Shown here piece by piece: positions 1 to 64,000 of a stretch of 64,000 nt of DNA. The notes beneath the pieces were generated by a model, which saw only the letters and a list, made by a program, of their open reading frames with translations, had not been told where the DNA came from and did no database searches. The DNA is taken from assembly GCA_965248355.1 (NCBI GenBank), contig OZ252098.1, positions 1,312,001-1,376,000 on the forward strand, in the 5' to 3' direction. The first letter of the stretch is position 1, and every line of letters begins with the position of its first letter. Source of the stretch: Candidatus Latescibacterota bacterium (GTDB lineage Bacteria; Latescibacterota; UBA2968; UBA8231). The position numbers and the translations under genes are program-made.

Positions 1-509
1 GCGGTCGTGCGGTCCACGATCTCCTCGATGATCATGGCCATGGCCGCCTCCACGGCCTGGTTCCGTCCCTCGTCGTCCTCGTCGGGCAGCCCCGCGTCGT
101 AGGTCCCCCAGCCCACGAGGGACTCGATCTCGAGCAACTCGCTGCCGTCGGAGGAGCGCTCCAGGAGGGCGGCGGCGAAGAGCCGGAAGCGGTACTGCTC
201 CGTCACCTCGGCGAAGGTGTGGTACTCGTCCTCGAGCCGGTCGAGGCGCAGCAGAAGCTGGGCGTCGGCCGACTCCTCGTCGACCACCCGCAGGCGCCCG
301 TCCTGGAGGAAGGCCTCGGTGATCTGGTCCGTCAGCCGCTGAGCGATGTCGACTTCCGGAGTCCCGTTCTCGGCGGTGGGGATGGCGACGGTGCGGATGC
401 CGCCCACGAGCCCGGCGCTCGTGGAGTAGTGGGAGCAGGCTCCGAGCAGGAGGCCGAGCAGGCAGACCGCGCGTCCCAGGCCCGGTGAGCCTCCCTCAGC
501 CGGGCGCAT
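1..509 (-). CDS. LptE-family (LPS assembly) lipoprotein, runs off the left edge
   Basis: Manual minus-strand translation from ATG at 509: MRPAEGGSPGLGRAVCLLGLLLGAC-SHYSTSAGLVGGIRTVAIPTAENGTPEVDIAQRLTDQITEAFLQDGRLRVVDEESADA. It has a lipobox (LGAC) and a pattern typical of FCB-type LptE. Not in the ORF track because it has no stop inside the window. Confidence 0.7.
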   Translation of the reverse strand, partial: MRPAEGGSPGLGRAVCLLGLLLGACSHYSTSAGLVGGIRTVAIPTAENGTPEVDIAQRLTDQITEAFLQDGRLRVVDEESADAQLLLRLDRLEDEYHTFAEVTEQYRFRLFAAALLERSSDGSELLEIESLVGWGTYDAGLPDEDDEGRNQAVEAAMAMIIEEIVDRTT

Positions 510-1035
510 CCGGTTCGGCGGTCGAGCCGCTCCCGGTCTGGCCGGTGGACTCGTAGGTCTCCGAGGGCAGATCGGGGACCACCTTCGGCGCCGCGGCGTC
601 CATCTCGGCGAGCCCCTCCAGGGAGATGGCGCGGGCCGTGTCGCCCACGCCGATGGGCTGGGCCCGGGGGCGGCCCGACAGGTCGGAGGGCCGTACGGCC
701 AGGCGTTCCCGCTCGCTGGCGTGATCCCCGTACAGGCCGAAGGAGTGCCGCACCATCATCGCGCTCAGGGTGGCCGTCGCTCCGGGCCCCTCCTCGGAGA
801 GGGGGGACCGCGCCGTGGCCATGCGTTCCTGCACGTGTGTGACGACTACGCGTCCCTTCACCGATTCCCACCGCCCGAGGCTCTCCCCGGAGTCGGGATC
901 CCGGATGTCGTGGTGCTCGGCGACGACGGCGAACAGCATGCCTTCGTGGACACCGTCGCGGCTGCCGAGGTTGAGCACCAGGGTCGTGTCGTCGACGATG
1001 GCGGCCACCTTGCCGGTGATCGGCTCGCTCATCAC
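496..1035 (-). CDS. Hypothetical protein with a FlgT C-terminal-like beta domain
   Basis: Pattern 'LVLNLGSRDGVHEGMLFAV...DIRDPDSGESLG...KGRVVVTHVQE' resembles FlgT_C-like domains. Overlaps the start of the lptE-like gene. Confidence 0.5.
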   Translation of the reverse strand: MMSEPITGKVAAIVDDTTLVLNLGSRDGVHEGMLFAVVAEHHDIRDPDSGESLGRWESVKGRVVVTHVQERMATARSPLSEEGPGATATLSAMMVRHSFGLYGDHASERERLAVRPSDLSGRPRAQPIGVGDTARAISLEGLAEMDAAAPKVVPDLPSETYESTGQTGSGSTAEPDAPG

Positions 1036-1134
1036 AGCTTCTCCTGCCTGGCGTGGGTACTGCTGAAACCGCTGTAGAAGATAGAGGACCCGCCCCGAAG
1101 CGGCAGGCCATGAGATGGGGATGTCCCGAAGGAG

Positions 1135-2211
1135 TCAGTCCTGGCGCAGGGCGATGGATCCCGTGGGCCGGTCGTCGGGTCTCCAGCGGACGAGGAAGTC
1201 CTCCGGGTCCCTGTAGCCATTGAGCCCGCCGCGGCTCCGGACCTGGTAACGCACGGCGTAGTGGAGGTGGGGTCCGGTGGAACGGCCGGTGCTGCCCATC
1301 GTTCCGATCGTGTCCCCCCGCGCCACTCGTTGGCCCTTGCGGACCAGGATCTCGTGCAGATGTCCGTACTCGGTGCGCAGAAGCCCCGGCCGCGAGGTCG
1401 CCACCCCGTCTTCGCCGATCCCCAGGGGATTGTGGTTGAGCACGACCACATTGCCAAGGAACCTGTGGGTGTAGGCGGAGGCCACCTGTCCAGCGGCGGT
1501 GGCCACGATGGGGTGGCCCCGGCTGCCTGCCAGATCGATGCCCAGGTGCCTGGACTTCAATCCGGTGAAGGGGTCGATGCGGGGTCCGAAGCCGGAAGAG
1601 ACCCAGACGCGCCGGGGATCGGCTACCGGCCAGATGGTGGGAACGTAGAGGAGGGTCTTCTTGTTGGCCTCGAGGGTGGCGATAAGGTTCTGGGAGCTCG
1701 CCAGCTGGTAGAGGGCCTCTCGCTGGAGGGCTTCGATGCGCTGGGTCAGATCCTGCAGCCGCTTCTGGGGGGGCCGGTCCGTGTACTTATCGGGCAGATC
1801 CTCCAGCTCCTCACGCCCGCCCACGCCCAAGGCCATGCCCTCGCTACGGACAGAGGGCCCTTCGTGGAAATCGCTCAGCCGCTGGTCCTGGTCGCCCAAC
1901 TGGCTCATGACCGCCTCGAGGTGGGACAGGTCGCGACGGGCCGAGTCGAGCCTGGCCTCGAGCAAGTCGGTCCCGCCTTGGAGGACCGCCAAGTCGCGCC
2001 CCTGGACCGCCAGGTCGCGCCCCTGATCGGCGCGGGTGTGGAAGTGGAGCGCGTAGTGCCCGAAGAGGGCGGCCAGCAGGGCGCAAGCCAGTGCACCGCT
2101 CCACAGGATGCGGGTGGAGAGCCCGAACTCCCGGACCTGACCGTCGTTCTGGGGGATGACGATGAAGGTGATCCGTTTCCCGGGCATCCTTGAATTATAG
2201 GCCCATTTCAC
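1135..2211 (-). CDS. M23 family metallopeptidase (murein hydrolase / NlpD-like)
   Basis: N-terminal TM segment and coiled coil, then SSGFGPRIDPFTG, HLGIDLAG, YGHL and GSTGRSTGPHLHY zinc motifs. Confidence 0.92.
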   Translation of the reverse strand: MKWAYNSRMPGKRITFIVIPQNDGQVREFGLSTRILWSGALACALLAALFGHYALHFHTRADQGRDLAVQGRDLAVLQGGTDLLEARLDSARRDLSHLEAVMSQLGDQDQRLSDFHEGPSVRSEGMALGVGGREELEDLPDKYTDRPPQKRLQDLTQRIEALQREALYQLASSQNLIATLEANKKTLLYVPTIWPVADPRRVWVSSGFGPRIDPFTGLKSRHLGIDLAGSRGHPIVATAAGQVASAYTHRFLGNVVVLNHNPLGIGEDGVATSRPGLLRTEYGHLHEILVRKGQRVARGDTIGTMGSTGRSTGPHLHYAVRYQVRSRGGLNGYRDPEDFLVRWRPDDRPTGSIALRQD

Positions 2212-2341
2212 CGAATCGCCAACACCCCCCGGGCCCCGCCGATGGTTGCGGCCCCCATTCGTGATTCGTAACTTCTTTTGTTTCTATGTCGAGAATTCAG
2301 GCGTACTTAGACCCCATTCCGCTTCCGCTCCGGAGTCTGCG

Positions 2342-4246
2342 ATGATCCCCGGCCTGCGCCGCGTCGTCGCCTTGGCCATGTTCCCGGCAGCGGTGGCCAC
2401 AGGTGAGGCGGCCCTTGGGCCGACCATCCAGGACGAGCTGAAGAACTCCTTCTTCCCCATCGTCCGGTCCATCAACTCCTATTACATGTACGAGGTCTCC
2501 CCGGACACCCTCATGAGGGCCGCTCTGCGGGGGATCTTCCAGGCCCTCGACCCGTCCTCGGAGTTCGCCATCAGCGGCTCCGAGGAGGACTGGCAGAAGA
2601 ACTTCTCCACCTTCGAGCGGGCCGTACGCGTGGTCGACAAGAAGGCCTTCTACGCCGTGGGCCCCGACACGCTGATCCGCTTCGGGATCAAGGGCCTGAT
2701 GTCGGTCCTCGATCCGGACACGGTGTTCATGGAGAAGCTGAGCCTGGCCAACTTCCACATCAACACGCGCGGGGAGTACGGCGGGCTCGGCTTCCGCATC
2801 CAGGTCGTCCACCCCGACAGCGCCATCGCCGTATGGTCGCTGCTTCACGAGGATACGCCGGCGGCCCGGGCGGGCGTGAAGTCGGGGGACCTGATCGTCG
2901 CCATCGACGGCCAGTCGACGCGCACCATGGACGCCAGCCAGGCCGCCACCCTCATGCGCGGCACCGTGGACACCGACGTGACCCTGACCCTGCGCCGCGC
3001 CGGGGTGGAGGGCCCCTTCGACATCACCGTCACGCGTGAGGTCGTGCACATCAACTCCGTGCCCTGCCACGTGATGTTTCCCGACTCCACGGGCTACATC
3101 AAGCTCACCGGCTTCCAGCACAAGTCCAGCCAGGAGGTGCGCGCGGCCCTGGCCGACCTGCTCGACCAGGGCATGCAGCGGCTGATCTTCGACCTGCGCA
3201 GCAACGGCGGCGGCTACCTGACCGAGGCGGTGCAGGTGGCCGACCTGTTCCTGCCGCCCAACCGCCTCGTGGTCTACACCGCCGGCCGCGCCTTCCAGGA
3301 TACGACGAGGTACGTCACCACCGAGGAGGCCATGTTCGGCGAGGGCCCCCTCATGATCCTCGTCGACGGCGCCTCGGCGAGCGCCTCCGAGATCGTCTCC
3401 GGTGCCATTCAGGACTGGGACCGGGGCCTCGTCCTGGGAACCCCGACGGTCGGCAAGGGATCGGTTCAGCAGCCGGTTGGCATCGGCGAGCACGCCGAGC
3501 TCAAGCTGACCATGGCCGCCTACTTCATCCCCAGCGGCCGCTCCATCGACAAGCGCATGCGCAAGGACTCCACGCTCGTGGCCATGGCCGACGGGGAGTA
3601 CCGCACCTTGACCCTCGGGCGGCAGGTGCGGGGCGCCGGCGGCATCACCCCCGACATCGAGATGGAGCGGCGGCGGTCTTCCCGGCTGTACGCGCAGCTC
3701 TCCGGCTGGGGACGGAGGGGCACCCCGTTCTTCAACAACAGCCGGTTCTTCCGTTTCGCCCGGCAATACCCCGTTCAGCATCCGGAGCTCGCCCCCGACT
3801 TCGTGGCCGACGAGGGCACCATCGAGGCTTTCCGGGCCTTCGTCAACGCCGACGGCTTTCAGTACATGAGCGACCTGGAGACGAAGCTCGGGCAGTTGCG
3901 CGAGGAGGTGGACGACGAGGGGGACCACGCCATGGAGGCCATGGACCCCTCTCTCAAGCAGGTCGAGGCGGAGATCGACCAGATCGAGGAATACCACTGG
4001 AGGGACAACGCCGAGCTGCTCACCTGGAAGCTGACCTTCGACATCCGTGAGAAGGCCTTCGGGATCGAGCAGGCCTACGCCTACGACGTCACCGTCGACC
4101 CGCAGATCCAGCGGGCCCGGGAGATCCTCGGATCCGAGGTCGAGTACCAGGCCTGGTTCAAACGACCGGAGATCGGAGGCGCGCCGGCCATCGCATCCGC
4201 CACCGATACCGCCGCCGTCGAGGCCGACGGGCTGGTGCGCCATTGA
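2342..4246 (+). CDS. S41 carboxyl-terminal processing protease (CtpA/Prc) with PDZ domain
   Basis: GEYGGLG, PDZ domain, DLRSNGGG, ASASEIV (catalytic Ser), GKGSVQ (catalytic Lys). Start placed at ATG 2342; the ORF is open from 2246. Confidence 0.92.
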   Translation: MIPGLRRVVALAMFPAAVATGEAALGPTIQDELKNSFFPIVRSINSYYMYEVSPDTLMRAALRGIFQALDPSSEFAISGSEEDWQKNFSTFERAVRVVDKKAFYAVGPDTLIRFGIKGLMSVLDPDTVFMEKLSLANFHINTRGEYGGLGFRIQVVHPDSAIAVWSLLHEDTPAARAGVKSGDLIVAIDGQSTRTMDASQAATLMRGTVDTDVTLTLRRAGVEGPFDITVTREVVHINSVPCHVMFPDSTGYIKLTGFQHKSSQEVRAALADLLDQGMQRLIFDLRSNGGGYLTEAVQVADLFLPPNRLVVYTAGRAFQDTTRYVTTEEAMFGEGPLMILVDGASASASEIVSGAIQDWDRGLVLGTPTVGKGSVQQPVGIGEHAELKLTMAAYFIPSGRSIDKRMRKDSTLVAMADGEYRTLTLGRQVRGAGGITPDIEMERRRSSRLYAQLSGWGRRGTPFFNNSRFFRFARQYPVQHPELAPDFVADEGTIEAFRAFVNADGFQYMSDLETKLGQLREEVDDEGDHAMEAMDPSLKQVEAEIDQIEEYHWRDNAELLTWKLTFDIREKAFGIEQAYAYDVTVDPQIQRAREILGSEVEYQAWFKRPEIGGAPAIASATDTAAVEADGLVRH

Positions 4247-4281
4247 GGGTTCGAAAAGGGAGGCCGGCGGGGACTGAGGGC

Positions 4282-5196
4282 ATGTCCGACTCAGGCAGCC
4301 GGCGCCGCCTGCCGGCCTGGTTGAAGGCGAAGGCGCCGGGCAGCCCGGGATACCTGAGGCTGAAGCGCCTGGTCAAGGGGCTGGACCTGAACACGGTCTG
4401 CGAGAGCGCCCACTGCCCCAACATCGGCGAGTGCTGGTCCGCCGGGACCGCCACCTTCATGATCCTCGGAGACGTGTGCACGCGCAGTTGCGGGTTCTGC
4501 GCCATCAGGACCGGCCGCCCCACCCACCTGGACGAGGAGGAGCCCGAACGGGTGGCCGAGGCGATTGCGCGGCTGCACCTGCGCCACGCCGTCATCACCT
4601 CCGTCAACCGGGACGAGCTCCCCGACGGCGGCGCGTCGATCTTCGCCCGCACCATCCGGGCGGTCCACGAGCGCTGCCGGCATACCACGGTGGAGGTGCT
4701 GATCCCCGACTTCCAGGGCAACTGGGAGGCCCTGGCCGAGGTCCTGGACGCCGGGCCCGAGATCCTGAACCACAACCTCGAGACCGTGCCGCGGCTCTAC
4801 CGCCGCATGCGGCCCCAGGCGCGCTACGAGCGCTCCCTGGAGCTGCTCGACCGCGCCCGGACCCTGGCGCCGGCGCCGACCAAGTCGGGCATGATGCTGG
4901 GCGCCGGCGAGACCCGGCAGGAGGTCGAGCGATCGATCGGGGACCTGGCCGCCGTGGGCTGCAGCATCCTGACCCTGGGTCAATACCTGTCGCCCTCGGC
5001 GCAACACGTGCCGGTCCACCGCTTCCTGCCTCCCGGGGAGTTCGAGGAACTCGGCGAGTTCGCGCGCGCCGTCGGCTTCGGCCACGTCGAGTCGGGCCCG
5101 CTGGTGCGCAGCTCCTACCACGCCGAGCGCCAGGTCGACGACCTGACCGCGGCCGGCGGGGACCCTTCCACCGCAATCGCGAGAGGAGGTTCATGA
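4282..5196 (+). CDS. lipA: Lipoyl synthase
   Basis: CESAHCPNIGECW and CTRSCGFC Fe-S motifs, NHNLETV, C-terminal VRSSYHA. Confidence 0.97.
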   Translation: MSDSGSRRRLPAWLKAKAPGSPGYLRLKRLVKGLDLNTVCESAHCPNIGECWSAGTATFMILGDVCTRSCGFCAIRTGRPTHLDEEEPERVAEAIARLHLRHAVITSVNRDELPDGGASIFARTIRAVHERCRHTTVEVLIPDFQGNWEALAEVLDAGPEILNHNLETVPRLYRRMRPQARYERSLELLDRARTLAPAPTKSGMMLGAGETRQEVERSIGDLAAVGCSILTLGQYLSPSAQHVPVHRFLPPGEFEELGEFARAVGFGHVESGPLVRSSYHAERQVDDLTAAGGDPSTAIARGGS

Positions 5197-6200
5197 ACCT
5201 CGACAAGGATTCCCTGGCGGGGTACCTGCAGCGGAAGAAGTTGATCGTCGAGGACGAGAGCGTCCTCGACGTGCGTCCGGTCGGGGACGGGCTCAAGAAC
5301 CGGGTATGGGTGGTGGTCACCTCCGAGCGGCGGCTGCTGGTCAAGCAAGCCCATTGGAGGGTGCAGATGAAGATGCGCTGGTGGACGGACCGCAGGCGGC
5401 TCTTCGCCGAGAAGCGCTGCATGGAGACACTGGCCAACATCCTGCCCCCCCACGTGATCCCCGAGCCCCTGCTGGAAGACCGCACGAACTTCGTTCTGGT
5501 CACCACGGCTCCGCCCCGCGATGCGGTGGTGTGGACCGAGGAGCTGGACCTGGGACGCATCGATCTGCAGGTCGCCTCCCAGGCCGGGAACCTGCTGGCC
5601 TCCGTGCACAGCCAGACGCGCGAAATGCCCGAGCTGAAAACGATGTTCGAGGAGACCAAAGCCTTCGAGCAGCTCCGCGTGGAGCCCCTCTACGAGTACG
5701 TGGCCGCCGCCTTCCCCGAGATCCGGAGCGCCGTCGAGTCGCAGGCCCGGGATCTGATGGAGACCCGGCTCTGCCTCGTCCTCGGGGATCTGCGGCCCTG
5801 CAACGTCCTCATCAACAAGGGCCAGCTCTATCTCGTCGACTTCGCCACCGCCCACTTCGGGCAGCCCTCCTTCGATCTGGCCTTCTATGCCGGCGACATG
5901 TGCCTGAAGGCGATGCTCAACCACCCGCAGAAGGCCGCCTACCTCGAGGCGATCAACGTGTTCTGGGGCGCCTACTTCAAAGCCGCCGAATACGAGGGGT
6001 CGGCGGAGGTCGGGAGATCGGCGGTCCGGCACTTCGGTTGCCTGCTGCTGGCCCAGGTCTGCGGCCGGCGGCCGGTCCATGAGGGCGACGAGGCCTTTCG
6101 AGACCTCGCCTTCCGCATCTCCCGGAACCTCCTGTCAACCGAGCAGGAAAAAACCGAGGACATCACCGAATCCATCAATCGAACGCTGATCGATGGATGA
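5193..6200 (+). CDS. APH/choline kinase-fold phosphotransferase, 5-methylthioribose kinase-like
   Basis: AGGAGG RBS and ATGA overlap with lipA. Motifs GDGLKNRVW, LVKQA, LGDLRPCNVL, VDFA and GQPSFDL. Confidence 0.7.
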   Translation: MNLDKDSLAGYLQRKKLIVEDESVLDVRPVGDGLKNRVWVVVTSERRLLVKQAHWRVQMKMRWWTDRRRLFAEKRCMETLANILPPHVIPEPLLEDRTNFVLVTTAPPRDAVVWTEELDLGRIDLQVASQAGNLLASVHSQTREMPELKTMFEETKAFEQLRVEPLYEYVAAAFPEIRSAVESQARDLMETRLCLVLGDLRPCNVLINKGQLYLVDFATAHFGQPSFDLAFYAGDMCLKAMLNHPQKAAYLEAINVFWGAYFKAAEYEGSAEVGRSAVRHFGCLLLAQVCGRRPVHEGDEAFRDLAFRISRNLLSTEQEKTEDITESINRTLIDG

Positions 6201-7738
6201 GGCACGCACCTGCCGCCATCCTGCTCGCCTTGTGGGGCTGCGCCCCCGGCCCCGCCCCCGAGCCCGGTGACCCCCGGTCCGGCGTGCCGGCGCCGGCGCG
6301 CGAGTTCCGCGCCGTATGGGTGGCCACCGTCGACAACATCGACTGGCCCTCCCGGCCAGGCCTGACCGCGGGGCGCCAACGGCTCGAGGCCCGAGCCATC
6401 CTGGACCGGAGCCGTCAGCTCGGGCTCAACGCCGTCATCCTCCAGGTCCGCCCTCACTGCGACGCCTTCTACGCGTCGTCCCTGGAGCCCTGGTCCTATT
6501 ACCTGAGCGGCCGCCAGGGAGAGCCGCCGAAACCCGCTTACGACCCCCTTGAATTCTGGGTGGAAGAGGCCCACGCCCGCGGACTCGAGCTGCACGCCTG
6601 GCTCAACCCCTACCGGGCCCAACACCCGAGGAACCTGGGGGGCCTCTCGCCGCAGTCCATCGCCAGCCGGCGGCCCGACCTCGTGCGCACCCTCGGCGAC
6701 AGCGGCTACCTGTGGCTCGATCCCGGCTCCGAGGAAGTGCGCGATTTCACCCTGTCCGTCTTTCTCGACGTGGCCCGGCGATACGACGTGGACGGCGTGC
6801 ACCTGGACGACTACTTCTACCCGTACCCCTCCTACAGCGACGGCGCCGATTTCCCGGACGAGCCCACGTGGCAGGCGTACCGGGAGGGAGGCGGCCGCCT
6901 CGAGCGGGAGGACTGGCGGCGGGAGAACGTCGACCGCTTCGTGGAGACCCTCCACGCCAGCCTGCGCAGCCTGTCGCGGCCGATCAAGCTCGGCATCAGC
7001 CCCTTCGGGATCTGGCGCCCGGGGCATCCGCCCTCGATCGACGCCGGGCTCGATCAGTACGGCAAGCTCTTCGCGGACCCCCGGCGCTGGCTGCACGAGG
7101 GCTGGCTCGACTACTGCGCCCCACAGCTCTACTGGCCCATCTCCAAGGTCTCCCAGAGCTTTCCGGTCCTGCTCGCCTGGTGGGCCCGCAACAACCCGCA
7201 CGGGCGCCACGTGTGGCCGGGCCTGTACACCTCCTCCGTGCGCTCACGCGGCTGGCCGGCGCGCGAGATCGTCGACCAGATCATGATCACCCGCGGCCTG
7301 CTGCAGCCGGTGCCCGGACACATCCACTTCAGCGCCCGGGCCGTTCTCGACTCCGCCCGCGTCGGGTCCGGCGGGGACCGGCTGACGGCGATCCTGGCCA
7401 AGGGTCCGTACCGGGGTCCGGCCCTGGCGCCGGCCACGCCCTGGCTGGACGACCTGCCTCCCGAGGGACCACGGGTGACGGCTCGCCTTCAGGACCGCGA
7501 TCTCCTGCTGGACTGGTCCCGGCCGGCCGGAGAACGGCCCTTCCTCTACGTGGTCTACACCAAGGGCCGCGACAGCGGATGGCGGCACACGATCGTGCCG
7601 GCCTCCCGGACGGAGCTGCGTCTGCCCCTCGGGGGGGCCGGGGGGAAGGGCGAGGTGGAGGCCGTGGCCGTCACCGCCGTGGACCGCATGGGCAACGAGA
7701 GCGATGTACGCGTGCACCCCCTCGAGAGTCTGCTCTGA
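6197..7738 (+). CDS. GHL10/YddW(DigH)-type glycoside hydrolase lipoprotein with C-terminal Fn3-like domain
   Basis: Lipobox LWGC, EFRAVWVATVDNIDWP, HAWLNPYRA, DGVHLDDYFYPY, PQLYW. Confidence 0.9.
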   Translation: MRHAPAAILLALWGCAPGPAPEPGDPRSGVPAPAREFRAVWVATVDNIDWPSRPGLTAGRQRLEARAILDRSRQLGLNAVILQVRPHCDAFYASSLEPWSYYLSGRQGEPPKPAYDPLEFWVEEAHARGLELHAWLNPYRAQHPRNLGGLSPQSIASRRPDLVRTLGDSGYLWLDPGSEEVRDFTLSVFLDVARRYDVDGVHLDDYFYPYPSYSDGADFPDEPTWQAYREGGGRLEREDWRRENVDRFVETLHASLRSLSRPIKLGISPFGIWRPGHPPSIDAGLDQYGKLFADPRRWLHEGWLDYCAPQLYWPISKVSQSFPVLLAWWARNNPHGRHVWPGLYTSSVRSRGWPAREIVDQIMITRGLLQPVPGHIHFSARAVLDSARVGSGGDRLTAILAKGPYRGPALAPATPWLDDLPPEGPRVTARLQDRDLLLDWSRPAGERPFLYVVYTKGRDSGWRHTIVPASRTELRLPLGGAGGKGEVEAVAVTAVDRMGNESDVRVHPLESLL

Positions 7739-7793
7739 CGGCGGGTACCGCCGTTGCCCCAGGCCCGGGCAACGGACATATTTCCAATCCATC

Positions 7794-8450
7794 ATGCCCG
7801 CCATCGCCGATATCGGAACTCGTGTGGAGCTGGTGCCCATGGACGGGCACTGTCACGACATCACCCTGGCCCTGTACCGCCAGCCCACCACGAGCGGCCC
7901 CGCCTTCCTGGTGCACACCTACAGCTCCCGCGGCGAGGCGGAGCGGCGCCTCGAGGATGTCCGTTCCCTCATGACGACCCTGGGCGACCTGCGGCCATCG
8001 GTGGAGGCGGCCGGCCTGCTGGCCTTTCCCTGCGGGGATGAGCACGGCCTGGCCGTCCGCCGCCTCTTCCTCGAGGCGTGCAAGATCGGCTCGCCCGACG
8101 ATGCGACCCCTCCTTCCCTGTCCACGGTGGACCGCAAGTCGGGCCTGACCATCGTCGCCGAGCCTCTGGGAGAGGGCCAGTACCGGGTGCGGGCGGTGGG
8201 AGAGGCCGACGAGGCCGAGCGCTCCCGCCGGGTCGGCGTGATCGTCAACGGCCTCCTGAAGCTGGGAGAGATGCGCCCCGTGGAAGGGGCCGGGAACTGC
8301 GTCGGCTTCGACTGCGGCCATCCCCACGACGAGCTCGTGGGTCTGCTCCTGGTGCGCGCGCCGAACGTGCGCGCCATCGTCCGCGAACAGCAAGCGCTGG
8401 CCGGCCGCGGTGTGCTGGCGGCGCCGAGCCAGCAGGGGAATCAGTCATGA
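7794..8450 (+). CDS. Conserved-looking hypothetical protein with two F-x-C-G-x-x-H repeats; first gene of the methyl-transfer operon
   Basis: Native GC3 codon bias, ATGA overlap with the next gene, internal repeat visible in the protein. Confidence 0.75.
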   Translation: MPAIADIGTRVELVPMDGHCHDITLALYRQPTTSGPAFLVHTYSSRGEAERRLEDVRSLMTTLGDLRPSVEAAGLLAFPCGDEHGLAVRRLFLEACKIGSPDDATPPSLSTVDRKSGLTIVAEPLGEGQYRVRAVGEADEAERSRRVGVIVNGLLKLGEMRPVEGAGNCVGFDCGHPHDELVGLLLVRAPNVRAIVREQQALAGRGVLAAPSQQGNQS

Positions 8451-9478
8451 CCACCTCCGCCATGAACGGCAGGCAACGGGTCCTCGCCGCCCTGCAGCGA
8501 CAGCCCGTGGACCGCACGCCGGTGTGCAATCCCACCTCGGTGGCGACGGTGGAGCTGATGGACCTGGTGGACGCGCCCTTCCCCGCCGCCAACCGCGAGC
8601 CCGAACTCATGGCCCGACTGGCGGCCACGGGCTACACCGAGCTCGGCTTCGACAGCATCATGCCCGTGTTCTCCATCATCCAGGAGTCCTCGGCCCTGGG
8701 CTGCAAGATCCAGTGGGAGCAGAAGGACAACTGGCCCACGGTGAAGATGCGGGAACCGATCTGGACCTCCGCCGACGACATCCGGATCCCTCCCGGCCTG
8801 CTCACGCACCCGGACACGAAGTGCGTCCTCGACGCCCTCACCCTGCTGCGCCGGGAGTACGGCGACGAGGCCGCCATCATCGGCAAGACCATGGGCCCCT
8901 GGTCTCTCGCCTACCACGGCCTCGGCGTCGAGCCCTTCCTGCTCATGTCCCTGGACGATCCGGACGAGACCAAGAGGATCCTCGACGTCCTGAAGGAGGT
9001 CACCGTCGACTTCGGCATCGCCCAGGTCGAGGCCGGCGCCGACGCCCTGACCCTGCCCGACCACGCCACCGGCGACCTCGTGAGCGGCTCGTACTACGAG
9101 CGCTACCTGCGGGATCTGCACATCGAGTTCGCCGAGCGCATCCCCTGCCCCATCATCCTGCACATCTGCGGCCGCACCGTGGACCGCATGGAGTTCATCG
9201 CCCAGACCGGGATGGCCGCCTTCCACTACGACTCGAAGAACAAGCCCCGGGAGTCGAGGGAGATCGTGGGCGAGCGCATCAGTCTCGTGGGCAACATCAA
9301 CAACCCCGAGACCCTCTTCGCCCGGCAGCCCGAAGACGTGGCCGCCGAGGTGGTGAGAAACCTGGAGGCCGGGGTGCAGCTCGTCGGCCCGGAGTGCGCC
9401 ATCCCCCTGCAGACCTCCATCGAGAACCTGCGCGCCATCCCCGAGGCCGTACGCAAGTGGCACCTGCAGGCGAACTGA
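8447..9478 (+). CDS. MtaA/CmuA-family methylcobamide methyltransferase (URO-D superfamily)
   Basis: RQRVLAALQRQPVDRTPV start, ESSALGC, GPWSLA, AQVEAGAD, and zinc motif ILHICG...GPECAIP (H-x-C...C). Confidence 0.88.
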   Translation: MTTSAMNGRQRVLAALQRQPVDRTPVCNPTSVATVELMDLVDAPFPAANREPELMARLAATGYTELGFDSIMPVFSIIQESSALGCKIQWEQKDNWPTVKMREPIWTSADDIRIPPGLLTHPDTKCVLDALTLLRREYGDEAAIIGKTMGPWSLAYHGLGVEPFLLMSLDDPDETKRILDVLKEVTVDFGIAQVEAGADALTLPDHATGDLVSGSYYERYLRDLHIEFAERIPCPIILHICGRTVDRMEFIAQTGMAAFHYDSKNKPRESREIVGERISLVGNINNPETLFARQPEDVAAEVVRNLEAGVQLVGPECAIPLQTSIENLRAIPEAVRKWHLQAN

Positions 9479-10228
9479 TTGCCCGGCCTGTCCGACATCC
9501 GCAACGAGTCCCTTCGCTTCGAGATCGAGGAGTACCTGGAGAAGCCGGAGGAGATCGCGCGCTTCGTGGAGGTCTTCTCCGCCGCCCGGCCGATCCACCA
9601 GGACATGGCGGCGGCCCTGATCGAGGGCGACCATCACACCGTCGACGCCCTGGCCGTCCAGGCCCTGGAGGAGGGCATCGAGGCGCTGGAGGTGATGGAC
9701 GACGGACTCATCTCGGGCATGGGGATCGTGGGCATCAAGTTCCGGGAGAACTTCATCTTCGTGCCCGAGGTCCTCGCCTGCGCCCGGGCCATGAAGGCGG
9801 GCATGGCCCACATCGAGCCGATCCTGTCGGCCTCGGGCGTCGAGAAGGCCGGCAAGGTGGTCATGGGGACGGTGAAGGGCGACCTCCACGACATCGGCAA
9901 GAACCTTTGCATCATGATGCTGAACGGCGCCGGCTTCGACGTCATCGATCTCGGCGTCGACACCTCGGAGGACGAGTTCATCGACGCCGTGGAAGAGTCG
10001 GGGGCCCGGCTGCTGGGGATGTCGGCGCTGCTGACGACGACCATGCCCAACATGGGCAAGACCATCGAGGCCTTCATCGACGCCGACCTGCGCGACGAGG
10101 TGCAGATCATGGTCGGCGGCGCCCCGGTGACCCAGGAGTTCGCCGAGGACATGGGCGCCGACGGCTACGGCAAGGACGCCCTGGCCTGCGTCGAACTCGC
10201 CAAACAACTGACGGGCAAACCCACCTGA
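9479..10228 (+). CDS. Cobalamin-binding corrinoid protein (B12-binding cap plus B12-binding domain)
   Basis: GMGIVGIKF...FVPEVL cap, GTVKGDLHDIGKNL (DxHxxG), SALLTTTM, VGGAPVT, GADGY. Confidence 0.95.
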   Translation: MPGLSDIRNESLRFEIEEYLEKPEEIARFVEVFSAARPIHQDMAAALIEGDHHTVDALAVQALEEGIEALEVMDDGLISGMGIVGIKFRENFIFVPEVLACARAMKAGMAHIEPILSASGVEKAGKVVMGTVKGDLHDIGKNLCIMMLNGAGFDVIDLGVDTSEDEFIDAVEESGARLLGMSALLTTTMPNMGKTIEAFIDADLRDEVQIMVGGAPVTQEFAEDMGADGYGKDALACVELAKQLTGKPT

Positions 10229-10572
10229 TGACCGGGATCCCGCCCGAAGAGGTGCAGAAGCGCTTCGACCGCCTCACCGAGATCTTCGGAGAGATCGTCA
10301 ACCACGCCGACGCCCAGTCCTCGTGGCGCTGCCCGTACCGCGACCGCCACGATCTGTGCACGGCCAAGTTCCACTGCAAGAACCAGACGGCCGCCCCCGC
10401 GGGGAAGAGCACCGCCGACGGCGACCTGTCCTGCTCCCACGACGGCAGCTTCGACTACCGCAGCGCCTGGGAGTCGGACCCGCGCACCGAGGAGCGCGCC
10501 CGCCGCCGCATCGAGACCATCCGCGAGCGCGCCGCCGAAGGCCGCCAGGGGCGCCGCGGCCCCGGGCGCTGA
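10228..10572 (+). CDS. Small Cys-rich hypothetical protein (C-x8-C-x5-C-x18-C)
   Basis: TGATG coupling to the corrinoid gene. 114 aa: MTGIPPEEVQKRFDRL...RCPYRDRHDLCTAKFHCKNQ...LSCSHDG. Strong GC3 bias. Confidence 0.75.
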   Translation: MTGIPPEEVQKRFDRLTEIFGEIVNHADAQSSWRCPYRDRHDLCTAKFHCKNQTAAPAGKSTADGDLSCSHDGSFDYRSAWESDPRTEERARRRIETIRERAAEGRQGRRGPGR

Positions 10573-10590
10573 CGGCCGGTCCCCCCGGCC

Positions 10591-12249
10591 ATGGCCGTCG
10601 TCCGCGCGCCCGGCCTCGAGCCGCAACGGCTGAAGCCGGGGCGCACCCTCTTCGACTACGCCGACGACCTGCGGCTGCAGGTCCCCACCTCCTGCCTGCG
10701 CAACGGCTATTGCCACGAGTGCGTGGTCGAGATCCACGCGGGCCTGGAGGCCCTGCGCCCGCGCTCGCCGGCGGAGCGGTTCCTGCGCGACCCGTACCGC
10801 CTGGCCTGCCAGGCCCTTGTCGTGGGCGACGTGGACGTGGATTTCGAGCCCCTCCGCCGTTCGCCGCAGATCCTGTCCGAGACCCGCCCCCGCCGCATCG
10901 AGCCGGACCCCGTGGTCCGGCGGCGCGGCGACGAGGTCCTGTACGGCTGCGAGCCCGTCGACCGCTACCGCGGGCACCTCTACGGGCTGGCCATCGATCT
11001 CGGAACGACGACGATCGCCATGGATCTCGTCGACCTGGAGACGGGAGACTCGGTCTGCGTCACCTCCTTCGAGAACCCCCAGCGCTTCGGCGGCTCCGAC
11101 GTGATGCACCGCATCACCTACGACGGCGGCCCCCACCACGGGGAGCTGCAGAAGGCGGTGACCACCGCCCTCAACCACCACATCGCCGACATGGTCCATC
11201 GCCTGGGCTTCGTCCGCCAGGAGATCTACGAGATCACCGTGGCCGGCAACCCGACCATGCGCGACCTGCTCTTCCGCCTGGACGTGCAGCCCATCGGCAC
11301 GCGCCCCTACAAGTCGATGGTGGAGCGCGCCTTCCTCGACGGCGAGCGGTCCACCACGGCCTGCGTGGAGAAGTCGCGGCGCCTGGGCATCCGCGCCAAC
11401 ATCCACACCCGCGTCTACGGCCTGCCCCTGATCGCCAGCCAGGTGGGCGCCGACACCGCCGCCGATCTGGTCGCCTGCGACCTGCTGAGCGCCGAGGGGG
11501 ACGAGGTGAGCCTGCTGGTCGACGTGGGCACCAACACCGAGGTCGTCATCGCGGGAAGAGGGCGGATGGTGGCCGCCTCCTCGCCGGCGGGACCGGCCTT
11601 CGAGGGCGGGCTCGTGAGCTGCGGCATGCCGGGCTACGAGGGCGCCATCGATTCGGTGCGCATCGACGACGAGGGGGCCTTCGTCTGCACCACCATCGGG
11701 GACGCCGAGCCCCTGGGCCTCTGCGGCTCGGGCCTGGTGGATCTGCTCGCCGAGCTGCGGCGCACCGGCCGCATGTCGGAGAAGGGCGTCCTCGGGGACG
11801 GCCGCCGGCGCAACCCGCGGCTGCCGGTGGCGCCGGAGCAGGGCATCACCTTCTCCGCCGAGGACGCCAGCCACCTGGCCCAGGCCAAGGCGGCCAACTA
11901 CTGCGGCCAGTATCTTCTGCTGCGCGAGTTCGGCATCGATCCCGCCGATATCTCCCGGCTGTACCTGGCCGGGGGCTTCGCCAACTACGTCGACGCGGCC
12001 AACGCCGTGGCCATCGGCTTCCTGGCGCCGGTGCCGGCGGAGCGCATCGTCAAGGTCGGCAACGCCGCCCTCCAGGGCGCCCGCGAGGTGCTCCTCAGCC
12101 GCGGCCGGCGCCGGCGGCTGGAGGCGGCCGTGGCCCGCATCGAGCACGTGGAGCTGGAGACGGTGCCCGAGTTCTTCGACGCCTTCGTCGACGGCTGCAT
12201 GTTCCGGCCCATGCCCTCCCGGGTCCTGAACCGACAGGATGCCCCTTGA
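10591..12249 (+). CDS. ASKHA-domain reductive activator of corrinoid proteins (RACo/RamA-like) with N-terminal [2Fe-2S] domain
   Basis: SCLRNGYCHEC...RLACQA ferredoxin motif, AIDLGTTT, VDVGTNTE, AGPAFEG, GLCGSG, LAGGF, GNAAL. Confidence 0.93.
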   Translation: MAVVRAPGLEPQRLKPGRTLFDYADDLRLQVPTSCLRNGYCHECVVEIHAGLEALRPRSPAERFLRDPYRLACQALVVGDVDVDFEPLRRSPQILSETRPRRIEPDPVVRRRGDEVLYGCEPVDRYRGHLYGLAIDLGTTTIAMDLVDLETGDSVCVTSFENPQRFGGSDVMHRITYDGGPHHGELQKAVTTALNHHIADMVHRLGFVRQEIYEITVAGNPTMRDLLFRLDVQPIGTRPYKSMVERAFLDGERSTTACVEKSRRLGIRANIHTRVYGLPLIASQVGADTAADLVACDLLSAEGDEVSLLVDVGTNTEVVIAGRGRMVAASSPAGPAFEGGLVSCGMPGYEGAIDSVRIDDEGAFVCTTIGDAEPLGLCGSGLVDLLAELRRTGRMSEKGVLGDGRRRNPRLPVAPEQGITFSAEDASHLAQAKAANYCGQYLLLREFGIDPADISRLYLAGGFANYVDAANAVAIGFLAPVPAERIVKVGNAALQGAREVLLSRGRRRRLEAAVARIEHVELETVPEFFDAFVDGCMFRPMPSRVLNRQDAP

Positions 12250-13268
12250 AGAGCTTTTCCGAACGACTGCAAGAGCCCCGGCCCGTCCTCTTCGACGGCG
12301 GCTTCGGCACGCAGCTCTTCGCCCGCGGCGTCGAGCTGCCCAACAGCGCCCTGGCCAACGCCCATCACGCCGACACCGTGGTCGACGTACATCGAGCCTA
12401 CATCGAGGCCGGCTCGGAGATGATCGAGACGAACACCTTCGTCGCCTCCGCCCTGCACCTGGAGATGGCCCAGGCCGGCGATCTCTCCGCCGGGGAGCTG
12501 GCCAGGCTCGCCGCCGGACACGCCCGGCGGGCCGTCGAGGAGAGCGGCCGGGAGGTGTTCGTGGCCGGTTCCCTCGGACCCTCTCCCGGGGCGATCGAGG
12601 CCGACGCCGGCGACACCGACTTCGGGATCGCCGACGACAAGGTCCGGGCCGCCCACCAGGAGGTGGCCGAGGGCCTGGCCGACGCCGGCGTCGACCTGCT
12701 CCTCGTGGAGACCATGTTCTCGGCCCGGGAAGCGGCCATCGCCGTCGACGTGGCCCGGGGGTTCGGACTGCCCGTCGCCCTCTGCCTGACCTACAAGTTC
12801 ACCCAGGACCGCAGGACGAAGCAGGTCATCTACCGCACCGACTGGGGCCACTCCCCCGCCGACGCCGTGGAGATCCTCGGCTCCGGGGAGCACTCCGGCG
12901 GCGACGACCTGCTGCCCTCCATCGACCTCCTCGGCCTCAACTGCGGCGCCGAGTCCGTCCGCGAGAAGCACTCCGGCATGGCCTACGCCATCGAGGGCAC
13001 GAGGCAGACCGCCGAGGCTCTCGCCGAGCGGGGCCTGACCGGCATCCGCCTGGCCGCCTTTCCGAACGCGGGCCTGCCGAAGATGGACCGGCAGACCCGG
13101 CTGACCTACTACCTGCAGGGACCGGAGGTGATGATCGCGAGCCTCGACGAGCTCCGGCGGGCGGGCGCCTGGCTCATCGGCGGCTGCTGCGGCACCACCC
13201 CCGACCACATCCGCGCCTTCCGGGAAGGCCTCGACGGCGGGGCCGGCCCGGGAGGGTCCGATGACTGA
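12246..13268 (+). CDS. Stand-alone homocysteine S-methyltransferase (MetH Hcy-binding domain)
   Basis: TTGA overlap with the RACo gene. LFDGGFGTQL, H..YIEAGS, ETNTF, GSLGP, ETM, GLNC, PNAG and GGCCGTTPDHI zinc ligands. Confidence 0.92.
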   Translation: MKSFSERLQEPRPVLFDGGFGTQLFARGVELPNSALANAHHADTVVDVHRAYIEAGSEMIETNTFVASALHLEMAQAGDLSAGELARLAAGHARRAVEESGREVFVAGSLGPSPGAIEADAGDTDFGIADDKVRAAHQEVAEGLADAGVDLLLVETMFSAREAAIAVDVARGFGLPVALCLTYKFTQDRRTKQVIYRTDWGHSPADAVEILGSGEHSGGDDLLPSIDLLGLNCGAESVREKHSGMAYAIEGTRQTAEALAERGLTGIRLAAFPNAGLPKMDRQTRLTYYLQGPEVMIASLDELRRAGAWLIGGCCGTTPDHIRAFREGLDGGAGPGGSDD

Positions 13269-13530
13269 GTACCAGATCCTCTACTGGCGGGACATCCCCG
13301 CCCAGGTCCGCGTCTTCACGAGTCGGCGCCCCCTCTCCCGGCCGCTGCCCGAGCGCTTCCAGCAGGCCATCGACCGCGCCGCCATGGCCGAGGGTCTGGC
13401 CGGCACCGACGACTACCTGGCCCAGTGGCGGTGGACGGAGAGGCGCAGCGGCGACGGGGAGCCCGAGGAGCTGCTCCATCGCCTGATCGAGGAACTGGCG
13501 GCCGCGTACGACGCCGCCAACCCGGCCTGA
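13261..13530 (+). CDS. 'Virulence_fact' (CvfC-like) domain small protein
   Basis: YWRDIPAQV...[14 protein letters not shown]...TDDYLAQWR signature. This family is commonly found beside split methionine-synthase genes. Confidence 0.8.
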
Positions 13531-13534
13531 AGCC

Positions 13535-15478
13535 GTGGCCACGACCTATCCCAAGACCTACGAGACGATCGTCGTCGGCGGCGGCCACGCCGGCACCGAG
13601 GCGGCCCTGGCGGCGGCCCGCATGGGCGCCGAGACCCTGCTGGTGACGATGAACCTCGACACCATCGGCCAGATGTCCTGCAACCCCGCCATCGGCGGCA
13701 TCGGCAAGGGCCACATGGTCAAGGAGATCGACGCCCTCGGCGGCCAGATGGGGATCAACACCGACCTGTCGGGCATCCAGTTCCGGCGCCTGAACACCCG
13801 CCGGGGCCCCGCGGTGCGCGCCACCCGGGCCCAGTGCGACAAGAAGGCCTATCAGCTCGAGTTGAAGTACGCCTGCGAAGGCCAGCCCCGCCTCGACGTG
13901 CGCCAGGGGACGATGGAGAGCCTGCTGGTGGAGGACGGCGCCGTGGGCGGCATCGGCGTCAAGGGCGGCATCGTCTACTCCGGACGCACCGTCATCCTGA
14001 CGACCGGCACCTTTCTGCGCGGCAAGATCCACGTGGGCGACTACCAGTACGCCGCGGGGCGCGCCGGGGAGAGCTCCGCCGACCGGGCCGCGGAGGGGCT
14101 CGCCCGGCTGGGGTTCCGTATCGGCCGCCTGAAGACGGGCACGCCGCCTCGCGTCAACGGCCGCACCATCGACTTCCCGGCCCTGGAGCCGCAGCCCGGG
14201 GACGAGCCGCCGCCCACCTTCTCCAGCCGCACCGAGGGCCCCGCCCTGCCCCAGGTCCCCTGCTGGATCACCTACACCCACGCCGGGACGCACCAACTGA
14301 TCCGGGACAACCTGCAGCGCTCCGCCATGTACTCGGGGCGCATCGAGGGGGTGGGACCTCGCTACTGCCCGTCCATCGAGGACAAGGTCGTGCGCTTCGC
14401 CGGCCGCGACCGCCACCAGATCTTCGTCGAGCCCGAGGGCCTGCGCACTCACGAGCACTACATCAACGGCCTCTCCATGAGCCTGCCCGAGGAGGTGCAG
14501 CTGCCCGTCCTGCGTTCCCTGCCCGGCCTGGAGCGGGCCGAGATGATGCGGCCCGCCTACGCCGTCGAGTACGACTACGCCGAGCCGACGCAGCTGCACC
14601 CCACCCTCGAGACCAAGCGCGTGGCGGGGCTGTTCTTCGCCGGCCAGATCAACGGCACCACCGGCTACGAGGAAGCCGGCGCCCAGGGGCTGATGGCCGG
14701 GATCAACGCCGTGCTGAAGGCCCGCGGCGAGGAGGCCTTCGTCCTCGACCGCTCCCAGGCCTATATCGGGGTGCTCATCGACGACCTGGTGACCAAGGGA
14801 ACGACCGAGCCCTACCGGATCTTCACCTCGCGGGCCGAGTTCCGGCTGCTGCTGCGCGAGGACAACGCCGACGAGCGGCTCATGGAACACGGGCGCCGCT
14901 TGGGCATCGTCGACGACGAAACCTGGCGGCGCTACGAGGGCAAGCGCGCCAGCATCACCGCCGAGATCGAGCGCCTGGAGTCGCAGCGCCTGCCCCTCGG
15001 GGAGGGCGTCGACGAGCTTCTTCGGGAGCGGGAGACGGCGCCGGTGCGCGAGCCTCCCCTGCTGCGGGACCTGCTCCGGCGGCCCCAGCTTCGCTATGCC
15101 GACATCGCCGCCCTGGCCCCTCCCGAGCGCCCGCTGACGCCGGAGGCGGGGGAGTGCGTGGAAGCGCACGTCAAGTACGCCGGGTACATCGACCGCCAGG
15201 CCGATGAGGTGGCGCGGCTGCGGCGCATGGAGTCCCTGCGGATCCCGGAGGACTTCGACTACGACGCGGAGGCGCGCCAGCTCTCCTCGGAGGCGCGCCA
15301 GAAGCTCGGCCGCGTGCGGCCCCGCTCCCTCGGGCAGGCGTCGCGCATCTCGGGCGTCTCCCCCGCCGACGTCTCGTCGCTGATGGTCCTCCTCAAGGCG
15401 CGGAGGCGGCCGCCGCCGGCTGCTCCCGCCCCTTCACCTTCCGCACCCGGGAGTCCCCGCTCAGCAGCCAGCGGCTGA
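13535..15478 (+). CDS. mnmG: tRNA uridine-5-carboxymethylaminomethyl(34) synthesis enzyme
   Basis: [49 protein letters not shown]. Confidence 0.98.
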
Positions 15479-16544
15479 TGGCGCCGTCGTCGTGCAGGTC
15501 GGCGGCCTCCTCGACCCAGGCCTCGTACCCGTGCTCCGCCGCCTCGATCACCGGCGGCCACCGGAAGCCGGCCAGCGGCCGGGGTGCGAGGCCGAGGCTC
15601 TCCGGCTCGGCGGCGTAGGCCAGCCCCTTCCGGGCGCGGAGCCGCTGCCGCCAGTAGATCTCCCGCAGCAGGCGGATGGCCCCGTCCTCCGGAGGCAGCT
15701 CGAACTCTTCGCCTTCGGCCCCAAGGGTCACCACCCGGTCGACGAAGCGCACGTAGCCCCACTGCTCCGGGTAGTGCATGTTGATCAGGCCCTGGGGCGA
15801 CCAGACCCAGTTGTCCTCGCCCTCGCCCGGGATCTTCACGTATCCCTCACCGTCCTCGGCGGGCTCGACGCGCCACTCCACGCGCGAGAAGTTGACCCGC
15901 CAGATGTCGCCGTCCTCGGGGGGCACGGCCGTGCGGCTCGGGCGCCGCAGCCCCTCCCAGGGAAAGGCGACCTCCACCGACCAGCCCTCGTCCACGTCCC
16001 GGGGCTGGTTGATCGTGCCGTAGACCCGGACCCCGGTGCGCAGGCCGGGCAGGTCCCAGGCGTGCACGGGCGGCCCTCCGTCGCGGTAGGGCCGCACCAG
16101 CAGCAGGTCCCACTCGGTGCCGAAGGCGTTGACCTCGTACTCGAAGTAGTTGTGGGTGTCCCAGTCGGGGTCGATGAAGACCTCGAAGTCGTTGTCGTGG
16201 AAGATGACGGCGTCGCGCTCGGTGAGGGTGGCCCAGACCTGGGGCTCCTCCAGCAAGGCGGCCACGTAGAAGCGGCCCTCGTCCCACAGCATCTTGGCCC
16301 GCGTGCGCAGGCGTGGGGGAGGCTTGAGGTCGCCCTCGATGTCGACGAAGAGCTGGGTCCAGGGGGCGTGCTGCCACGAAGGCTCGTCCAGGGACCCGTC
16401 GATTGTGAGGGCTCCGGCGGCGCGGAAGGCCGTGTACCGCTGGGGCTCGATGCCGGCCAGGTGCTCCGGATCCGGTTGCGCGGCCAGGGCCGTCGCCGTC
16501 AGCGCCTGGGCGAGGAGAACGCGTCGGAAACCACCCCTGGCCAT
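15393..16544 (-). CDS. Secreted CBM9-like (carbohydrate-binding family 9) protein
   Basis: AGGAG RBS, signal peptide, [53 protein letters not shown]. Confidence 0.85.
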
Positions 16545-16649
16545 CTCATCCATCTCCTGTTGCGAGGTTCGGGCGGAGCCCCGTATACTACGCCTTTTCC
16601 GCGGCCCCCCCCAACGAGGGCCGTCCACTCGATAACAAGGCAAGACCGC

Positions 16650-17297
16650 TTGCAGTTGATCCTGCTCGGGGCCCCCGGCTCCGGCAAGGGCACCCAGGCC
16701 CGCAGGCTGGAGGAGGGCTACGGGATCCTCCACATCTCCACCGGCGACATGCTGCGCGAGGCCGCGGGCGGCGGCACCGATCTCGGCGCCCTGATCGAAG
16801 ACCACCTGCGCCGCGGGCGGCTGGTCCCCGATGCCCACGTCCTGACGCTGGTGGAGGAACGTCTCGGCCGGGGGGACCTGGACCGCGGCTTCACCCTCGA
16901 CGGCTATCCCCGCACCCGCCGGCAGGTGGACGACTTCGAGAAGCTCATGGAGGCCCTCGGGCGCAACCTCGACGCCGCCCTCAACATCGACGTCCCCGAC
17001 GAGATCGTCATCGAACGCCTCTCCAGCCGGCGCATCGACCCGCAGACCGGCCGGGTCTACAACCTGGGCCTCGAAGACGACCCGCCGCCGGAGGTCGCCG
17101 GCCGCCTCTCCCAACGCAACGACGATGGTCCCCGCGTCATCCGCCAGCGCCTCGAGACCTACCACGCCGAGACCGAGGCCCTCATCGCGCACTACCGGCG
17201 CACCGGGCAGCTCATCGAGATCGACGGCGCCCGGCCCCCGTCGGAGGTCTTCGCCGCCATCCAGCAGGGGCTGGAGGCGGTCCTCCAGAGCCGCTGA
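16650..17297 (+). CDS. adk: Adenylate kinase
   Basis: TTG start, LLGAPGSGKGTQA P-loop, HISTGDMLR, LDGYPR, QRNDD. Confidence 0.96.
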   Translation: MQLILLGAPGSGKGTQARRLEEGYGILHISTGDMLREAAGGGTDLGALIEDHLRRGRLVPDAHVLTLVEERLGRGDLDRGFTLDGYPRTRRQVDDFEKLMEALGRNLDAALNIDVPDEIVIERLSSRRIDPQTGRVYNLGLEDDPPPEVAGRLSQRNDDGPRVIRQRLETYHAETEALIAHYRRTGQLIEIDGARPPSEVFAAIQQGLEAVLQSR

Positions 17298-17299
17298 CC

Positions 17300-17632
17300 T
17301 TGTCCAGAACCGACCTGATCTCCCTGTACAAGAGCGGTCTGGCCAAGTACGCCGGGCAGGACTTCCCGGGGGCGAGGGTCGACTTCGAGAAGGCCCTGGA
17401 GCTCGACCCCGACTTCGGCGACCTCCACCACTCCCTGGCCCACGTGCTCGAGAAACTGGGAGACCTCGACGGCGCTCTGGCCAGCGCCCGGCGGGCCGTG
17501 GAGCTGTCCCCGGACGAGGTCCTGACCCACACGAGCCTCTCCGTGATCTACATGCGCAAGGGGATGATCCCGGAGGCCGAGGCCGAGAAAGCCCTGGCCA
17601 CCGATCTGCAGCGCCGCCAGGACGGGGCCTGA
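17300..17632 (+). CDS. Tetratricopeptide repeat protein
   Basis: Two to three TPR motifs (FEKALELDPD, ARRAVELSPD). Confidence 0.85.
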   Translation: MSRTDLISLYKSGLAKYAGQDFPGARVDFEKALELDPDFGDLHHSLAHVLEKLGDLDGALASARRAVELSPDEVLTHTSLSVIYMRKGMIPEAEAEKALATDLQRRQDGA

Positions 17633-17655
17633 GCCCTCTCCCTCCCCGCGCCGCC

Positions 17656-18726
17656 ATGGCCACGGCCGCCGGTCCGCCCGCCTTCCACATCGGCCCTTAC
17701 CCGCTGCACCCCCTGCGTCCGGGGATGCCGGTGCTGGCCCTGGCGCCCCTGGCCGGCGTCGGCAACTGGGTCTTCCGCCTGATCTGCGCCCGCCTCGGGG
17801 CGCGCCTCGTGGGCGTGGAGTTCATCAACTGCCGCATCGTGCACCAGGCCGGCATCCGGGTCGAGCGCCTGCTCGACTTCTCCGACGCCGACGTGTACCG
17901 GCGCACGGGGATCAGTTTGCTGGCGGCCCAGATCTACGGCAACGACATCCCCATGATGGCCGAGGGCGCCCGCGAGCTGGAGCGGCGCGGCGCCCAGATC
18001 GTGGACATCAACTTCGGCTGCTCGGTGCCGCAGATCGTGCGCAAGGGGAGCTGCGCCGCCTTCCTGCGCGACCTGCCCCGGTTCTACGAGGCGGTGGCGG
18101 CCACCGTGGAGGCGGTGAGCGTGCCGGTCATGGTCAAGACCCGGATCGGCTGGGACGACGACTCCATCAACGTTGTCGAGATCGTCCGCCAGGCCCAGGC
18201 CGCCGGGGCCCGGGCGATCGCCATCCACGCCCGCACGGTGATGCAGAAGTACGACGGCGCGGCGCGCTGGGAGTGGCTGAAGACCGCCTGCGAGGCGGCC
18301 GAGGTGCCGGTCTTCGGAAACGGCGACGTGCGCCGCTACGACGACGCCCTGGCCATGGTGGAGCGCACCGGCTGCGACGGCGTCATGATCGGCCGGGCGG
18401 CCATGGCCAACCCCTGGATCTTCTCGGCCCGAGTCGGAGCCAACCTGGCGGAGCGCATCGAGCTGGCCGCCGACCAGGTGCGCTGGATGGCCCGCTACAA
18501 GGGCGAGACCGTCGGCGTCAAGGAGACCCGCAAGCACCTGGCCCTCTACTTCCGGGACCTCCACCGGGAGTCCCGCGAGCGCCGCCGGCTGCTGACCACC
18601 GAAACCCTCGGGGAGCTGCAGGCCTTCCTGGAGAGCTGGCGCCAGGCCCTGGACAGCGACCCGGAGCGGGACCTCTCCCTCAGCGCCTCCGAGGCCAACC
18701 GCCTGGCCTGGAGCGGCACCGGATGA
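17656..18726 (+). CDS. dusB: tRNA-dihydrouridine synthase (DusB-like)
   Basis: LAPLAGV, DINFGC, VKTRIGWD, IHART, GNGDV, GVMIGRAA. Confidence 0.88.
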   Translation: MATAAGPPAFHIGPYPLHPLRPGMPVLALAPLAGVGNWVFRLICARLGARLVGVEFINCRIVHQAGIRVERLLDFSDADVYRRTGISLLAAQIYGNDIPMMAEGARELERRGAQIVDINFGCSVPQIVRKGSCAAFLRDLPRFYEAVAATVEAVSVPVMVKTRIGWDDDSINVVEIVRQAQAAGARAIAIHARTVMQKYDGAARWEWLKTACEAAEVPVFGNGDVRRYDDALAMVERTGCDGVMIGRAAMANPWIFSARVGANLAERIELAADQVRWMARYKGETVGVKETRKHLALYFRDLHRESRERRRLLTTETLGELQAFLESWRQALDSDPERDLSLSASEANRLAWSGTG

Positions 18727-18799
18727 ACCCGCACCCAGGCAAGACCCTACCCGACCCCCTGCCCATCCGGTTGCCGCCGGAGGAGGAGATGGCCTTCCC

Positions 18800-19699
18800 A
18801 TGACCGACAAGCTCGCGCGCGGGATCCTGCCCGCCCTGTGCACCGCCTTCGACGACAGCGGGGCGCGCCCCGACCCCGATCGCCAGCGGGTCCTGCTGCG
18901 CGCCCTCCTCGAGGCCGGCTCGCAGGGCTTCTTCGTCTGCGGCGGCACCGGCGAGGGCCGCGCCATGACGGTACCGGAGCGCAAGCAGGTGGCCGGAGTG
19001 GTGGCCCGGGAGGTCGCCGGCCAGGTGCCCCTGATCCTGCAGGTCGGCGCCTGTCCCACGGTGGAGGCCGTCGAGCTGGCCCGGCACGCAGCCGGGGTGC
19101 CGGGCATCGACGCCGTCGCCTCGGTGGCGCCCGTGGACCGCCCGAAGGACCTGGCCGCCGCCGCGGAGCACTACGCCGCCATCGGCGCCGCCACCGACCT
19201 GCCCTTCTACGTCTACTGGCTGGCCCGCGAAGCCGACGACGCGGCCACGGCGGACCGCTTCCTGGAGGCCATGGAGGGGGTGCCCCACTTCGCCGGGATC
19301 AAGTTCACCGACTACAACCTCTTCCTCTTCGGCCAGCTCATCGAGCTGACCGGGGGCCGCCTCAACGCCATCAGCGGCCCCGACGAGATGTGCCTGCCCG
19401 CCATGTGCATGGGCGCCGACGCGGCGATCGGCACGACCTACAACATCATGCCGCGGATCTACCTCGAGATGCGCCGCGCCTTCGACGCCGGCGACCTCGA
19501 CAGCGCCCGCCTCTGCCAGCGCCACGCCAACCGGGTCATCCGCATCCTCATGGAGGCCGGGGTCATGGCGGCGGTGAAGGCGATCCTCGGCTGGCGGGGC
19601 ACGTCCGCCGGCCCTCCCCGGGTGGTGGAGCCCCTCGACGGGGAGGGGGAAGAGCGGCTGCGGGGAGAGCTGGAGGGCCTGGACTTCGAGGTGGCTTGA
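18800..19699 (+). CDS. DHDPS / N-acetylneuraminate lyase family aldolase
   Basis: GGAGG RBS, VCGGTGEG, GIKFT Schiff-base Lys, IGTTYN. Confidence 0.88.
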   Translation: MTDKLARGILPALCTAFDDSGARPDPDRQRVLLRALLEAGSQGFFVCGGTGEGRAMTVPERKQVAGVVAREVAGQVPLILQVGACPTVEAVELARHAAGVPGIDAVASVAPVDRPKDLAAAAEHYAAIGAATDLPFYVYWLAREADDAATADRFLEAMEGVPHFAGIKFTDYNLFLFGQLIELTGGRLNAISGPDEMCLPAMCMGADAAIGTTYNIMPRIYLEMRRAFDAGDLDSARLCQRHANRVIRILMEAGVMAAVKAILGWRGTSAGPPRVVEPLDGEGEERLRGELEGLDFEVA

Positions 19700-19922
19700 G
19701 GGGCGGCCTTTTGGGGGCGCGTTTGCTCTGGCATGAGCGCGACGCCCTCTTGGAACTTCAAGCAGGATACGGGGTGAGCCCCAAGGCAATCCTGTCTGCT
19801 CTCGCCACCCTGATGCCCCTGCAGTGGTGCTTCCGTCTGATTTGCCGCTATCGCGAAACAGAGGACTCAGCCATTCGTGAGCGATACACGCAGATCCTGG
19901 AGTTTGTGGATCCGTACACGCA

Positions 19923-20086
19923 GCGGGATCAGGCGCTCGCCGACCTGGCGGTACTCGGCGAACACCATGGGTTGGGACAGCTCCAGATCCCTCGTCGTAG
20001 TACTCCACGTCCACGGGCATCCAATCCTCGGTGCGCACGCGCACCACCACCTTGCCCCACACCACCGGCGCTTTCGGCTTCGGTCT
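19923..20086 (-). pseudogene. Internal fragment of a LolA-like outer-membrane lipoprotein-sorting protein
   Basis: PKPKAPVVWGKVVVRVRTEDWMPVDVEYYDE continues, after a frameshift, as LELSQPMVFAEYRQVGERLIP. No start of its own. Confidence 0.6.
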
Positions 20087-20588
20087 GAGCATGGGCCGCC
20101 CCTTCGACCCGTCCCACGCTTGCAGGCCGACGGAGATGGTCTCGGCATTGGAGGAATCGACGGAGACCGGGATGTCGGTCAGGCCCTGCACCGTCGCCAC
20201 GCGCCAGGTCATGGCCTCCTTCTGCTCTTCGAGCTTCAGCGAGATCTCATCGACCTTGAGATCGAGGGAATCGGCGCCCGCCTGTTCCTGCACGCTGAAC
20301 CATCCGTCTCAGGTAATGCATGCCCTCGGCCGGACTCTCGGTCGCCGCCCATCGCTGCCTGCACGGCGATCTTGACGTGCTTGACGCGTCCTTCCTCGAG
20401 TCCTGGGTGCCCTCCACCGCTTCCGGAATGACCAGGTGGCGCCGCTCGCCGTCGACCGAGCGGTAGCGCACCGCTTCCCGGCCGTCGCCGGTGGTCGTGA
20501 CGAGCTTGCCGCGGCGCATCACCACCCGCGTGGTGTGGATGTTCTCGCCGATGATGACGAAATCGAGATCGGGGTTGTGCAGCTTCAT
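20087..20588 (-). pseudogene. Frameshifted, 3'-truncated pterin-binding methyltetrahydrofolate:corrinoid methyltransferase (MeTr/AcsE/DHPS fold)
   Basis: Across three frames: IIGENIHTT...EEGRVKHVKIAV...EGMHYLRRMVQR...QEQAGADSLDLKVDE...IPVSVDSSN...GRPML. Three frameshifts, and it breaks off before the conserved NS motif. Confidence 0.8.
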
Positions 20589-20684
20589 GGCAGGTTGTTC
20601 GGTCGCTTGCGGCCGTGCCGCCCGCGCGCGGCACTCGACGGGCCGACCGGCCTATCGACATCCAAGGTGGCACAAAGAGAGAAT

Positions 20685-21437
20685 CTAAGCCGGCAGCCTT
20701 TGGCTCCAGGAGGTACCCGGGATCCCCTTGGCCCGGTCCGGATCCGTCCACCGAAGCAACACCGCTCCCCGGTAGGCCTCCGCCAGCAGGCGGTTGGGCG
20801 TCGCCTCTGCCGACGCCGAGGCCACGCCATACCCGCGCGCGTACGCCCGTACCCGAAATATCCGCTTGACCCCGTTGGGCAGGTCGGGCACCGTGTGCTC
20901 GGTCAGCTTGAACACCGTCTGATCCGTGAGACCCCCCAGGCCCGTCGGCTTCCACTCCCCAAAGTCCCCACCGGTCACCCGCTCCTGATACTGCCAGCCC
21001 CGGATGCCGGGATTCTTCGGGTCCGGGGAATCCCACCGCAACGTCACCTCGCCGTGACCCGCCGTCGCCGTCAGGCCCGCCGGCGCGTTCGGCGTGTCCC
21101 GGATCGTCACCGTCGACGTCGACGGGGCCCCGGACCGCACCCCCGCCGGCAACCGCCCGAAGCTCAACCCGATCGTCTCGTCCTCCACGTCGGCATCGCG
21201 CCTGGCCCAAATCTCGAACGAAGCCGAGGCACTGCCTCCGGTGAACACGAGCCCTCCCGACGGGCTGAGGTCGCGGACCCCGTAGTCCCGCTCTTCATCC
21301 GTGTCTTCCGCCGACAGAGCCGTCACCACCATCGGCACCTCCAACCGCTCGCTCGGCGCCGACGACAGGAAAGGGCTAGCAGACAACAGGATCGTCAGAA
21401 TCAGACCATACGCCCGCAGATCAGTCAAATCAGTCAT
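20685..21437 (-). CDS. Calx-beta-like plus fibronectin type III domain protein, probably a truncated remnant of a larger surface protein
   Basis: LVFTGGSASASFEI..DADVEDETIGLSFG..STVTIRD, then PNAPAGLTATAGHGEVTLRWD...FRVRAY. Ends partway into a second Fn3 repeat. Confidence 0.6.
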   Translation of the reverse strand: MTDLTDLRAYGLILTILLSASPFLSSAPSERLEVPMVVTALSAEDTDEERDYGVRDLSPSGGLVFTGGSASASFEIWARRDADVEDETIGLSFGRLPAGVRSGAPSTSTVTIRDTPNAPAGLTATAGHGEVTLRWDSPDPKNPGIRGWQYQERVTGGDFGEWKPTGLGGLTDQTVFKLTEHTVPDLPNGVKRIFRVRAYARGYGVASASAEATPNRLLAEAYRGAVLLRWTDPDRAKGIPGTSWSQRLPA

Positions 21438-22175
21438 TCAGTCATTGAAATTCTTCACCTCTCCCCATGGCAGCGATTGGATGGTGGTGAGAAAAACCTC
21501 CCAGGAGTGCCACTCGTCACTGGCGTCAGGTATGTAGTCACGATACGAGCCCTTCGACACCTGGACGGCCCAACCAAAGGTCCGTATGTCAGGCATGAGC
21601 CCATCTTGGGACAAGGCCGGGAAGCCGCCAAGGGCAGACCAGGGAATGGCTCCCTCCAGCCACTGGCCGGCAAGCGCGACCTCAAGCTCGGTGATGTCGG
21701 CACTTTCCGTCGGGGGGTTCCATCGGCCGCCGGTGTACCGCCGGTAGGTCTCGGTCGTCAGGCGCCCCCCCTGGCCGGTCACCGTGAACCGGTATTCCGG
21801 TCGGAACCCTTTCCAGGGGGCCGTCCGGTCGCCAGAGGTGGTGTCGGGGGACACGTCGAAGAACAGGTCCACCGTCGTGGGGTCCGAACCATGGAAGGGG
21901 GGGACGTAGAACCGGAAGATGAAGGCGAACAACTCGCGCCTGGGTATGTCGTGGGGGCCATACTCGCCCCAGCCGAAGCTGTATTGCATGATGTCCACCG
22001 TGCTGTTTGTGTCAGGGGTCACGTCACTGATATCGTCGAGGTAAAAGCTGGTCCCCCAATCCTGCCAATTCCCGTCGACGGTGAAGTTCAGGCGATCCTG
22101 CGCCGGGGCTACTTGGGCGCCAAGCCCCAAGGTCACGACGGCACTCAGCAAGGACAGCACGTTGCGCACTCGCAT
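21438..22175 (-). CDS. Secreted hypothetical protein with C-terminal 'SLPWGEVK' tail
   Basis: AAGGAG RBS, signal peptide (APA-QD), VDGNWQDW and LEGAIPWSALG motifs reminiscent of CBM9/DOMON sugar-binding folds. Confidence 0.75.
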   Translation of the reverse strand: MRVRNVLSLLSAVVTLGLGAQVAPAQDRLNFTVDGNWQDWGTSFYLDDISDVTPDTNSTVDIMQYSFGWGEYGPHDIPRRELFAFIFRFYVPPFHGSDPTTVDLFFDVSPDTTSGDRTAPWKGFRPEYRFTVTGQGGRLTTETYRRYTGGRWNPPTESADITELEVALAGQWLEGAIPWSALGGFPALSQDGLMPDIRTFGWAVQVSKGSYRDYIPDASDEWHSWEVFLTTIQSLPWGEVKNFND

Positions 22176-22425
22176 GGCGAAGTCTCCTTGTCCTGTGGTA
22201 GTGTCGGGTTGGAGCTGGGAATTCTGCCCTCGACCAAACGGGAGCCCGCCCGGGCACGTTGGCGTCCGGGCGGCGGAGCACCGAGATCCGGGCCGGCATC
22301 CGGGCGAGCGTTCGATTGGACCGCAAGTGTGCATCGAGGCCCTCCCCAAGCCAACGGAGTCCCGATCCAGTGCACGGCTCCGTCGGTCCCAGAGCAGTCT
22401 CGGTGAGGACCGCCGCTTGGCGGCC

Positions 22426-23472
22426 TCACCCAACCCGGTAGCGCTCCACCACGTCCAGATCCAGCCTCACCCCGAGGCCCGGCCCCTCCGGCACGGTGAA
22501 GTGGCCCTCCGTCAACTCCAGGCTGCCGCCGAGGACGTCCGCCTCGCGCACGAAGGGCAGCTCGTCGCATGGCAGGGTGGCCTTGGGGATCGTCGCCTGC
22601 ACGTGCACGGAGTAGGCGGCCAGCACGCCGAGGCAGACGCCGCCCATCTGCACCCACACCGGGACGTTTCCGGCGGCGGCCACGGCGGCGGCGGCCCTCA
22701 CCTCCCGGGCCCGGCCGCCGAGGGTCAGGTAGTCGACGCACTCGGCCTTCAGGGCCGCGAGCACGTCGGCGCCGCGGCAGGGGCGGCGGCCCTGGGGCAC
22801 GCCGATGTGCATGGCCACGGGGATGTGGGTCTTCTCCCGCAGCAGGCGCCAGGAATCGAGGTTCTCCTTGGGGATGGGATCCTCGAAGTTGGCCACCGTG
22901 CCGAAGGGCTCCAGCTCGGCGGCGAGTCGGGCCGCGGTGTGCACGTGGCCGAAGCTGGTGTTGGGATCGACGCCGACGGTGTACTCGGGTCCCGCCGCCG
23001 CCTTCATGAGGCGCACGGTCTCGACGATGTTGTGGGTGCGGGCCTTGAGCTTGTGGTTGGTGAAGCCGAGGCGGCGGCCGGCCTCGGCCTCGGCGGCGGT
23101 ATCGGCGGCCGGCATGGCCGAGGACCAGTACGAGACGGGCACCCGCTCCCGCACCCGGGGGCCGAAGAACCGCCACACGGGCCATCCGAGGGCCTGGCCC
23201 TGGAGATCGAGGAAGGCGCACTCGAAGAGGTCCTCCTGGGCGAAGGGGTCCACGGCGAGGGGATCCTGCCCCACACAGGCGGCGGCCTGCGCCTCCAAGC
23301 GGGCTCGGCCCTCCTCGGACAGGGTGTAGACCGCCGACTCGCCGATGCCCTCCAGCCCCTCGTCGGTGCGCACCCGACAGAGGGTGATGTCGTAGATCCT
23401 CGGGTTCAGCCTGGCGATCGCCGCGATGGGCGGGATCTCCACGTGGTACAGGTCGACGCCGGTCACTCTCAT
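22426..23472 (-). CDS. Mandelate racemase / muconate lactonizing enzyme family (enolase superfamily)
   Basis: TDEGLEGIGES, DLQGQALGWPV, HKLK, VDPN, FEDP, PEGPGLGV. Confidence 0.88.
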   Translation of the reverse strand: MRVTGVDLYHVEIPPIAAIARLNPRIYDITLCRVRTDEGLEGIGESAVYTLSEEGRARLEAQAAACVGQDPLAVDPFAQEDLFECAFLDLQGQALGWPVWRFFGPRVRERVPVSYWSSAMPAADTAAEAEAGRRLGFTNHKLKARTHNIVETVRLMKAAAGPEYTVGVDPNTSFGHVHTAARLAAELEPFGTVANFEDPIPKENLDSWRLLREKTHIPVAMHIGVPQGRRPCRGADVLAALKAECVDYLTLGGRAREVRAAAAVAAAGNVPVWVQMGGVCLGVLAAYSVHVQATIPKATLPCDELPFVREADVLGGSLELTEGHFTVPEGPGLGVRLDLDVVERYRVG

Positions 23473-23594
23473 TTTTCGGCCCTCCGGCCGGCGAAGTTAC
23501 CGCCTCGCCTTGCGTGCCGCGAGACTCAGGGCTTGAATCAGCCGGCGTTTCCGGCGCGCCGACTGCGCCAGCCTCCCTCCAGAAAGAGCCGCCC

Positions 23595-24800
23595 ATGTCC
23601 CTGCGTGTCGGCGTCGTCGGCTGCGGCGCCTTCTCCCCCCACTTCATCACCCTCTTCAAGGCCCATCCCCTGGTGGAGTCGGTGGTGCTGTGCGACCTCG
23701 ACGCCGACAAGCTCGCCGCCGCCGCCGAACGACACGGGATCGCCGAGACCCGCTCCAGCCTGGAGGAGCTGTGCGCCGACGCCTCTGTCGACGCCGTGGC
23801 TCTCTTCACCCAGAACTGGCTCCATGGGCCACAGGCGGCCGCCGCCCTGCGCGCCGGCAAGCACGTGTACAGCGCCGTGCCCACGGGGATCACCGCCGAG
23901 GAGGTGACCGATCTCGTCGAGGCCGCCGCCGGCACCGACCGCCTCTACATGCTCGGCGAGACCAGCTACTACTACCCGGGCGTGGTCTACTGCCGCCGGC
24001 GCTTTCGGGCCGGGGACTTCGGGCGCCCTGTATACGCCGAGGCCGAGTACCTCCACGACTTCAGCCACGGCCTCTACGACGCGATGCGCTCGCGCGGAGG
24101 CCGCGACTGGCGGCGCTTCGCCGGCAGCCCCCCCATGCAGTACCCCACCCACTCGACGAGCCAGATCCTCTCGGTCACCGGGGCCCGCATGACCCACGTC
24201 TCCGGCCACGGTTTCGTCGACGATCACGAGGACGGCCTCTTCCGCGCCGGCTCGAACCAGTGGGCCAACGAGTTCAGCGACGAGACCGCCTTCTTCCGGC
24301 TGTCCGACGGCAGCGCCTGCCGCATCGCCGAGCTGCGCCGCGTCGGCCACCCGGGGGGCGTGCGCATGTCCCTCTACGGCACCGCCGGCAGCTTCGAGCA
24401 GCACGTCTCCGGCGTCCGCTGGCTCACCGCCAACCGTGCCGAGACCGAGTCCCTCGAAGACCTGCTCACCTGCGCCGGGGTCCCCGGGCCGCAGGCCGGA
24501 GACGGCATCTACGAGGGGGTTTCGCCGGCGCACCCGGTGCATCGCCTGCCCCGGCAGTTCCTGAACCTGCCCAACGGTCACCGAGGCTCCCACCAGTTCC
24601 TCGTGGACGACTTCCTGAGGGCCGCGGCGGACGGCGTGCTCCCGCCCAACAACGCCTGGGCGGCGGCCCGCTACATGCTGCCCGGCCTCGCGGCCCACGA
24701 GTCCGCCCGCCGCGGCGGCGAGCTGCTCGGGATCCCGGATCTCGGCGATCCCCCTTCGACGCCGGTGGAGTACGACGAGCCGGTCGCCGGAGGAGACTGA
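23595..24800 (+). CDS. Gfo/Idh/MocA family oxidoreductase
   Basis: VGVVGCG Rossmann motif, GKHVYSAVP, YPTHS, GHRGSHQFLVDDF. Confidence 0.9.
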   Translation: MSLRVGVVGCGAFSPHFITLFKAHPLVESVVLCDLDADKLAAAAERHGIAETRSSLEELCADASVDAVALFTQNWLHGPQAAAALRAGKHVYSAVPTGITAEEVTDLVEAAAGTDRLYMLGETSYYYPGVVYCRRRFRAGDFGRPVYAEAEYLHDFSHGLYDAMRSRGGRDWRRFAGSPPMQYPTHSTSQILSVTGARMTHVSGHGFVDDHEDGLFRAGSNQWANEFSDETAFFRLSDGSACRIAELRRVGHPGGVRMSLYGTAGSFEQHVSGVRWLTANRAETESLEDLLTCAGVPGPQAGDGIYEGVSPAHPVHRLPRQFLNLPNGHRGSHQFLVDDFLRAAADGVLPPNNAWAAARYMLPGLAAHESARRGGELLGIPDLGDPPSTPVEYDEPVAGGD

Positions 24801-26038
24801 TGATGGACCCCACCCTCAACCGCACGCGCTCGGCGCCGGGCCGGCTGGAGCTGAGCGTCGGTCCCGGCGGCGACCTGGAGGGCCGCGACGACCGGGTGCT
24901 GCAGGCCGGCGCCGACTACCTGGCGCGCCTCGGCGGCGGGGTCCTGCGCGTCCTGCCCGCCACTTACCACATGCGCAACGCCCTCTACCTGCGGCCGGGG
25001 GTGAAGCTGCGCGGCGCCGGCGAGGCCACGGTGCTGCGCAAGACGGCCGGGGCGAGCACGCCGCTGAGCCGCGACTCCGACTGGTACGAGAACCGGGTCA
25101 CCGTGGAGGACCCCTCTCCCTTCCGCCCGGGGTGCGGCATCATGCTGCGCTCGTACGACGGCGACAGCCTGCGCGAGGTGGTGCGCGATACCGTGGTCGA
25201 GATGGACGGCGCCGAGCTGACCCTGTCGCGGCGGCTGCTGAAGAACTTCTGGCTCGAGAACCAGGCCACGGCGGCCACCCTCTTTCCGCTGGTCACGGCC
25301 GAGGAGGGGGTCTGCGACCTGGCCGTGGAAGACCTGGTTCTCGACGGCCACCGCGCCGGGAACGAGGAGATCAACGGCAACTACGCCGGCGCCGTCTTCC
25401 TGCAGCAGTGCCACCGGTGGCGCCTCCGGGGGGTGACGGCGCGCGACTATAACGGCGACGGCTTCAGCTTCCAGGTCTGCGACGACGTCAGCTTCGAGGA
25501 CTGCCGCTCCCTGGACAACGCCAACCTCGGCTTCCACCCGGGCTCCGGATCGCAGCGGCCCCTCTTCCGCAACTGCGAGGCCCGGGGCAACGCCCAGGGG
25601 ATCTTCTTCTGCTGGGGGGTCACCGACGGCCGGGTCGAGGACTGCGCCTGCTGCGACAACCGCGACTACGGCATCAGCATCGGCCACCGCGACACCGACA
25701 ACCGGCTGTCGGGCACCCTCTTCGAGGGCAACCACCGCGTCGGCCTGCTGTTCCGGGAGTCCGCGTCCGGGTTCCGGGGCGGTCACCGCAACGTGGTGGA
25801 GGGCTGCCGCTTCGCCGACAACGGCTTCGCCGGGGAGGGCGTGGCCGTGGACGTGCGCGGCGAGACCCACGACACCGAGATCCGGGACTGCCGTTTCGAG
25901 GCGGGGGCGGGGGGACGGCAGCGCATCGGCATACGCATCGGCGCCGAGGCCCGGGGCACGTGCCTGTCGGGAAACGACTTCGAGGGGCTGGCCGAGGACG
26001 TGGCCGGAGACGCGGCGGAGAGCGGCCCGGACGGCTGA
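24800..26038 (+). CDS. Right-handed parallel beta-helix (pectin lyase-fold) protein
   Basis: GGAGG RBS and TGATG coupling. LQAGAD..GGGVLRVLPATY, and repeated Cys/Asn ladders (NGDGFSFQ, GFHPGSG, GISIG). Confidence 0.8.
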   Translation: MMDPTLNRTRSAPGRLELSVGPGGDLEGRDDRVLQAGADYLARLGGGVLRVLPATYHMRNALYLRPGVKLRGAGEATVLRKTAGASTPLSRDSDWYENRVTVEDPSPFRPGCGIMLRSYDGDSLREVVRDTVVEMDGAELTLSRRLLKNFWLENQATAATLFPLVTAEEGVCDLAVEDLVLDGHRAGNEEINGNYAGAVFLQQCHRWRLRGVTARDYNGDGFSFQVCDDVSFEDCRSLDNANLGFHPGSGSQRPLFRNCEARGNAQGIFFCWGVTDGRVEDCACCDNRDYGISIGHRDTDNRLSGTLFEGNHRVGLLFRESASGFRGGHRNVVEGCRFADNGFAGEGVAVDVRGETHDTEIRDCRFEAGAGGRQRIGIRIGAEARGTCLSGNDFEGLAEDVAGDAAESGPDG

Positions 26039-26041
26039 TCC

Positions 26042-27457
26042 TTGGACCGCTTCCTCCTCGTCGACTTCGGCACGACGAGCACCAAGTCGGCCCTCCTGCA
26101 GCTCGACAGCGGCCGCTTCGAGCACCTTCGCCGGCACCCGGCCCTGCCCGCGGTCCCCGGGCCGGAGGGGCATCACGAGGTGCCGCTGGCGGCGATCCGG
26201 GAGCGCTTCCACGATCTGTGCGCCGAGGCCTGGACCGCCTCGGGCGGCGGCTTCGAGGGCATCGTCCTGTGCAGCGAGATGCACGGCTTCGCCCTGCTGG
26301 ACCCGCGGACCCGCGAGCCCCTCACCCGGTACATCTCCTGGCTCGACGGCCGCTCCCTGGAGAGGGTGGACGGGCGCAGCTCCTTCGAGCTGGTGGCCGA
26401 CCACCTGGGGGACCGCTTCCGGCGCCTCACCGGCATGCGGCCGCGGCCCGGGTTTCCGCTGATCAACCTCGTCCACTGCGCGCGCACGATGAAGCTGCCG
26501 CCCCAGGTGGAGATGGTCTCCCTGCCCGGCTGGCTCTGCCGCGACGAGGCGGGCGGCCCCCCGCCGGAGCATCCCACCATCCTGGCGGGAATGGCCCTCT
26601 ACGACGTGGCCGGGAGGAAGATCGCACCGGAACTGCTGGAGACCGCGCGCGAGCTGGGGGGCGTCTCGCCGATCCCGGGCGAGGCCGCCGCCGAGGACAC
26701 GGTCGCCGGTCATTGGGCCGGACCCCTGGGTCCCGTGCCGGTCTTCGCCGGCGTCGGCGACCACCAGTGCTCGGTGCTGGGCGCGGGGGTGGTGGAGGAG
26801 ACCACGGCTTCGGTCAATCTGGGCACCGGCAGCCAGGTGGCCGTCCTCGGCGCACCCCGGGACCAGGGCTTCGAGCAGCGGCCCCACTTGGACGGGCTCG
26901 ACCTGACCGCCGTCACCCACATCCCGGGGGGCCGCGCCCTCGCCGAGTTCGTCGGTTTCCTGCAGCAGGTGTCGGGGCGCGCCCTGGCGGCCTCCGGCGG
27001 CGGCTCCGGACCCGGTTGGTGGGCCGCGATGGCTGCTCTGGGCGCCGCGGAGGTGGACGCCGCGAGCCTGGAGGTGGACCTGGCCGTCTTCGAGGGGGCC
27101 CGGGGATACCGCGCCGGAGGCGGCATCGGCGGCGTGCTCGAGGGCGGCCTGACGCCGGAGAACTACCTCGCCTCCGTGTTGCGCGCCTTCGTGACCCAGT
27201 ACGCCGAGGTCCTCGACGAGCTGGACCCCGGGCGCCGCCTGGAGAAGGTCGCCCTCGGGGGCGGGATCGCCCGCAACCTGCCGCGTCTGGCGGAGCTGCT
27301 GTCGAGCGCCTCGGGGCGGAACGTGCAGGGGGCCTGCGCCCTCGACGAGTCCCTCCTCGGCCTGCGCGCCCTCGCCCTGCGCTGCGCCGGACGGACCTCC
27401 ACGACGGCGGAGGCCTGGCGCCTGCACGGGGGGACCTGCGAGGTGGTGGAGAGGTGA
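26042..27457 (+). CDS. FGGY-family carbohydrate kinase
   Basis: VDFGTTSTKS, SEMHG, SWLDGR, GDHQC, NLGTGSQ, LGGG. Confidence 0.85.
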   Translation: MDRFLLVDFGTTSTKSALLQLDSGRFEHLRRHPALPAVPGPEGHHEVPLAAIRERFHDLCAEAWTASGGGFEGIVLCSEMHGFALLDPRTREPLTRYISWLDGRSLERVDGRSSFELVADHLGDRFRRLTGMRPRPGFPLINLVHCARTMKLPPQVEMVSLPGWLCRDEAGGPPPEHPTILAGMALYDVAGRKIAPELLETARELGGVSPIPGEAAAEDTVAGHWAGPLGPVPVFAGVGDHQCSVLGAGVVEETTASVNLGTGSQVAVLGAPRDQGFEQRPHLDGLDLTAVTHIPGGRALAEFVGFLQQVSGRALAASGGGSGPGWWAAMAALGAAEVDAASLEVDLAVFEGARGYRAGGGIGGVLEGGLTPENYLASVLRAFVTQYAEVLDELDPGRRLEKVALGGGIARNLPRLAELLSSASGRNVQGACALDESLLGLRALALRCAGRTSTTAEAWRLHGGTCEVVER

Positions 27458-27479
27458 GAGCCGGGGCCCGGCCGGCCCG

Positions 27480-28211
27480 TCAGGCTTCCGCCGAACGAGC
27501 GAAGAGCCAGGCGCCCAGGGCCACGTAGGCCAGACCCACGGCGCAGGTCACGGTTAGGGAGGCGAGCATCTCCCCGTGCCCGACGTGCAGGCCCGAGAGC
27601 GGATCCCACCTCACGGTCTCGAAGATCCCCGAGCCGGGCAGCACCAGGGCCTTCACCCTGGCGTGCAGATAGATGCCGAGCAGGACCGCGGCCGCGGTCG
27701 TCAGCCCCTTGAACCTCGGCGCCAGGAGCCGGACCACGGCGGCCCCGCAGGCGATCCCGGAGACCAGCACCAGGAGCCCGAAGTAGAGGGCCGCCGCCGT
27801 TGCCCAGGCGCCGGCGGGGTCGATGGCGGGCATGGGGTGCAGGGCGGGCCCGAGGCGCACGTAGACCGCGTGCAGGGCGAGGCCGCTCACCAGGAAGAGG
27901 GCCGCCCCCAGGCTCACGTGGGCGGTCGCCTTGGCCAGCAGCGGCCAGGCCCGCCCCACCGGCAGCGACAGCAGCAGGTAGTGGGTCCCCGTCCGCCACT
28001 CGCGGGTCACCGACTTGACGAGCAGCGCCGGCAGCATCAGGGCGCTCGCCCCGGTGAGCAGCACCAGCCCCAGCGCCGCCAGCGCCGTCGAGGCCGAGGG
28101 CCCCGCGGCGGCCGCGTAGAGGCCGATGCCGGCGGTCGTGGCCAAGGCGAAGGCAGCTACCAGCCGCAACTCCTTCAGTTCCTTCACATAAAGCGCGGCC
28201 AGCGGGCTCAC
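27480..28211 (-). CDS. ABC-2 type permease / membrane protein
   Basis: GTGA overlap with the ATPase gene, about six hydrophobic segments, REWRTGTHYLLLSLPV..LLAK motif. Confidence 0.75.
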   Translation of the reverse strand: MSPLAALYVKELKELRLVAAFALATTAGIGLYAAAAGPSASTALAALGLVLLTGASALMLPALLVKSVTREWRTGTHYLLLSLPVGRAWPLLAKATAHVSLGAALFLVSGLALHAVYVRLGPALHPMPAIDPAGAWATAAALYFGLLVLVSGIACGAAVVRLLAPRFKGLTTAAAVLLGIYLHARVKALVLPGSGIFETVRWDPLSGLHVGHGEMLASLTVTCAVGLAYVALGAWLFARSAEA

Positions 28212-28897
28212 GTCACCAGCTCCTCGAAGATGTCGGTCAGGGATCCCCCCCGGCTCTCGCGCAGCTCGCCGGCGGCGCCGGCCAGGGCGACCTCGCCTTC
28301 GCGCAGGTAGACCACGTCTTCCACCAGCTCCTCCACCTCGTCCACGAGGTGCGTGGAGAGCAGCGCCGTCTGCCCGTGGGCGCGCAACTCCTCCGTCAGG
28401 CTCCGCAGAATGAGCCGGCGCGAGGGCGGGTCGATGCCGTTGAAGGGCTCGTCCATGACCACCAGCCGGCTCCGCCGGGAGAAGGCGGCGACGATCTTCA
28501 GCCGCGCCCGCTGGCCGTGGGACAGCCCGCCCACCCGGGCGCCGCGGTCCAGCTTCATGGCCGCCAGCAGCTCCCGCTCCCGGGCCGGGTTCCAGTCCTC
28601 GTGGAAGGCGCGCAGGTAGTCGAGCTGCTCGCCGACGCGCATCCACTCGTAGCAGGGGTCGACCTCGGGCAGGAAGGCGGTCTCCCGGCGCGTGCCGAGC
28701 CCCACCTCCTCCCCGAAGACGCGCACCTGGCCCCGGTCGGGCCGCGTGATCCCGGCGACGATGCGCAGCAGCGTGCTCTTGCCGCTGCCGTTCTCCCCCA
28801 GCAGGCCGGTAACGCACCCGGCCTTGAAGCGCAGACTCACGCCGCGCAGGGCCTCGGTGCCGCCGTAGCGCTTCCACACATCCTCGACCTCGATCAT
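28208..28897 (-). CDS. ABC transporter ATP-binding protein (YtrB/CcmA-like)
   Basis: GGAGG RBS, GENGSGKST, LSHGQ, MDEP, STH. Confidence 0.93.
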   Translation of the reverse strand: MIEVEDVWKRYGGTEALRGVSLRFKAGCVTGLLGENGSGKSTLLRIVAGITRPDRGQVRVFGEEVGLGTRRETAFLPEVDPCYEWMRVGEQLDYLRAFHEDWNPARERELLAAMKLDRGARVGGLSHGQRARLKIVAAFSRRSRLVVMDEPFNGIDPPSRRLILRSLTEELRAHGQTALLSTHLVDEVEELVEDVVYLREGEVALAGAAGELRESRGGSLTDIFEELVT

Positions 28898-29009
28898 CCC
28901 GTCCCTCCTCGCGTGCAGAGAGGAACGCCGCCAGGCCCGGAGGTTGTCAAGGCCCGGCCCCATGCGCTTAGGTGAAGCATGCCACCCACCCCGAACCGAG
29001 GAGCAACGG

Positions 29010-30233
29010 ATGAAGATCACGGATATCGAGGTCATCCCCATCGCCATGCCCCTGGCCGCCCGCTACGGCGACGCTGCGGGCCGGGTGCGCATGGGGGGCA
29101 TCGACGACCACGTGGTGGTCAAGGTCCACACCGACAACGGCCTGACCGGGTACGGCGACTACGAGGACCAGCCTCATATCGACGAGGCGGTGATCGAGTC
29201 CCTCATCGGGCGCAGCCCCTTCGACTTCGTCAACAACGACCTCAACCTCGCCCTCGGCATGGCCCTCTACGACGTGATGGGCAAGTACCTGGAGGTGCCG
29301 GCCTACAAGCTGATGGGTCAGAAGCTGCGCGACGCCGTGCCCTGCGCCGCCTGGACCCGGCCCTGCCCTCCCGAGGTCTTCGCCGGCGAGATCCGGCGCT
29401 CGGCGGACCAGGGCTACCGCGTCTTCAAGATGCACTCCAACGCCCGCTACGACGTGATCGAGCAGACCCGGGCCGCCGCCGACGCGGCCCCGGCGGGCTT
29501 CAAGCTGCACTGGGACTTCAACCACAACCGCAGCCCGGGCGTGATGCTGCCCATCCTGGCGGAGCTGGAGCGGGACTTCTCCCACGTGGTCGGCTTCATC
29601 GAGGATCCCCTTCCCTGGCAGGACATCGACGGCTGGGCGAAGCTGCGGGCCAAGTCGCGGATCCCCCTGATCATGCACGTGCCCCAGCTCGGCGGCATCC
29701 AGGAGGTCATGGCCGGGGCCGCCGACATCTACATGACCGGCGGCGCCATCGGCCGCACCCTGCAGTCCGGCTTCGCCTACGGCCGGGCCAACGTGCAGGC
29801 CCTGATCCAGCAGTCGGGAGGGGCGCTGATGAAGGCCCTCACCCTGCACCAGGCCGCGGTGCTGCCCACGGCCACGGCCCACGTCATCACCCTCGACGAC
29901 CAGTACGAGCGCGACATCGCCGGGCCGGTGGCCGTGGAGGAGGGCTTCTCCCGCGTCCCCGAGGCGCCGGGCCTCGGCCTGGAGGTGGACGACGACGCCA
30001 TCGCCGAGTTCTCCCGCGGCGAGCGGCTGCCGCGGGTGGACTACATCGGCGTCCTGCGCCTGCCGGGCGGCAAGCGGCTCTACACGCGCGGCTCCCCGGG
30101 CGTGCAGAAACTCACCGGCTTCGAGGAGGGCGCCCTGCCGGGGATCGGCTTCGAGTACTGGGAGAACGACGGCAGCGAGGAGTACCGCAAGGCCCGGGCC
30201 CGTCTCGACGCCGAGGGCAGCTACATGGTCTGA
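29010..30233 (+). CDS. Mandelate racemase / muconate lactonizing enzyme family with C-terminal extension
   Basis: GAGGAG RBS, MKITDIE, TDNGLTGYGD, YDVMGK, DFN, EDP, PEAPGLG. Confidence 0.88.
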   Translation: MKITDIEVIPIAMPLAARYGDAAGRVRMGGIDDHVVVKVHTDNGLTGYGDYEDQPHIDEAVIESLIGRSPFDFVNNDLNLALGMALYDVMGKYLEVPAYKLMGQKLRDAVPCAAWTRPCPPEVFAGEIRRSADQGYRVFKMHSNARYDVIEQTRAAADAAPAGFKLHWDFNHNRSPGVMLPILAELERDFSHVVGFIEDPLPWQDIDGWAKLRAKSRIPLIMHVPQLGGIQEVMAGAADIYMTGGAIGRTLQSGFAYGRANVQALIQQSGGALMKALTLHQAAVLPTATAHVITLDDQYERDIAGPVAVEEGFSRVPEAPGLGLEVDDDAIAEFSRGERLPRVDYIGVLRLPGGKRLYTRGSPGVQKLTGFEEGALPGIGFEYWENDGSEEYRKARARLDAEGSYMV

Positions 30234-30361
30234 CGCCGGAGCGGACCCGTCAGCGGCGGCGGGTCCGCCAGGCCCTCACCCGGCTCGACGGCGAAGGCAC
30301 CTGATGGTCCGATGCCGGAGCGGACCGTCAGCGGCGCCGGGTCAGCCAGGCCTTCACCCGG
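30199..30361. repeat. Diverged tandem duplication of about 80 bp spanning the junction of two convergent genes
   Basis: cccgtctcgacgccgagggcagctacatggtctgacgccggagcggacccgtcagcggcggcgggtccgccaggccctcac aligns with cccggctcgacggcgaaggcacctgatggtccgatgccggagcggaccgtcagcggcgccgggtcagccaggccttcacccg. Confidence 0.85.
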
Positions 30362-31323
30362 GGGTGGTCGAGGACCTCCGGCTGCAGCACGTGCTCCGGC
30401 TCGCGGCCGTGGATGACGTCGGTGACCTGCTCGAAGGTCCTGGCGTCGAGCCGCTGGACCGATTCGACGGTGATGCCGCCGTTGTGGTTGGTGCAGATGA
30501 TGCGCGGGTGGTCCTTGTAGACGGCGCGGGTGTCGTTCACGGGATCGTCGACGACGTAGTAGGTCAGACGGCCCTCCTCCACCGCCCGGAGGGCGTCGTC
30601 GTCGCAGACGAGGTTGCCCCGCGAGGGGTTGATCAGCGACGCGTGGGGCCGCATCGCCTTCAGCTGCTCGTAGCGGACGATGGTGTCGTCCCCGGAGACG
30701 TGGAGGCTCACGGTGTCGCTCTCCTCGAAGAGGCGCATGGGATCGTCCACGGCCTCGGCGCCGTGGCGGGCGGCGACCTCGGCGATGTCGGGACGGACGT
30801 CGTAGACCAGCAGGCGGCCCGAGTCGCCCAGCAAGGGCCTGGCGCGCAGGGCCACCTCCTGGCCGATGCGGCCGAACCCGTAGAGGCCGAGGGTGGAGCC
30901 CCGGGCCTCGAGGGTGGGGATGATGGTGAAGTCGCCGGCGTGGGACATGCGGTTGAGGGTGTGGGTCCGCTTCAGCGTCGCCATCCACTGGGCGATGGTG
31001 TACTCGGCTACGGCGTCCATGTGCACGGGCGTGATCGTCACCGGCACGCCGAGCTCGGTGGCCACCTCGATCTGGACCTTGTCGTAGCCGACCCCCCAGC
31101 GGGCGATGAGGCGCAGGTCGGTGCCGCGCTCGTAGAACTCGCGGTGCACGAGGCTGGAGTTGGCGATGACGCCGACGACGCCGTCGGCCATGTCGCCGGT
31201 GAGGTCGGAGTCGTAGTCGACGAGATCGGCGATCTCCGCCAGCTTCGCCAGGCCGGCGCGCCTGTGGTCGGAGGCGAAGGCCTCGTTGCGGAAGATCTTG
31301 GTGAGCAGGACCTTCGGTTTCAT
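30328..31323 (-). CDS. D-isomer-specific 2-hydroxyacid dehydrogenase (PGDH-like)
   Basis: ARWGVGYD, AVAE, GLYGFGRIG, SLH, INPSRG, TNHNGG. Confidence 0.88.
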   Translation of the reverse strand: MKPKVLLTKIFRNEAFASDHRRAGLAKLAEIADLVDYDSDLTGDMADGVVGVIANSSLVHREFYERGTDLRLIARWGVGYDKVQIEVATELGVPVTITPVHMDAVAEYTIAQWMATLKRTHTLNRMSHAGDFTIIPTLEARGSTLGLYGFGRIGQEVALRARPLLGDSGRLLVYDVRPDIAEVAARHGAEAVDDPMRLFEESDTVSLHVSGDDTIVRYEQLKAMRPHASLINPSRGNLVCDDDALRAVEEGRLTYYVVDDPVNDTRAVYKDHPRIICTNHNGGITVESVQRLDARTFEQVTDVIHGREPEHVLQPEVLDHPRVKAWLTRRR

Positions 31324-31409
31324 GGTCTCTCCTTTCGCGCCGATAGTATATGGGGGCCACCGACAGGCGGCTTGTGGCTCTCAGCCGGGCTTCGCACCTT
31401 TGCGAGGCC

Positions 31410-32573
31410 ATGAGCCCCTACACCCTTCTCCTGCGTCCCCTCCTCTTCCGTCTCGACGCCGAGAGGGCCCACGAGGCGACCCTGGCCGCGGCCTCCGCCG
31501 CCGGCGCCAGGGCCCTCGCACGGGCGGCCCTGCGGTCGCTCTACGGTTTCGAGGACGAGCGGCTGTCCACCGAGGTCGCCGGCCTGCGGTTCCCGAACCC
31601 GCTGGGGCTGGCGGCGGGCTTCGACAAGAACGGCCGCGCCATCCAGGCCCTCTCCTGCCTGGGGCTGGGCCACGTGGAGATCGGCTCGGTCTCGGCCCGT
31701 CCGTCGCGGGGCAACCCCCGGCCGCGCCTCTTCCGCCTGCCCGCCGACGAGGCCATCGTCGTCAACTACGGAGTCCCCAACGACGGCGCCGCCGCCGTCG
31801 CCGCCCGTGTCGCGGCTCGCCCCACGCCCGTGCCCCTGGGGGTGAACCTGGTGGAGACGAACAGCGGCCTCCCGGCTGCGGCCGACGAGGTGATCGCCCA
31901 GTTCGCCGAGACCGCCCGCGCCTTCCTCGGGCGCGCCGACTACCTCACCCTCAACCTCAACTGTCCGAACACGACCGCCGGCGCCAGCCCCTTCGACGAT
32001 CCCGAAACCGTGGCCGCCCTGCTGGCCGAATTCGCCGCTATCGACGGCTTGCCGCCGGTCTTCCTGAAGGTCACGGCCCGCACCGATCCCGGCCCCATCG
32101 AGGCTCTGCTCCAGGCCGTCGACCCTTTTCCTCTCGTGGCCGGCTTCGTCTTCAACCTGCCGCCGGGCAAGGACTACGCCCTGCGCACGCCGGCGGCCGA
32201 GGTCGACCCCCTTCCCGGGACCCTCTGCGGCCCACCGGCCCGGGGGCTGCTCGACGACACCATCCGCGCCTGGTACGGCCGCATCGACCGCCGCCGGTAC
32301 CGCATCATCGGATCGGGGGGCATCGCCTCGGCCGAGGACGCCTGGCGCAAGATCCGCCTCGGGGCCTCGCTGCTGCAGCTCTACACGGGCCTGGTCTACC
32401 ACGGCCCCGGCCTGGTGGGGCGGATCAACCGTGGCCTGGTGCGCCGACTCGAGGCCGACGGCCTCTCCAATGTGAGCGAGGCCGTCGGGCTGGACGCACC
32501 CGCGGCCGGCGGCGATCCGGCCGGGCTCTCCCGGAAGCCGCGCCCGGCACCCCGCCTGGCGCCGGCCCGCTGA
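31410..32573 (+). CDS. pyrD: Dihydroorotate dehydrogenase (quinone), class 2
   Basis: LFRLDAERAH, NPLGLAAGFDKN, GNPRPRLFR, NLNCPNT (Cys where many class 2 enzymes have Ser), GSGGI, QLYTG. Confidence 0.85.
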   Translation: MSPYTLLLRPLLFRLDAERAHEATLAAASAAGARALARAALRSLYGFEDERLSTEVAGLRFPNPLGLAAGFDKNGRAIQALSCLGLGHVEIGSVSARPSRGNPRPRLFRLPADEAIVVNYGVPNDGAAAVAARVAARPTPVPLGVNLVETNSGLPAAADEVIAQFAETARAFLGRADYLTLNLNCPNTTAGASPFDDPETVAALLAEFAAIDGLPPVFLKVTARTDPGPIEALLQAVDPFPLVAGFVFNLPPGKDYALRTPAAEVDPLPGTLCGPPARGLLDDTIRAWYGRIDRRRYRIIGSGGIASAEDAWRKIRLGASLLQLYTGLVYHGPGLVGRINRGLVRRLEADGLSNVSEAVGLDAPAAGGDPAGLSRKPRPAPRLAPAR

Positions 32574-33382
32574 TGGCTGCCCCCCGGCCCAGCGTGCGGC
32601 TCGAGACCGCTCCCGACCTGGCCGGCCGCGAGCGGGCCGTCCGGCAGCAGGGGTTCGCCTACCTGCCGGCCCTGCTCGACGGGCCCCGGATCGCCGCCCT
32701 GCGCGAGGCCATGGACCGCGCCGGGCCGCTGGCCGACAGCTTCGACCGGCTGGAGGAACCGCCCGCCCACCCCTTCTACCACAAGGTGATCAACAACGCC
32801 TTCAACCGGGACCTCCTGTTTCTCTCCTACCTGGACTACCCGGGGGTGATCGAGCTGGCCGAAGCCCTCCACGGCGGCGACTGCCACGTCATCGGCATGA
32901 CCGCCTGGCTCACCGGCCCGGGACGCCCGGACCAGGGCCTGCACGCCGACTGGCAGCCCCTGACCCTGCCCGAGGACGTGATGGACGATCCCCGCGTCGA
33001 GATCCCGGTCTTCATCACAACCGCCCACTTCTACCTCGACGACGTGACCGAGGAGCTGGGGCCGACGGTCTTCGTTCCGGGCAGCCACCGCGCCGCCCGG
33101 CCGCCCGACGGCGACCGGGCCTGGCGCGGCGCGGGGGAGCACAGCGTGCTGTGCCGCGCCGGGGACGTGGTCGTCTTCCGCTCCGAGGTCTGGCACCGGG
33201 GCACGGCCAACCGCGGCGACCGCATCCGCTACCTGCTGCAGGTCCACTACGCCCAGCGCATGATCACCCAGAAATTCCCGCCCTATCTGAACCGCTTCCG
33301 CTTCGACCCGGGCATCCTCGAGCGGTCCACGCCGCGTCAGCGCCGGCTGATGGGCGACCACCGCCCGAGCAACTACGACTGA
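32573..33382 (+). CDS. Phytanoyl-CoA dioxygenase (PhyH) family 2OG-Fe(II) oxygenase
   Basis: LHADW (HxD), GPTVFVPGSH, WHRG..N...R. Confidence 0.88.
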   Translation: MAAPRPSVRLETAPDLAGRERAVRQQGFAYLPALLDGPRIAALREAMDRAGPLADSFDRLEEPPAHPFYHKVINNAFNRDLLFLSYLDYPGVIELAEALHGGDCHVIGMTAWLTGPGRPDQGLHADWQPLTLPEDVMDDPRVEIPVFITTAHFYLDDVTEELGPTVFVPGSHRAARPPDGDRAWRGAGEHSVLCRAGDVVVFRSEVWHRGTANRGDRIRYLLQVHYAQRMITQKFPPYLNRFRFDPGILERSTPRQRRLMGDHRPSNYD

Positions 33383-33398
33383 ATCGACGGAGATCTCC

Positions 33399-34049
33399 AT
33401 GCACTCCTCCACCCTGCGCGGCACCGACTTCGCCCTGACCCTCGAGGGAGCCCCCGTCTCCCATGCCGACTTCTTCGATGGCTTCGCGCGCACCCGGCGT
33501 CTCGGAGTGCTGTGCCCGTCCCCCCTCGACGGCCTCGGCGCCGCGGCCCTGGTCATGGCTCACGTCACCGCCTTCTACGACGACTACCGCGCCGCTGGCG
33601 GGGAGTTCTTCGCCTACCCCGACTTCTTCACCCTCCAGCGCGCCCCCGGGACCGCCAACTACTCCATGCTCGACATCTGGCCGAACCGCAAGAACGTCAG
33701 CATCGGCCCCGGCCCGGGGGACGCCGCCGACGCCCTCACCGACCGCGGCGTCGACGTGCTGCTCGTGGCCGAGGGGCGCACCCGCGCGCCGGAGCTGCAG
33801 CCGGTGCAGGAGGCCGCCCTGCGCCGGCAGGTGCGCGACTGCTACCTCTACGGCCCCGGCGGCGCCGTCGGCGACCCGGACCTGACCGTCAGCTGTCCGC
33901 GGGACCCTGTCAGCGCGTGGATGCAGAGCGTGCGCTCCAGCCTCGACGGCGGCAACGGCGGCGGGAGTCCGGCCGGGGAGGACGGATCCAGCCCCATCGC
34001 CCAGTCCTACCGCCGGCTCTCCCTCGACCAGGCCATGGCCCATCTCTAG
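33399..34049 (+). CDS. Hypothetical protein
   Basis: GGAG RBS, native codon bias, globular-looking 216 aa (TAFYD..FFAYPDFF..LDIWP). Confidence 0.75.
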   Translation: MHSSTLRGTDFALTLEGAPVSHADFFDGFARTRRLGVLCPSPLDGLGAAALVMAHVTAFYDDYRAAGGEFFAYPDFFTLQRAPGTANYSMLDIWPNRKNVSIGPGPGDAADALTDRGVDVLLVAEGRTRAPELQPVQEAALRRQVRDCYLYGPGGAVGDPDLTVSCPRDPVSAWMQSVRSSLDGGNGGGSPAGEDGSSPIAQSYRRLSLDQAMAHL

Positions 34050-34052
34050 CCC

Positions 34053-36572
34053 GTGACCTCCCGACTTGCGCAATCCCCGGCCGGGGCCGCCTCCGTGCTC
34101 CACCCGCCCGAGCTGCTCGACCGCTTCCGTGCCGACGACCGGGTCCGCGCCCGCGCCGAGGAGCGCGCCCGGCCCTGGCGCGATCTCTCCCTCGACGATC
34201 TGTGGTCCCTGGTCTTCGGCCCTCGCATCACCCGCTCGTGGATGGTCTGGTCCGACGGCGACTGTCCGGCCTGCCGCCGGCCCGTGAACATGTACGGCTG
34301 GGAGATGGAGCCCTTCGCCGAGCCCTGGAAGCTGCGCTGCCCCCGCTGCGGCGAGCGCTTCCCGAAGAACGACTTCGCCGCCTTCCACGCGTCCGGCCTG
34401 GACGAGGCGGGCCTCTTCGATCCGTCCCGCGCCGACCGCGGCCTCCTGTTCAACACCGGGCACCCGGAACCCGGCGACCGGCTGCGGACCTTCGGCGTCG
34501 ACGACGGCGAGGGGGTGCCCGGCGAGGGCGGGCGCTGGCGCTTCATCGGCACCTGGCTGGTCTACGGCCAGTGGAAGCGGCTCATCGTCGACGGCGTCGA
34601 GCGGCTGGCCGCCGCGTACGCGGCCACCGGCGATGGTGGTTACGCCCGCAAGGCGGGAGTGCTCCTCGACCGCGTCGCCGACGTCTACCCCGCCTTCGAC
34701 TTCGGCGAGCAGGCCGTTCTCTACGAGCGCAAGGCCGACCGCGGCTACGTGTCGACCTGGCACGACGCCTGCGAGGAGGTGCAGCGGCTGGTGCTGGCCT
34801 ACGACCAGGTGCGCCCGGCGCTGCGCGAGGACGAGGAGTTCCTGGCCTTCGCGGCGGACAGGGCCCGGCGCTGGGAGGTCCCATCCGCAAAGGACTCGGG
34901 TGCCGCGATCTGCGCCCACATCGAGTCCCGCATCCTGCGCGACACCCTTCAGAACACGCCCAAAATCCAGTCGAACTTCCCCACCACCGACGTGGCCGGC
35001 CTCCTGATCCGGACGGTCCTGGAGGGGCGCGAAGGCCTGGAGGAGGTCTACGGCCTGCTCGACGAGGTGATCGAGAAGGCCACCCGCGTCGACGGCCTCA
35101 CCGGCGAGAAGGGGCTGGCCGGGTACTCGGCGATCTCGCCGCGGACCCTGGCCCGCTGCCTGGCCCTCTTCGCCCGCGTCGACGAGGGCTTCCTGCCGCG
35201 CCTGCTGGAGCGCCACCCGTCCCTGAGCCGGCACTGGCGGTTCCACGTCGACGCCTGGGTGGGGCAGCGGTTCTACCCCAACCTCGGCGACAGCGGCGCC
35301 ACCGGAAGCGTCCACACCTCCTATTGCGGCGCCGTCTTCGACCGGGAGCGCGGCGATCCGCTGGCGCCCTCGGCCTTCACCCTCTTCCAGCAGCTGTACG
35401 AGGCCACCGGCGACGCCGCCTTCTGCCAGGTCCTGCACCACGCCAACGGCGGCACCGTGGAGGGCCTCCCCCACGACCCGGGGCACCCCGACCCGGCCGG
35501 CTTCCGGCGCGCCGTGAGCCAGGTCGTCGAGGCCCGGGGCCCGCGGCCGGAGGCGGGCTCCCTCAACCGGCCCCGCTGGGGTCTGGCGGTCCTGCGCTCG
35601 GGGGACGACCGCCGGGCGCCCACGGCCTGGCTCGACACCGACTCCGGCGCCCCGGACAGCATCTACGGCGCCATGGACCCGTCCGTGAGGGGGCGCGGCG
35701 CCCACAGCCACGCCGACGGCCTCAACCTCGGCCTCTACTACCGCGGCGTCGACCTCATGGTCGACCTCGGCTATCCCCCCGTGAACTACGGCGGCTGGAG
35801 CTCGGCCCAGGCCGAGTGGTACCGGCGCACGGCGAGCCACAACACGGTCTGCGTCGACGGCCTCGACCAGGCGACGGCGGCCGGCGACACCCTCTGGTGG
35901 CTCGACGGGGAGCAGGTGCGGGGGATCTGCGTCTCCGCGCCCGGTCTGGTCGACGGCGGCCGCTGCGAGCGCACCCTCGTCATGGTCGACACCGGCGAGG
36001 AGGACGCCTACCTGGTCGACGTGCACCGCGTGCGCTCCGGCCGCGACCACGCCCGCTTCCTGCACGCCACCTTCGGGAGCCTGGCCACCGCAGGGCTGCG
36101 ATTGCAGGCCGCCGAGGACTACGGCCACGACACCCTGATGCGCAGCTTCCGTCTGGACCCGCACCCCGCCGAGGGCTGGACCGCCGACTGGCAGGTGGAG
36201 GACGTGCACGGCCTGGCCCCGCCCGGCGCCGAGCTGCACCTGCGCTACACCGACGTGAGCCGCGGACCGGCGGCGGGCACCTGCGAGGGCTTCGCCCTGG
36301 CCGGCTACTACGGCGACCGGGACGAGCGCTGGCTCCCCCGCGTCGTGCAGCGCCACCGTTCCGCCGATGCGCCACTGACCTCGGTCTTCGCCGGCGTCCT
36401 GGAGCCCTGCGACGGCGCCCCGGCGGTGCGCGGCGTGCGCCGCCTGGACGAGGGCGACGGCACCGACGTGGACGAGCCCGTGGAGCTGGAGATCTCCCTC
36501 GCCGGCGGCGGAGTCGACCGGATCAGCGTCGGCGTCGGGGACCGCGTGCAGGTCCGGCGGAGCCGGCCGTGA
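34053..36572 (+). CDS. Heparinase II/III-like polysaccharide lyase
   Basis: PNLGDS, HSHADGLNL, DLGY, TASHNTVCVDG, plus an N-terminal CxxC...CxxC. Confidence 0.82.
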   Translation: MTSRLAQSPAGAASVLHPPELLDRFRADDRVRARAEERARPWRDLSLDDLWSLVFGPRITRSWMVWSDGDCPACRRPVNMYGWEMEPFAEPWKLRCPRCGERFPKNDFAAFHASGLDEAGLFDPSRADRGLLFNTGHPEPGDRLRTFGVDDGEGVPGEGGRWRFIGTWLVYGQWKRLIVDGVERLAAAYAATGDGGYARKAGVLLDRVADVYPAFDFGEQAVLYERKADRGYVSTWHDACEEVQRLVLAYDQVRPALREDEEFLAFAADRARRWEVPSAKDSGAAICAHIESRILRDTLQNTPKIQSNFPTTDVAGLLIRTVLEGREGLEEVYGLLDEVIEKATRVDGLTGEKGLAGYSAISPRTLARCLALFARVDEGFLPRLLERHPSLSRHWRFHVDAWVGQRFYPNLGDSGATGSVHTSYCGAVFDRERGDPLAPSAFTLFQQLYEATGDAAFCQVLHHANGGTVEGLPHDPGHPDPAGFRRAVSQVVEARGPRPEAGSLNRPRWGLAVLRSGDDRRAPTAWLDTDSGAPDSIYGAMDPSVRGRGAHSHADGLNLGLYYRGVDLMVDLGYPPVNYGGWSSAQAEWYRRTASHNTVCVDGLDQATAAGDTLWWLDGEQVRGICVSAPGLVDGGRCERTLVMVDTGEEDAYLVDVHRVRSGRDHARFLHATFGSLATAGLRLQAAEDYGHDTLMRSFRLDPHPAEGWTADWQVEDVHGLAPPGAELHLRYTDVSRGPAAGTCEGFALAGYYGDRDERWLPRVVQRHRSADAPLTSVFAGVLEPCDGAPAVRGVRRLDEGDGTDVDEPVELEISLAGGGVDRISVGVGDRVQVRRSRP

Positions 36573-38401
36573 GCCCGGCAGCGGGCGCCCCGGCCCGGGA
36601 GGCGGCCGAGCGGCTGGCCGACGGCCTCTACCCCCACCAGGTGGAGGGCCTCGCCTTCCTCCTCGGCCGGCGGCGGTCGATCCTGGCCGACGACATGGGC
36701 CTGGGCAAGACCCGGCAGTCCGTCCTCGCCCTGGTCCACGCCGAGCCCCGGGGCCCCTGGCTGGTGGTCTGCCCCGCCTCGGTCAAGCGCAATTGGGAGC
36801 GCGAGATCCGTCTCGTGCTGCCGGACGCGGCCACGCACGTCGTCGGTCCGGCCCCGGTGCCGGAGCCCGGCTTCGGCGGCTGGGTGATCGTCAACTACGA
36901 CATCCTCAAGCGGACCTTCGACGAGCTGCTGAGCCACGAGTTTCGCGGGCTGGTCTTCGACGAGGCCCACTACCTGAAGAACCACACCTCCCAGCGCTCG
37001 AAGCTGTCGACGCGCCTGGTGGACCGGACCCCGGGCGACCCCATGGTCCACGCCCTGACCGGCACGCCCCTGACCAACCGGCCCCGCGACCTGTTCCCGC
37101 TTCTGCAGCTCGTGGACCACGCCCTGGGCCGCTCCTTCTTCGGCTTCGCCAGGCGCTACTGCGCCGCCGAGAAGAACGACTACGGCCACTGGATCACCTC
37201 CGGGGCCAGCAACCTGGAGGAGCTGGCCGTGCAGCTGCATGGCATCATGCTGCGGCGCAACAAGGACGAGGTCCTGGACCTGCCCCCCAAGGTGCGCTCC
37301 TGGATCGACATCGACATCCCGGAGCGGGTCCGGGAGTCCCTCGACGAGGCGGTGCGCGCCTTCCTCGGCGACGGCGTCGAGGAACCGCAGCGCGACACCC
37401 GGGGCCGGCGCATGGGGATCGGCATGCTCGCCTCGGCGCGGAAACACCTGGCCATCGCCAAGAGCCGGCACACCCTGGAGTACGTGCAGGGCGCCGTCGA
37501 CCAGGGCGAGAAGGTGCTCGTCTTCACCGGCTTCACCAACCCCGGCCGCCGGTTCTTGCGCCACTTCGGGGACCAGGCCGTGTCGGTCACCGGAAAGACC
37601 CCGGTGAGCCAGCGCCAGGAGCAGGTGGACCGCTTCCAGGAGGACGAGTCGGTGCGCGTCTACGTGGGGCAGATCCACGCCGGCGGCACGGGCGTCAACT
37701 TGACGGCGGCGCGGCAGGTCGTGTTCAACGACCTCGACTGGGTGCCCGCCAACCACTGGCAGGCCGAGGACCGGGCCTACCGCATCGGCCAGACGGGCAC
37801 GGTGAACGTGACCTACATGGTCGGCCGGGGAACGATCGAGGAGTTCGTGCGCACCGTGCTGGAGAACAAGGCGCGCATCGTCGACGACCTGGTGGAGGGC
37901 CGGTCCCTGGGCGACCTCGATGCCGACGTGATGAGCGAGCTGCAGCGCATGCTCAAGAGGCTGGACGTGAGCGCCGAGAGCCTGCGCGCCGGGGATCACG
38001 GCCGCGAGCACCTGGCCCGGGTGCTGAGGGACGCCGGCGAGGAGTACATCCGCGACCAGGGGGAGCGGCTCGGGCCGCAGACCCGGGCCGCCCTGGTGCC
38101 GGTTTCGGAGGGGGCGATCCAGGCCCTGGCGGCGGTCCTGGCCGGCCCCCGGCAACAGGTCTACCGCATCGCCAGCTCCCGAGACCCCGGCCTGCGCTAC
38201 ACCCTCGAGGTGCACGGCGCCGACGTCACCTGCGACTGCCGCGGCTTCCACTACCGGGGCGCCTGCACCCACGCCCGGGTCCTGAAGGAGCACCTCGTGG
38301 CCGGCGCCACCGTGCCCCCGGCCTACGAGCGGGTGGAGGATCCCCCGGCCTCGGCGGGAGCCGCCGCCCCGGACCCCGGAATCCACGCCCCCCACCGATG
38401 A
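36569..38401 (+). CDS. SNF2-family helicase with C-terminal SWIM zinc finger
   Basis: GTGA overlap. ILADDMGLGKT, VCPAS, DEAH, LTGTP, GTGVNLT, QAEDRAYRIGQ, and C-terminal CDC-x8-CTH. Confidence 0.9.
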   Translation: MSPAAGAPAREAAERLADGLYPHQVEGLAFLLGRRRSILADDMGLGKTRQSVLALVHAEPRGPWLVVCPASVKRNWEREIRLVLPDAATHVVGPAPVPEPGFGGWVIVNYDILKRTFDELLSHEFRGLVFDEAHYLKNHTSQRSKLSTRLVDRTPGDPMVHALTGTPLTNRPRDLFPLLQLVDHALGRSFFGFARRYCAAEKNDYGHWITSGASNLEELAVQLHGIMLRRNKDEVLDLPPKVRSWIDIDIPERVRESLDEAVRAFLGDGVEEPQRDTRGRRMGIGMLASARKHLAIAKSRHTLEYVQGAVDQGEKVLVFTGFTNPGRRFLRHFGDQAVSVTGKTPVSQRQEQVDRFQEDESVRVYVGQIHAGGTGVNLTAARQVVFNDLDWVPANHWQAEDRAYRIGQTGTVNVTYMVGRGTIEEFVRTVLENKARIVDDLVEGRSLGDLDADVMSELQRMLKRLDVSAESLRAGDHGREHLARVLRDAGEEYIRDQGERLGPQTRAALVPVSEGAIQALAAVLAGPRQQVYRIASSRDPGLRYTLEVHGADVTCDCRGFHYRGACTHARVLKEHLVAGATVPPAYERVEDPPASAGAAAPDPGIHAPHR

Positions 38402-38447
38402 CCCCGACATCCCCCAACCGCCGGCCCGGCCGGCGCCCGGAGAACCC

Positions 38448-39803
38448 ATGACCACACTCGACGCCGCCGAGCTCAGACGCCTCGACGGAGACCACTGCTG
38501 GCACCCCCTCTTTCAGCACGGACCCCGCGGATCGGACAACCCGCTGCTCGTCTTCGAGCGCGGCGAGGGCTGCACCCTGTACGACGCCGAGGGGCGGGCC
38601 TACCTCGACGCCGGGGGCGGGTTGTGGAACGTCAACGTCGGGTACGGCCGCCAGGAGATCGCCGCCGCCGCCTTCGAGCAGCTGCAGCGCCTGCCCTTCT
38701 ACCCGCACTCGCAGATCAACGCGCCGGCGGCGCGGCTGGCGGCGCGGCTGGCCGAGCTGCTGCCGGGAGCGCTGTCCCGCACCTTCTACACCAACAGCGG
38801 CTCCGAGGCCAACGAGACCGCCTTCAAGATCGCCCGCCAGTGCCAGCGCCAGCGCCACCCGGGGCAGGACCGCTACAAGATCCTGGCCCGCTACCAGGGC
38901 TACCACGGCTTCACCATGGGGGCCCTGTCGGCCACCGGCCAGGTCGGCCGGCGGCTGCCCTACGAGCCCCTGGTGCCCGGCTTCCAGCACGTGGATCCGC
39001 CGTACTGCTACCGCTGTCCCCTGCACCTGCGCTACCCGGAGTGCGGCATCGCCTGCGTCGACGAGTTCGACGAGCGCATCCGCCGCGAGGGGCCGGAGAC
39101 GGTGGCCGCCGTGGTCGTGGAGCCCGTCATCGGCGGCGGCGGCGTCATCGTGCCGCCCGACGACTACCTGCCGCGGCTGCGCCGGATCTGCGACCGCTAC
39201 GACGTGCTGCTCATCACCGACGAGGTGATCACCGGGTGGGGGCGCACGGGGCGGCTCTTCGCCTGCGAGCACTGGGGGGTGGTCCCCGACATCATGGTGT
39301 TGGCCAAGGGCATCACCTCCGGGTATCTGCCCCTGGGGGCCACGGTGGTGACCGAGGAGATCTTCGACGCCTTCCGCGGCGAGCCCGGCGACGGCCGCGA
39401 GTTCGCCCAGGTCTGCACCTACGGCGGCCACCCGGCCTGCTGCGCCGCGGCCCTGGCCAACATCGACATCCTCACCGCCGAGCGGCTGTGGGAGAGGGCC
39501 GAGGAGGTCGGAGCGCACCTGCTCGAGGGCCTGAGGAAGCTCTCCTCGCCAGTGATCGGCGACGTTCGCGGCCTCGGCCTGATGCTCGCGGTGGAGCTGG
39601 TCGACGAGAGCGGCGCCCTGCTCGATGCGGCGCGCACAGCGGCGGTCAAGGGGGCCCTGCGGGAGCAGGGCGTGCTCGTGGGCCAGATGAGCCACGCCGT
39701 GCAGGGGCCCAACAGCGTCCTGACCCTGTCGCCGCCGCTGGTCCTCGGCCTGGAGGAGGCGGACCGCATCGTCGAGGCCTTCGAGCGGGCCCTGCCCGGC
39801 TGA
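38448..39803 (+). CDS. Class III PLP-dependent aminotransferase
   Basis: GLWNVNVGY, SGSEAN, YHG, EPV, DEVITGWGRTG, AKGITSG. Confidence 0.93.
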   Translation: MTTLDAAELRRLDGDHCWHPLFQHGPRGSDNPLLVFERGEGCTLYDAEGRAYLDAGGGLWNVNVGYGRQEIAAAAFEQLQRLPFYPHSQINAPAARLAARLAELLPGALSRTFYTNSGSEANETAFKIARQCQRQRHPGQDRYKILARYQGYHGFTMGALSATGQVGRRLPYEPLVPGFQHVDPPYCYRCPLHLRYPECGIACVDEFDERIRREGPETVAAVVVEPVIGGGGVIVPPDDYLPRLRRICDRYDVLLITDEVITGWGRTGRLFACEHWGVVPDIMVLAKGITSGYLPLGATVVTEEIFDAFRGEPGDGREFAQVCTYGGHPACCAAALANIDILTAERLWERAEEVGAHLLEGLRKLSSPVIGDVRGLGLMLAVELVDESGALLDAARTAAVKGALREQGVLVGQMSHAVQGPNSVLTLSPPLVLGLEEADRIVEAFERALPG

Positions 39804-39824
39804 GGTCGGGTGGGGCGCCTCTCG

Positions 39825-40193
39825 TCAGGCGTACCCCAGGGCCTCCAGCTGGTCCTCGTCGAAGCCCATGTAGTGGGCGATCTCGTGGACGAGGGTGATC
39901 TCCAGCTCCGCCTCCAGGTCGGCCAGATCCGGGAAGTCGTACTCCAGCGCGCTCTGGTAGATGCGGATGACGGCCGGCAGGTCGCCGGAGTCCTCCACCC
40001 GGCGCTCCGGCAGCGGCGTGCCGGTGAACAGCCCGTACACGTAGGTCTCCGGATCGCCGTACATCTCGTCCATCAGCTCCGCCTCGGGCCAGTCCTCGAC
40101 GATGACGGCGAGGTTGTCCATGGCTTGCCGGAACGGCTCGGGGATCCGCCGCAGGGCGGCCTCGACGAGGGTTTCGAAACGCTTCCGGTTCAT
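39825..40193 (-). CDS. Zincin-like metallopeptidase (Zincin_1)
   Basis: FETLVEAAL, YGLFTG, HEIAH. Confidence 0.85.
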   Translation of the reverse strand: MNRKRFETLVEAALRRIPEPFRQAMDNLAVIVEDWPEAELMDEMYGDPETYVYGLFTGTPLPERRVEDSGDLPAVIRIYQSALEYDFPDLADLEAELEITLVHEIAHYMGFDEDQLEALGYA

Positions 40194-40230
40194 GGCTCGC
40201 TCACGGACATGGCGGCTGCACCCGGCGCTC

Positions 40231-42981
40231 TCAGCGCAGCACCACCAGCCGCCGGCGCAGGTAGAGGCCGCCCACGGCGAACTCGTAGTAGTAGAGACCG
40301 CTGGCCGCCTCGAGGCCGGCGTCGTCGCGGCCGTCCCACTCGACCTGGTACACGCCCGGCGCGGCCTCCTGACGCATCAGGCGCCGCACGAGCCCCCCGA
40401 GCAGGTTGCGCACCTCCAGGGTCATGAGACCGCTGCCGCCCAGGGAGGCCGGCAGCGGAGGGACACTGAACTCGATCACCGTGCCGGCGGCGAAGGGGTT
40501 CGGGTAGTTCTGGGCCAGCTCGAACTCGACGGGTATGCGCGGGTCGTGGTTGAGGAAGGGGGTCCAGTCCACCGGCCCGGTCATGCCCGCGGCGATCTCC
40601 CCGGCCTCCCCCGTCCCCCACCAGTTGCGCTTCGCGTCGATCCGGTGCGGGGTGGTGTTGACCACCAGGACCCGGGGCTCGACGACGCTGTTGAGCAGAA
40701 GGGAAACCGGCACCGGAAAGCCCTCCACGGCGAGCACCGTGTCGACCTGGACGAAGCGGTTGCGCAGGATCCGCGGCGCGGCGCTGCGGGACCTCGCGGC
40801 CAGCCGGTAGCCGGACAGGGAATTCCCTTCCAGCACCACGAGCCCGCTGTGTCGAAAATGGACGCCGACGCCCGATCCGGTGAAGCGGTTGCCCTCCACC
40901 GTGCCCCAGGCGCCGTCTCCCATGAGCAGGTCGGCCCCTCCCGCACCCTCGCCGTTGCCCCGCAGATCCGAACCGGTCAGGAAGAGGGCGCCGCCCTCGC
41001 GCACGAGCCCGTAGCCGGCGCAGTCCCGCACGGCGAGGGCGTCGGCCTCGACCGCGGCGCCGCCGAGGATGACGATCCCGGCGCCGCCGGCGCCGGTCAC
41101 CTCCACGGCGTGCAGGCGGACCCGGCCCTCGGCGGATTCCAGGCGCAGACCCGTGCCCGCCACCTCCCGCACCGTGACCCGCCACAGCTCCTGGTCGGCA
41201 GACGACCCCTGGATGGTCAGCCCGTCGGTGGCGTGCTCGATGACGGCCCCGTTCAGCCGCAGGCGGGCCGGGATCGAGACCTGGATCCCGACCCAGTCCC
41301 CCGGCGCCGGTTCCGGGGCCGCGGAGGTGAAGAGCACGGGGGCCGAGGTGGTCACCGTGCCGTCGAAGACGATCTCCCCCCGGTCGGCGTCGGTCCCGCT
41401 CCGCAGGCCGTCCGGCCCGACGAGGACGACGGTGCCGGCCTCGATATGCAGGTCGGACCCCGCCAGGATGCGGACGTCGCCGACGATCTCGATCGTGTCC
41501 CGCCACACCGGCTCGTGGACCAGCCCCGCCCGCCTCGGGTCTTCCACTGTCAGGTCGGCGGCGAAGCCGTCGCCCGTGGGCCGGATGCCGTTGACGTTCA
41601 CCCGGTTCAGGGCCGGATTGGTCAGCGGCGAGAGCTCCGTGAAGCGGATCCCGTCGAAGGGGTCGGTGGCGTCGCCCAGGTTGCCGGCGTGCTTCTCGGC
41701 GTACTCTTCGTCGAGGGACCAGTAGTCGAGGTTGTCCAGTCCCCGGGACGGCGAGGCGAGGGCGCCGAGGGGAAACCCGGCGTCGGTGTAGCGTCCGTCG
41801 GCGCAGACCAGATCCACGAGCTTGTGCCCCTCCAGGTCGTTGCCGCCGGCCGTTTCCCGGATGTGCCAGATCAGCACCCCGCTCGCCGGCAGGTCGCGGT
41901 CGTAGTGGCTGCCCTCGTCGCTGCGATGCTCGACGAGGAGGTACTCCCTCTCGCCGAGGGGCATCTCGTAGACCTGGCCGCCCCGGTTCACGTCGATCAG
42001 CGGCGCCCCGTCGATCGACCCGGTCACCAGCACGAGGCGCTCGTTGTTCACGCCCAGCCACCCGAGCTTCCTGAGGCTCCAGGCGCAGAACGGGTTGGGT
42101 CCGCGGCCGTTGTCGTTCCATCCCCTGGCGCCGTGGCCCATCAGCCCCCAGTAGCCGATCCCCGCCGAGTGCCGGTCCTGGTCTTCTTCGGGGGAGTGGC
42201 GCCTGGCGTCGAGGTCGTAGAGGTCGGGAAGGCCGAAGAGGTGTCCGATCTCGTGGGCGATGATGCCGGCCGCCTCGCCGAAGCTGCGCCCGCGCTGCAG
42301 GGTCCCGCCGCGGTCGGAATCGGCGCGGATCCGGATGGGGAGCCCGGAGGACCTGCCCACGTCCGAGGTCCGGAAGTGCGTGAGGAGCCCGAGGCTGGCC
42401 ACGCCGTTGGCGTCTCCCCGGATGAACCCCGTCGGCGTGGACTGCAGCACGAGGAGCACGAGGTCCACGTAGCCGTCGTCGTCGCCGGAGTCCGGCACGC
42501 CGTCCGGGCCGTCGTCGTCGAAACGGCTGAAGTCGACGCCGGGGTCGGCGGCGGCGGCGGCGAGGATCTCGCGGCTGAAGTTCCCGAAGTAGCCCTCGTC
42601 ACCCCGGGACAGGTAGGCCGCGGCCGGGCCCGCCGAGGTGTAGACCTTGCCGAGGGCCTCCCCCTCCAGCCGGAACTGTCCGCGGGACATCTCGTGGAAG
42701 AAGTGGGACAGGCTGCCCGGCCGATCGGGGTCGAAGAGGTCCCGCGCCCAGGAAGGGGCCGCCGAGGGCCCTTCCTCGTCGAGGAAGCGGGCGAAGATGA
42801 CCACGGCCCGCAGGCGGCCCTTCGAGGGCAGCGCCGCCACCGCCGCCGGACGCGCCGCCGCGTCGAAGCCGGGCCCGCGGACTTCGGCGGGAGCCGGCCC
42901 GGAGGCCAGGAGGATCCCCCCGAGCAGGAGGAGGGCGAGACGGGTGAGGGAGTTCCTGCGGGTCGGCGAGCCCGTCACCAT
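40231..42981 (-). CDS. Secreted M6 (immune inhibitor A-type) metalloprotease with beta-helix and FlgD/Ig C-terminal domain
   Basis: Signal peptide, DFSRFDDDGPDG..DGYVD, HEIGHLFGLPDLYD, WGLM; C-terminal LAQNYPNPF...WDGRD..ASGLYY. Confidence 0.88.
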   Translation of the reverse strand: MVTGSPTRRNSLTRLALLLLGGILLASGPAPAEVRGPGFDAAARPAAVAALPSKGRLRAVVIFARFLDEEGPSAAPSWARDLFDPDRPGSLSHFFHEMSRGQFRLEGEALGKVYTSAGPAAAYLSRGDEGYFGNFSREILAAAAADPGVDFSRFDDDGPDGVPDSGDDDGYVDLVLLVLQSTPTGFIRGDANGVASLGLLTHFRTSDVGRSSGLPIRIRADSDRGGTLQRGRSFGEAAGIIAHEIGHLFGLPDLYDLDARRHSPEEDQDRHSAGIGYWGLMGHGARGWNDNGRGPNPFCAWSLRKLGWLGVNNERLVLVTGSIDGAPLIDVNRGGQVYEMPLGEREYLLVEHRSDEGSHYDRDLPASGVLIWHIRETAGGNDLEGHKLVDLVCADGRYTDAGFPLGALASPSRGLDNLDYWSLDEEYAEKHAGNLGDATDPFDGIRFTELSPLTNPALNRVNVNGIRPTGDGFAADLTVEDPRRAGLVHEPVWRDTIEIVGDVRILAGSDLHIEAGTVVLVGPDGLRSGTDADRGEIVFDGTVTTSAPVLFTSAAPEPAPGDWVGIQVSIPARLRLNGAVIEHATDGLTIQGSSADQELWRVTVREVAGTGLRLESAEGRVRLHAVEVTGAGGAGIVILGGAAVEADALAVRDCAGYGLVREGGALFLTGSDLRGNGEGAGGADLLMGDGAWGTVEGNRFTGSGVGVHFRHSGLVVLEGNSLSGYRLAARSRSAAPRILRNRFVQVDTVLAVEGFPVPVSLLLNSVVEPRVLVVNTTPHRIDAKRNWWGTGEAGEIAAGMTGPVDWTPFLNHDPRIPVEFELAQNYPNPFAAGTVIEFSVPPLPASLGGSGLMTLEVRNLLGGLVRRLMRQEAAPGVYQVEWDGRDDAGLEAASGLYYYEFAVGGLYLRRRLVVLR

Positions 42982-45672
42982 GGGTCAGGCGGCGGGGCTC
43001 GCGTAGTATGGGGAGGGCACCGAAGGATAGGCGCGGTACAGGTGCCGATACACCTCCTCGGCCCTGCAGTCGACATCGGCCTCGGAGTAGACGCGGGGCA
43101 GCCCGGTCTCGTCGCTCCAGAGGAAGTCGCGGACCTCGACCTTGACGGCCGCCCGGGTCGCTTCCCTCTCGCGCCACCGGTCGATGCGCAGCTTCTCCGC
43201 CTTCAACCTCTCCAGCAGCTCTTTCGAGACCTCCTTGACTCGCTCGCTTTCGTGGGGCCGCAACTCCGGTTTCTTCAGCAAGTCGAAGATGGCCAGTTCT
43301 TCCTCGTCCAACCTTTCCAGGACAGCCCGCTGCTCCTCCTGGCTCAGCTTCTGCACGAACTCCAGCAACTCATCGAAGGTCTGCTCGATGGCCACGCGGT
43401 CCTTCTCGCGGTTGTACCTGTCGACGATCTCCTCGTAGTGCTTCTGCAGATCGGTGCGCAAGGGGTTCCGCTCCAGCAGGCGCCGGAGCCTCTGCTCCAC
43501 GGCGTCCTTGAGGGCCTGCACCGTGGTGCTCCTGGCGGGACTGCGCTCGAATTCCCGCTTGAGCCGGTCGAAGTCGATCCCGCTGATGTCCAAGGGGTCC
43601 ATCGGCCCCTCGCCCACTCCCGGCTGCACGTCGATGGCCTCGTCCACCACCTCCTGCAGGGCCCGCAGGATGCCGCTGATGTCGGCCTGCTCGAGGTCCT
43701 GCTGCAGGCTCCGGTAGATCACGTCCACGGCGTCGCGGTCCTCCCGATGGGCGTTGACCTCCTGAAGACCTCGCGGCACATCACCTCGAAGCGTTTCCGG
43801 GTCTGGTCGCTCCTGTTGGCCGCTTCCTTGCAGGCCACGATGGCGGCGTTGCGCTCGAAGCCCGCCGCGTCGATCACGCCGTCCAGCGGGGCCCTGCGCT
43901 TGTCGAGAAAGGCCCGCACGAGACCGATCGCCTCGGCGAGGCCCCCGAGCAACTCCTCGTCCGGTTTCACCGGGCCGATTTCCCCGCCGCCTCCGCCCGT
44001 GCCGCCGTCCGGTGTACCGGCAAAGGTCGCCAGGGCCCTGCGCAAGTGCCTGAGGATGCCGCAGTAGTCGATGACCAGGCCGTTGTTCTTGCCCTCGTGG
44101 ACCCGGTTGGCGCGGGCGACAGCCTGCATGAGGGTGTGGGCCTTGAGTGGCTTGTCGAGGTAGAGGGTGGAGAGGCTGGGCACGTCGAAGCCGGTCAGCC
44201 ACATGGCGCAGACCATGGCGATGCGGAAGGGATGCTCCTCCTCCTTGAAGGCATCGTCCACCGCCATCCGCTGCATGTTGCGGAATCGCGGCCTGCGGCG
44301 CATCGACTCGGGCAGGTCGAGGCCTTCCTTGATCAGCCTGCGGTGCGGCGTGATGTCCAGATCCCACTTGCGGAACTTGCCCACCTCCCCCTGCTCCTCG
44401 CTGACCACGACCGCCATGCGGGTTTCCCGCATCCACTCGATCCGCCGGGCGAGATGGCTCTCCTCCTGCTCGTCCTCCGTCCGCGACTTTGCCCGCTCCA
44501 ACTCCTCGACCCGCTCCTTCCAGTAGCGCTCGATCAGGGCGTGCATGCGCACGCAGGTGACCTTGTCGATGCAGACCACCATCGCCTTGCCGGTCTCCCA
44601 TGCCGCCGAGTAGTGGCGCACGAAGTCGCGCGCCACCTGGTCGAGCCGTCTCTCCGCGGTGATGACGTGACAGTCGCGCTTCAGATCCTGCTCCAGGCGC
44701 TGCTGCACGTCGATGGCCTCGATGGCCAGCTCATCCAGCTTGTCGGCGAGACGCTCGTTCAGGTCGCCGATGGCGAGGCCCAGCCGGTCGCCCCGGGCCT
44801 CGTAGTACAGGGGTACGGTGGCCTCATCCTCCACGGCCCGCTGGAAGTCGTAGGTCGAGACGTACTCGCCGAAGACGCGTCTCGTAATCTCGTCCTCCGT
44901 GAACAGCGGCGTGCCCGTAAAGCCGATGTAACTCGCCTCGGGCAGGGCGTTGCGCATGTTGAGCGCCAGGGAGCCGTACTGTGTGCGGTGGGCCTCGTCG
45001 GTGATGACGACGATATCGCCGCGCCGGGTGTAGGCGGCGGCGGGATCCACGTTGAATTTCTGGATCAGTGAGAAGACGTGGGACTTGTGCTCGGCCAGCA
45101 GCCGGCCGAGGTGCTCTCCACTCGACGCGCGGCAGGGGTCGCGGTCGTGGTCCACCACCCCGCAGCCGGCGAAGGTCTTGTAGATCTGCCCGTCGAGATC
45201 GTCGCGGTCGGTGAGCACGAGGAAGGTGAACTGGCCGCCTACCTTGCGGTGCACCTTGCGCGTGAACATCACCATGGAGTAGCTCTTGCCCGCCCCCTGG
45301 GTGTGCCAGAAAACGCCGAGCCGCCCCTGCCGGTCGCGACGGTCCCGCACCGCCGCGACCGCCCGGTTCACGCCGAGGAACTGGTGATTTCGGGCCAGGA
45401 TCTTCCGCGTCTCCCCGGCCGAGTCGTCGAAGAGAATGAAGTTCTCCACCAGGTCCATGAAGTTGCGTTTGCCGCAGACCCCCTTGAGCAAGGTCTCCAT
45501 GTCGACCGCGCCCGGGGAAGTGTACCCCGTCAACTGGACAGGAATTGGGCTTGTACAAGCGAGAGTCTCGAGATGTAATGGAGCCGTACTGCGCCCCGGC
45601 GCTGGGACCGAAGCCCCGCCTCCCGGACTTGCACCCAGGCCGGGCCACCGAGGCCGTGAGGAGCCCCCGCGC

Positions 45673-46500
45673 TCAGGCCGCCCGGTGGTAGACATCGCTG
45701 GGGGTCTCGTAGTCGAAGGCCTGGTGCGGCCGCTCGAGGTTGTAGAAGCGGAAGTAGGCCGCCACGCCCTCGATCAACTCGGGGACGCTGTCGTAGGCCT
45801 TCAGGTAGATGTCCTCGTACTTCAGGGAGCGCCACAGCCGCTCGATGAAGATGTTGTCCAGCACCCGGCCGCGGCCGTCCATGCTCACCCGGGCCCCGGC
45901 CGCCTCGACCCGCCCGGTGAAGGCGGTGCTGGTGAACTGGGCCCCCTGGTCGGTGTTGAAGATCTCCGGCCGCCCCTGGCTCAGGGCTTCCTCCAGGGCC
46001 TCCAGGCAGAAGGCCGCGTCGAGGGTGTTGGAGACCCGCCAGGCCAGCACGTAGCGGCTGAACCAGTCCATGACCGCCACCAGGTAGACGAAGCCGGAGG
46101 GCATCGGCAGATGGGTGATGTCGCTGCACCACACCTGGTCCGGCCGGTTCACGGTCACCCCTCGCAGCAGATACGGATAGACCCGGTGCTGAGGGTTGGG
46201 GGTGGTCGGTCGCGGCCGGGGATAGATCGCCTGCAGGCCCAGGGCCTTCATCAGGCGGTGCACGCGCTTGGGATTGACCGGGTAGCCGTCCCGCCTCAGG
46301 GCCGCGCAGATCCGGCGCACGCCGTAGACCGGGTGCTCGGTGTAGATCCGGTCGATGGCGTTCATCAGGTCGAGGGTGAGCCGATCCGGCGCCTCCGGGC
46401 GGTAGTAGAAACTGGAGCGGGCCAGCCCGAGCAGTTGGCACTGCCGATGCACGCTCAGCGGGCCGGGGTGCGGCTCGATGAGGGCGCGGCGCTCAGCCAC
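45673..46500 (-). CDS. IS3 transposase OrfB (DDE integrase core)
   Basis: [35 protein letters not shown]. Confidence 0.95.
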
Positions 46501-46786
46501 CGAGAGCCTCGTGTTTTTTTTGAAGCCACTCCAGTTCCATCTGCAGCCGCCCGATCTGCTGGTAGAGCTCGGGCACCAAGGCGGCCTCGTCGTCGGCCCG
46601 GCGGGTCCCGGGGCCCCGGAAGACCTCGGGCAGCCGCTCCAGCAACTGCTTCTTCCAGCCGTGGATCTGGCTGGGGTGGACGGAGAACTTGTGGGCCAGC
46701 TCGTTGACCGTCTGCCGTTCGCGCAGAGCCTCCAAGGCCACCTTGGCCTTGAACTGCGCCGAATGCGTCTTGCGTTTCCTCGTCAT
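46493..46786 (-). CDS. IS3 transposase OrfA (HTH)
   Basis: [17 protein letters not shown]...[11 protein letters not shown]...[11 protein letters not shown]...WLQKK. Confidence 0.92.
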
Positions 46787-47546
46787 CCAAGCCCCTCCGG
46801 ACAGTGGGTCGGTGGACGCAAAGTCTCGCTTAGCCACCTGTCCAGGATTTGGGGTACACTACCCGGCTCCTCCTCGGCCAGGCGCTTCCACTCGTGGAAG
46901 TGCTCCCACCGGCTGGTGATGGAGCCGATCTTCGCCTTCTCGCCGTTGGCGAACATCACCACCGCGTTGTGGTGGAAGAGGTGAGGAATGGTGTCCCTGT
47001 AGTCGGAGTAGTTGTTCTCGAAGGCGGACCTCAGGTCGCGGTGGATGTTCTTGCACTCGATGAACAGCAGTGGCAGGCCGTTGACGAAGCCGACGATGTC
47101 GGCGCGGCGGCGGTAGAGGTCCCCCTTCACCCACAACTCGCGCACGCACAGGAAGTGGTTGTTGGCCGGCTCGTCGAAGTCGAACAGGCGCAGGAGGCGC
47201 GACTCCCGCTCTCCCCGGTCGTTGGTGAAGGCGACCCGCACGCCGTCGCGCATCAGGGCGTACTTCTCACGGTTGGCGGAGACGGGAGTTTGGGAGGCGG
47301 AGACAGCGGTGATCTGCCGCACCGCGTCGTCGTACGCGGCATCCGGCAGACGCGGGTTCAACTCAGCCAGCTTCGCGCGCAGCGGGCGCTCGAGCACCAC
47401 GTCGCGGTCCGAGGCTCGCCCGAGGAGGCTCTCCGGCCCGAAGTCCTCGCGGTTGTACGCGTAGACCGACTCCCACTCAAGTTGCTGCTCCAGGTAGTCG
47501 GCGGCGGTCTGCTGAACGAGGGTGTCCTCGGTGTAGGGGGCAGGGG

Positions 47547-48665
47547 TCAACCCGGCTCTCTGTCCAACTCCGCCAGCAGTTCCCTGCCCTTGGCGGTCAG
47601 GCGGTACTTCTGCTTGCTGCTGCGGGGCTTGTCGGGGATGGTCATCTCCAGCAACCCTTCCTCCAGCAAGGGCCTGAGCACTTGGTGCCTGAACTTGGTG
47701 CGGTCACTCTTCCCGGCCAGCTCCATCAACTCCCCTATAGGCCTCTCGAACAAGGAGTTACGGAGGATCTGGACTTGGTGCCGACTTGGTGCCAAGCCGG
47801 TCCTGACCTGGGCCCCAACCTCTGCGGCCGGGCGACTGAAAGTCGTGGTCACCTAGTGCTCGGAGACCTCGATGACCGGCGCCGCCACCCCGTGGTCCCG
47901 GCAGAGCTCCCGGATCCGCCGGATGCCCGAGCCGATCTTCTCCACCGCCTCCATCCGATGCAGCATCCCGAAGAGCAGCGGGTTTCGCGGAACGCTCTTC
48001 ACGCCCAGGTCCGCTTCCGTCATACCGGCGGGCAGTCCGCCCGGGCTGACGATCTCGATCCGGTCCTTGAAGACGTACACCTGGACATTGGCGGTGGAGC
48101 GGTAGTCGCGGTGGGCAAGGGCATTGACCACGGCTTCCCGGATGGCCTCCTCCGGCAGCTCGGGCCGTTCCTCCCGTCGCACGTGCTTGATGATGTACTC
48201 GACGTTGATCTTGGAGAGGATCCACGCCACCACCTCGTCGATCTGGGAATAGACATCGCCGTGGAAGTCCCGGCGGTCCAGGATGCGCACCTTGTCCGTA
48301 CCCATGAACAGCGCACAGGCCACGTCGCCGCTGATTCGGAACTTGCGCACGTCCCGGGCCAGCAGCCAGGCCCCGGCCTGGGTCATGCAGCCGTCCTCCC
48401 CCATCAGGTGCAGGTTGCGCAGGGCGATTTCGGTGGTCATGCTCTCGGGAATCTTCGCCCGGCGGCAGAAGAGCGCCCAGCCGGCTTCATCCAGATCCTC
48501 TTCCAGCGAGAACGCCGGACAAGGGGTCTCGTCGAAGTAGATCAACCCCTCGGCGTAGAACAGCTCGCGAATCTCCTCGCGCGACAACTGCTGGCTGCTC
48601 GCCCCCTCCCGCATGAAGAACTTGCCGCCGAAGGAATAGGGCTTGTTGTGCTGGACGGGGCCCAT
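47547..48665 (-). pseudogene. AlbA/RecG-C (HATPase_c_4) plus HTH 'ATP-dependent helicase RecG'-type regulator, 5'-truncated with an in-frame TAG
   Basis: AIREAVVNALAHRDY, SPGGLP, RNPLL, EKIGSGI, then an in-frame TAG at 47853-47855 and the HTH ending TIPDKPRSSKQKYRLT. The N-terminal AlbA domain is missing. Confidence 0.82.
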
Positions 48666-48670
48666 GGCGC

Positions 48671-48935
48671 TCAGGGAGCGAAGAGCCATTCAACTGTTGA
48701 TTCCTTCAGACCGTCAAGATTTGCTTCCGCTCGACTCCAGTCGGCAAAACGATAGCGCTTTCGAATCTCGGCTCCCGACTTGTCCTCAGGGTGCCAGTCC
48801 AAGATCCTGATTGGAGTCTTCTTCCTACCTTGAAACTCAAGTTCCGGCTGGTAGTTTACGTAGTTTGAAAAGACACGGTAGAGGGCCTGTCGCGCATATT
48901 CGTCGTACGTCGGTAGTGAATAACCAACAACACAG
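48671..48935 (-). pseudogene. 3' fragment of a probable SIR2-like (SIR2_2) defence protein
   Basis: Noticeably AT-richer DNA. CVVGYSLPTYDEY resembles the GYS motif of SIR2-like domains. No start of its own. Confidence 0.45.
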
Positions 48936-49119
48936 TCGGCAGGCTGGCTTCGACCTTGTCCTTGACCGCCAGGTAACGGCTGTAGGCGTGGCGCAGGAAG
49001 ACCAGCCCCATGACCGGCAGGAAGTACTCGTTGCTGGCATACTCGGAGTTGGCCCGGAGCGTGTCCGCCGCGCTCCAGAGGCGCCTCTCGATGGCGCCGA
49101 TGTGCTCGAGTTGGGCCAT
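48936..49119 (-). pseudogene. hsdM: 5' fragment of type I RM methyltransferase subunit M
   Basis: IERRLWSAADTLRANS...EYFLPVMGLVFLRHA (HsdM N-terminal domain), cut off after about 60 codons. Confidence 0.85.
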
Positions 49120-49647
49120 GCGTCGAAATTAGGCTTCCCACCGCACCCAGGCCAAGTACTGCTGCGGACTCGGGTACCCCCGGCTACCCCTCGGACCCTC
49201 TCCCGAGACGGCCGCCTCCCCAGGAGGCGGGGGTTTTCCATCCCGCGAGCTCGCCGCCCGCCCTCGGCCCCTGCAGACCCCGGACCCGATCCAATAGGAC
49301 CGGCCATAAGTCCTTCCCGATCTCTCCATCCCGTACCGCCTTGCCGCCGGGTGGCTCGCCACCCTGATCCTTCTCGCCGCGGCCCCGGCGTCGGCGCAGA
49401 TGCCCTGGGGATGCGCGTGGGCCTGCCCAACACCACCAGCTCCGACCTCTTCGCCAACGCCGCCCTGCCCCTCGGGACCGAGATCCGCGGCGGCATCACC
49501 ACCCCGGCCCCCATCGCCGAGGCCGGCTTCGAGATCTTCGACCGCAAGAGCGGTCGCGCATCCTCACGGCCCGGCCGAAGAGCAAGATCCTGCTCCGGGC
49601 CGCCTGCACGTGCACCTGCGCATCCGGTTCTGAGGCCGTCAACCCAC

Positions 49648-49690
49648 AAAAAACGCCGGTACTGGTCCGGAGCGATCCGGCCAGTACCGG
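49648..49690 (-). terminator. Rho-independent terminator of the 49727-50371 gene
   Basis: Stem ccggtactgg...ccagtaccgg with inner ccgga/tccgg pairing, followed on the minus strand by a T6 run (A6 at 49648-49653). Confidence 0.8.
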
Positions 49691-49726
49691 GGAAAAGTGG
49701 TGTTGCGGGCCTGGAAGTGGCGCCTG

Positions 49727-50371
49727 CTAGCGGGCCCAGTTCGCCTTCAGGCCGCCCCACGTCGTTTCGGTGACTGCGGTCATGTCGTCGGAGACGCGCT
49801 GGAACTGCGTGGTCTCCTCTCCCCCGTCCTCGGTGGGGGCCGTGATGGTCAGGGTGTCGCCGTCGACGGACCAGGTCACATCCTCCCCGGAGAAGTCGGC
49901 GAGAAACTCCTCCTCGTCCATGCCGGCGAGGAACTCGTTGACGAAGTTCGCCTCGAAGGCCGGGTAGTCCTCGTCCGAGACCCCGGCGAAGCCCGCCGCG
50001 AAAGCGGCCAGGGCCTTGGCGACCTCGGTGAGGACCTCCCGGAAGTCGCGGCCGTCGACGAGCATCTCGAGCTCGGTGATCTCGACCTGCAGCTTGTCGC
50101 CGTCGACCTGGTAGGTGCCGGAGCCCTCGGCCGTGAACTTCTCCACGGGGATGTCCGTGGACGCGACGACGGACTGGAAGGCATCTCCCAGCGTGATCTC
50201 CTGATAGAGCTCGAAGGCGCCGCCGTCCTTGAAGGTGAGACGCACGGTGGCGTTGTTGCCCTCCTCGTCGACGAAGCCTCCCTCCCAGGTGCCGTGGAGG
50301 GCCTCGTCCTGGGCGGAGAGGGGAAGGGCGAGCAGGCAGATCATCGGGATGAAACACAGAATCCGGCGCAT
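49727..50371 (-). CDS. Secreted acidic lipocalin-like hypothetical protein with 'TAVTETTWGGLK' tail
   Basis: AGGAGG RBS, signal peptide (LSA-QD), LHGTW, GTYQVDGDKL, WSVDGDTLTIT. Confidence 0.8.
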   Translation of the reverse strand: MRRILCFIPMICLLALPLSAQDEALHGTWEGGFVDEEGNNATVRLTFKDGGAFELYQEITLGDAFQSVVASTDIPVEKFTAEGSGTYQVDGDKLQVEITELEMLVDGRDFREVLTEVAKALAAFAAGFAGVSDEDYPAFEANFVNEFLAGMDEEEFLADFSGEDVTWSVDGDTLTITAPTEDGGEETTQFQRVSDDMTAVTETTWGGLKANWAR

Positions 50372-50408
50372 GTGGTACCTCCTGATTGGGATTGCGTTCA
50401 TGCGGATG

Positions 50409-50708
50409 CTACATCTGTTTCGCTTCCGCCACTTCGACGGGAGCGATGACGAGGAAGGGGCAGGACCTGGCGATCTCCACCGCCGCCTCCAGGCTGTCGG
50501 CCTTGACGACGGAGAACCCCATGAGGTTCACGCCCCCGTCCTCCGATACGCCTTCAGAGGTCACCACCTTGGAGGGCCCCAGAGGGGTGCCGGGGTTGAC
50601 CACGGCGTCGCCGAGACCGGCGATCCAGGCCATGAACTGCGCCTGATACGCCTCGGGATCTTCGGGCATCTCGCCGCCGCCGTGATAGGCTATGATGTAC
50701 TCGGCCAT
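50409..50708 (-). CDS. YCII-related protein
   Basis: AAAGGA RBS, W...LGDAVVNPGTPLG, GFSVVKADSLEAAVEIARSCP. Confidence 0.82.
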   Translation of the reverse strand: MAEYIIAYHGGGEMPEDPEAYQAQFMAWIAGLGDAVVNPGTPLGPSKVVTSEGVSEDGGVNLMGFSVVKADSLEAAVEIARSCPFLVIAPVEVAEAKQM

Positions 50709-50924
50709 GGGATCTTTCCTTTGAAAGGGCCCGGGAAAATGAGCGGGGGGCGTACACGCGGCAGCGGCCGGCGACCGGGGACGGTTCTCGTCCGCCGCGC
50801 CGACAGGTCCAAGGGCAAGCCCATCGCGATCTGATCAAGGGGATATGCCAAAGGAAAGGGGTATCCCGTAAATTGTCAAAGCGATGGCCGCCGCCGTGGC
50901 CCACCCGGGACGAGGAGAGATCCC

Positions 50925-51788
50925 ATGCCCGCCCAGCTGCTGAAAGGAGCACCGGTCGCCGAGAGAATCCTCGCCGAGGTCGCCGCCAGGGTCTCCCGGC
51001 TCGAGGAGAGAGGGGTCTCCGTCGGTCTCGGTACGATCCTCGTGGGAGAGGACGCGGCGAGCGCCGGCTACGTGCGCAAGAAGCACGAGACGGCGCGGCA
51101 GGTGGGCATCGAGTCGTACCATCGCGAGCTGCCCTCGAGCGCCTCCCCCTCCGACCTGATGGAGGCCGTGCGCGCGTACAACGAAGACGACGGCGTCGAC
51201 GCCTACCTGATCCAGCATCCCCTGCCCCGCGGCTTCGACTATTTCGCCGCCGTGAGCGCCATGGCGCCGGAGAAGGACGGCGATGGTCTCCACCCCGAGA
51301 ACCTGGGACGACTGGTGCTGCAGGAGCCGGGCCCGGTCCCGGCGACGCCGGCGGGCATCCGCGAGATCCTCCTCCACTACGGCATCCCCGTCGAGGGGCG
51401 GGAGGTCGTCGTCGTCGGCCGCGGGCCAACCCTCGGCCGCCCCCTGGCCCTGCTGCTGTCCCAGAAGGCGCCGGGGGCCAACGCCGCGGTCACCGTGGTT
51501 CACACCGGTGTCCGCGACATGGCCCGCTGCACGAGGCGGGCCGACGTCCTCATCGCCGCGGCCGGCGTCCCGGGTATCGTCACCCGGGAGATGGTCCGCG
51601 AGGGAGCGGTGGTGGTCAGCGGCGGCATCACCTGGAAGGGGAAACGGCTGATTCCCGACGTGGCGGAGGACGTGGGCGAGGTCGCCTCGTGGATCACGCC
51701 GCGCCTCGGCGGCGTGGGGCCGACGACGGTGGCCATGCTGCTGCGCAATGCCGTGACCTGCGCCGAGCGCCGCCGGGGACTCGCCTGA
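50925..51788 (+). CDS. folD: Bifunctional methylenetetrahydrofolate dehydrogenase/cyclohydrolase
   Basis: GAGGAG RBS, YVRKK, QHPLP, KDGDGLHP, ATPAGI, GGVGPTTVAML. Confidence 0.94.
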   Translation: MPAQLLKGAPVAERILAEVAARVSRLEERGVSVGLGTILVGEDAASAGYVRKKHETARQVGIESYHRELPSSASPSDLMEAVRAYNEDDGVDAYLIQHPLPRGFDYFAAVSAMAPEKDGDGLHPENLGRLVLQEPGPVPATPAGIREILLHYGIPVEGREVVVVGRGPTLGRPLALLLSQKAPGANAAVTVVHTGVRDMARCTRRADVLIAAAGVPGIVTREMVREGAVVVSGGITWKGKRLIPDVAEDVGEVASWITPRLGGVGPTTVAMLLRNAVTCAERRRGLA

Positions 51789-51882
51789 GGACTGCGGCGC
51801 CGTAAGGGCCGGGAGCCGGAGGCCCGCCTGGAGTCGGGCGGCGCCTCCGCACCGTCGCCGGCGGCGCCGTCCCGGCAGCCGG

Positions 51883-53250
51883 TCAGCCCGTCCAGGGTCC
51901 GGTGATGGCGAGCGTGATTCCCGGCGACTGGATGTTCGCGTACAGGGTGCGGCCGTCCGGCGAGAACACGCCGCCGGCGAACTCGGACCCGTTGAAGGCG
52001 TTGCGTCCGAGCTTGTAGATCCGCCCCTCGGGCGTGACCCCCACGAGGTGGTTGTCGCCGCCGCCGTCCTCGCAGAGCACGAGGTCGCCCCAGGGCGCCA
52101 CCGTCAGGTTGTCGCAGTTCTCCACCAGGTCGCCGTCGTCGGGCTCGATGAACAGCTCCAGGACGCCGGGCGAGGCCGCCTCCTCGGGCGTCCCTTCGCC
52201 GGGACTCGGCTCGTAGCGCCACACCTGCCCCTTCTTCTTCTTGCCGCCGCTGGTGCAGGCGAAGTACACGGCCTCCCGGCCGTACCACATGCCCTCGCCG
52301 CGGGCGAAGCAGGCGGCGCCCTTGTCGAACCCCTGGTCGCGCAGATCCTCGCCGGGGGACTCCACGTCCTCCACGTCCACCCAGGCCGCGGCCAGACGGT
52401 CCCCGGGAGCCACGGTCCGCGACTTGTGGTTGCTCGTGTCCAGGCTCGCCCGGTCGAGGGCCATGAGCGCCTGCAGCCGGCCCCCGGCGGCCAGCCGGCC
52501 GGGCTCCTCGGGCAGGTAGCGGTAGATGAGACCGTCGCCGGCGTCCTCGGTCTGGTAGACGATGCCCGTGGCCGGGTGCACGGCCACGGCCTCGTGGTTG
52601 AAGCGGCCCATGGCCCTCAGGGCCACCGGCTCCACCGGCCCCGTGGCCGCCGCCGGCACCTCGAAGTTGTACCCGTGATCCTTCTCGTGGTGGTCGTCGT
52701 CGGCGCGCTGCGTCGTCTCCTCGCAGGTGATCCAGCTCCCCCAGGGTGTCAGGCCCCCGGCGCAGTTGCGCACGGTACCGGCCAGACTGAGGTAGTGTTT
52801 CTCCAGCTCGCCGCCGGGGCCCAGCACGAAGGTGGTCGTCCCGCCCTGGGGCGGGTCGCCGCGGCCCCAGTCGTAGAACCGCTCCCGCGGCAGCTTGTCG
52901 AGACGCTCGTTCTCCTCCCCGAAGGCGCCCACTTTGCGGGCCCCCGCGGTCAGCTCGTGGTTGCAGACCAGCAGGGTCCGTCCCTCCGCCCCGGAAAAGG
53001 CGGCCATGGCGTCGGGCAGCCCCGGCACCCGCAGGCCGTCCTCCATCTCGTCGCCGGTTCGGGAGATCACGCGATAGGTGAAGCCCACCGGCAGGTCGAC
53101 GATCCCGCCGGGGTCCGGCCGCATGGGGCCGTAGCCCGCGGCGATCCCCTCCGCGGGCGCCTCCCCCCAGGCCACGTGGCGCTGCAGGCCGTGGAAGCCC
53201 ACGGTGACGGCGGCCGCCGACTTCAGGAACTGCCTTCTGGTCACGGGCAT
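51883..53250 (-). CDS. PhoX / DUF839 alkaline phosphatase family, Tat-exported
   Basis: TRRQFLK Tat motif, NHE, NCAGG.TPWGSWITCEE, GRFNHEA, RGEG, DNL, SEFAG, NIQ.PG. Confidence 0.9.
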   Translation of the reverse strand: MPVTRRQFLKSAAAVTVGFHGLQRHVAWGEAPAEGIAAGYGPMRPDPGGIVDLPVGFTYRVISRTGDEMEDGLRVPGLPDAMAAFSGAEGRTLLVCNHELTAGARKVGAFGEENERLDKLPRERFYDWGRGDPPQGGTTTFVLGPGGELEKHYLSLAGTVRNCAGGLTPWGSWITCEETTQRADDDHHEKDHGYNFEVPAAATGPVEPVALRAMGRFNHEAVAVHPATGIVYQTEDAGDGLIYRYLPEEPGRLAAGGRLQALMALDRASLDTSNHKSRTVAPGDRLAAAWVDVEDVESPGEDLRDQGFDKGAACFARGEGMWYGREAVYFACTSGGKKKKGQVWRYEPSPGEGTPEEAASPGVLELFIEPDDGDLVENCDNLTVAPWGDLVLCEDGGGDNHLVGVTPEGRIYKLGRNAFNGSEFAGGVFSPDGRTLYANIQSPGITLAITGPWTG

Positions 53251-53305
53251 CTGCTCGATCCTTTCTCCGCGGTGCACGACTGCTGGAAAAACTACCGGTT
53301 CCAGG

Positions 53306-54193
53306 TTACGGCGGCGAGACGAGGCGCAGGGCGTTCCGTGAGAACAGCTTGCCCAGGACCGGCGGCGCCAGCTCCAGTCCGAGGAGCCAGGACCGCAACT
53401 CGTCGCCGGGCGCGTCGCGGCCGAAGAGCAGCCGGTCCTGGTAGCTCTGGAGGAACCAGCGCGCGTGGGCCGGGTCGCGCCGCATCGCTCCCAGGCCGGA
53501 GCCGGCCGACAGATCGGCCCAAAGGGTGTCGAAGGTGTCCAGGAGCCGGATCAGCTCGCCTCCCGGCCGCACCGGTCCGGTGGGGTACACGGCCGCCTCC
53601 GTGGCCTCGTCTCCGGAGATGTAGCGCCAGAACCCGGGGGCGTGGCCGATGAACACGGTGTCGGGGCAGGCCCGCAGGGTGCGCTCCAGGGGACCGGCCC
53701 CGCCGCCGTACCAGCGCGGCTGGTACCGGGGCCGGCCGCCGGCCGGATCGGGGAGGAAGGGCACGTCGAGGTGCAGGACCACGGGCATGCCGAGCTCCCC
53801 CGCCTTCCAGAACACCTCCCAGGCCCGGGGGTCGTCGAGGAGCATGCGATAGCTCCACTCGCCGCAGACCCGAAAGCCGTGGACCTCGTGGGCGCGCTGC
53901 AGCTGCTCGGGCGCCGAGTCCTCCCTCGGACAGGGGCAGAACCCGCCCACGAAGCGGTCGGGAAAGTCCCGGCACGCCTCGATCACGTCGGGCAGCGGAC
54001 ACCCGGCGTGGGTGCCGTCGGCGCGCAGGTTCCTCGGGCTGAAGCCGCCGTGCCCGGGCACGTCCTCGTCGGGGGGCAGGTACCAGGTCAGGGCCCAGCA
54101 GCGCTCGATGCCGAAGGCGTCCATCTCCCCCACCACGTCGGCCGGTCCGAGGCCGTGGTACCAGACGTGGTTGTGGGCGTCGATGATCCGCAT
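53306..54193 (-). CDS. Amidohydrolase family protein (Amidohydro_2)
   Basis: IIDAHNH, PVVLH, FIGHAPG, RLLFGRD. Confidence 0.85.
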   Translation of the reverse strand: MRIIDAHNHVWYHGLGPADVVGEMDAFGIERCWALTWYLPPDEDVPGHGGFSPRNLRADGTHAGCPLPDVIEACRDFPDRFVGGFCPCPREDSAPEQLQRAHEVHGFRVCGEWSYRMLLDDPRAWEVFWKAGELGMPVVLHLDVPFLPDPAGGRPRYQPRWYGGGAGPLERTLRACPDTVFIGHAPGFWRYISGDEATEAAVYPTGPVRPGGELIRLLDTFDTLWADLSAGSGLGAMRRDPAHARWFLQSYQDRLLFGRDAPGDELRSWLLGLELAPPVLGKLFSRNALRLVSPP

Positions 54194-54194
54194 C

Positions 54195-55376
54195 TCAGGC
54201 CGTCCTCCGGCGCAAGGTCTCCGGCACGAGGGTGGCCAGGAGCACGGCGCCGAGGACGCCCACCGCGGCCACCACCAGCGGCGCCGTGTGCAGGCCGGCC
54301 ACCTCGGCCACCTCGCCCACGACCATTGGGCCGGCCGCCGAGCCGCCGTCGCCGACGAAGCGCCACATGCCGAGGAACTCCCCGCGCCCCCGGTCCGGCG
54401 ACAGGTCCGCCCCCAGGGTCAGCATGGTCCCCGAGCCGAGGCCGTTGGCGACCCCCATGGCCATGGTGGTCAGGGCCAGGGTCCAGAACGTCTCCGTCAA
54501 GGGGATCAGGGCCATGGCCGCCGACTGCAGCAGGAAGGAGGGCACGTAGGCGTACTTGCGTCCGCGGCGGTCCATGATCTGCCCGGCGGGGACGAACATG
54601 AGCATGTCCAGGGCGTAGGACAGGCTGAGCATCAGCCCCACGGCGCCCGTCTCCAGCCCCAGCACTTCCGCGGCGTAGAGCGGGATCACCGCCGTGCGCG
54701 CGCTGCGGATCGTCTGGCCGCAGAGCTGCCCCGAGCCGGCGCTCACCAGCACCTTCCAGTGGGTCCGCAGGGCCTGGGCCTGGGCCCGCAGGGCCTGCGC
54801 CGCGGAGAGGCTGCTCCGCGGCCCGGCCCTCTCCTGGACCCACAGGGCCGCCGCCGCCACGCCCGCCAGCCTCAGGAGGGCCACCAGCAGGAAGGGCACG
54901 CGCAGCCCGAGGGCCTCCGCCGCCAGCCCCCCGAGGACCGGTCCCGCGAAGGAGGTGATGCGGCCGATGCCCCCGAAGGTCGAGTAGATGCGCCCCCGCT
55001 GGGCCACCGGCACGACGTCGGTCATGTAGGTGTGGCGGGCGATGTTCCACAGGGCCATGAAGGCCCCGGCCAGGAGCCCGCAGGCGAGCAGCTCCAGCAG
55101 GCTCCGGGCCTGGAACATGGCCGCGGACATGGCCGCCATCCCCAGGCCGCCCACCATCATGGTGCGCTTCTGCCCGAAGCGGCGCGTGGCCATGCCCGCG
55201 GGCACGTCGAAGAGCAGGTTGCCCAGCCCCTCGGCGGCCAGCACGACGCCCACGAGGCCGTAGCCGGCCTCGAAGGAGAGGGCGAAGAAGGGGAGCACGG
55301 GCATGATCAGCCCGCGGCTGAGGGCCATGCAGCCCGAGGGCAGCCAGATGGAGAGCACCACCCGGCGGTTGACCAT
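54195..55376 (-). CDS. MFS transporter
   Basis: About 12 hydrophobic helices, motif A-like GQIMDRRGRK. Confidence 0.9.
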   Translation of the reverse strand: MVNRRVVLSIWLPSGCMALSRGLIMPVLPFFALSFEAGYGLVGVVLAAEGLGNLLFDVPAGMATRRFGQKRTMMVGGLGMAAMSAAMFQARSLLELLACGLLAGAFMALWNIARHTYMTDVVPVAQRGRIYSTFGGIGRITSFAGPVLGGLAAEALGLRVPFLLVALLRLAGVAAAALWVQERAGPRSSLSAAQALRAQAQALRTHWKVLVSAGSGQLCGQTIRSARTAVIPLYAAEVLGLETGAVGLMLSLSYALDMLMFVPAGQIMDRRGRKYAYVPSFLLQSAAMALIPLTETFWTLALTTMAMGVANGLGSGTMLTLGADLSPDRGRGEFLGMWRFVGDGGSAAGPMVVGEVAEVAGLHTAPLVVAAVGVLGAVLLATLVPETLRRRTA

Positions 55377-55399
55377 CCGGGCCTCGGGCGGCCGGGAGG

Positions 55400-56782
55400 T
55401 CACGGGCGGGCGGATGGCGCGTTGTGCTCGTTGTTGCGGAAAGCCTCCGACTCGTAGTACGCGAAGTCCCGCCCCCCCGTATCCCGCCACCAGGCATCGG
55501 CCTGCTCCGAGAGGCGGCTCTCCACCCCGGCGTGGTCCGGACGGCCGGCGAGATTGGTCAGCTCGTGGGGATCCGCCGCCAGGTGGTAGAGCTCGGCGGC
55601 CCCCGCCTCCCCTTCCCCGAAGTAGCGGACGAACTTCCAGTCCCGGGTGCGCATTCCGTAGAACGGATGCACGCCCCAGTAGGCGGCGTAGTGCTCGAAG
55701 AACACGGCCTCATCGGCGGGACGGGCGTCGGAGGCCAGGGCCGCGCACAGGTCCCCGTGGGGGAAGTCGGCCTCGACCCCGGCCAGGTCGGCCAGCGTGC
55801 CCGCCACCTGCACCGAGGAGACCAGATCGTCGACCCGCCGCCGGCGAAGGCTCACGCCGCGGGGCGGTTTGAGGAGGAAAGGCACGCGGTACAGCTCGTC
55901 GTACGGCAGGGTCCCCTTCAGGCGCAGGCCGTGGGCGGCCATCATGTCCCCGTGATCGCTGATCGCCGCCACGACGGTGTCCTCCCACAGGCCGAGCCGG
56001 CGGAACTCGGCGGCGACCTCGGCGAACTGCGCGTCGGTCCGGGCGATCATCGAGTAGTACCGGGCCAGCATGTCCCGCGCCTCCTCCTCGGAGCCGGCTC
56101 CGTGCCGGCCGTCGCCCGCGTGGGCGGCCTGGAAGGAGGGTTTGCCCTCGAAGCTCTCCGTCCCGTAGCTGGCGGGCAGCTCCAGGGAGGAGGCGTCGAA
56201 GCGATCGCGGAAGGCGGGCTCGTGGAAGAAGGGCGGATGCGGGAGGTTGGTTGAGAAGGTGAGGAACAGGGGCCGGCCGTCCGGCTCGTAGCGGCGCAGC
56301 CACTCCACCGCGTCCCGGAGGGCCACGTAGTCCCTGCGCAGCCCCTGGGGCACGTGGCCGAGGCCGGTCCGGTCCGCCTCGCCGTCGTCGACGCGGACCG
56401 GGTCGTGATCGATCCCCTCGTCATAGCCCAGATCGGGCAGGGGCACGCCGAAGTGGCACTTGCCGAACCAGGCGGTGCGGTAGCCGGCCTCCCGGAAGAC
56501 CTGCCCCAGGGTCGGGAATCTCGTCGGGGACAAGCGGTTCTGGTGACCGTGGAACCCGTAGTTGACGATCACCCCGCACTCGTGGGGGTAACGCCCGGTG
56601 ACCAGCGACGCCCGCGACGGCACGCACTGGCCTTGGGCGCTGATCATGTGGGTGAAGCGGACCCCCTCGCGGGCCAGGGAGTCGAGGAAGGGGGTGTGCG
56701 CCACCGGGTCGCCGGCGCAGCCCATGCGCGCCGCCTGCATCTGGTCGCACATGAGGAGCAGGACGTTCGGGCGGGCGCTCAC
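55400..56782 (-). CDS. Sulfatase (Cys-type, formylglycine-dependent)
   Basis: PNVLLLMCDQ, CVPSRASLVTGRY (CxPxR), GKCH, PHPP, SDHG. Confidence 0.93.
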   Translation of the reverse strand: MSARPNVLLLMCDQMQAARMGCAGDPVAHTPFLDSLAREGVRFTHMISAQGQCVPSRASLVTGRYPHECGVIVNYGFHGHQNRLSPTRFPTLGQVFREAGYRTAWFGKCHFGVPLPDLGYDEGIDHDPVRVDDGEADRTGLGHVPQGLRRDYVALRDAVEWLRRYEPDGRPLFLTFSTNLPHPPFFHEPAFRDRFDASSLELPASYGTESFEGKPSFQAAHAGDGRHGAGSEEEARDMLARYYSMIARTDAQFAEVAAEFRRLGLWEDTVVAAISDHGDMMAAHGLRLKGTLPYDELYRVPFLLKPPRGVSLRRRRVDDLVSSVQVAGTLADLAGVEADFPHGDLCAALASDARPADEAVFFEHYAAYWGVHPFYGMRTRDWKFVRYFGEGEAGAAELYHLAADPHELTNLAGRPDHAGVESRLSEQADAWWRDTGGRDFAYYESEAFRNNEHNAPSARP

Positions 56783-56783
56783 C

Positions 56784-57701
56784 TCAGACCCGCAGCCGCT
56801 CGAGCTCGTCCTCGGAGAGCTCGTCGTCCCCGGCGGCGGCGTTCATGGCGGCCTGCTCCGGCGATTTGGCGCCCGGGATGGCCACGGGGTTCACGGGGTG
56901 GGAGATGACGTAGCGCAGGGCAGTGGAGACCATGTCCTGGGGCTCCACCCGTTCCCGCAGCCGGTCCACCTGCCGCAGTTGCTCCAGGTACTGCTCGCGG
57001 CCCTGCCCCCCCTCGTTGTACCCGGCGCGGATGTCGTCGGTGAAGACCGACCCCGGGTTGTAGCGCCCCGACAGCAGGCCCTTGGCCAGCGGCCCCCGCA
57101 CCATGACCGCGATCTGCTGGGCCCGGCAGTAGGGCAGCAACTCGGCCTCGCAGCGGCGCTGGATGATCGACCAGTCCACCTGCACGACCTTGCAGCCCCC
57201 GTCGCGGTTGAAGCGCTTGAGCACCTCCAGGCTGTTGGTGGAGATGCCGAAGCAGCGCAGCCGGCCCTCCTCCTGCAGGGCCCGGAATCCGTCGAGGTAG
57301 ACCGACGGATCCTCGATGCCGCCGTCGTGGCAGAGCAGGACGTCGTGGTAGTCGGTGCGCAGCCGGTGCAGGGAGGCGTGGGCGCAGAGGCGGATCATGT
57401 CCACCGAGGTCTTGGGCACGTCCTGGCCGCTGCGCTTGCCCCAGTTGCCGATCTTGCTGACCACGAGGACATCGTGGCGAAGGCCGCCCAGGGCCCGGCC
57501 AAGGCGCTCCTCGGAGAGGCCGTTGGGGAGGCCGTAGGACTCGGCCGTGTCGAAGAGGTTCACCCCGTGGTCGCGGGCGGCCCTCACGGTGGCGAAGGCC
57601 GTGGGGTCGTCCACCGGCCCCCACTGGTTGCCGATGTTCCAGGTCCCGAGGCCCACGGCCGAGACCTTCCATCCCGTGCGTCCGAAGTCCCGGTACAGCA
57701 T
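56784..57701 (-). CDS. Aldo/keto reductase
   Basis: GGAGG RBS, GLGTW, FDTAESYG, SLHRLRTDY, IPGAKS. Confidence 0.92.
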   Translation of the reverse strand: MLYRDFGRTGWKVSAVGLGTWNIGNQWGPVDDPTAFATVRAARDHGVNLFDTAESYGLPNGLSEERLGRALGGLRHDVLVVSKIGNWGKRSGQDVPKTSVDMIRLCAHASLHRLRTDYHDVLLCHDGGIEDPSVYLDGFRALQEEGRLRCFGISTNSLEVLKRFNRDGGCKVVQVDWSIIQRRCEAELLPYCRAQQIAVMVRGPLAKGLLSGRYNPGSVFTDDIRAGYNEGGQGREQYLEQLRQVDRLRERVEPQDMVSTALRYVISHPVNPVAIPGAKSPEQAAMNAAAGDDELSEDELERLRV

Positions 57702-57823
57702 CAGATCCTCTCCTCCGAGGTATATTCCCTGGTCATGGAACGGCCATCCCAAGCGCGCGGCCCGAATCTAAGACCGCCCCCGGCCCGGCACCACGACCGC
57801 GGCGCCGGGCCCGCCGCCGCCCC

Positions 57824-58882
57824 GTGAGGGTCGCCCTCCTGCTCTCCGGCGGCGTCGACAGCTCCGTCGCCCTGCGCCTGCTCCAGGAGTCGGGAGAGCA
57901 CGAGATCACCGCCTTCTACCTGAAGGTCTGGCTCGAGGACGAGGTCCACACCTTCGCCGGCGACTGCCCCTGGGAGGAGGACCTGCGCTACGTGCGCGCC
58001 ACCTGCGAGGCCGCCGGCGTGCCCCTGCGGATCGTGCCTCTGCAGGCGGAGTACCACGAGCGCGTCGTCGAGCAGGTCCTCTCCGAGCTGCGCCGCGGCG
58101 GCACCCCGAGTCCGGACATCCTCTGCAACCGGCGCATCAAGTTCGGCGCCTTCCTCGACCATCTGGGGGACTCCGCCGGCCAGGTCGCCTCCGGCCACTA
58201 CGCCCGCGTCGAGCGGGGCGCCGGCGGCCGCTGCCGCCTGCTGCGCGGCGCCGACCCGGTCAAGGACCAGACCTACTTCCTCTCCCACCTGACCCAGGCC
58301 CAGCTCTCCCGCCTGCTCTTCCCGGTGGGCCACCTGGCCAAGAGCGAGGTGCGCCGCCTGGCCCGCGATTTCGACCTGCCGGCGCGCCAGCGCCCGGACA
58401 GCCAGGGGATCTGCTTCCTGGGCAAGATCGACTACCGGGAGTTCGTCGAATTCCAGCTGGGTCGGCGGCCGGGGGCGATCGTCGACGCCGACACGGGACG
58501 GCGCCTCGGCGACCACCAGGGCTACTGGTTCTACACCATCGGCCAGCGCTTCGGCCTCGGTCTGGGCGGCGGCCCATGGTACGTGGTGGGCAAGGAGGTC
58601 GAGGAGAACGTGATCCGTGTCGTCCACGGCGACCGCCGGCGGGAGCGCAGCCGCCGCGTCCTCGAGGTGGCCGGGGCCAACTGGATCGACGCGCCGCCCT
58701 CCGCGGAGAGGCTGCAGGTCCGGCTCCGCCACGGGCCCGGGAGCACCGGTTGCCGCCTGGCGCAGGTCGGGCCCGACCGCTGGCGCCTCACCCTCGACGA
58801 GGCCGACCCCGGGGTGGCCCCCGGCCAGCACGCCGTGCTCTACGACGGCGAGGTCTGCCTCGGCGGCGCCGTCATCTGCTGA
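57824..58882 (+). CDS. mnmA: tRNA-specific 2-thiouridylase
   Basis: SGGVDS, TPSPDILCN, SGHYA, KDQTYFL, SQGICF, TIGQR, PGQ. Confidence 0.96.
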   Translation: MRVALLLSGGVDSSVALRLLQESGEHEITAFYLKVWLEDEVHTFAGDCPWEEDLRYVRATCEAAGVPLRIVPLQAEYHERVVEQVLSELRRGGTPSPDILCNRRIKFGAFLDHLGDSAGQVASGHYARVERGAGGRCRLLRGADPVKDQTYFLSHLTQAQLSRLLFPVGHLAKSEVRRLARDFDLPARQRPDSQGICFLGKIDYREFVEFQLGRRPGAIVDADTGRRLGDHQGYWFYTIGQRFGLGLGGGPWYVVGKEVEENVIRVVHGDRRRERSRRVLEVAGANWIDAPPSAERLQVRLRHGPGSTGCRLAQVGPDRWRLTLDEADPGVAPGQHAVLYDGEVCLGGAVIC

Positions 58883-58884
58883 TC

Positions 58885-59664
58885 ATGGCGGCCATGGACA
58901 GGACCGGTCCCGAAGAGTTGGCGGCGCTGCTGCGCCCGGCCTTGCGGATCTTCCTGTTCACCGGCGCCGGGATCTCCACGGGCAGCGGCATCCCCGACTT
59001 CCGCGGGCCCCAGGGGGTGTGGAGGACCCGGCGCCCCGTGTACTACCACGACTTCCTGCGCTCCGAGGAGGCCCGCGTCGAGCACTGGGATTTCAAGCTC
59101 GAGGGCTGGCCCCTCTTCCGCGACGCCGCTCCGACCCCCGCCCACGACGCCATCGCCGCCCTGGAGCGGGCCGGCAAGGTGGCCCTCGTGGTCACCCAGA
59201 ATGTGGACGGACTGCACGCGCGGGCGGGCACCTCTCCGGAGCGGCTCGTGGAGATCCACGGCACCAACGCCGAGGTCGAGTGCCTCACCTGCGGGAGCCG
59301 CTCCGACCCGGAGCCGCATCTCGAGGCCTTCAGGCAGACGCGGGTCCCGCCCCGCTGCCCCTGCGGCGGGCTGCTGAAGACGGCCACCATCAGCTTCGGC
59401 CAGGACCTGGTGGCCGCCGACCTCGAGCGCGCCGCGGCCGGCGCCCGGTCCGCCGACCTGGCCGTCTCCCTCGGGTCGACGCTGTCCGTCCATCCCGCCG
59501 CCTCCCTGCCCCTGGCGGCGGCCTCGGGCGGTGCCCCCTACGTCGTCGTCAACCGCGGCGGCACCGAGCACGACGGGCGGCCCGAGGTCACCCTGCGCCT
59601 GGAGGGCGACGTGCAGGAGCTGTTCCCGCCGGCCGTGGAGGCGGCGCTGGCCGCCGGCGACTGA
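58885..59664 (+). CDS. Sir2/CobB NAD-dependent protein deacylase
   Basis: TGAGIS..SGIPDFR, TQNVDGLH, EIHG, CxxC...CxC, LGSTL. Confidence 0.92.
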   Translation: MAAMDRTGPEELAALLRPALRIFLFTGAGISTGSGIPDFRGPQGVWRTRRPVYYHDFLRSEEARVEHWDFKLEGWPLFRDAAPTPAHDAIAALERAGKVALVVTQNVDGLHARAGTSPERLVEIHGTNAEVECLTCGSRSDPEPHLEAFRQTRVPPRCPCGGLLKTATISFGQDLVAADLERAAAGARSADLAVSLGSTLSVHPAASLPLAAASGGAPYVVVNRGGTEHDGRPEVTLRLEGDVQELFPPAVEAALAAGD

Positions 59665-59725
59665 TCCGCTCCGAGCCCCTGCAGGCGCCGGACAGGCGGC
59701 CGCCGGTTCCCTATCTTCGGCCGCC

Positions 59726-60487
59726 ATGAAACCATCAGAGCACGACGCAGCGAACGACGACAGCCCCTACCGCGCCCTCTCGGCCGGGCAGGTCGAGGCC
59801 TTCCGGCGCAACGGGTTCGTGGTCCCCGGGGCCCGGCTGGAGGCGGAGGAGGCCGAGTCCCTGGGCCGCGAGTACGACCGCCTCTTCGCCGAGGCCCGCG
59901 GGTCCGAGCGCTACCGCAACCTCGCCGGCGAGGGCGCCGCCGAGGAGATGCTGCAGATCACCCAGCTCTGCGAGCGCAGCCTCGATTTCCGCCGCCTCCT
60001 CTATCACCCGCTCATCCTCGACGCGGTGGAGGACCTGCTCGGCCCCAACATCCAGCTCTTCCACGACCAGGCCCTGTACAAGCCCGCCCGCCACGGCGGC
60101 CCCATCCACTGGCACCAGGACAACGCCTACTGGCGGTGCCTGCCGGCGGACCTGGTGAGCTGCTGGCTCACTTTCGACGACGTGGACGCCGACAACGGCG
60201 CCATGCACCTGATCCCGGGCTCCCACCTGGCGCCGGTCGAGCACCGGCGCGGCGACGTCCTGCTCGACGCCGGCAGCGACGGCGCTGAAAGCGCCTTCGT
60301 CGCCGAGCTGCCGGCGGGCGGGATCATGTTCCACCACTGCCAGACCCTGCACCACACCCGGCCGAACCGCACCGGCCGGCGGCGGCGAGCCTTCGCCATG
60401 CACTACATGCGGCCGGGGACCCGATCCGCCAACGCCGGGGAGATGCCGATCAGCTTCTCCCGACCCTTGTTGCGCTGCCGCATCTGA
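59726..60487 (+). CDS. Phytanoyl-CoA dioxygenase (PhyH) family
   Basis: WHQD, NGAMHLIPGSH, LHHT..N...RR. Confidence 0.9.
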   Translation: MKPSEHDAANDDSPYRALSAGQVEAFRRNGFVVPGARLEAEEAESLGREYDRLFAEARGSERYRNLAGEGAAEEMLQITQLCERSLDFRRLLYHPLILDAVEDLLGPNIQLFHDQALYKPARHGGPIHWHQDNAYWRCLPADLVSCWLTFDDVDADNGAMHLIPGSHLAPVEHRRGDVLLDAGSDGAESAFVAELPAGGIMFHHCQTLHHTRPNRTGRRRRAFAMHYMRPGTRSANAGEMPISFSRPLLRCRI

Positions 60488-60495
60488 GCCCTCAC

Positions 60496-61950
60496 ATGAA
60501 GCCGCGCCCCGCCCCTCCCGGCGCCCTCCTCGACGATCTCCGGGCAATCCTCGGGGACCGTCTGAGCACCTCCGGCGCCGACCGCGAGGCGCGCGCCCGG
60601 GACGCCTCCCACCACCACCCGGCGGCGCCCGACGCCGTCGCCTTCCCCACCTCCACCGCGGAGGTCGCCCGCCTCCTGGCCGCCTGCCGCCGCCACCGCT
60701 TCCCCGTCATCCCCCACGGGGCCGGCACCGCCGTGGAAGGCGGGGTCGTCGCCGTGCATGGCGGCCTCTGCCTGGACCTGCGTCGCATGGACCGCATCCT
60801 CGAGGTGAACGGCGCCGACATGGACGCCCGCGTCGAGGCCGGCGTGCGCCGCAAGCAGCTGAACCGCCATCTCGAGGAGACCGGCACGGGGCTGCACTTC
60901 CCCGTCGACCCGGGGGCCGACGCCACCCTCGGGGGGATGGCCGCCACGCGCGCCTCCGGCACCGAGGCCGTGGGCTACGGCACCATGCGCGAGAACGTCC
61001 TCGGCCTGACGGCGGTGCTCGCCGACGGCCGCGTCGTGCGCACCGGCACGCGGGCCCGCAAGTCCGCCGCCGGATACGACCTGACCCGCCTGCTGGTCGG
61101 CTCCGAGGGCACCCTGGCGGTGATCACGGAGGTCGGCGTGCGCCTCGCCCCGGTGCCCCCGGCCCAGGCGGCCGCCGTCTGCCCCTTCCCCACGGTGGCG
61201 GCCGCCGTGGACTGCGTGCTCGAGCTGCTCCCGGGTCCGGCGCCGGTTCGCTGCGAGCTGCTCGACGAGGTGCAGATGGAGGCCGTGAGGCGCTACGCCG
61301 GGCTCGACTACGATCCGCTGCCGACCCTGTTCCTGGAGTTCCACGGCACGCCCGAAGGCGTCGAGGAGGCGGCCCTGGAATCGGACGGGATCGCCTCCCG
61401 CTTCGGTGGCGGGCCTTTCCGCTGGGCGATGGAGCGGGCCGAGCGGGAGCGTCTCTGGCAGGCCCGGCACGACGGCTACTACGCCAGCCTGGCCCTGCGC
61501 CCCGGCTCGGTGGGCTACGTGACCGATGTCTGCGTCCCCGTGTCGAGCCTGGCCGAGTGCATCGAGCGCGCCCGGCGGGACGTGGCCGCTGGCGAGCTGA
61601 CCGCCCCCCTCTTCGGGCACGTGGGCGACGGCAACTTCCACGTGGTGGTGCTCATCGACCCCGGCGATCCGCGGGAGCTGGCCGAGGCCCGCCGCCTCGG
61701 CGAGCGCATCGTCGATCACGCCCTGGCCCTGGGCGGCACCTGCAGCGGCGAGCACGGCATCGGCCTCGGCAAGGTCGAGGCCCTGGAGCGCGAGTGCGGC
61801 GAGGCCGTGGAGGTCATGGCCGCCATCAAGGCGGCCCTCGACCCGGCCGGCATCCTCAACCCGGGCAAGGTGCTGCGGCCCCGTGGGGATTGTGCTATCG
61901 TAGGCCGCCCCGAAGCCGCCCCGAACCTCAGCCAGGCCCCGAATCCATGA
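60496..61950 (+). CDS. FAD-linked oxidase, D-lactate dehydrogenase (cytochrome) / GlcD family
   Basis: GAGTAVEG, PVDPGADATLGG, GSEGTL, GHVGDGNFH, GEHGIG, LNPGK. Confidence 0.92.
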   Translation: MKPRPAPPGALLDDLRAILGDRLSTSGADREARARDASHHHPAAPDAVAFPTSTAEVARLLAACRRHRFPVIPHGAGTAVEGGVVAVHGGLCLDLRRMDRILEVNGADMDARVEAGVRRKQLNRHLEETGTGLHFPVDPGADATLGGMAATRASGTEAVGYGTMRENVLGLTAVLADGRVVRTGTRARKSAAGYDLTRLLVGSEGTLAVITEVGVRLAPVPPAQAAAVCPFPTVAAAVDCVLELLPGPAPVRCELLDEVQMEAVRRYAGLDYDPLPTLFLEFHGTPEGVEEAALESDGIASRFGGGPFRWAMERAERERLWQARHDGYYASLALRPGSVGYVTDVCVPVSSLAECIERARRDVAAGELTAPLFGHVGDGNFHVVVLIDPGDPRELAEARRLGERIVDHALALGGTCSGEHGIGLGKVEALERECGEAVEVMAAIKAALDPAGILNPGKVLRPRGDCAIVGRPEAAPNLSQAPNP

Positions 61951-63164
61951 AGATCACCGACGTCGAGACGATCCTGATCAACCCGAAGCTGGCGGCGCGC
62001 AACGCCGGCCAGAAGCCCCGCTTCAGCGGCATCGACACGCAGACGATCTACAAGGTCGTCCTCAATGACGGCGTCGTCGGCTGGGGGGACACGCGCGGCC
62101 ACGCCGCCATGTCCGACGCGGCCAAGGCGGCCCTTGTCGGCACGAACCCGGTCCCGCACCTCTCCGCCGATCATCCCACCGGGCTCCACGGCGCCCTCTA
62201 CGACGCCGTGGGCAAGAGCCTGGAGGTGCCCGCCCACGCCCTCATGGGCCGCAAGGTCCGCGACCGCGTCCCGGTGGCCGCCTGGACCCGCCCCGCCTCC
62301 CCGGAGGACCTGGCCGCCGAGGTGCAGCGCGCCGTGGACGAGGGCTACATGCTCTTCAAGGTCCACACCTGCGCCTACTACTGCGTCATCGAGCAGACCC
62401 GGGCCGTGGAGGACGTGGCGCCGGCCGGCTTCAAGATGCACTACGACTTCAACCACAACCGCACCTCGACCTCGGTGATGCGCCTCGTCGACGAGATCGA
62501 GAAGTCGTGGGTCGTGGGCGTGCTCGAGGACCCCCTCGTCTGGCGCGACGTCGACGGCTGGCGGCGGCTGCGCGAGAAGACCTCCCTGCCCCTGCTCATG
62601 CACGTGCCCGCCCTCGGCGCCGGCCCCGAGATCATCAACGGCTGCGCCGACCTCTACATGGTGGGCGAGCACGGCATCCCCCTCTCCATCCGCCGGGGCT
62701 ACGCCTGCGCCGAGGCCAACGTCTCCACCGTCATCCAGCTCACCGGGGGCACCCTGAGCAAGGCCCTGGGCCTGCACCTGGGCGCCGTCCTGCCCAACGT
62801 CAGCCACATGACCAACCTCGACGACCAGTACGACGAGGACGTCACCGGGGGCCGCATCGAGGTCGCCGAAGGCAGCTCCCCCGTCCCCCGAGGGCCCGGC
62901 CTCGGCGTCGACGTGGACGAGGCCGAGCTCGAGCGCATCCGCCGGAACCCGCAGACCGAGATCCCCCGGCACATCGGCGTCCTGCACATGCCGCGGGGCG
63001 GCCGCTACTACACGAGGGGCTATCCCGGCGTGGAGAGCATGACCGGCTTCCCCGAGGGCAACGTCCGGGGCATCCGCCTTCAGGTCTGGGAGGAGGACGG
63101 CTCGCAGGAGTGGCGGCAGCGATGGGAGAGCCTGGCCGGCGGCTGGGTGCTGGAGACGAGCTGA
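61947..63164 (+). CDS. Mandelate racemase / muconate lactonizing enzyme family, close paralog of 29010-30233
   Basis: ATGA overlap. AAWTRP, FKMHYDFNHNR, EDP, LDDQY, and the same C-terminal extension as 29010-30233. Confidence 0.88.
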   Translation: MKITDVETILINPKLAARNAGQKPRFSGIDTQTIYKVVLNDGVVGWGDTRGHAAMSDAAKAALVGTNPVPHLSADHPTGLHGALYDAVGKSLEVPAHALMGRKVRDRVPVAAWTRPASPEDLAAEVQRAVDEGYMLFKVHTCAYYCVIEQTRAVEDVAPAGFKMHYDFNHNRTSTSVMRLVDEIEKSWVVGVLEDPLVWRDVDGWRRLREKTSLPLLMHVPALGAGPEIINGCADLYMVGEHGIPLSIRRGYACAEANVSTVIQLTGGTLSKALGLHLGAVLPNVSHMTNLDDQYDEDVTGGRIEVAEGSSPVPRGPGLGVDVDEAELERIRRNPQTEIPRHIGVLHMPRGGRYYTRGYPGVESMTGFPEGNVRGIRLQVWEEDGSQEWRQRWESLAGGWVLETS

Positions 63165-64000
63165 CGGCGCCCGGCGCCGGTCCCGGGGCTCCCGGGACCG
63201 TCTTCGAGCCGGAGGTCGTCCCCCCCGGAGGAGACCTGGGCCGCTGCCTGTTCCTCGCCTTCCGCGGCGACCGCCTGCTCTTCCGCCCGGAGCCGGCGGA
63301 CGGCGACGGCCTGCTGCCGAAGGCGGCCTCCTTCGACGAGATCGGCCCCGCCGCCGGGGACCCCCACTACCTCGGCCGCCGCGGGGACCTCCACTGCTTC
63401 GCCGTGGCCCTGCGCGACGGCGCCGAGCCTCCGCCGGGTCTGGAACTGCAGGACCTGCGCAGCCTCTACGGCGCCCTCGACGAGGAGACCTTCCAGCTCG
63501 CCGGGCGCGCCTTCCAGATCCTCGACTGGGACCGCACCCACCGCTTCTGCGGCCGTTGCGGCGCCGCCACCGGACCCCACGAGAGCGACCGCGCCCGCCA
63601 GTGTCCGGCCTGCGGCCTGCTCTGCTTCCCGCGGGTGGCGCCGGCGGTCATCACCCTGATCCACAAGGGGGAGGAGTTCCTGCTGGCGCGCAACGCCCGC
63701 TTCCCCGAGGGCCGCTACTCGATCATCGCCGGCTTCGTCGAGCCCGGCGAGACCCTGGAGGAGGCCGTGGCCCGCGAGATCCGCGAGGAGGTGGGCCTGC
63801 AGGTCACGGAGATCGCCTACCAGTCCAGCCAGCCCTGGCCCTTCCCGCACTCCCTCATGGTGGGGTTCCGGGCGCGCTGGGCCGGCGGCGAGATCGCCAT
63901 CGACGACGAGGAGATCGTCGAGGCCGGCTGGTACAGCGCCCGCCGCCGGCCGCCCTCCCTGCCCGACCCGATCAGCATCTCCCGGCGCCTCATCGACGAC
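63122..64000 (+). CDS. nudC: NAD(H) diphosphatase, runs off the right edge; start uncertain (ATG 63122 or CTG 63161)
   Basis: Manual translation: FCGRCG...CPACG zinc ribbon, AGFVEPGETLEEAVAREIREEVG Nudix box, SQPWPFPHSLM. Confidence 0.9.
   Translation, partial: MGEPGRRLGAGDELTAPGAGPGAPGTVFEPEVVPPGGDLGRCLFLAFRGDRLLFRPEPADGDGLLPKAASFDEIGPAAGDPHYLGRRGDLHCFAVALRDGAEPPPGLELQDLRSLYGALDEETFQLAGRAFQILDWDRTHRFCGRCGAATGPHESDRARQCPACGLLCFPRVAPAVITLIHKGEEFLLARNARFPEGRYSIIAGFVEPGETLEEAVAREIREEVGLQVTEIAYQSSQPWPFPHSLMVGFRARWAGGEIAIDDEEIVEAGWYSARRRPPSLPDPISISRRLIDD

Follow-up and report, generated by a model that had tools for sequence, protein, structure and literature searches.

A conserved corrinoid methyl-transfer cluster in a Latescibacterota bacterium: an MtaA-like zinc enzyme with a predicted partner subunit and a possible role in methyl-chalcogenide demethylation

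Most of the known corrinoid-dependent three-component methyltransferases come from methanogens and acetogens; for aerobes we know only of chloromethane use and, from 2025 on, of glycine betaine use. In CmuA the methyltransferase and corrinoid domains are fused, and we know of no homocysteine exit in either the CmuA or the O-demethylase systems. Type 1 mlp clusters, in the description of Kountz and Balskus (bioRxiv, PMC10418091), are defined by Mlp2 plus Mlp3 (two or three Mlps) and combine an SCMT-like Mlp with a corrinoid carrier and an activase of the bacterial Ram/RACE type; an H4folate methylase is often missing from them. The same account gives these systems a His-Cys-Cys site, proposes for them a methyl-sulfur or methyl-selenide metabolism, finds selenium utilisation genes enriched in their hosts and reports them only from obligate anaerobes (73% Firmicutes). 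The split MetH and MtgBCD-MtgE systems of roseobacters, as presented by Price (2018; PMC5764234) and Mausz (2025; PMC12478193), comprise a stand-alone homocysteine module together with a corrinoid protein and a RamA-like (DUF4445) activase, and in Ruegeria the corrinoid protein of the split methionine synthase also serves a second donor enzyme (PMC12478193).

Here we describe a gene cluster of a Candidatus Latescibacterota bacterium for which we found no description in print. It lies within a 64,000-nucleotide stretch of contig OZ252098.1 (positions 1,312,001 to 1,376,000, hereafter the window), where positions 7794-13530 hold seven ORFs (g1 to g7), all co-oriented on the + strand. The first two overlap by ATGA (8447-8450), g2 abuts g3 (9478/9479), which starts with TTG, g3 and g4 have base 10228 in common (TGATG), an 18-bp gap (10573-10590) separates g4 from g5, g5 and g6 are joined at TTGA (12246-12249), g6 also starting with TTG, and g6 and g7 overlap by eight bases (13261-13268). 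ORFs, junctions and profile scores confirm the seven-gene co-oriented set and the domains listed in an earlier note made from the sequence alone, but the run extends beyond the genes given there: upstream, a GHL10 gene has its end 56 bp before g1, and downstream mnmG begins 4 bp after g7, both in the same orientation. All seven genes are intact and under purifying selection (dN/dS 0.09-0.39 against loci L003 and L007, at dS values of 0.74-1.53, near saturation), and RNA-library contigs that are 97-99% alike cover the cluster. Its conservation, which the earlier note had named as a check, was borne out by a neighbourhood survey of 80 homologous loci, with homologues in many phyla.

The gene at 8447..9478 (+), g2, encodes a protein of the URO-D fold (216.9 bits) with a putative His-x-Cys...Cys zinc site (H239, C241, C317), of which 79 of 80 homologues retain HxC and all 80 retain ECA. 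It scores above both MtaA/CmuA subfamily cut-offs (TIGR01463, 250.1 vs 235.4; NF004889, 259.7 vs 244) and matches MtaA of known structure (PDB 4ay7) at 182 bits, its LHICG and PECA motifs aligning with the zinc-ligand motifs of that enzyme. HemE was rejected as an identity for g2 (TIGR01464, 68.8 vs 302.95), and of only two PF01208 matches in the genome the other is HemE-like (C1:1728343; 332.8 bits), so that the assignment to the MtaA/CmuA family rather than to HemE, as proposed earlier, stands. Likewise rejected was an identity with the MtaA or MtbA equivalogs (NF040654, 234.3 vs 400; NF041608, 189.5 vs 600). In a tree built without CmuA, MtsA, MtpA and the O-demethylases, g2 falls into a clade of its own (SH-aLRT 100), apart from the rows that pass the MtaA/MtbA models. 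The cluster thus shares with methanogen MtaA, MtbA and MtsA the fold, the subfamily, the His-x-Cys...Cys site and a corrinoid protein that is separate from the methyltransferase, along with a RamA/RACo activase, but differs from the MtaA/MtbA enzymes in its scores below the equivalog cut-offs and its fully supported separate clade, and from the methanogen CoM methyltransferases in its bacterial hosts with heme-copper oxidase, in the constant adjacency of g1 and in its acceptor enzymes, which are homocysteine or tetrahydrofolate methyltransferases and not CoM-linked. Homologues of g2 with 69-84% identity are found in MAGs whose labels name nine or more further phyla; many of these MAGs have a marine or sponge-associated origin.

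Immediately upstream, g1 (7794..8450, +) encodes a family-less protein of 218 aa, a tandem duplicate of a beta-beta-beta-alpha-beta-alpha module, with no match in Pfam or NCBIfam profile searches. It adjoins g2 in 77 of 80 loci, and 125 of the 168 species genomes from the host phylum encode it. Its AlphaFold2 model (pLDDT 92.8) retrieved nothing from the PDB by Foldseek at E<=0.001; its best VIA Z was 7.4. Two of the three CGxxH motifs seen earlier are conserved (C80/H84 and C174/H178, each present in 90% or more of 64 sequences), whereas that of C20 is not. The predicted complex of g1 with g2 scored 0.90, against 0.13 for the best of three controls; 116 of 157 solved complexes and 2 of 215 mismatched pairs attain the mark for such scores. 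Between runs 61% or more of the contacts recur, and the partner pLDDT does not fall below 87. The predicted interface takes in residues 203-212 of the g1 tail and H206, C241 and C317 of g2. The protein is thus predicted to bind g2 with its tail placed at the zinc site, and that this complex is a model and not a measurement counts against the explanation that we favour below.

The carrier and its activase are encoded by the next three genes. The g3 product (9479..10228, +) has the layout of a cognate corrinoid protein, with a B12-binding_2 cap (PF02607, 73.5 bits), a Rossmann B12-binding domain (PF02310, 96.1 bits) and the DxHxxG motif as DLHDIG; it falls below the MtgC, MtbC and MtaC model cut-offs, the best NCBIfam match being MtgC-type (202.4 bits, cut-off 370), and has homologues at 67-85% identity in 59 of 80 loci. 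A 114-aa protein with four cysteines, g4 (10228..10572, +), exceeds no family cut-off among the Pfam and NCBIfam profiles, but g4 and g5 form a single continuous ORF in 28 of 54 loci (separate in 26), and for this reason g4 is assigned to the activase, as its split-off N-terminal domain. The putative RACo/RamA-type ATP-dependent reductive activase itself, g5 (10591..12249, +), carries 2Fe-2S ferredoxin, middle and ASKHA domains (Fer2, 27.6 bits; Raco_middle, 132 bits; RACo_C_ter, 220.1 bits), gives the genome's sole RACo_C_ter match and lies under the cut-offs of the AcsV (280.9 vs 800) and RamA (120.4 vs 500) models.

Downstream, g6 (12246..13268, +) encodes a stand-alone homocysteine S-methyltransferase domain protein (S-methyl_trans PF02574, 180 bits vs cut-off 22) with the cysteine ligand motifs NCG and GGCCG, whose closest solved relatives are the homocysteine domains of MetH (85.9 bits), and which may use methyl-corrinoid rather than SMM, SAM or betaine; homologues at 50% identity or more occur in 14 of 80 loci. 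The last gene, g7 (13261..13530, +), encodes a PF13769 ('Virulence_fact') protein (81.3 bits) present in 18 of 80 loci, in seven of which it follows a pterin methyltransferase with no homocysteine methyltransferase nearby. Among 11 longer relatives, its family is fused to PF07796 DUF1638 (three), PF00809 (one) or PF00111 (one), which suggests an accessory of corrinoid/pterin methyl-transfer systems. Three accessory proteins had been listed without a role; g4 now belongs to the activase, g7 is linked to DUF1638 and Pterin_bind through fusions, and g1 is a predicted binder of g2.

Across the survey, 53 of 80 loci have all of g1-g5 together, and the constant core consists of g1, g2, g3 and g5, the last with a 4-Cys N-terminal domain that in this genome is encoded separately as g4; the seven-gene set is a pared-down version of a cluster that many phyla possess. 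The exit enzyme varies, being a pterin-binding methyltransferase at 31 of the 80 loci, a homocysteine methyltransferase at 19 and both at five, while neither lies within 8 kb in 12 of the 53 core-five loci. MTHFR, found at 15 of 80, often accompanies the pterin methyltransferase. By these counts the suspicion that such clusters always work with a pterin subunit holds in part. A constant core with exchangeable exits fits g2 as a fixed substrate-side enzyme. Wider neighbours are heterogeneous, with no common transporter and no substrate-specific clue. The cluster's co-distribution with SelD is a lead, to which counter-examples exist.

This genome has the homocysteine-only form. The earlier note had seen neither a pterin-binding nor a SAM-reactivation domain, which is true of the seven genes, but the window contains the remnant of a pterin methyltransferase 6.5 kb from the cluster (20084..20588, - strand) and a complete MetH is encoded elsewhere in the genome. 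This pseudogene corresponds to residues 1-168 of about 348 and is frameshifted; its two tblastn pieces, in different frames, are 44% and 65% identical to the L010 protein, and residues 169-348 of that protein had no tblastn match anywhere in the genome. It derives from an operon-type pterin-binding methyl-THF:corrinoid methyltransferase. The only other Pterin_bind matches in the genome are DHPS (281.8 vs 162.6) and the full MetH, and a stand-alone pterin methyltransferase is absent from all five genomes with the homocysteine-only form. The folate independence proposed for the pathway would apply to this form, whereas the system overall is folate-linked and homocysteine is one of two exits.

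A split MetH in the sense of Price (2018) was considered and rejected for this locus: homocysteine and B12 modules are present, the pterin module only as the truncated, frameshifted remnant. The cluster shares with the described roseobacter systems (PMC5764234, PMC12478193) the homocysteine module, corrinoid protein and RamA-like activase, the pterin methyltransferase beside a second MetF (in cluster relatives) and an extra donor methyltransferase on a shared corrinoid protein. However, there an MttB-family glycine betaine methyltransferase acts as donor enzyme (PMC12478193) and here the candidate is MtaA-like with g1, DUF1638 has no match in this genome (95.7% complete), which has PF13769 instead (PF13769-DUF1638 fusions exist elsewhere), and the sole methionine synthase described there contrasts with the coexisting full MetH here. 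An ordinary split MetH with additions, in which MTHFR, pterin, corrinoid, homocysteine and RACo modules are ancestral, g1·g2 serve an auxiliary task (e.g. corrinoid priming or repair) and the present cluster has become a redundant leftover through the loss of its pterin subunit, seems improbable to us. Five loci (L010, L028, L029, L030 and L073) do have all MetH-type modules in one cluster, the pterin pseudogene lies within the window, the full MetH renders the cluster dispensable, and Phaeobacter is an established case of a split MetH working with a RamA-like activase (PMC5764234). Yet the invariant pair is g1-g2 and not the MetH modules, given the few loci with a homocysteine module or both exits, all five Poribacteria genomes retain g1-g2 plus g3-g4-g5, and the intactness, low dN/dS and RNA-library coverage of the seven genes all argue against a decaying remnant.

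We favour instead, with a probability of about 0.5, a corrinoid-dependent methyl transfer from a methyl-sulfur or methyl-selenium compound via g1·g2 and the corrinoid to homocysteine. The g1·g2 complex would convert methyl-X and Co(I)-g3 to X-H and CH3-Co(III)-g3, with g3 as the cobalamin carrier; g4 and g5 would act as the ATP-driven activase returning Co(II) to Co(I), g6 would form methionine from CH3-Co(III)-g3 and homocysteine, and g7 would be accessory to the corrinoid/pterin part. In relatives the same core would feed a pterin-binding methyltransferase and MTHFR, i.e. the folate pool, whereas in this genome that exit has decayed, with homocysteine as sole encoded acceptor. Where a stand-alone pterin methyltransferase is lacking, a donor entering via g2 is the simplest way to charge the corrinoid; this partly supports the earlier proposal that a methylated compound does so for methionine synthesis, but MetH coexists and the system is folate-linked. 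Because of the complete MetH, the cluster is not the sole methionine route and the host has no need of it for methionine, which counts against our favoured reading.

Exchange between thioether and thiol, as in MtsA chemistry, is near equilibrium, so the direction of flow is not readable from the genes. In the opposite direction, which we regard as unlikely, g1·g2 would be acceptor-side and methylate a thiol, sulfide or selenide (detoxification or methylthio/methylseleno biosynthesis), the methyl group coming from methyl-THF via the pterin methyltransferase in relatives and here from methionine via a backward g6, unless the system is crippled. By homology, the nearest characterised enzymes (MtaA and MtbA) do methylate a thiol from methyl-corrinoid, and the 31 of 80 loci with a methyl-THF:corrinoid-type methyltransferase and the 15 of 80 with an MTHFR recall a biosynthetic metF-metH pair. 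Against this, the homocysteine-only form is conserved under purifying selection without a donor module, and we know of no precedent for methionine as methyl donor to Co(I). Divergent GntR/FCD regulators are commoner at catabolic operons, and such a regulator occurs at 23 of 80 loci (at least 40% identity), which also argues against the reversed flow.

As to the substrate of the favoured demethylation, the His-Cys-Cys zinc site makes sulfur or selenium the most likely X (as in DMS, methanethiol, methylthiopropionate or methylselenol/dimethylselenide), in line with a rule given for S/Se methyltransferases of this superfamily (PMC10418091). Searches of the genome found neither an SBP56 methanethiol oxidase nor a CDO-type thiol dioxygenase, which counts against the favoured reading, as do the neighbourhoods without a substrate clue and the 12 core-five loci with neither exit enzyme nearby. 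A different donor acting through the same architecture in the same direction, namely a methyl halide as for CmuA or an O-methyl compound as for the O-demethylases, is doubtful. Compared by description only, CmuA/CmuB and the acetogen O-demethylases have the same four parts (URO-D-family methyltransferase, corrinoid carrier, pterin-binding methyl-THF-forming enzyme and RACo-type activase), g2 passes the MtaA/CmuA model TIGR01463, and a conserved cluster without a transporter would suit a membrane-permeant volatile. However, g2 and g3 are separate whereas CmuA is fused to its corrinoid domain, and the RraA/LigK-like, HpcH-aldolase and second URO-D genes that recall aromatic pathways lie near only three of 20 loci examined (L042, L044 and L065). 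The O-demethylases, also by description only, replace the Cys ligands (PMC10418091), whereas His-Cys-Cys is kept in 79 of 80 homologues here. With the type 1 mlp clusters of that account the cluster has in common a His-Cys-Cys site and a corrinoid protein that comes with a Ram/RACE activase but no H4folate methylase. It is set apart by description in having one URO-D gene where those have Mlp2 plus Mlp3, in adding g1, the 4-Cys activase domain, the homocysteine and pterin exits and g7, and in hosts that, with their heme-copper oxidase, are capable of aerobic respiration.

More tentatively, the cluster might represent a corrinoid demethylase of many phyla, including oxygen-respiring bacteria, in which an MtaA-like zinc enzyme works with a new obligate partner, g1, whose conserved C-terminal tail sits at the zinc site. 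It would demethylate chalcogenides (DMS, methanethiol, methylthiopropionate, or dimethylselenide/methylselenol for selenium scavenging) and pass the methyl group to tetrahydrofolate or, here, to homocysteine, giving folate-independent methionine synthesis. It would then be the third case among aerobes, based on a kind of enzyme regarded as typical of methanogenesis and including a new partner protein and two interchangeable exits, folate or homocysteine, and it is common, occurring widely in the host phylum and in at least nine others. Cobalamin-dependent aerobic demethylation of DMS and methylthiopropionate was, to our knowledge, described decades ago with no genes assigned. With a methyl sulfide or selenide as its substrate, the cluster would provide the genes for that demethylation, or for bacterial use of methylated selenium.

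The interval 7794–13530 holds seven + strand ORFs (g1–g7), all intact and with dN/dS of 0.09–0.39 against the homologous loci L003 and L007 (NG86; dS near saturation). Their junctions agree with the earlier note's description of a tightly coupled operon, i.e. ATGA at g1/g2, abutment at g2/g3, TGATG at g3/g4, an 18-bp gap at g4/g5, TTGA at g5/g6 and an 8-base overlap at g6/g7, and the G+C of the window is ~70% throughout. A GHL10 glycosidase-like gene (6197–7738, + strand) ends 56 bp upstream of g1 and mnmG (13535–15478, + strand) starts 4 bp downstream of g7, so transcription may extend beyond the seven genes. Two metatranscriptome libraries, both of a single study, contain contigs 97–99% alike that cover the cluster from g1 through g7 and run across the junctions g1/g2, g2/g3, g3/g4, g5/g6 and g6/g7; the partial lack of cover of g5 and g6 in some RNA runs is uninformative, these being contigs only, and such RNA-library contigs do not prove transcription. 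One contig of a close strain spans from within the GHL10 gene into g2. An APH-family kinase gene (5238–6200, + strand; 60.9 bits) lies between lipA and the cluster and is also found upstream at eight related loci; its N-terminal part weakly resembles S-methyl-5-thioribose kinase (38.6 bits to TIGR01767, whose cut-off is 275), and a link to methylthio metabolism is possible.

The g2 product has a URO-D fold (216.9 bits) and exceeds the MtaA/CmuA subfamily model cut-offs (250.1 vs 235.4; 259.7 vs 244). It is not HemE (68.8 vs a hemE equivalog cut-off of 302.95) and stays under the equivalog cut-offs of MtaA (234.3 vs 400) and MtbA (189.5 vs 600). Over 326 residues it aligned with Methanosarcina MtaA (4ay7; 182 bits), whose motifs are matched in g2 by LHICG and PECA. 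The corrinoid protein g3 has a cap domain, a Rossmann domain and the DxHxxG motif; it is closest to MtgC-type models and stays under their cut-offs. Protein g4 (114 aa, four Cys) matched no family over cut-off among the Pfam and NCBIfam profiles, g5 carries Fer2, Raco_middle and RACo_C_ter domains, and g7 belongs to PF13769 (81.3 bits). The S-methyl_trans protein g6 (180 bits) has as its closest solved relatives the homocysteine domains of MetH (85.9 bits), followed by HMT (62.1) and BHMT (51.4).

A full-library search with g2 gave 2536 relatives at E ≤ 0.001, the closest full-length representatives being 52, 49 and 47% identical. Among 89 representatives labelled with NCBIfam, four passed the MtaA model and one MtbA, while nine were corrinoid-domain fusions. 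After removal of seven partial rows, a quick IQ-TREE analysis (LG+G4, SH-aLRT only; 94 rows with HemE as the outgroup, its branch very long, and no named CmuA, MtsA, MtpA, Mlp or O-demethylase sequence) united the 11 g2-family rows in one clade (support 100) with a long stem (0.41) and short internal branches that do not track phyla. This clade is nested in a 36-row clade of unnamed relatives (support 99), ten of which bear as sole names 'MtaA/CmuA family methyltransferase' or automatic CoM-methyltransferase labels (Bacillota/Limnochordia MAGs, metagenomes). The earlier note had proposed profile searches and a phylogeny of g2 against MtaA, MtbA, MtsA, CmuA and UroD; g2 stands apart from HemE and from the MtaA-/MtbA-passing rows. 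A tblastn of g2 against plasmids, in search of CmuA, gave ≤ 28% identity, and none of the 25 matches listed of 33 was CmuA. The relatives P0042 (686 aa) and P0031 (595 aa) are fused to 3-dehydroquinate synthase (AroB, 339 bits) and to an MtgC-type corrinoid domain. The protein P0063 was considered as a g1–g2 fusion and rejected. Its matches are confined to the N-terminal half of g1 and the beginning of g2, separated by unmatched sequence, and it is probably a frameshifted gene call.

A scan with g2 over one genome per prokaryote species gave 173 confirmed relatives, and since the best 80 were kept, the loci are chosen for likeness to g2. It is 69–84% identical in MAGs labelled Latescibacterota, Poribacteria, Gemmatimonadota, Acidobacteriota, Actinomycetes, Verrucomicrobiota, Planctomycetota, Spirochaetia and Alphaproteobacteria. 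By tblastn over these 80 of 173, with several loci cut off by contig ends and absences in MAG loci read as lower bounds, g1 occurs in 77, g3 in 59, g4 in 58 and g5 in 53. The neighbourhood survey proposed in the earlier note bore out a conserved core, all five of these genes (g1–g5) being together at 53 of 80 loci and all seven at 11, four of which also have a PF00809 pterin-binding methyltransferase. The latter (85.3 bits; best NCBIfam match methyl-THF:corrinoid/Fe–S protein methyltransferase, 205.9 vs a cut-off of 259) is present at 31/80 loci, and a homocysteine methyltransferase at 19/80 (14 at ≥ 50% identity, five at 33–37%). Four of these five lie between g2 and g3 in Planctomycetota-/Verrucomicrobiota-labelled loci and one after g5. 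Both of these second methyltransferases occur at 5/80 loci and neither at 12 of the 53 with the full core. Less frequent companions are an MTHFR fused to a DUF5981 C-terminal domain (≥ 60% identity, 15/80), g7 (18/80) and a divergent GntR/FCD regulator (≥ 40% identity, 23/80) that tblastn (E ≤ 1e-4) did not find in this genome. Poribacteria-labelled loci contain g1–g2 only, and g3–g4–g5 are grouped elsewhere in all five such genomes tested. From these gene counts, the pan-cluster as drawn from sequence is GntR < g1 g2 g3 g4 g5 (MTHFR) (pterin methyltransferase) (homocysteine methyltransferase) (g7). Among 105 flanking ORFs of 20 loci, surveyed for substrate hints, nothing was in common except C1/folate genes. 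Some loci have a second URO-D-family gene and an HpcH aldolase; at others the cluster adjoins IclR, SDR and RraA-like genes and one for a further corrinoid protein (these neighbours are seen at L042:12905–15723, − strand, and L065:13141–16096).

The genome is one contig (C1) of 5.5 Mb, 95.7% complete. The search for an intact MeTr, metH or metE suggested in the earlier note found a complete MetH (1263-codon open frame, reactivation domain included), the operon-type pterin methyltransferase being there only as a remnant at 20084–20588 (− strand). Residues 1–108 and 101–168 of that enzyme are in two different frames, and residues 169–348 had no match by genome tblastn. G+C drops to 0.659 at 20000–22433, where two − strand ORFs (20685–21437 and 21438–22433; no family assigned) adjoin the remnant, and this interval may be an insertion that disrupted the gene. 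The earlier note named as refutation that homologous clusters always work with an intact pterin-binding subunit, as an ordinary split MetH. The enzyme is indeed carried by the 31 loci mentioned, and a stand-alone copy was absent from all five other genomes tested with the homocysteine-only form. The sole pterin-enzyme matches in these five are 30–32% identical and lie within ORFs of 1221–1250 aa, taken to be MetH. Here, the genome further encodes a DHPS (281.8 vs a cut-off of 162.6), a true HemE-like gene, a single RACo and a heme-copper oxidase (505 bits); no DUF1638 was found at this 95.7% completeness. Meth_synt_2 (MetE C-terminal-like) matches of 75–87 bits lie at C1:4794481, C1:3620988 and C1:1296343 (open frames of 372, 720 and 356 aa). 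These could possibly be 'core' methionine synthases able to draw also on a methyl-corrinoid protein; four folate-independent 'core' families are described in PMC7857596, and their protein family differs from that of this cluster. Three S-methyl_trans paralogues are 26–28% identical to g6 (C1:835660–834710, C1:59098–58202 and C1:1467948–1469801); an MTHFR-like stretch comes after the last of them, an arrangement known from bifunctional YitJ-type enzymes.

Since g4 and g5 form one ORF in 28 of 54 loci (separate in 26), g4 is, on gene-fusion grounds, the N-terminal domain of a g5-type activase. Protein g7 accompanies the pterin enzyme without any homocysteine enzyme at seven loci, and its 11 longer relatives include PF13769 fusions to DUF1638 (three), Pterin_bind (one) and Fer2 (one); DUF1638 was reported by Price et al. 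(PMC5764234) to be cofit with the RamA-like activase of a split MetH. Foldseek against the PDB gave no match for the g7 fold, and hhalign of the profiles found no relationship to g1 (E 0.71), similar as their strand–helix order is.

Protein g1 (218 aa) has no Pfam or NCBIfam match. Its model (pLDDT 92.8) predicts two repeats of a beta-beta-beta-alpha-beta-alpha module, for which Foldseek against the PDB gave nothing at E ≤ 0.001 and the ESM Atlas no usable match; the top match of a wide VIA search was a urea amidolyase domain (Z 7.4), HIT proteins scoring Z 4–5, all within a range the tool calls common. Both conserved CGxxH motifs of g1 are lost together at two homologous loci (L032 and L038). 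The modelled g1·g2 complex scored 0.90, against 0.13 for the best of three controls; the score mark was reached by 116/157 solved complexes and 2/215 mismatched pairs, counts that hold only roughly because own alignments were used. At least 61% of contacts agree between runs, partner pLDDT is ≥ 87, and the predicted interface includes g2 H206, C241 and C317 and the conserved g1 tail 203–212. These folds and the complex are predictions, and they support, short of showing, that g1 binds g2.

Outside the window, selD (C1:4976879–4977802; 354 bits) has one in-frame TGA, implying selenocysteine use, and the same TGA is found in most selD genes of the host phylum. There, the distributions of g1 and selD are nearly alike by family: of 168 genomes listed, 122 have both, three g1 only, nine selD only and 34 neither, counts that, with the genomes related to one another, do not amount to a statistical test. 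Both genes are missing in five genomes, from three genera, of an otherwise positive family. Outside the phylum, selD is present in 30 of 40 g2-bearing genomes and absent from 10, three of which (L044, L053 and L058) are records titled chromosomes. With a baseline of 2/14 control genomes, and 21.5% of bacteria having selenocysteine machinery as quoted in PMC10418091, selenium use is thus, judged by gene content, enriched among cluster hosts and not required.

The literature, with subscription journals and supplements outside its scope, gave related systems only and no description of the g1–g2–g3–g4–g5 cluster. Among such systems is the split MetH/MtgBCD–MtgE of roseobacters (PMC5764234; PMC12478193), and passages of a 2026 DMSP/DMS review (PMC13360808) hold nothing on corrinoid demethylation. 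No methanethiol oxidase (SBP56) or CDO_I was found in this 95.7% complete genome, which neither supports a DMS or MMPA route nor is evidence against one. The constancy of g1–g2, the exchangeable second methyltransferase and the homocysteine-only form without another donor module make loading by g1·g2 the simplest reading: this pair would take the methyl group off a donor and charge the corrinoid with it, and unloading would fall to g6 here or to the pterin enzyme in relatives. The His–Cys–Cys site of g2, conserved in 79/80 homologues, would point, by the rule in PMC10418091, to sulfur or selenium in the substrate. We give roughly even odds (0.5) that a methyl-sulfur or methyl-selenium compound would pass its methyl group through g1·g2 and the corrinoid protein g3 to homocysteine.
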